The translations under genes and the position numbers were made by a program. Below, piece after piece: positions 1-64,000 of a stretch of DNA of 64,000 nucleotides (position 1 is its first letter; the number at the start of each line of letters is the position of its first letter). A model generated the notes under the pieces. It was given only the letters and a program-made list of their open reading frames with translations, had not been told where the DNA came from and ran no database searches. The DNA is from Macrostomum lignano. Lineage: Eukaryota. The stretch is from NCBI GenBank assembly GCA_002269645.1, contig NIVC01001171.1, positions 83,604 to 147,603 of the forward strand. The letters are read 5' to 3'.

Positions 1-200
1 CTCCCAGATCTCACTTTTCACTTACCTAGATCTCACCTTACTCCTAAATCTCACTCTTCACTCTCCCAGATCTCACTCTTCACTTACCTAGATCTCACTT
101 CGCTCCTAAATCTCACTCTCCACTCTCCTAGATATCACTTTTCATTCTCCTAGATATCACTTTTCATTCTCCTAGATCTCACTCTCCACTCCTAGATCTC
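1..200. repeat. Degenerate pyrimidine-rich tandem repeat (ctagatctcact core) upstream of the desaturase
   Basis: Recurrent (c/t)agatctcact(c/t)ttca motifs at roughly 20-bp spacing; truncated by the window start. Confidence 0.75.
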
Positions 201-274
201 GCTGTTCACCCCACCAACAGAGCGCTGACCAATACTGCCCCATATTCCCTCAGCAACAGCCGCCCACAGCCGCA

Positions 275-2037
275 ATGTCCAACGAGTTCAGCTGGGAGGA
301 GATCCGCAGCCACACGTCGCCAGACAGTCGCTGGCTAGTGGTTGACAACGCCGTATACGATGTGAGCCGGTGGGCGCAAAAGCACCCGGGCGGCAGTCGC
401 CTGCTGTCGCACTACGCTGGCCAAGACGCTACGGAAGCGTTTCGTGCTTTCCATCTCGACCAGTCGACCGTAGCCAAATGGTTGGCGCCATTGCGCATCG
501 GTCGAGTCTGTTCGAACGATCCCGAGCGTCTAGTTGCTATGCGAACCGATTTCGAACGCTTGCGCAAAGACGCGCAGGCTAGGGGCCTGTTCAAGCCCAG
601 CTTAGTGTTCTACGCCCTGATGCTGGCCCACATATTCGCATTGGAGGCCATTGCCTACGCCTGTCTGCGCTTCTGGGGCACCGGCTGGTTGCCTTACATT
701 GTGGCGCTGTGCCTGTACGCTACGGCGCAGAGTCAGGCTAGCTGGCTGCAGCACGACTTCGGGCACTTGTCGGTGTTTCACAATCGCCGATGGGACGGCT
801 GGCTGCACCAGCTCACTATGAGCTATTTCAAAGGCGCCTCAGCGCACTGGTGGAAGCATCTGCACTATCAGCATCATTCCAAGCCGAACGTTATGAATAA
901 AGATCCCGACGTTCGCATCCAGCCGCTGTTCGTTGTTGGGAAAACTATGCCGAAAGAGACTGCGGCTAATCCTAAAAGTCCATACGTGCCCTATCATTTC
1001 CAGCACAGGTATTTCTTTGCCATCGGACCGCCGCTGCTGTTCCCGGTGTACTTTCAAATTGCCACTTTCAGGCACGCCATTTCGCGTCGCTGCTACGTTG
1101 ATTTGGCCTGCATGGCCCTGTTCTTTGCCAAGATCGTTGTACTGTACCGGCCGCTGCTGGGTCTGGGCGGCGCTTTCCTTTATTACTTCCTGGTGCGGAT
1201 GATCGAGAGTCACTGGTGAGTGTCGTGTTTGTTAGTTTTGAATGTGTGCATGCCGATATTCTGTTATTAACTAGCATGTTATGTTCGATAGTTTACCTGC
1301 TAGACTGTTCACTGGTTAGATTATTTACCTTTAGATAGTTCACCGGTTAGATTGTTCACCTATTAGATTGTTCAACTGTTCGATTGTTCACCTATTAGAT
1401 TGTTCAACTGTTCGATTGTTCACCTGATAGATTGTTCACCTGTTAGATAGTTCACCGGTTAGATTGTTCACCTATTAGATTGTTCAACTGTTAGATAGTT
1501 CACCTGATATATTGTTCACCTGTTAGATTGTTCAACTTTTAGATAGTTAACCTGCTAACTAGTTCACCTGTTAGATAGTTCACTTGTTACTCGTAGATAG
1601 TTCACCAGTCAGATAGTTAACTATGTAGCTTAACCTTCTAGTACCTTCACCTGTTAGACAGCAGCTTCACCTCAACTTTCTCTGTCTCCAGGTTCACTTG
1701 GGTGTCGCAGAGCAACCACATCCCCATGGAGATTGAGCACGACCGCGCTGAGCCTTGGCTGGCCCTTCAGCTGCACGCCACCTGCGACATCGAGAAGTCG
1801 CCATTCAACGATTGGTTCACCGGACACCTGAACTTTCAAATCGAGCACCACCTGTTCCCAACAATGCCGCGTCATAACTATTACAAAATCCAGCCGGATG
1901 TGCAACACCTGTGCCAAAAGTACGGCATCCGGCACGAGATTAAGCCGCTGTGGCGAGCCTTCTGCGACGTTATCGGATCGCTGCGCCACTCTGGCGAAAT
2001 CTGGCACGCGGCTTATCACGCCCATCATATGGACTAA
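275..2037 (+). CDS. FADS2: Front-end (delta-5/6/8-type) fatty acid desaturase with N-terminal cytochrome b5 domain, 2 exons, 428 aa
   Basis: Exons 275-1215 and 1692-2037; phase-2 intron TG|GTGAG...CCAG|G restores ESHW-FTWVSQ. Motifs: HPGG (cyt b5), HDFGH, HYQHH, QIEHH. Symbol denotes the family; positional specificity cannot be read from sequence. Confidence 0.95.
1290..1665. repeat. Degenerate minisatellite filling the desaturase intron
   Basis: Repeated gat(t/a)gttcacctgtta-type units. Confidence 0.85.
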
Positions 2038-2420
2038 GGCTGCAGTGTTCGATTGTCTACTGTCAGTAGCTGATCGGCACATCGGGTGGACTACTTGAGG
2101 AGATATTTTATTGTTTCACGCATCATTTCGTGTGCTGTCATGTTTGTGGATTATATTAATTAATATACATATAAGTAATATTATGGAACTCAGCGTCGAA
2201 CTTTATTTTTGTTGGACTATGAGCCAATTTGATATGCCGTTCATTTATTGATTTTGCAAACTTATTCTGTTATGTGTCTCATCTTTGTCATTTTTATTCT
2301 GTCGCAATCGGATGCTAAATAGGTTATTATTATAGCTTAAGTTTTCTTGCTTTTGTTTTCTGTATTTTGACATCCGCATTCTTGTGCGTCTCTACAAATG
2401 CTTTGCTAGCCTGATGTATG

Positions 2421-2426
2421 AATAAA
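2421..2426 (+). terminator. Candidate polyadenylation signal (AATAAA) of the desaturase
   Basis: AATAAA about 385 nt after the stop, in an AT-rich 3' region followed by a T-rich tract. Confidence 0.55.
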
Positions 2427-2529
2427 TATTAATTTAATTTTTCCCCGATTTTAAATATATTGTTGAGCGTGTTTCCGGCAAATCCAGGCATCGGAGAAAG
2501 CTCGAGGTCTATATGTACATTCGGAAAGA

Positions 2530-3215
2530 TATTGAGCCAGTGAATCTGTATTCTAAATGTACATTAGGGGAAGAGATTGAGCCAGTGAATCTGTATTCTA
2601 AATGTACATTAGGGGAAGAGATTGAGCCAGTGAATCTGTGGTCTAAATGTACATTAGGGGAAGAGATTGAGCCAGTGAATCTGTATTCTAAATGTACATT
2701 AGGGGAAGAGATTGAGCCAGTGAATCTGTGGTCTAAATGTACATTAGGGGAAGAGATTGAGCCAGTGAATCTGTATTCTAAATGTACATTAGGGGAAGAG
2801 ATTGAGCCAGTGAATCTGTGGTCTAAATGTACATTAGTGGAAGAGATTGAGCCAGTGAATCTGTGGTCTAAATGTACATTAGGGGAAGAGATTGAGCCAG
2901 TGAATCTGTGGTCTAAATGTACATTAGGGGAAGAGATTGAGCCAGTGAATCTGTGGTCTAAATGTACATTAGGGGAAGAGATTGAGCCAGTGAATCTGTG
3001 GTCTAAATGTACATTAGGGGAAGAGATTGAGCCAGTGAATCTGTGGTCTAAATGTACATTAGGGGAAGAGATTGAGCCAGTAAATCTGTATTCTAAATGT
3101 ACATTAGGGGAAGAGATTGAGCCAGTGAATCTGTGGTCTAAATGTACATTAGGGGGAAGAGATTGAGCCAGTGAATCTGTGGTCTAAATGTACATTAGGG
3201 GGAAGAGATTGAGTT
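2530..3215. repeat. 45-bp minisatellite, ~15 copies
   Basis: Unit gagccagtgaatctgt(att/ggt)ctaaatgtacattaggggaagagatt; produces the artefactual ORF 2513-3166. Confidence 0.97.
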
Positions 3216-3979
3216 AATCACTTAAACCAGTGCTTATTAGCTCTTTAACAGATAGATCTCTAATATATAACTGATAGACCTTAAAATTGGTGAAATTGCC
3301 AACTGACATTGTTTTGATAATTATTGACAATTTATTTCAGCTTTTTTATTCAAATTGCGGCCATTTTTATACTTAAAAAGAGTTTAAAAATTTCTGCACT
3401 CTTAGCCACGATTTTTTTCTGCTTTTTAATCGTAAAATCTACCCCTATAAACTCTTGTGCACCTACTTTGCCGCTGCTGAAACTCAAAATCTAACATGCA
3501 GATGCGCCATTCCGATCTGTCTTGGGGCGTTTTTTAACTTTGTTTTCTTTACTTATTGCTGCTAATCTTTAGTTTGAATTTTTTTGTTAAAAATCACTTC
3601 GTTAGAGACTATCCCAGTGTCATTAAATTATTTTATATTTATTTTATTTGTCATATTTAGCCTTGACTGTTGTCATTTGTACTTAAATTGATGAATATAT
3701 AAACGCTTCTATTTTGTTTACTGTTGGTGAGCTTCTCCCTTTTATTGCACTTTTATTGTATACTCGCATATACTAGTATCAATAACGCTTATGCGCTTTT
3801 ACACAGCATACGCTAAGGAAGGTGTTGCACTTCTAAATGCTTTTGTTGAAATTTAAGAAGCAATCATGTTTATATTGAGGCTGACTTACTGATACCTTAT
3901 TTAAAGTACTTCATGTACCTAATTGATTATGCAGAGCGATTTCAATTTTTATTTCAGTTTTCAAAAGGTTTATTGGTCT

Positions 3980-4792
3980 GGTCAGGATTGGGTAGGCTAG
4001 AGTGTCTGATTGGTCAGGATGGGGTAGGCTAGAGTGTCTGATTGGTCAGGATGGGGTAGGCTAGAGTGTGTCTGATTGGTCAGGATGGGGGTTGGCTAGA
4101 GTGTCTGATTGGTCAGGATGGGGGTTGGCTAGAGTGTCTGATTGGTCAGGATGGGGGTTGGCTAGAGTGTCTGATTGGTCAGGATGGGGTAGGCTAGAGT
4201 GTGTCTGATTGGTCAGGATGGGGGTTGGCTAGAGTGTCTGATTGGTCAGGATGGGGTAGGCTAGAGTGTCTGATTGGTCAGGATTGGGTAGGCTAGAGTG
4301 TGTCTGATTGGTCAGGATTGGGTAGGCTAGAGTGTCTGATTGGTCAGGATGGGGTAGGCTAGAGTGCGTCTGATTGGTCAGGATTGGGTAGGCTAGAGTG
4401 TGTCTGATTGGTCAGGATTGGGTAGGCTAGAGTGCGTCTGATTGGTCAGGATTGGGTAGGCTAGAGTGTGTCTGATTGGTCAGGATTGGGTAGGCTAGAG
4501 TGTGTCTGATTGGTCAGGATTGGGTAGGCTAGAGTGCGTCTGATTGGTCAGGATGGGGTAGGCTAGAGTGTGTCTGATTGGTCAGGATTGGGTAGGCTAG
4601 AGTGTGTCTGATTGGTCAGGATGGGGTAGGCTAGAGTGTATCTGATTGGTCAGGATGGGGTAAGCTAGAGTGTGTCTGATTGGTCAGGATTGGGTAGGCT
4701 AGAGTGTGTCTGATTGGTCAGGATGGGGTAGGCTAGAGTGTGTCTGATTGGTCAGGATGGGGTAGGCTAGAGTGTGTCTGATTGGTCAGGAT
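3980..4792. repeat. 32-35-bp minisatellite carrying a CCAAT box (family A, array 1)
   Basis: Unit tctgattggtcaggat(g/t)gggtaggctagagtgtg. Confidence 0.97.
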
Positions 4793-5517
4793 TTCTATTA
4801 TATTCATTTATATCAAACGGCTTTGATATAATTACTTGGGATGGCAATTTTACTAATTGATATAAAAGCAAGAATTGTATTTTAATATCTATACTGCACC
4901 TTTATTCAAAGTACTTAATGCTTCTATGTGATGATATATTGTGAGTCTATGTATTGCAATTTTGCCAATAATCATTTTTTGCAGGCATGAGAATAAGCTC
5001 GCTTTTAGACATAAATCGCTCAGTTACAATCGTACCCATATACACGATCGTCTATATTCGGGTTTTGTATTGAAGAAGTTATTTTTATTCGTAATTTAAA
5101 TATTTTTTCTATCAGCTTTTTATCTGTTTAGTGTTGAATTTAGCAAGGCAAAAAGCACATCTTTATCTTGTCCTGCATAACCCAACTATTGAGAATAACT
5201 GCTTTGATTAAGTGTTACATTTGCTTGCTTTTGCCATTGGTATTCAAAATTGATTGCTTAGTATTTACTGTTAGTAGTATTTTGTCAATTTATTTTTAAG
5301 TGGCGCTGCTTCTACAGTGGTTTGTAGTCTATTATTACACCTGTACCCTGCCCCAATTGTTATTGTTCAGTTTTCAATCTGGTTTAATAATATAATAAAC
5401 ATCTAGCTGCTAACTGTCGCTACGAACTTATCCTTTGCGATCAAGTAGAAAATTTTGTAATTGATATGCTTATCATATCCGGCTGATAGGGTCGTGTCAG
5501 TATTAGAGTGTGGTGAT

Positions 5518-6736
5518 GTCTGATTGGTCAGAATGGGTAGGCTAGAGTGCCTGATTGGTCAGGATGGGGTAGGCTAAAGTGTGTCTGATTGGCCACGATG
5601 GGGTAGGCTAAAGTGTGTCTGATTGGTCAGGATGGGGTAGGCTAGAGTGTCAGATTGGTCAAGATGGGGTTGGCTAGAGTGTCAGATTGGTCAAGATGGG
5701 GTTGGCTAGAGTGTCAGTTTGGTCAGGATGGGGTTGGCTAGAGTGTCAGATTGGTCAGGATGGGGTAGGCTAGAGTGTGCCTGATTGGTCAGGATGGGGT
5801 AGGCTAGAGTTGCCTGATTGGTCAGGATGGGGTAGGCTAGAGTGTGCCTGATTGGTCAGGATGGGGTAGGCTAGAGTGTGCCTGATTGGTCAGGATGGGG
5901 TAGGCTAGAGTGTGCCTGATTGGTCAGGATGGGGTAGGCTAGAGTGTGTCTGATTGGTCAGGATGGGGTAGGCTAGAGTGTGCCTGATTGGTCAGGATGG
6001 GGGTAGGCTAGAGTGTGCCTGATTGGTCAGGATGGGGGTAGGCTAGAGTGTGCCTGATTGGTCAGGATTGGGTAGGCTAGAGTGTGTCTGATTGGTCAGG
6101 ATTGGGTAGGCTAGAGTGTGTCTGATTGGTCAGGATGGGGGTAGGCTAGAGTGTGCCTGATTGGTCAGGATTGGGTAGGCTAGAGTGTGTCTGATTGGTC
6201 AGGATGGGGGTAGGCTAGAGTGTGCCTGATTGGTCAGGATTGGGTAGGCTAGAGTGTGTCTGATTGGTCAGGATGGGGGTAGGCTAGAGTGTGTCTGATT
6301 GGTCAGGATTGGGTAGGCTAGAGTGTGTCTGATTGGTCAGGATGGGGGTAGGCTAGAGTGTGTCTGATTGGTCAGGATTGGGTAGGCTAGAGTGTGCCTG
6401 ATTGGTCAGGATGGGGGTAGGCTAGAGTGTGTCTGATTGGTCAGGATTGGGTAGGCTAGAGTGTGTCTGATTGGTCAGGATGGGGGTAGGCTAGAGTGTG
6501 TCTGATTGGTCAGGATTGGGTAGGCTAGAGTGTGTCTGATTGGTCAGGATTGGGTAGGCTAGAGTGTGCCTGATTGGTCAGGATGGGGGTAGGCTAGAGT
6601 GTGTCTGATTGGTCAGGATTGGGTAGGCTAGAGTGTGTCTGATTGGTCAGGATGGGGGTAGGCTAGAGTGTGTCTGATTGGTCAGGATTGGGTAGGCTAG
6701 AGTGTGCCTGATTGGTCAGGATGGGGGTAGGCTAGT
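5518..6736. repeat. 32-35-bp minisatellite (family A, array 2)
   Basis: Same unit as 3980-4792. Confidence 0.97.
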
Positions 6737-6899
6737 CTCTAAAGTTCCGTCGACAAACTGATCGTTGTTATAAAAGTATGTTAGCTTAGTATCGTTTACT
6801 AAATCATATTGCATGCTCAGGTGCATCTCTGCCCATTTGGCAGCAGCTTGAATTTGTACTCAAGAGTGAGAGAGGGTGTACACCTAGCTACTTACCCGA

Positions 6900-7316
6900 A
6901 TGGACTCAAAGCCTAGCGGCCAACAGCAGCAGCGCCAGCCAACCTCACTTGCCAGCGGCAGCGGCGGCCTCTTTAACTGGCTATTCGGCCTGAATCCGGA
7001 CAGCTATCCCCGCTCGGTGAATTATTATTCCAGCTACGCCAGCGAAACCGCCCCGCCCTCGGCTGATGCAGGCGTGCCCACTACTGTTAGTAGTAGAGAC
7101 AGCAGCGATTCGCCTAACTATTCACTTCCGGCCACTGCATCCAGCGCCTCTCCTATACTACTGAGCCAGATGACGTCAGCCGCTCAGTCACCTTTAATTA
7201 GCATTCACGGCGGCGACGAGTCTTTGAAATCGGCCGCCGAACTGTTCGGCGCTCGCCGACGTCGCGACTCGGAAATGTTTCGCGATTTGAACGCTAATGC
7301 GCCCAATAATTTCTAG
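6900..7316 (+). CDS. Hypothetical 138-aa Ser/Ala/Pro-rich protein, no recognised family
   Basis: ATG-started ORF in a GC-rich island between AT-rich or repetitive DNA, with in-frame stops upstream; no domain recognised; could be part of a spliced gene (ctcag acceptor at 6820). Confidence 0.35.
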   Translation: MDSKPSGQQQQRQPTSLASGSGGLFNWLFGLNPDSYPRSVNYYSSYASETAPPSADAGVPTTVSSRDSSDSPNYSLPATASSASPILLSQMTSAAQSPLISIHGGDESLKSAAELFGARRRRDSEMFRDLNANAPNNF

Positions 7317-8084
7317 GCGTAACTGATCGTACGGTGGGGTAGCGGGTTCAGAAGTAACGAGAATTTCGTTCTGCATGAGTAACCTAAATCGAATCTATCA
7401 GCCTGTATGCATCAGTGATGACTCTACATGACAGTCCAGACCTCAAGATAAAAATATTACAACAGTTTTTTGTCGGCTTGTTCTCTAGACCTGAAAAAAC
7501 GTTGAGAACTTTACTGACTAGACTAAAAAGTGCTTATAAGTGAGGCTATGGAACTTTTGACACAACAAATAGATTGTCATGGACAGAAACTTTTCATTAT
7601 CATGGCGCCGGTCTGGGTTGGCAAACTTCGGCCCGCGAAGCCTCTCTATCCGGTCCTCGTGTCCTTTGTAACTTCACAATAGCAATCTTCTCTCTCCTCT
7701 CTTCTCCCCTCTCCTATTTCATCAATTCTCTCCTTTTGTCCTCTGTCTTCTCAGGTTCTCTATCTGGCTTTTGCCGACCCCTGATGTCACCGATGCATGC
7801 AGGCGAGTTGCCATCCATTGGGTGATCATGGTAGTACCGGTTTTTCTGTCTATTCTAAAGGCTATTCTTAATTCTACTATATTTTATTTTATATACTCTG
7901 CGCTATCTAATGACGAAATTTCTGTGTCCGCTATGTTTAGTTTTTCAGGCCGCGCTATACTTTCTACTTATATCAGTAGACGAACTCGGACATACATCCT
8001 TTAGTGTTGTAGTTAGCCAAGCACAAAGAAGAAGTAAAAAGAAGGATATCACCAATCCGGTATACTTGGCAACTCGAATGGATC

Positions 8085-8272
8085 AGCCCATGAAGGCCAA
8101 CCCCCCCCCCTAAGGCACAGAGAGTGTACATGCCTGACGATCAGAAAGTCAGGGCCGCTGTACACCCTGTGTGAGCGTGTGTGAGAGCGTGCCTGCGTAC
8201 AGTATTGGCGCGCTTGTATTGTGCTCAGGAGTCAGCGGAATGGGCAGAATTGCCGTCAGCTCTGGTTTTGAG
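8085..8272 (+). mobile_element. SINE family 1, body fragment
   Basis: gagagtgtacatgcctgacgatcagaaagtcagggccgctgtacac...gtacagtattggcgcgcttgta...gtcagcggaatgggcagaa recurs at about 29613-29920, 36490-36778, 47640-48240 and 57355-57485. Confidence 0.85.
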
Positions 8273-8839
8273 ACGATGTCGTCTAAGGCGTTGCGCCAGG
8301 GTGCAATTTATTATGGGGATTATGCTCGTAAATTTACTTGAAGTTCACAGACCACGGACCAAAGCTACATTAAATTTGCGATAAGACCCATCTGCGATGT
8401 GTGTAATCATTTTTTCGCTTTTTAAATCGCTTTATATTCGAGTTGATCGTGAGTTAAACGTGTAAACAAGCGCGTATTATATTCGCATAATAATATTTCA
8501 TAATTGCGAGTCATCGTTTTGTACAGCAAACTAAGTACATCGCAACCTCTGCTGCGTGCACTGTAGGTCGCTTTAAATCTTGTGATATTATATAGCAAGC
8601 ACCATTGAGTAACTCTTAATAGTAGTTAAGCTCCTCAATACAGTAATTATTGTAATTTTATCCATGCTATCAAAACATTTATGCTTGTAAAAATAAACAT
8701 TTTCGAGTCATTTTACATTATTCTAGATATTCTGTTCATTTTGGTTGTTTCAATTGCTCCGTCATACAAAATTAAATCTCCTGATTGGCCACAGTCTTGT
8801 CTTATCTTTCCTAACTGATTACCTTCCTTCCCCTGGACC

Positions 8840-9790
8840 TCTGATTGGCTGCAATCTCCCCTACCTCAATTCTTCTGATTGGCTGCAATCTTTCTCCCCC
8901 CCCTCTAGTGCCTCTGATTAACTGCAATCTCCCCCCCCCTTAGTGCCTCTGATTAGCTGCAATCTCCCCCCTTTAGTGCCTCTGATTAACTGCAATCTCC
9001 CCCCCTTAGTGCCTCTGATTAGCTGCAATCTCCCCCCTTTAGTGCCTCTGATTGGCTGCAATCTCCCCCATAGTGCCTCTGATTAACTGCAATCTCCCCC
9101 CTTAGTGCCTCTGATTGGCTGCAATCTCCCCATAGTGCCTCTGATTAACTGCAATCTCCCCCCTTAGTGCCTCTGATTGGCTGATATCCCCCTAGTGCCT
9201 CCGATTGGCTGCAATCTCCCCCCCTTAGTGCCTCTGATTGGCTGCAAGCTCCCCCTTAGTGCCTCTGATTGGCTGATATCCCCCCTAGTGCCTCCGATTG
9301 GCTTAAATCTCCTTCCCCTTAGTGCCTCTGATTGGCTGATATCTCCTTCCCCTTAGTGCCTCTGATTGGCTGATATCCCCCCTAGTGCCTCCGATTGGCT
9401 GCAATCTCCCCCCCCTTAGTGCCTCTGATTGGCTGCAAGCTCCCCCTTAGTGTCTCTGATTGGCTGATATCCCCCCTAGTGCCTCCGATTGGCTGCAATC
9501 TCCCTCCCCCTTAGTGCCTCTGATTGGCTGCAAGCTCCCCCTTAGTGCCTCTGATTGGCTGATACCCCTCCTAGTGCCTCCGATTGGCTTCAATCTCCTT
9601 CCCCTTAGTGCCTCTGATTGGCTGATATCTCCTTCCCCTTAGTGCCTCTGATTGGCTGATATCCCCCCTAGTGCCTCCGATTGGCTGCAATCTCCCCCCT
9701 TATTGTCTCTGATTGGCTGCAAGCTCCCCCTTAGTGCCTCTGATTGGCTGCAATCTCCCCCCTCAGTGCTTCTGATTGGCTGCAATCTTT
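8840..9790. repeat. ~30-bp minisatellite with CCAAT box, immediately upstream of the 9997 gene
   Basis: Unit ctctgattggctgcaatctccccccttagtgc with length-variable C-run. Confidence 0.95.
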
Positions 9791-9996
9791 GCTGCTCTAA
9801 TTGGCTGTACTTCCCACCTTCCCATCCAAGCCTGTGATTGGCTATGGCATTTCTCTCCCTCTTCCAAGCCGCCGCCTTTCCTTTCCCCTCCATGCCCCTC
9901 CAGCCAATCTAAAAGTGCAGTGTAGTACACTGAAAACACTCGCGGCGCCAATCCAATGCATGCGGCTTGCCTCGGCCGTCAAGCAGCTGCGCCGAC

Positions 9997-11100
9997 ATGC
10001 AGCTTAGCCGATGGCCGCTGCCTCCGCCCGCACTGCTGTTGCTTTTGCTGACCAGTTTGCGGTCCAACTGCATGGTCGCCGCCGCAGAGTCCACCGCTAT
10101 TGAATTTGAAATCGCCGCCTCCGACGCGGCAATGTCGGAGCTGACAGCCCAGTCTGGATCTGGCGGCAGTCGATCAGTTGACCAAATCCTGCAACTGTGC
10201 ATGCGCCAATCGCCCGAACTGTTCTGCGCCTGGTTCTCCTTTCGAGTCAGTCGATACCCGACTGGGCACAGTTTCCCCAATTCGTCTTCAATGCTTTCGT
10301 ATAGTGACGAGTTTCTGTTCACCTGCTTCAACGAAGTGAAGTTCGGCTGCAATCGCAATGCAAAATGTGCACCTAGTCGGCGTCTTGTCGGCCTTGACGT
10401 CACCCACGAGTGCTACTGTTCCTGCGCCTTCTTCGGCAGTAACAAAGGCTTCAATCGCTACTTTCAGAAGCAGATGAAGCGACAGCAATTACCAACCAAT
10501 GGCTATAGCGGCGACATTGGCCGGGTCTATCAGTGCTCCAGCCTGTGCGACCATCAGCCTGTCTGTATGAATAGCTTCGACGAATCGCCGGCGATCTGCA
10601 GCATCTACGACAGGCACGCCTCCAGCCCGTGGTCCGTGGCCTCCCTGACCCTGGGCATCGCGGCCGTGCTTGTCACCCTGTCCTATCTGTTGAACGCCGT
10701 GCTGAAAGGCCTGCTAATGTCCGTCTGTCCGAAGTGGCGCCGTTTGCGCCGCTTGTTCCGTCGCTGCTCCCCGTTCGGTCGTGCAAGGCGAAGCAACCGC
10801 AGCAGGCGCGACAACGAAGGCGAAGCCGACGAGGTCCAGGCGGATGAGGCGGAGGAGGAGGAGGAGTTCGACAGCGCCGAGCCAGAACCGACGGCGCGTC
10901 GGCAACTGGAGCCGTCGATGATGATGCCGCTGCGTTTGCTCAGACCGGCGCCAGTCGCTCCGCCGCCCTATGAGGCAGCCGTGGCCCAGTCAGATGCCGC
11001 TTCAACAATGATTCCACTAGCCCCGCCTCCGCCTTACACAGAGCGGGATCAAAATAATGATGGTAGTAGCAGTCTTGTCACTGCTGGATCTACCTGGTGA
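9997..11100 (+). CDS. Type I membrane protein: signal peptide, Cys-rich ectodomain with divergent LDLa-like module, TM helix, cytoplasmic tail with two PPxY motifs (367 aa)
   Basis: First ATG 9997; hydrophobic N-terminus (PALLLLLLTSL); CYCSC; C-x3-CD-x4-C-x4-DE-x4-C; TM SVASLTLGIAAVLVTLSYLLNAVL followed by a basic patch; APPPY and PPPPY. A GTGAGT donor overlaps the stop, so the C-terminus may be spliced. Confidence 0.85.
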   Translation: MQLSRWPLPPPALLLLLLTSLRSNCMVAAAESTAIEFEIAASDAAMSELTAQSGSGGSRSVDQILQLCMRQSPELFCAWFSFRVSRYPTGHSFPNSSSMLSYSDEFLFTCFNEVKFGCNRNAKCAPSRRLVGLDVTHECYCSCAFFGSNKGFNRYFQKQMKRQQLPTNGYSGDIGRVYQCSSLCDHQPVCMNSFDESPAICSIYDRHASSPWSVASLTLGIAAVLVTLSYLLNAVLKGLLMSVCPKWRRLRRLFRRCSPFGRARRSNRSRRDNEGEADEVQADEAEEEEEFDSAEPEPTARRQLEPSMMMPLRLLRPAPVAPPPYEAAVAQSDAASTMIPLAPPPPYTERDQNNDGSSSLVTAGSTW

Positions 11101-11204
11101 GTACGGCTGGTAATGTACATGTAGATATGCTTGGGTTTGTGCTTTCGAAATTCATTCGATAATTATTCGACAAATAAGACGACAGGTTGGAAATGTCTCT
11201 TGGA

Positions 11205-12420
11205 GCAGGTCTTGCTGGAGAGCGGAGCAGGTAGAGATAGGAGGAGCAGGTAGAGAGCGGAGCAGGTAGAGATAGGAGGAGCAGGTAGAGAGCGGAGCAG
11301 GTAGAGAGAGGAGGAGCAGGTAGAGAGCGGAGCAGGTAGAGAGCGGAGCAGGTAGAGAGAGGAGGAGCAGGTAGAGAGCCGAGCAAGTAGAGATAGGAGC
11401 AGGTAGAGAGTGGAGCAGGTAGAAATAGGAGCAGGTAGAGAGCGGAGCAAGTAGAGATAGGAGCAGGTAGAGAGCCGAGCAGGTAGAGAGCCGAGCAGGT
11501 AGAGAGCAGAGCAGGTAGAGAGCGGAGCAGGTAGAGAGCCGAGCAGGTAGAGAACCGAGCAGGTAGAGAGCGGAGCAGGTAGAGATAGGAGCAGGTAGAA
11601 ATAGGAGCAGGTAGAGAGCGGACCAGGTAGAAATAGGAGCAGGTAGAGATAGGAGCAGGTAGAGATAGGAGCAGGTAGAGAGCCGAGCAGGTAGAGAGCA
11701 GAGCAGGTAGAGAGCGGAGCAGGTAAAGAGCGGAGCAGGTAGAGAGCCGAGCAGGTAGAGAGCCGAGCAGGTAGAGAGCGGAGCAGGTAGAAATAGGAGC
11801 AGGTAGAGAGCGGACCAGGTAGAAATAGGAGCAGGTAGAGATAGGAGCAGGTAGAGAGTGGAGCAGGTAGAAATAGGAGCAGGTAGAGAGTGGAGCAGGT
11901 AGAAATAGGAGCAGGTAGAGAGCGGAGCAAGTAGAAATAGGAGCAGGTAGAGAGCGGACCAGGTAGAAATAGGAGCAGGTAGAGATAGGAGCAGGTAGAG
12001 AACCGAGCAGGTAGAGAGCGGAGCAGGTAGAGATAGGAGCAGGTAGAGATAGGAGCAGGTAGAGAGCGGAGCAGGTAGAGATAGGAGCAGGTAGAGAGCA
12101 GAGCAGGTAGAGAGCCGAGCAGGTAGAGAACCGAGCAGGTAGAGATAGGAGCAGGTAGAGAGCGGAGCAGGTAGAGATAGGAGCAGGTAGAGAGCGGAGC
12201 AGGTAGAGATAGGAGCAGGTAGAGAGCAGAGCAGGTAGAGAGCGGAGCAGGTAGAGAGCCGAGCAGGTAGAGAACCGAGCAGGTAGAGATAGGAGCAGAT
12301 AGAGAGCGGAGCAGGTAGAGATAGGAGCAGGTAGAGAGCGGAGCAGGTAGAGAGTGGAGCAGGTAGAGATAGAAGCAGGTAGAGAGTGGAGCAAGTAGAG
12401 AGCGGAGCAGGTAGAAAGCG
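11205..12420. repeat. 16-bp purine-rich minisatellite
   Basis: Unit (g/c)gagcaggtagaga(gc/ta); source of artefactual minus-strand ORFs 11090-12394 and 11163-11930. Confidence 0.97.
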
Positions 12421-12560
12421 AATAGAAATATTATATAATGTAAAGCTTCATACTGTCTTTTCTGAAAGCAAAGAAAATTGCATATACGAGTATGCCTATC
12501 GAAAAGGTGAATTAATTTAAACTACTTTCCCCACTGCAGACAATCCGCTAAACATTGCTC

Positions 12561-14589
12561 ATGCCAACGTTGCCTGCAGACTGTTCAGTCTCAGTATCTA
12601 GTCCAGGTGAATCTGTTATTGGTCATGACGCCTACTGATGCACTTCGATTTTAACCGGCTTTTAATGCTCAGATTTAGTTATTTTGTTTGTTATACAAGC
12701 AGAGGACACTCTTCTGCTTAGAGAATATCCGACCCAGTGGTCACGATAGGCTTGCATGACGTAATGTACAATGTCTATAGATTGCCACATACAAGGTCTC
12801 GGAAAAATATTGCATGTAATTATTATACATTGAGTCCCTGCCCTGGCTCTAGTCATTCTTTTCTATGTATTCGCTTTTGTGTTACTTAACTTATAGTGAA
12901 AACTCTTTTTAAATAAAATATATGTTTGTCGGTTCCTATAAATTGATCATATTTTGTTCAATTAGCCTTGAGCGCAGTCTTTGTTTGCACTCTATTCTCA
13001 ACTATTTAATATTCAATTTGTAGGTGCGTTATAGTCTAGATCCTTATACAAAGACTTAGGCTGAGCTGCTGGGCCACCCTCCCAGATCCTCAGTTGCTGG
13101 GCCACCCTCCCAGATCCTCAGTTGCTGGGCCACCCTCCCAGATCCTCAGTTGCTGGGCCACCCTCCCAGATCCTCAGTTGCTGGGCCACCCTCCCAGATC
13201 CTCAGTTGCTGGGCCACCCTCCCAGATCCTCAGTTGCTGGGCCACCCTCCCAGATCCTCAGTTGCTGGGCCACCCTCCCAGATCCTCAGTTGCTGGGCCA
13301 CCCTCCCAGATATTCAGTTGCTTGGCCAGCTTCCCAGATATTCAGTTGCTTGGCCAGCTTCCCAGATATTCAGTTGCTTGGCCAGCTTCCCAGATATTCA
13401 GTTGCTGGGCCAGCTTCCCAGATATTCAGTTGCTTGGCCAGCTTCCCAGATATTCAGTTGCTTGGCCAGCTTCCCAGATATTCAGTTGCTTGGCCAGCTT
13501 CCCAGATATTCAGTTGCTTGGCCAGCTTCCCAGATATTCAGTTGCTGGGCCAGCCTCCCAGATCCCCAGTTGCTGGGCCAGCCTCCCAGATCCCCAGTTG
13601 CTGGGCCAGCCTCCTAGATCCCCAGTTGCTGGGCCAGCCTCCTAGATCCTCAGTTGCTGGGCCAGCCTCCTAGATCCTCAGTTGCTTGGCCAGCCTCCCA
13701 GATCCCCAGTCGCTGGGCCAGCCTCCTAGATCCTCAGTTGCTGGGCCAGCCTCCCAGATCCCCAGTTGCTGGGCCAGCCTCCTAGATCCTCAGTTGCTGG
13801 GCCAGCCTCCTAGATCCTCAGTTGCTGGGCCAGCCTCCTAGATCCTCAGTTGCTGGGCCAGCCTCCCAGATCCCCAGTTGCTGGGCCAGCCTCCTAGATC
13901 CTCAGTTGCTGGGCCAGCCTCCTAGATCCTCAGTTGCTGGGCCAGCCTCCTAGATCCTCAGTTGCTGGGCCAGCCTCCTAGATCCGCAGTTGCTGGGCCA
14001 GCCTCCTAGATCCTCAGTTGCTGGGCCAACTTCCTAGATCCTCAGTTGCTGGTCCAGCCTCAGATGCCAGATTTTTCACTGATTTAAAGTCACTCAATTT
14101 AACTCGGATTCGCTTATATCTGATTTTTTAGCGAGTAAAGCCACGAGTAACTGCGACACGCCTGACAGCAACTGCACTCTGCTCTGCTACTGCAGCTGCG
14201 GACAGCGGCTTCTGAGTGGCGGCTCCTCCAGCGATTCGTCCGGCTCCTATAATACTACTATTGGCGACAATTGGCACTTTGCTTATCCTTGCACCGGAGT
14301 GTGCGATAAGAATAATAACTGTCCAGGCTATGAAGACGAGAATGCGCTCATGTGCGATCATCTGTATTCTACTGACATCAAATGGTCGTGGGATGCGTTT
14401 GTTAAAATGTTTGAACGACCGCAGATTCAAATATTGACTGCTTTTCTGGTCCTGTGCTTACCGGTTATGGTGCTCCTCATGCTGAATAAGAAATACCGCT
14501 GGTTGCCTTGGATGCTTAAACACCCGCCCCCGCCACGTTCCAGCGCTGATAGCGCCCTGCTGGCTCAGCAGCAGTCTGCCAACACCTAG
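12561..14589 (+). CDS. Paralog of the 9997 protein: CYCSC, LDLa-like module, TM helix, short Pro-rich tail; 5' end uncertain
   Basis: Open frame from acceptor ttttag at 14131 to TAG 14589: SKATSNCDTPDSNCTLLCYCSC...YPCTGVCDKNNNCPGYEDENALMCDHLY...QILTAFLVLCLPVMVLLML-NKKYR...HPPPPR. Phase-1-compatible upstream exon 12561-12606 (ATG...CCAG|GTGAAT) is tentative and has no signal peptide. Confidence 0.7.
13062..14062. repeat. 28-bp minisatellite (family B, array 1)
   Basis: Unit ctcagttgctgggccagcctcccagatc with three blocks of variants; also present at 51342-51692. Confidence 0.97.
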
Positions 14590-14734
14590 GGTGCATGCGT
14601 AGCCTGTGTGCACCCAGGTTGCATTGCCCAGGATTGGATTTACAATAGGTGGATTAATAGGTTAACTAGTGAGAGAGTCAATTACCGGTAAGGAAATGGA
14701 TTAGTGGGTCTGGACTTGATAAATGAATGGATGA

Positions 14735-15125
14735 ACTAGATTATCAGGTTATGAAATGGATTAACGGGTGTGGAATTGATTAATAATGGGTACATGAAAT
14801 GGATTATCAGGTTGGGAAATGGATTAACGGGTGTGGAATTGATTAAGGGGTAGGTGAAATGGATTATCAGGTTGGGAAATGGATTAACGGGTGTGGAATT
14901 GATTAAGGGGTAGGTGAAATGGATTATCAGGTTGGGAAATGGATTAACGGGTGTGGAATTGATTAAGGGGTAGGTGAAATGGATTATCAGGTTGGGAAAT
15001 GGATTAACGGGTGTTGAATTGATTAATGGGTACATGAAATGGATTATCAGGTTGGGAAATGGATTAACGGGTGTGGAATTGATTAATAATGGGTACATGA
15101 AATGGATTATCAGGTTGGGAAATGG
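14735..15125. repeat. 60/63-bp minisatellite, ~6 copies
   Basis: Unit aatggattatcaggttgggaaatggattaacgggtgtggaattgattaa... Confidence 0.93.
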
Positions 15126-17035
15126 ATTTTTGGCTAACTGGGATGGATTAACGAACGGGGAAGTGGATTAACGTGTACGCGGAATTAAGTGAGGTTGATT
15201 AACAAGCATAAAAATGGATTAATAGATAGTATTAACATATCTAGGAAGACAACGGGTTGTAGTTTCAAGAGATAGATTAAAATGTAGTAGAATTGATCAA
15301 CTGTTTCTAGTTGAATTAAATAAGTGTGATAAAAGTTGAATTGACTGTTTGTAAGGTTGAGCACAAGTTTATTAGCAATTTTGCTATTAGCAATTAGAGT
15401 GCGATGTCTTAGCGAAACACTGTATAGACTAGTACTCGTATTCGCTTTCGTTTTCACTTCCGATATTTATTTTACTTGTACAATAGTCTTTTATCAATCC
15501 TCCTTTCATTGCAACAGTTTTAAATTGACAGGTTCATGTAAAGTCAATTTGACAACGGAATATTAATGGGTATAACAAAAAATGACTGATGAAAATTTAA
15601 ATCGATAACAAAAAAATCTGCTTTTGTAGGCTGCTTTTTAGTTTGGCTTATTTAAAAAAATCTTTAACTTTGTTATACCGTGTCCGCAAAATTTTCCGGT
15701 TTAGAAGGTTTCCGGGTTTGTAAAAATATAAAAAAACAGTCTAATAAGCTACTCGTATATGCCAGCTTTTCATTCGGTTTTCTAAGCGAACCATTTGGCC
15801 CTAGATGTGACCCCTCGGCCATAATTGCCTTTTGCTAACTTAACTGCATAAATAGGCATAGAATCTGATATTCTTGATCAATAAACTTATTGCATTGAAA
15901 GCCTATATTACCGTCTTACTCTTCTCAGTAATGAATCTCTTAAAAAATTTAAGCATAAGTGACAGAATTTGGCGAACCGTTGTGATTGTCTGACCTTAAA
16001 ATCCGGCTGAGTCCGGAGTCCTCTTGCCCTGGGTGCCTCTTCTCCCGACCCCTTGGCCTGGCCCCCAATAATGAGCTGGATAGGCGATGCCCTTGGGTTG
16101 GCAGCAATAGAGGTGGACGGTCTTCCCGCCTGGAGTCTCCCCCTCGGATACAAGCCTTCCAGACTCACTCCAAATTAGAGCTGGGTAGTGAAAAGCCTTG
16201 AGGCTCGAGACCTACAGTTGTCGGATTCTGTATAGGATCGCTCTTGGTAATTAGCTGCCCAGACTCGCTCCAATAGTTTAAGCCATTTCCAAGGTTTAGG
16301 AGTAGTTCCTCACTTGGACCGCTTTCAGTAGTATCCCAAACTTTTCGTTTTCAAATTTCTCTGCGCACACCCAAAAGACTTGCTGGCTGGGGGGGTGGTC
16401 TGGGTGGATTCGGTCCTAGCACCGTCCCTGATTCCACTGTTGGTTTGGCGGTGTCTTGTACCATAGGCTTGAAGTCCCTCGCCCCTTCCCTAGCTTTAAG
16501 CTGGGGCCCAACTAAATTGGTATTTGGGTATCTCGGGTACACAGTCTTATCTGTGCCCTTGGCAGTGCCCTCTGCGGCAGAGCCCCTCCCAGGGCTGATC
16601 CGCGGGTAGCTAAGCTTCCCACCCCCGTTTAACAACAACCTTAAAATATCAAAGCTTCATTTTAAAAGCTTCATTAATTCTATAATTTTTTCTATGCAGA
16701 TTTGAATTCATCATTTTCGTTACACCTGATCTTATTGTTTATATTTGTTTGTTTCAATTCTTCGTTTTATTTGCAATGTACGGTAAAAAATTGAAAAACC
16801 TCCCCTTTTTTCTTCGCCATACTTCGCTTAACTTAACTACTGAATATAATAAGTAGTATGCTGCACTGTTTTTATCTTTTTAATTCTATTTTTAATATAT
16901 GACATGCGTTTTGCTTGGAATGAGAACGGCTTTTCCCATGCAGTGTTGTACACAAACACATGCACTGACTCTTTGGACTCCGCTTCTCTTGTACAACCGA
17001 AATTTAAAGAATTTTACGCTCTAGATACTGAAGGA

Positions 17036-17760
17036 ATTGGTCTGCACACTCGATACCTGCTCCTCAGTCACACCTGATCATTGGTCTGCACACTCGATAC
17101 CTGCTCCTCAGTCACACCTGATCATTGGTCTGCACACTCGATACCTGCTCCTCAGTCACACCTGATCATTGGTCTGCACACTCGATACCTGCTCCTCAGT
17201 CACACCTGATCATTGGTCTGCACACTCGATACCTGCTCCTCAGTCACACCTGATCATTGGTCTGCACACTCGATACCTGCTCCTCAGTCACACCTGATCA
17301 TTGGTCTGCACACTCGATACCTGCTCCTCAGTCACACCTGATCATTGGTCTGCACACTCGATACCTGCTCCTCAGTCACACCTGATCATTGGTCTGCACA
17401 CTCGATACCTGCTCCTCAGTCACACCTGATCATTGGTCTGCACACTCGATACCTGCTCCTCAGTCACACCTGATCATTGGTCTGCACACTCGATACCTGC
17501 TCCTCAGTCACACCTGATCATTGGTCTGCACACTCGATACCTGCTCCTCAGTCACACCTGATCATTGGTCTGCACACTCGATACCTGCTCCTCAGTCACA
17601 CCTGATCATTGGTCTGCACACTCGATACCTGCTCCTCAGTCACACCTGATCATTGGTCTGCACACTCGATACCTGCTCCTCAGTCACACCTGATCATTGG
17701 TCTGCACACTCGATCCTGCTCCTCAGTCACACCTGATCTTCATCATATGCTCCTCAGTCA
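17036..17760. repeat. 44-bp minisatellite, ~16 near-identical copies
   Basis: Unit ttggtctgcacactcgatacctgctcctcagtcacacctgatca, no spacers. Confidence 0.98.
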
Positions 17761-18699
17761 CGCCTAGTGGGACACCGAAAGTATGCAGTATCTGTGCTGA
17801 GCATCCTGCTGTCTGCCCTTGGCTTCATCATATGCTTCTAGACTTGTCCCATCCACTCACGCAGTGTAGACAGCGGCCCTGACTCTCATTAGGGGCTTAG
17901 CTGACCGCAGGAAAGACATCAAATGCTAGGGTTAGGATGTTCTTCAGGAAGTGTACATGTAGCTCGTAGGGTCTGTTGGTCTGTTGGAAAGTTGTCTCCT
18001 GAGTTCACAGCTAATAAAAGCTGACGAAGAGTGACTCCAGATAGCTTTTTACACATATTTAGAAGGACAACATGTGATTACAATCCGTTTAGCTCTTTAC
18101 GTAGTGAATCAGTAAAAGGTAACTCAATATAAGATACATGTTAACAACGTTAAATAATTTGACCTTACATGTATATTTCACAAATATTAATAGTTGAATC
18201 GTGAAAATTGTTTCTTTGAAAGTTATTAGTTTATTACTTGATAATCTTAATTCTATTTTGTGGGTTTCAGTTCAGACAGCAAATAAAATTGATTTTTCCA
18301 AAAGGAATAGTAGGATATAGTTTAGATTATCAAATATTCTAGGTAGTATCAAATGACAAATTTGACAAAAACAGAAAATAACTTTTAAAAATGGTCAGGC
18401 ACAAGACTATATGGATTTAAATATTTTATCACAGGCCTGTGGAATTTCCATTAATTCATTTTGCTGTTGAAAATATATGCGTAATAAAAACTGTTACTTC
18501 AGCAGCTTAGCGGCAGCCTTCAAACCAGTTGATAAAAAATATCTTTTTAGTTAAGCCGTGGATTGGCCTGCTGCCTGGCTAGACTCCACAATGCCAGAGG
18601 CTCTCTGCAAAAATAGTTGTTTAAAAAAATCTGGGCTTGTGAATTACGAACAATACACAATAATTAATTCAGTAGTATTTAATATAATATATTATTTTC

Positions 18700-19190
18700 T
18701 ACCCCTTTCTTACGCTCGTAACACGCCCGTGTCACTTCTCTATGGTCCCAATTATATAGCCAGCTATCCTCGTGGTCGGAGTTGATTTGTCTATGTACAT
18801 TAGCCAAGCCAACCGCCGCGTGAAAGACAGTGTACATAGCTTAACTAGAGAATATTCTTATCTTGTCCACCTCCCCTGACTTTCTAAGCACGTCGTCACT
18901 TCTGTATGTACAATTTTTTTGCCAGCTTTCCCCGCGCTTTGAGGTTGGGGGTTACGCTGCCAATGTGCGCCATTAGCTAACCGCCGCCCGAAAGACAATG
19001 TAGCTATAATATATTCTTCTCTTGCCTCTGACTTTCTAAAAAAGACCTTGTCACTTCTGTATTCGTCTATTCGTCCCAATTTTATTGCCAGCTATCCTCG
19101 CGTTCTGGGGTTGAATGGGGATTAACTGCCAATGTACATTAGCTAACCGCCGCGCGAAGGGCAATGTACATCCACAGCTATTCATGAACT
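18700..19190. repeat. Degenerate ~160-bp tandem repeat, 3 copies
   Basis: gccagct at 18759, 18921 and 19087; gtcacttct and tagctaaccgccgc/gccaaccgccgc recur at a similar period. Confidence 0.7.
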
Positions 19191-20764
19191 GTTTAAAAAG
19201 TTATCACGTGATTTTGACTTTACACGATCGAGTGAGTTCTCTCTCTATCTTTAGTCAATTACGCAGAAAATGGTAGGGATTTGCTTTACTTGCTACTTAG
19301 TAACAGTTCGTGCCCAATGAGCTACAGATTTTTTATTCCAATTAAAATCAAAATTTAAAAAAACTCACCGAAATTTTCTTCAACTGCCGAAGTCGCCACA
19401 ACTTCTGCTCTTCTTCTTTCTTCTTCTTCCTGTGCTCCTCGATCTGAAGCGGAAGATTAAAAGACATCTTGTCACTGTGTTATTTTATTTTAGCGAAATT
19501 TGATCGCGACCTCAAAATTCATTTTATCAACCCGAGTATCTTCTGCATTTTTTATAAATCAATATGCCCTTGATTGAAGGGTTGGAACGAAGAAGACGTT
19601 GCAAGGCCAAGAGGATCTTTGCATCCAGATTCCCATCCGTCCTCTGTGGCTTCATCAAGCAGCTTTTCTTTATCCCCGATTCCAAATAGGATGCGAGCAA
19701 CCTCTCTACTCTCCTCTCCGTTTTAGATGGCTATTCAAGCCTATAAAGTATAGATGGCATATATAGTTTATCTGCAATCCTTTACTCAACCGCGGGAGCA
19801 AGAAGTTAAAATTAAATTGCACTTTTAAAGCGTCATAGCTAAATAGCAAGATAGAGCAAGCTTCTAATGAGATATTTCGTGTTGCTAAGAGGGACAAGAG
19901 AGACTTGGAAACTGACCAATTGACATGTCTGGACCGAGCCCGCAATTCAGTTCTAAGCCAAGTACATGTAAGTGTGTCACGCAATCCAAGCCCCGTTTCG
20001 GTGCGTTCAGTTTAGACTATTAAACTATTCAGACGACATTCATTTTACTATACCAGTAGTACATGTACAGGTATACTAAACGTTTGGATGTTTACGGGAC
20101 GGGAGGGACTTCTCAGAAGATCAAGCCTGCAGCTCTTATATTTTTATAAGTACGAGTGTATATTATATTTGTATGTTAGTATTAGGTTTATAAAGAATTG
20201 GCCAATTCAGACAGATCAATCTTAACCCGAAATCAAAATCGAGAGAGAGAGAGAGAGAAGGGGAGAGTCGCTGGAAAATGCATTACTGAGATAGAAAGTT
20301 TCCAGCTTATTGGGACACTAAATTCCAATGATATCACCCTATGGATTTCTGACAATTGAAGTCTTCAAAAATATTCAGCTTAGCCAGGAGTTTATTTAAT
20401 GCGCAGCTAGATAAGCGTAAATATTTATGATGAAGTATATAGGTTGGATAGTGTGCTGATTGCAGAAACAGAATTTACATTTTTATGAATAGGCTAGCTA
20501 GGTGAATTAGGGTCAACATGCGTGCAACATTTTGTCTGATGTTGAGACTGTGAAAATACTTAATTAATTATTGGATATCACTAAAAGAAACAAAAAATCA
20601 ATGTTTGTGTAGATCCATTCCAAATACAATTCTGAGTAGGTCTTATTAACAATATAGAGAGTATGGAATCGGTACCTTCCGTGACGAAGTTTTCAATAAA
20701 AAATTCTGTTTGTTATTATTGCACTCTTTGTTGCTCCGTGAAAAAATCCCGAAAAAACTACTGA

Positions 20765-21216
20765 CCACAGATACTAAAATAACTAGGATGGGCCACTCAG
20801 GCATATATACTTAGTAAAACAGCTTTCTACTTTTTCAGTAGCAAAGATGAATACATAAGCTATTACATAAAAATAAAGGCAGCTGAAATGACTTTGATAA
20901 GTTTAGTCTTTAGAAGCCCAGCTTGCAGGCGTAAACAACTTGCTAGTTGGTTCAGCAATAATGTACATTGGCCAGTCCACTGAAATGTACATGGCAGCTT
21001 TAGGCTGGAATTCCGAGCAAGGCAATAAAAATTGGGGCGGGGCGGGGGGGTAGTGTGGAAAGACGCGGTTGGAGGGTTTAGGCTGGGGGTAGAAGCCAAT
21101 AAATGAGCCTTGGCTTTAAAATACATTAAATGCTTCTGTTTAACTTACTACTGAACTGAAAGTAGCCTACACGCATATGTGCTGAGTGGCCCATCTAGTT
21201 ATTCTAATATTTGTGG
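20765..21216. mobile_element. MITE-like non-autonomous DNA element (452 bp) with terminal inverted repeats and flanking direct repeat
   Basis: Left end ccacagatactaaaataactaggatgggccactcag; right end ctgagtggcccatctagttattctaatatttgtgg; TACTGA at 20759-20764 and at 21217-21222. Confidence 0.8.
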
Positions 21217-21235
21217 TACTGATTAAGCGTTCGAA

Positions 21236-22648
21236 TCAGCCGCGACGGCTGGCCAGGATCCAGATTGTGGCCACCAAGTTCAGCAGGCAGTAGATGACGA
21301 AGAACATTCTGTCCAGCACGATGCCCATGTACCGCCAGGTGTTGGCGAAGCCCGACCCGCCCTCCGGCGGCGGGTGACGGCACGCCGACTTATTCGCCAT
21401 CATTGTTGGCGCGGTCGGAATTGCCGCCTCCTCGGTTCCGGCGTCGCAGTCGAGATTCTCATCCTGTCCCTCGTCGTCCTTGGTGCCGTCGTTGTCTCCG
21501 TCTCCCTGATCGGCCCTCGCGCCGGACGTTGGACTGCGCGGATTCATGCGGAACGACAGCAGCTTGACGCGGCCATTGTGATGCGTGGCCCGGAAGCCGA
21601 CCAGCGGGCCCAGCCGGTAGCAGCAGGCCGTGAGCCAGGCTGGCGGGCAGAAGTCGTTCGGCTTCAAGCTGATATTGTAGGCCGCGATGACCATGAGTGT
21701 GCACAGGCCCACTAGGCAGACTGTCAGGCAGAAGTACACGCCTAGGACCGGCACGGCGTCGCCTGAGCGGGGTATGTTGTCGGCGATGAGCAGCAGGAAC
21801 ACCACCAGGGACAGCAGGATTGTGGTGGAGTAGGCGATCCGCTCGCCGCACTCGGTCGGCAAGAAGAAGGAGAACGCGGCCAGCCAGGCCAGCAGCATGC
21901 AGGGGAACAGCATGTAGGCCTGGTGGAACAGGTACTTGCGCCGCAGCCGCAGCTGGAACACCACCTCGGAGTAGATGGCTGGCTCGGCGCTCTCGTCAAC
22001 TCCGACTCAACTCGGGAAGCCGGTGACCTCCCATTCGCCGTTGCTGGCTGACTCGAACGCGTGATCGTTGGCATCGCCGGCCTTGCGGGTGAGCAGGAAG
22101 TTGCTGGTGTCCTTCGTCCAGCTGCTGAAGGTGATGTTGCAGCGCTGGCTGTCGTAGGGGAAGCGGCTGATGTCGATTCGGCAGAAGGACTTCAGCAGGG
22201 CCTGGGCGCCCAGTTTGACCCAGCCGTCGCTGCGCACCCGAGCCGTGGACTCGCCGTAGATGAACATGCCCTCCTCGAAGTTGCCGTGCAACGACTCGTA
22301 GAAGATGAGGTCCGGGTACCAGAGCTCCTCGGATTTGATGGCGAACTCGGTGACATTGTTGAATCCGGCCGGGTCCCACATCAGGCGGCAGTCTCGCCAG
22401 GTTGACTCAATCCACACGTCGACGCTGAGCATCTGGGTTGGCTCGTCCAGGTCGAACAGCTGGTAGAGCAGCATGTCCTGGCCGACCTCGAGTCGGTCGC
22501 CCTGCTTGCAGATCGGCATGGCATTGCTGTTGTATCCATCGAACAGGCTGGTCAGAAGGTCGTCGTAGATGGTCTTCGCGGCAACGGCCTTGGCATCGCA
22601 GGGCAGCAGCAAAAGTAGCAGCGGGAGGTGCAGCAGAATCCGAGGCAT
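21236..22648 (-). CDS. Intronless nicotinic acetylcholine receptor-type (Cys-loop, cation-selective) non-alpha subunit, interrupted by one in-frame TGA at 22007-22009 (null allele, young pseudogene or recoded)
   Basis: ATG 22648 with signal peptide; Cys-loop CRIDISRFPYDSQRC; WYPD; TM1-4 with GER before M2; the two track ORFs (22007-22690, 21236-21964) are in the same frame, joined by FPS*VGVDESAEPAIYSEV; no vicinal Cys-Cys. Confidence 0.9.
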
Positions 22649-23761
22649 TGTCAGAGAGATTGCGCCAGAATAAATCGGTGCAACTTTCAAGTTTAAAGCG
22701 GTGACCTGGGAATCTCGGGCAGCTGGGCAGGGCAGAAGGTTTCGGCAAGAATGGTGATTATTTATCAGTATTCCAGGCCGAGCGTTCTCTTAGCTTGCCG
22801 CCTGCTTGCGTCTTGCGATTCTGTCCAATCTGGGGCAGCGAAGCCGCTTGTTCCAGTTTCTAGACTTGTTTCCAAGCTAAAGTCGCGGCACACCAGCATC
22901 GGTTTTTAGGGCTGGCCTGGCTTCAGGCTTGCACGGACGCGCACTTTTTATTATCGACTCCCCCTCCCTCCCCTCCTCTTCCTCCGGCCCCTCAATGCTT
23001 GGCGACCTTGCTTGGCGTCAAATGGAGAGCAGGATTCGTCGGGAACAGAGAGAAAGAGAAAGATGTGGGGCCGGCACAAGGGGAGGCAGGGAGGTGCCGT
23101 ACGCAGCCTCCACCCAACCTGACACACTAGCTGCATCTATCTATCTGCTGCCTGTCCAAAGCGGCAAATCTCAAGCGCCATTAGTCTCTCTTCGACGCGT
23201 CGCTTTCTTTCTCTGTTCTCATGCGTCTTCTCCCCCTCTGTATCTCAAGTCCGTGTACTTGTACACCATCTAGTTTAGTCACTATAGCTGCTGTTGAACT
23301 GAGTACTGTAGAGGCTCGATAGACAACGGATCGGAGTTGGCCATTGTGCTGATATAATTTGGCTATTCATTTCTAGCTCCAACTTTCATGCTGTCCGGCT
23401 CTAGCAGTGGGTGGATAGGTAATCTATCTACCTATCTATAAGTAGTATTGTTATCTACTAACGGCTTGGCTCCGTTGTAGCTTCAGAGATATTTTCTGAG
23501 CAGAGTAGCCAAGGAGACCGCTAACGTAAATCTGGAGTTATCGGCCTCTTCCCCACTCACAAAGCTTCCACACAGCGGGGATAGGAGGGGAGTTTCAGCG
23601 ATATAAAAGTCTACTAATTTAACATAGAATTATTTTGCTCTGGTGAAACCAATTTTAAAAAGATTGGCCTTTAATTTCTTAGCTTCTCAACAGAGATTAG
23701 AAATTGAGAGAAATCGCGAATGAAAATGAGGTTGTTAACAGTAGCTTTTCCAGGTTTTGTT

Positions 23762-50631
<26,870 letters not shown>

Positions 50632-51341
50632 CAGCTGCTACGTGAGTCCGGAATTTCGTCCGATTTGGCAATCAAGTCAAAAAAGCTGCCTCGTTGCTTC
50701 TAAGACAAGAAAGAGTTTAGACAGAGTTTATTTTACTAATGCGCAACATTGCTTTCTCAGGCTTGACGGAGAGATGAAATACAACTTGGGGTGAGAGCGG
50801 GTGGGGCCGTTTCCGGCTGTGTGCACTCAAGTTCGAGATGGTGCACTGCATGCACACTGTACACCGAGCTCTCACCCTGTCCATCTGCCTCTCTTGCTCT
50901 CTCTCACCCTCTTCTTTCCCTCAGACTGGCTCGTACTGCGCCCCGCATCCATGTGAAACGTGAGTGCATTTCTGCGAGCAAATCTTTCTCGTTTCTACGC
51001 TCGCAAGAATAGATTTTTCCGCTCAAAAAGCAGAGAGAGAACAATAGGGAGGTAGGGCTTGAGTATATTTGTTTGAGTGGAGCTTTCCGTCATGGCCACT
51101 ATTAGCAAGGCCAGATAAAGTATGCTATTTCTCTATTCTTTTTCTTTGATTTTTTCAAAGGAAAATGCTATTTTCTTAATTATTCTGCTGGCAGTAGAGT
51201 ATTCAGCGCAGGATTTTTATTTCGAGAAAATGTTTTTAGATTCGAAAAATTGCGTAGTGAGCTTTCAAATATTTTTTTTGGTTTTCAACGGCGCCTTTTA
51301 ATAAAACAGGCTACCGGATTTTTTTTACTTATGAGACCACC

Positions 51342-51692
51342 GCCAGCCTCCCAGATCCCCAGTCGCTGGGCCAGCCTCCCAGATCCTCAGTTGCTGGGCC
51401 AGCCCCCCAGATCCTCAGTTGCTGGGCCAGCCTCCCAGATCCTCAGTTGCTGGGCCAGCCTCCCAGATCCTCAGTTGCTGTGCCAGCCCCCCAGATCCTC
51501 AGTTGCTGAGCCAGCCTCCCAGATCCTCAGTTGCTGGGCCAGCCTCCCAGATTCTCAGTTGCTGGGCCAGCCTCCCAGATCCTCAGTTGCTGGGCCAGCC
51601 TCCCAGATCCTCAGTTGCTGGGCCAGCCTCCCAGATCCTCAGTTGCTGGGCCAACCTCCCAGATCTTCAGTTGCTGGGCCAGCCTCCCAAAT
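51342..51692. repeat. 28-bp minisatellite (family B, array 2)
   Basis: Same unit and orientation as 13062-14062. Confidence 0.96.
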
Positions 51693-52873
51693 CTACCCAA
51701 AACCCGCTACTCAAGCTCTAAAGACTTGGCGCACTTCTTTTCCAGCTTCCACTACACAGACGCTGGCGCAGTAATAATGTGCCTCATCAGCTCAATTTTC
51801 GTCACCTGCCAAATCTATTACAAAAGAGCTAGCAGGCAAAATGCACTGAGCAGGGTGGGACGGAGACAGAGAGAAGAGAAAGAGTAGCAGCCAAAAACTC
51901 AGTCTCTCAGATCGGTTGCTGAAAGTCCAACCTCTCAGCTAACTGTTTGCCACTTCATCTGCTGCTCACTTGCCCACCCCAAACTCGCAGACTCTGTTCG
52001 CCCACCCCAAAATATAAACAGAAAAGTTTGCTTTGGATACCGCAGTGCAAGGGGGCTCATTTGTTTTTCTTTTCTTTCAAGCTGAGTTTCCAAGACTGAC
52101 GCAATTGCAAGCTGAATTTCTGCTATTTATTTATTATTTGAAGCTTCTTTTGCTGTTAGAAATCTTCAGGTCATGACTCTTATAATTGAGGAATACCGAC
52201 TGGGAACTGCTGGACCCCCTGGCTTCAAGACTCAGGAAAATTCTCTTCCAATTTATGGAGAGAGTGAGAGAGGGGGAGAGTAGATGTGATCATGAGGCTG
52301 AGCGCTGCTGGGGGGATTTGCGCCAGAGGCTGCTTCCTGTGTGGCGCTTCGTCCAGTTCATCTTTTAAAAAAATCCGCTTTCCCAAACCAGCTTCTTTTC
52401 TTGAGTTGATGGAGAGAGAAAGAGAGTGTGCTGGAATAGTGCACTTGAAGCGGGTTGGCAAGGTGGATGGGTTGGGGCTGGGGCAGGCCTGAGCACTAAG
52501 ATTTGAGCACACACAGTAACTAACACACAGCGCATTATTTAGGCAGCAATGACGCACACTGTTACAATATATTGGCAACTTATTCATTGTACGACCCTAC
52601 CCTAATACGACTGCGCTCTTTAAGCCTTCCATCTTCTCATCTCTCCCCCCCCACGCTGCTTGTGTGCCTGGCAACGGGGGGTAAACAGAAAATTAGACAG
52701 AGTCTCAAGCGGCGAAAGAGTTGATAAACAGACTCGCCTGCTCGCAGCGGCAACAGCCAAGTGGCAACAGTTTTTCAGCGCTTGTTTTTGCCAATACTCT
52801 GTGTTGTTTTTCTACATTGCAATCGTTGAACCCGATTCAAAAATCGATATTGAAGTCTGAGTGCACCGGCAAC

Positions 52874-64000
<11,127 letters not shown>

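Follow-up and report, generated by a model that had tools for sequence, protein, structure and literature searches.

The window, a 64,000-nt stretch of Macrostomum lignano contig NIVC01001171.1, carries on its minus strand an intronless gene for an nAChR-type Cys-loop subunit (21236..22648), as assigned from its translation and from Pfam and PDB matches. Positions 16236-26913, which include this gene, match that contig of the Mlig_3_7 assembly (GCA_002269645.1) with 100% identity. Translated from the ATG at 22648 to the terminal TGA at 21236-21238, the gene comprises 470 codons with one internal in-frame stop, a TGA at codon 214 (22007..22009, minus strand), which was read from the sequence and its translation in the minus-strand context GGC TTC CCG AGT TGA GTC GGA and is followed by G. 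The Neur_chan_LBD domain before the TGA (9.2e-42) and the Neur_chan_memb domain after it (1.6e-23) lie in one shared frame according to Pfam, a same-frame pairing that is far beyond chance, and each of the five alternative frames of the receptor region contains 4-19 stops. Translation and the Pfam matches on both sides confirm what the initial annotation had described, namely a single in-frame TGA in an otherwise open nAChR-type frame of ~470 codons.

The pre-stop ORF (22010..22648, minus strand; 213 codons) encodes a signal peptide and the ligand-binding domain up to the end of strand β8 (Pfam). Its Cys-loop, C156-x13-C170 (CRIDISRFPYDSQRC; 22139..22183, minus strand), was located by translation and clade alignment; the core C156-RIDISRFPYDSQR-C170 is of the FP(F/Y)D type with 13 residues between its two cysteines, both of which are invariant across the clade alignment. 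Past the stop, AF2 predicts helices at residues 239-261, 269-289, 298-327 and 433-467, corresponding to the four transmembrane helices. M1-M3 (residues 239-327; 21668..21934, minus strand), with a GER motif of the cation-channel type where M2 ends on the cytoplasmic side, were placed by AF2 and by alignment to α4, and M4 (residues 433-467; 21248..21352, minus strand) is modelled by AF2 at a pLDDT of about 90. The post-stop ORF, counted from its first ATG (21236..21913, minus strand), encodes 225 aa including Neur_chan_memb and, by exact look-up, is the sole product annotated by NCBI at this locus of NIVC01001171.1 in the Mlig_3_7 assembly. The Mlig_3_7 annotation is transcript-based, with transcripts placed on every genomic copy (PMC5730564).

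The closest solved structures in the PDB search are nAChR α4 and β subunits (E about 1e-58). The vicinal Cys-Cys pair at the tip of loop C is absent from the window gene, its homeolog and every clade member, and because of this absence the gene is assigned, from its sequence, to the non-alpha, cation-type subunits. No tandem paralogs of the receptor gene were found within the 64-kb window. A tiny intron that would skip the TGA was considered and rejected, since the sole GT..AG candidates, at 12 and 20 nt, are below a workable intron length and the longer one would also break the frame; the single-exon structure of all relatives likewise speaks against this reading. The earlier remark that there is no room for an intron thus holds, the paralogs and the homeolog all being intronless.

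In both homeologs, the LGIC gene falls within the annotated span of an IP3-receptor gene of the same strand (~18551 to beyond 46549, minus strand; annotated products of 2765 and 2767 aa), whose MIR (46016-46549), RIH (43778-44326) and RIH_assoc (32217-32981) domains were recognized on the minus strand of the window. The LGIC gene is nested in an intron or the 3′ region of the IP3-receptor gene, or lies within one transcription unit with it; M. lignano is known for polycistronic trans-spliced precursors (PMC5730564). More than 40 mini- and microsatellite arrays, with periods of 4-69 nt and up to 213 copies, lie in the intergenic and intronic space of the window (for example, at 2506-3213, 3979-6735, 13067-14061, 24473-27707, 44390-45199 and 48757-49608), where they generate many spurious long ORFs; such arrays fit a genome of which tandem repeats make up 15% (PMC5730564). 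At 275-1219 (plus strand) lies exon 1 of a front-end fatty-acid desaturase with Cyt-b5 and FA_desaturase domains, 99% identical to BOX15_Mlig034529g6, and cadherin-repeat exons are found near the other end of the window at 57452-58300 and 60963-62030 (plus strand).

The receptor clade and the intact homeolog

The proteins nearest to the receptor gene in the protein search are all from Macrostomum lignano and belong to a flatworm-specific LGIC clade that is intronless. The paralogs L001 (CDS at L001:3001-4380) and L004 (DNA of the closest annotated paralog, PAA72103.1; CDS at 5001-6449, dS to the window gene about 0.7) and the homeolog locus L006 on NIVC01000946.1 (CDS at L006:6001-7434) are single-exon each; the genome mean is 4.9 introns per gene (PMC5730564). 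The alignment to L004 is limited to the CDS, with no homology found in the flanks. GC3 varies widely between paralogs, with the window gene at 0.87, L004 at 0.78-0.83 and L001 at 0.61-0.64.

Protein alignment to 11 members of the clade shows the window gene to be seven residues short exactly at the stop, a shortfall of seven codons that was overlooked in the initial annotation. The relatives read GFP(S/A)-(F/Y)Nxxxxxx-(I/V)G-xDES at this place, whereas the window gene reads GFPS-stop-VG-VDES. The long form is present in 11 of the 11 clade relatives and in both paralog DNAs, and the intact clade members possess 7-8 extra β9/loop C residues relative to canonical nAChRs. Near the position of the TGA the relatives carry N, K, Q, R, A, H or T, and never Cys or Trp. 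Comparison of the paralogs and orthologs at this codon, which had been suggested earlier, yields relatives with the long form and no stop.

The homeolog was reached through exact look-up of the post-stop ORF followed by listing of its cluster. The 90% cluster holding the 225-aa post-stop product has one other member, PAA74466.1 (BOX15_Mlig013616g1), an uninterrupted protein of 477 aa encoded on contig NIVC01000946.1. This contig is about 97-98% identical to the window across the whole region, the receptor copies are about 99% identical in DNA, and the two loci share their flanks, the MITE-like element and their place inside the IP3-receptor gene span. On this sequence comparison, the PAA74466.1 gene is evidently the homeolog of the window gene, a designation chosen because M. 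lignano is a neopolyploid. Its subgenomes S, L1 and L2 are all represented in Mlig_3_7, at a distance of about 2% from one another (PMC10733133), and duplicated blocks of ≥95% identity add up to 180 Mb in this assembly (PMC5730564). The pre-stop protein is identical to residues 1-212 of PAA74466.1, and over their whole length the two proteins differ solely by a 10-to-3 codon replacement and two residues. A disabling lesion thus stands opposite an intact 477-aa close copy in the same genome, as expected of a pseudogene or null homeolog. Exact protein look-up gave no match for the pre-stop 213-aa ORF, protein P0001 or the 377-aa ORF of the window.

The MITE-like element at 20764-21217, which has imperfect terminal inverted repeats of about 37 nt (ACCACAGATACTAAAATAACTAGGATGGGCCACTCAG and its complement), starts 19 nt past the terminal stop; apart from the homeolog, no further copies were found in the window or the compared loci. 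Its insertion was considered as a part of gene decay and rejected, as it is common to the intact homeolog, and for the same reason the element must be older than the lesion.

Because the window's own proteins serve as representatives of the 90% clusters concerned, close homeologs were invisible to the large protein search, in which the best match was 79% identical. The search with the IP3-receptor exons came back empty, probably via the same blind spot. This effect could mislead analyses of other duplicated genomes, and it is circumvented by combining ORF look-up with cluster listing.

The lesion at codon 214 and its effect on the protein

The lesion is evident from the pairwise DNA alignment with the homeolog (L006:6001-7434), in which 9 nt at 22004..22012 (minus strand), AGTTGAGTC (Ser-STOP-Val), stand in place of 30 nt, GCGTTCACGCAGCTGACGCCTCGACAAATC, a net change of -21 nt. 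The codons GCG TTC ACG CAG CTG ACG CCT CGA CAA ATC, encoding AFTQLTPRQI, were lost and AGT TGA GTC was gained, and GFP-AFTQLTPRQI-GVDES of the homeolog corresponds to GFP-S-stop-V-GVDES in the window. The junction in the window reads CCCGAGTTGAGTCGGAG, and the junction-spanning stretch TTCCCGAGTTGAGTCGGAGTTGAC has the intact-form counterpart TTCCCGGCGTTCACGCAG...CAAATCGGAG. The window state is taken to be derived because all relatives have the long form. A plain 21-nt deletion predicts CGA CAA ATC at this place, and 5 of these 9 bases mismatch the window at a background divergence of 0.7%; since independent point mutations are not credible at such a density, the change is best explained by one complex deletion-insertion. 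The initial annotation had proposed a young pseudogene or null allele that arose through a CGA-to-TGA mutation. The first part of this proposal is borne out by the intact homeolog, but the point mutation is ruled out by the DNA alignment, because the TGA sits inside the 30-to-9-nt replacement.

A local repeat scan identified the 7-mer GAGTTGA twice near the junction, as a derived upstream copy that contains the TGA (22007..22013, minus strand) and as an original downstream copy (21996..22002, minus strand) that, from comparison with the homeolog, is the putative template of the insertion. The downstream copy corresponds to codons G-V-D of the family-conserved VGxDES motif. Within 2.5 kb the homeolog has the downstream copy only, and the second copy of the window lies 11 nt upstream of it. 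Filler copied from beside the break is a known signature of alternative (polymerase-theta type) end joining, and the inserted bases look like the scar of a templated-insertion repair. This reading rests on one 7-mer, and, judged after the fact, repeats of this kind include about 2% of CDS positions.

These features also bear on whether the lesion is real. The assembly would be at fault if the true locus had the intact 30-nt form and the 9-nt junction arose during PacBio assembly or short-read polishing. Reason for caution comes from the assembly itself, as chimeric scaffolds combining different subgenomes account for 36% of the Mlig_3_7 length, and reads that map to several places are common (PMC10733133). 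However, long-read errors are mostly single-base indels, and the replacement of 30 nt by 9 nt that duplicate neighbouring sequence resembles a repair product instead. Nor would a base-call error, another option of the initial annotation, typically produce a complex deletion-insertion. Furthermore, ordinary SNPs separate the two contigs on both sides of the lesion, and the window is for this reason regarded as a distinct copy and not as a mis-polished duplicate. An assembly or polishing artefact is therefore considered unlikely, and the assembly probably reflects a real allele.

At the protein level, termination at codon 214 should give a 213-residue ectodomain fragment that, according to the models, is without β9, loop C, β10 and the channel. 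In the AF2 model of the intact paralog, β9 is formed at S223-I232 (pLDDT about 80) and is followed by loop C and β10, whereas the model of the window product has no β9 and its residues 213-226 have a pLDDT <50; both models were built at equal alignment depth (14 sequences) and have a mean pLDDT of 66-67, which corresponds to moderate confidence. The complete β-sandwich with its β9-loop C-β10 hairpin is not formed, ten β9 codons having been replaced by Ser-stop-Val, and even a read-through product would be predicted to lack β9. The stop had been placed earlier at the entry of loop C; it does lie near loop C, but in the would-be strand β9 just before it and not in loop C itself. A loss of function of the window copy appears the probable outcome.

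The truncated 213-residue product could nevertheless be functional, as a secreted AChBP-like ligand sponge or as a dominant-negative partner of other subunits. It retains the signal peptide together with the greater part of the ligand-binding domain, and intronless mRNA may escape splicing-dependent nonsense-mediated decay. The missing β9, loop C and β10 speak against such a role: to our knowledge, AChBPs and all LGIC ectodomains need these elements to complete the β-sandwich and the binding site. In addition, a lesion this young has had no time to come under selection for such a role, of which there is also no sign. A functional fragment is thus very improbable, and the AChBP-like ectodomain listed among the options of the initial annotation is implausible on structural grounds.

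Selection, age of the lesion and recoding

The dN/dS of the window gene versus L004 is 0.173 before the stop and 0.180 from β10 to M3. The initial annotation had looked to a comparison of dN/dS on either side of the stop for signs of relaxed selection, and no relaxation relative to L004 was seen. In a relative-rate test, 20 window-specific and 28 paralog-specific amino-acid changes were counted (p = 0.31), indicating no acceleration, and at clade-invariant sites the window protein has two conservative changes, no more than intact members. These comparisons show that the whole gene was under selection until recently. Because constraint measured against a paralog is compatible with both a very young lesion and recoding, the comparison was extended to a closer relative.

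Of the 1401 sites outside the lesion, 10 distinguish the homeologs, 8 by synonymous and 2 by non-synonymous changes (omega 0.078). The two non-synonymous differences, M416I and A418T, are both in the variable cytoplasmic loop, and the window copy carries M416 and A418. Neutral drift since the homeolog split predicts 12.9 non-synonymous changes in the window copy (P(≤2) = 2.5e-4). Because the non-synonymous differences are too few for neutral drift over this time, the lesion is much younger than the split, and purifying selection on the window copy lasted into the recent past. With 3.4% of possible substitutions being nonsense, the otherwise perfect ORF and the absence of a second defect are explained by a very young lesion. 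The two non-synonymous differences in total are too few, given this youth, to show any relaxation after the lesion.

Synonymous divergence in the CDS is 8/332 (2.4%), compared with 36 mismatches (+28 gaps) in 8443 positions (0.43%) over the 8.4-kb homeolog alignment, which covers window positions 20241-28595 versus L006 and is mostly flank; the counts behind this several-fold gap are small, and a faster mutation rate at GC-rich third positions is conceivable.

If the UGA were recoded in a programmed way, through readthrough, selenocysteine insertion or A-to-I editing to UGG, the product would be a full-length 470-residue subunit with a short β9/loop C region. The open downstream frame and the equal long-term dN/dS on both sides of the stop would suit this possibility, the shortened region is just 1 residue below that of human α4, and flatworms possess selenocysteine machinery (PMC2873472). 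However, the recent origin of the lesion fully accounts for the open frame, and the TGA is missing even from the 99%-identical homeolog and lies in newly inserted DNA; it has no conservation history, contrary to the conservation among relatives that the initial annotation had named as support for recoding. Selenocysteine is further opposed by the lack of Cys in every relative at this site and around it, and a SECIS element, for which a search of the 3′ region had been suggested, was not detected, an Rfam scan of 19000-24000 on both strands giving no family match at E≤10. For readthrough, the context is UGA-GUC, and UGA-G is the genuine terminator of the paralog L004, in agreement with the earlier judgement that this context is not a leaky one; the window gene's own terminator is also TGA. 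The 120 nt after the stop fold no better than shuffles (z +0.39), giving no sign of a downstream stimulatory RNA structure, and the 301-nt fold around the site, examined for double-stranded RNA that could support A-to-I editing, has z = -0.70 with 21 of 100 shuffles equal. The recoding option of the initial annotation consequently finds support neither in the homeolog nor in a SECIS element or local RNA structure; it is extremely improbable and effectively excluded. Genome-wide reassignment of TGA is dismissed, as TGA serves as the terminator of the window gene and of L004 at the very place where their homologs stop.

Interpretation and comparison with known systems

Based on the alignments and the selection analysis, the window gene is very probably an ordinary, very young null copy, or incipient pseudogene, of an nAChR-type gene present in duplicate, and one complex deletion-insertion inactivated it. 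The gene is one of two assembled homeologous copies in the neopolyploid M. lignano. A repair event may have removed the 30 nt encoding strand β9 (AFTQLTPRQI), and the gap could have been filled with 9 nt partly copied from the GAGTTGA located 11 nt downstream, a filling that by chance would have kept the frame and spelled TGA. The repeat suggests templated repair, in what was probably a single event. The intact sister copy, PAA74466.1, presumably supplies the function, and the loss may be tolerated for this reason.

A variant of this history, in which an expressed allele undergoes low-level readthrough of its UGA-G by near-cognate Arg, Trp or Cys insertion to give a subunit without β9 and with a short loop C, deserves hardly any credence. 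If true, the read-through subunit would co-assemble with products of the intact copy and alter receptor properties, which would make it a neo-functional allele in a neopolyploid.

As a young null copy, the window gene offers a clean view of how duplicate-gene loss begins in a recent polyploid, with one scar and no other decay. When a perfect ORF with one stop is encountered, comparison with the homeolog should precede any consideration of recoding. The 225-aa "protein" of Mlig_3_7 represents the final part of a broken receptor gene, and its entry should state that it is a pseudogene or null copy of BOX15_Mlig013616; the significance beyond such annotation bookkeeping is slight.

Among known systems, selenoprotein and UGA readthrough genes likewise carry an in-frame UGA after which a homologous frame stays open, whereas the window gene is without a SECIS element, UGA conservation, a leaky context or a stimulatory structure. 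With nAChR non-alpha subunits (human α4β2, PDB 5KXI; Torpedo/muscle β), the window gene has in common the LBD and memb domains, the C-x13-C Cys-loop, the four transmembrane helices and the GE(R/K) motif before M2. In contrast to these subunits, it belongs to a Macrostomum/flatworm-specific intronless clade and has no vicinal loop C cysteines, and the window copy is interrupted and without β9. The homeolog PAA74466.1 differs by 10 further SNPs (8 synonymous) beyond AFTQLTPRQI versus S-stop-V. The combination of a deletion with a short filler copying GAGTTGA from 11 nt away resembles the products of polymerase-theta end joining, although in the window the mechanism is deduced from one scar. Finally, although the window case is extremely early, with a single lesion and no detectable relaxation, it is similar to fractionation after whole-genome duplication in that one redundant homeolog is disabled and the other is under purifying selection.
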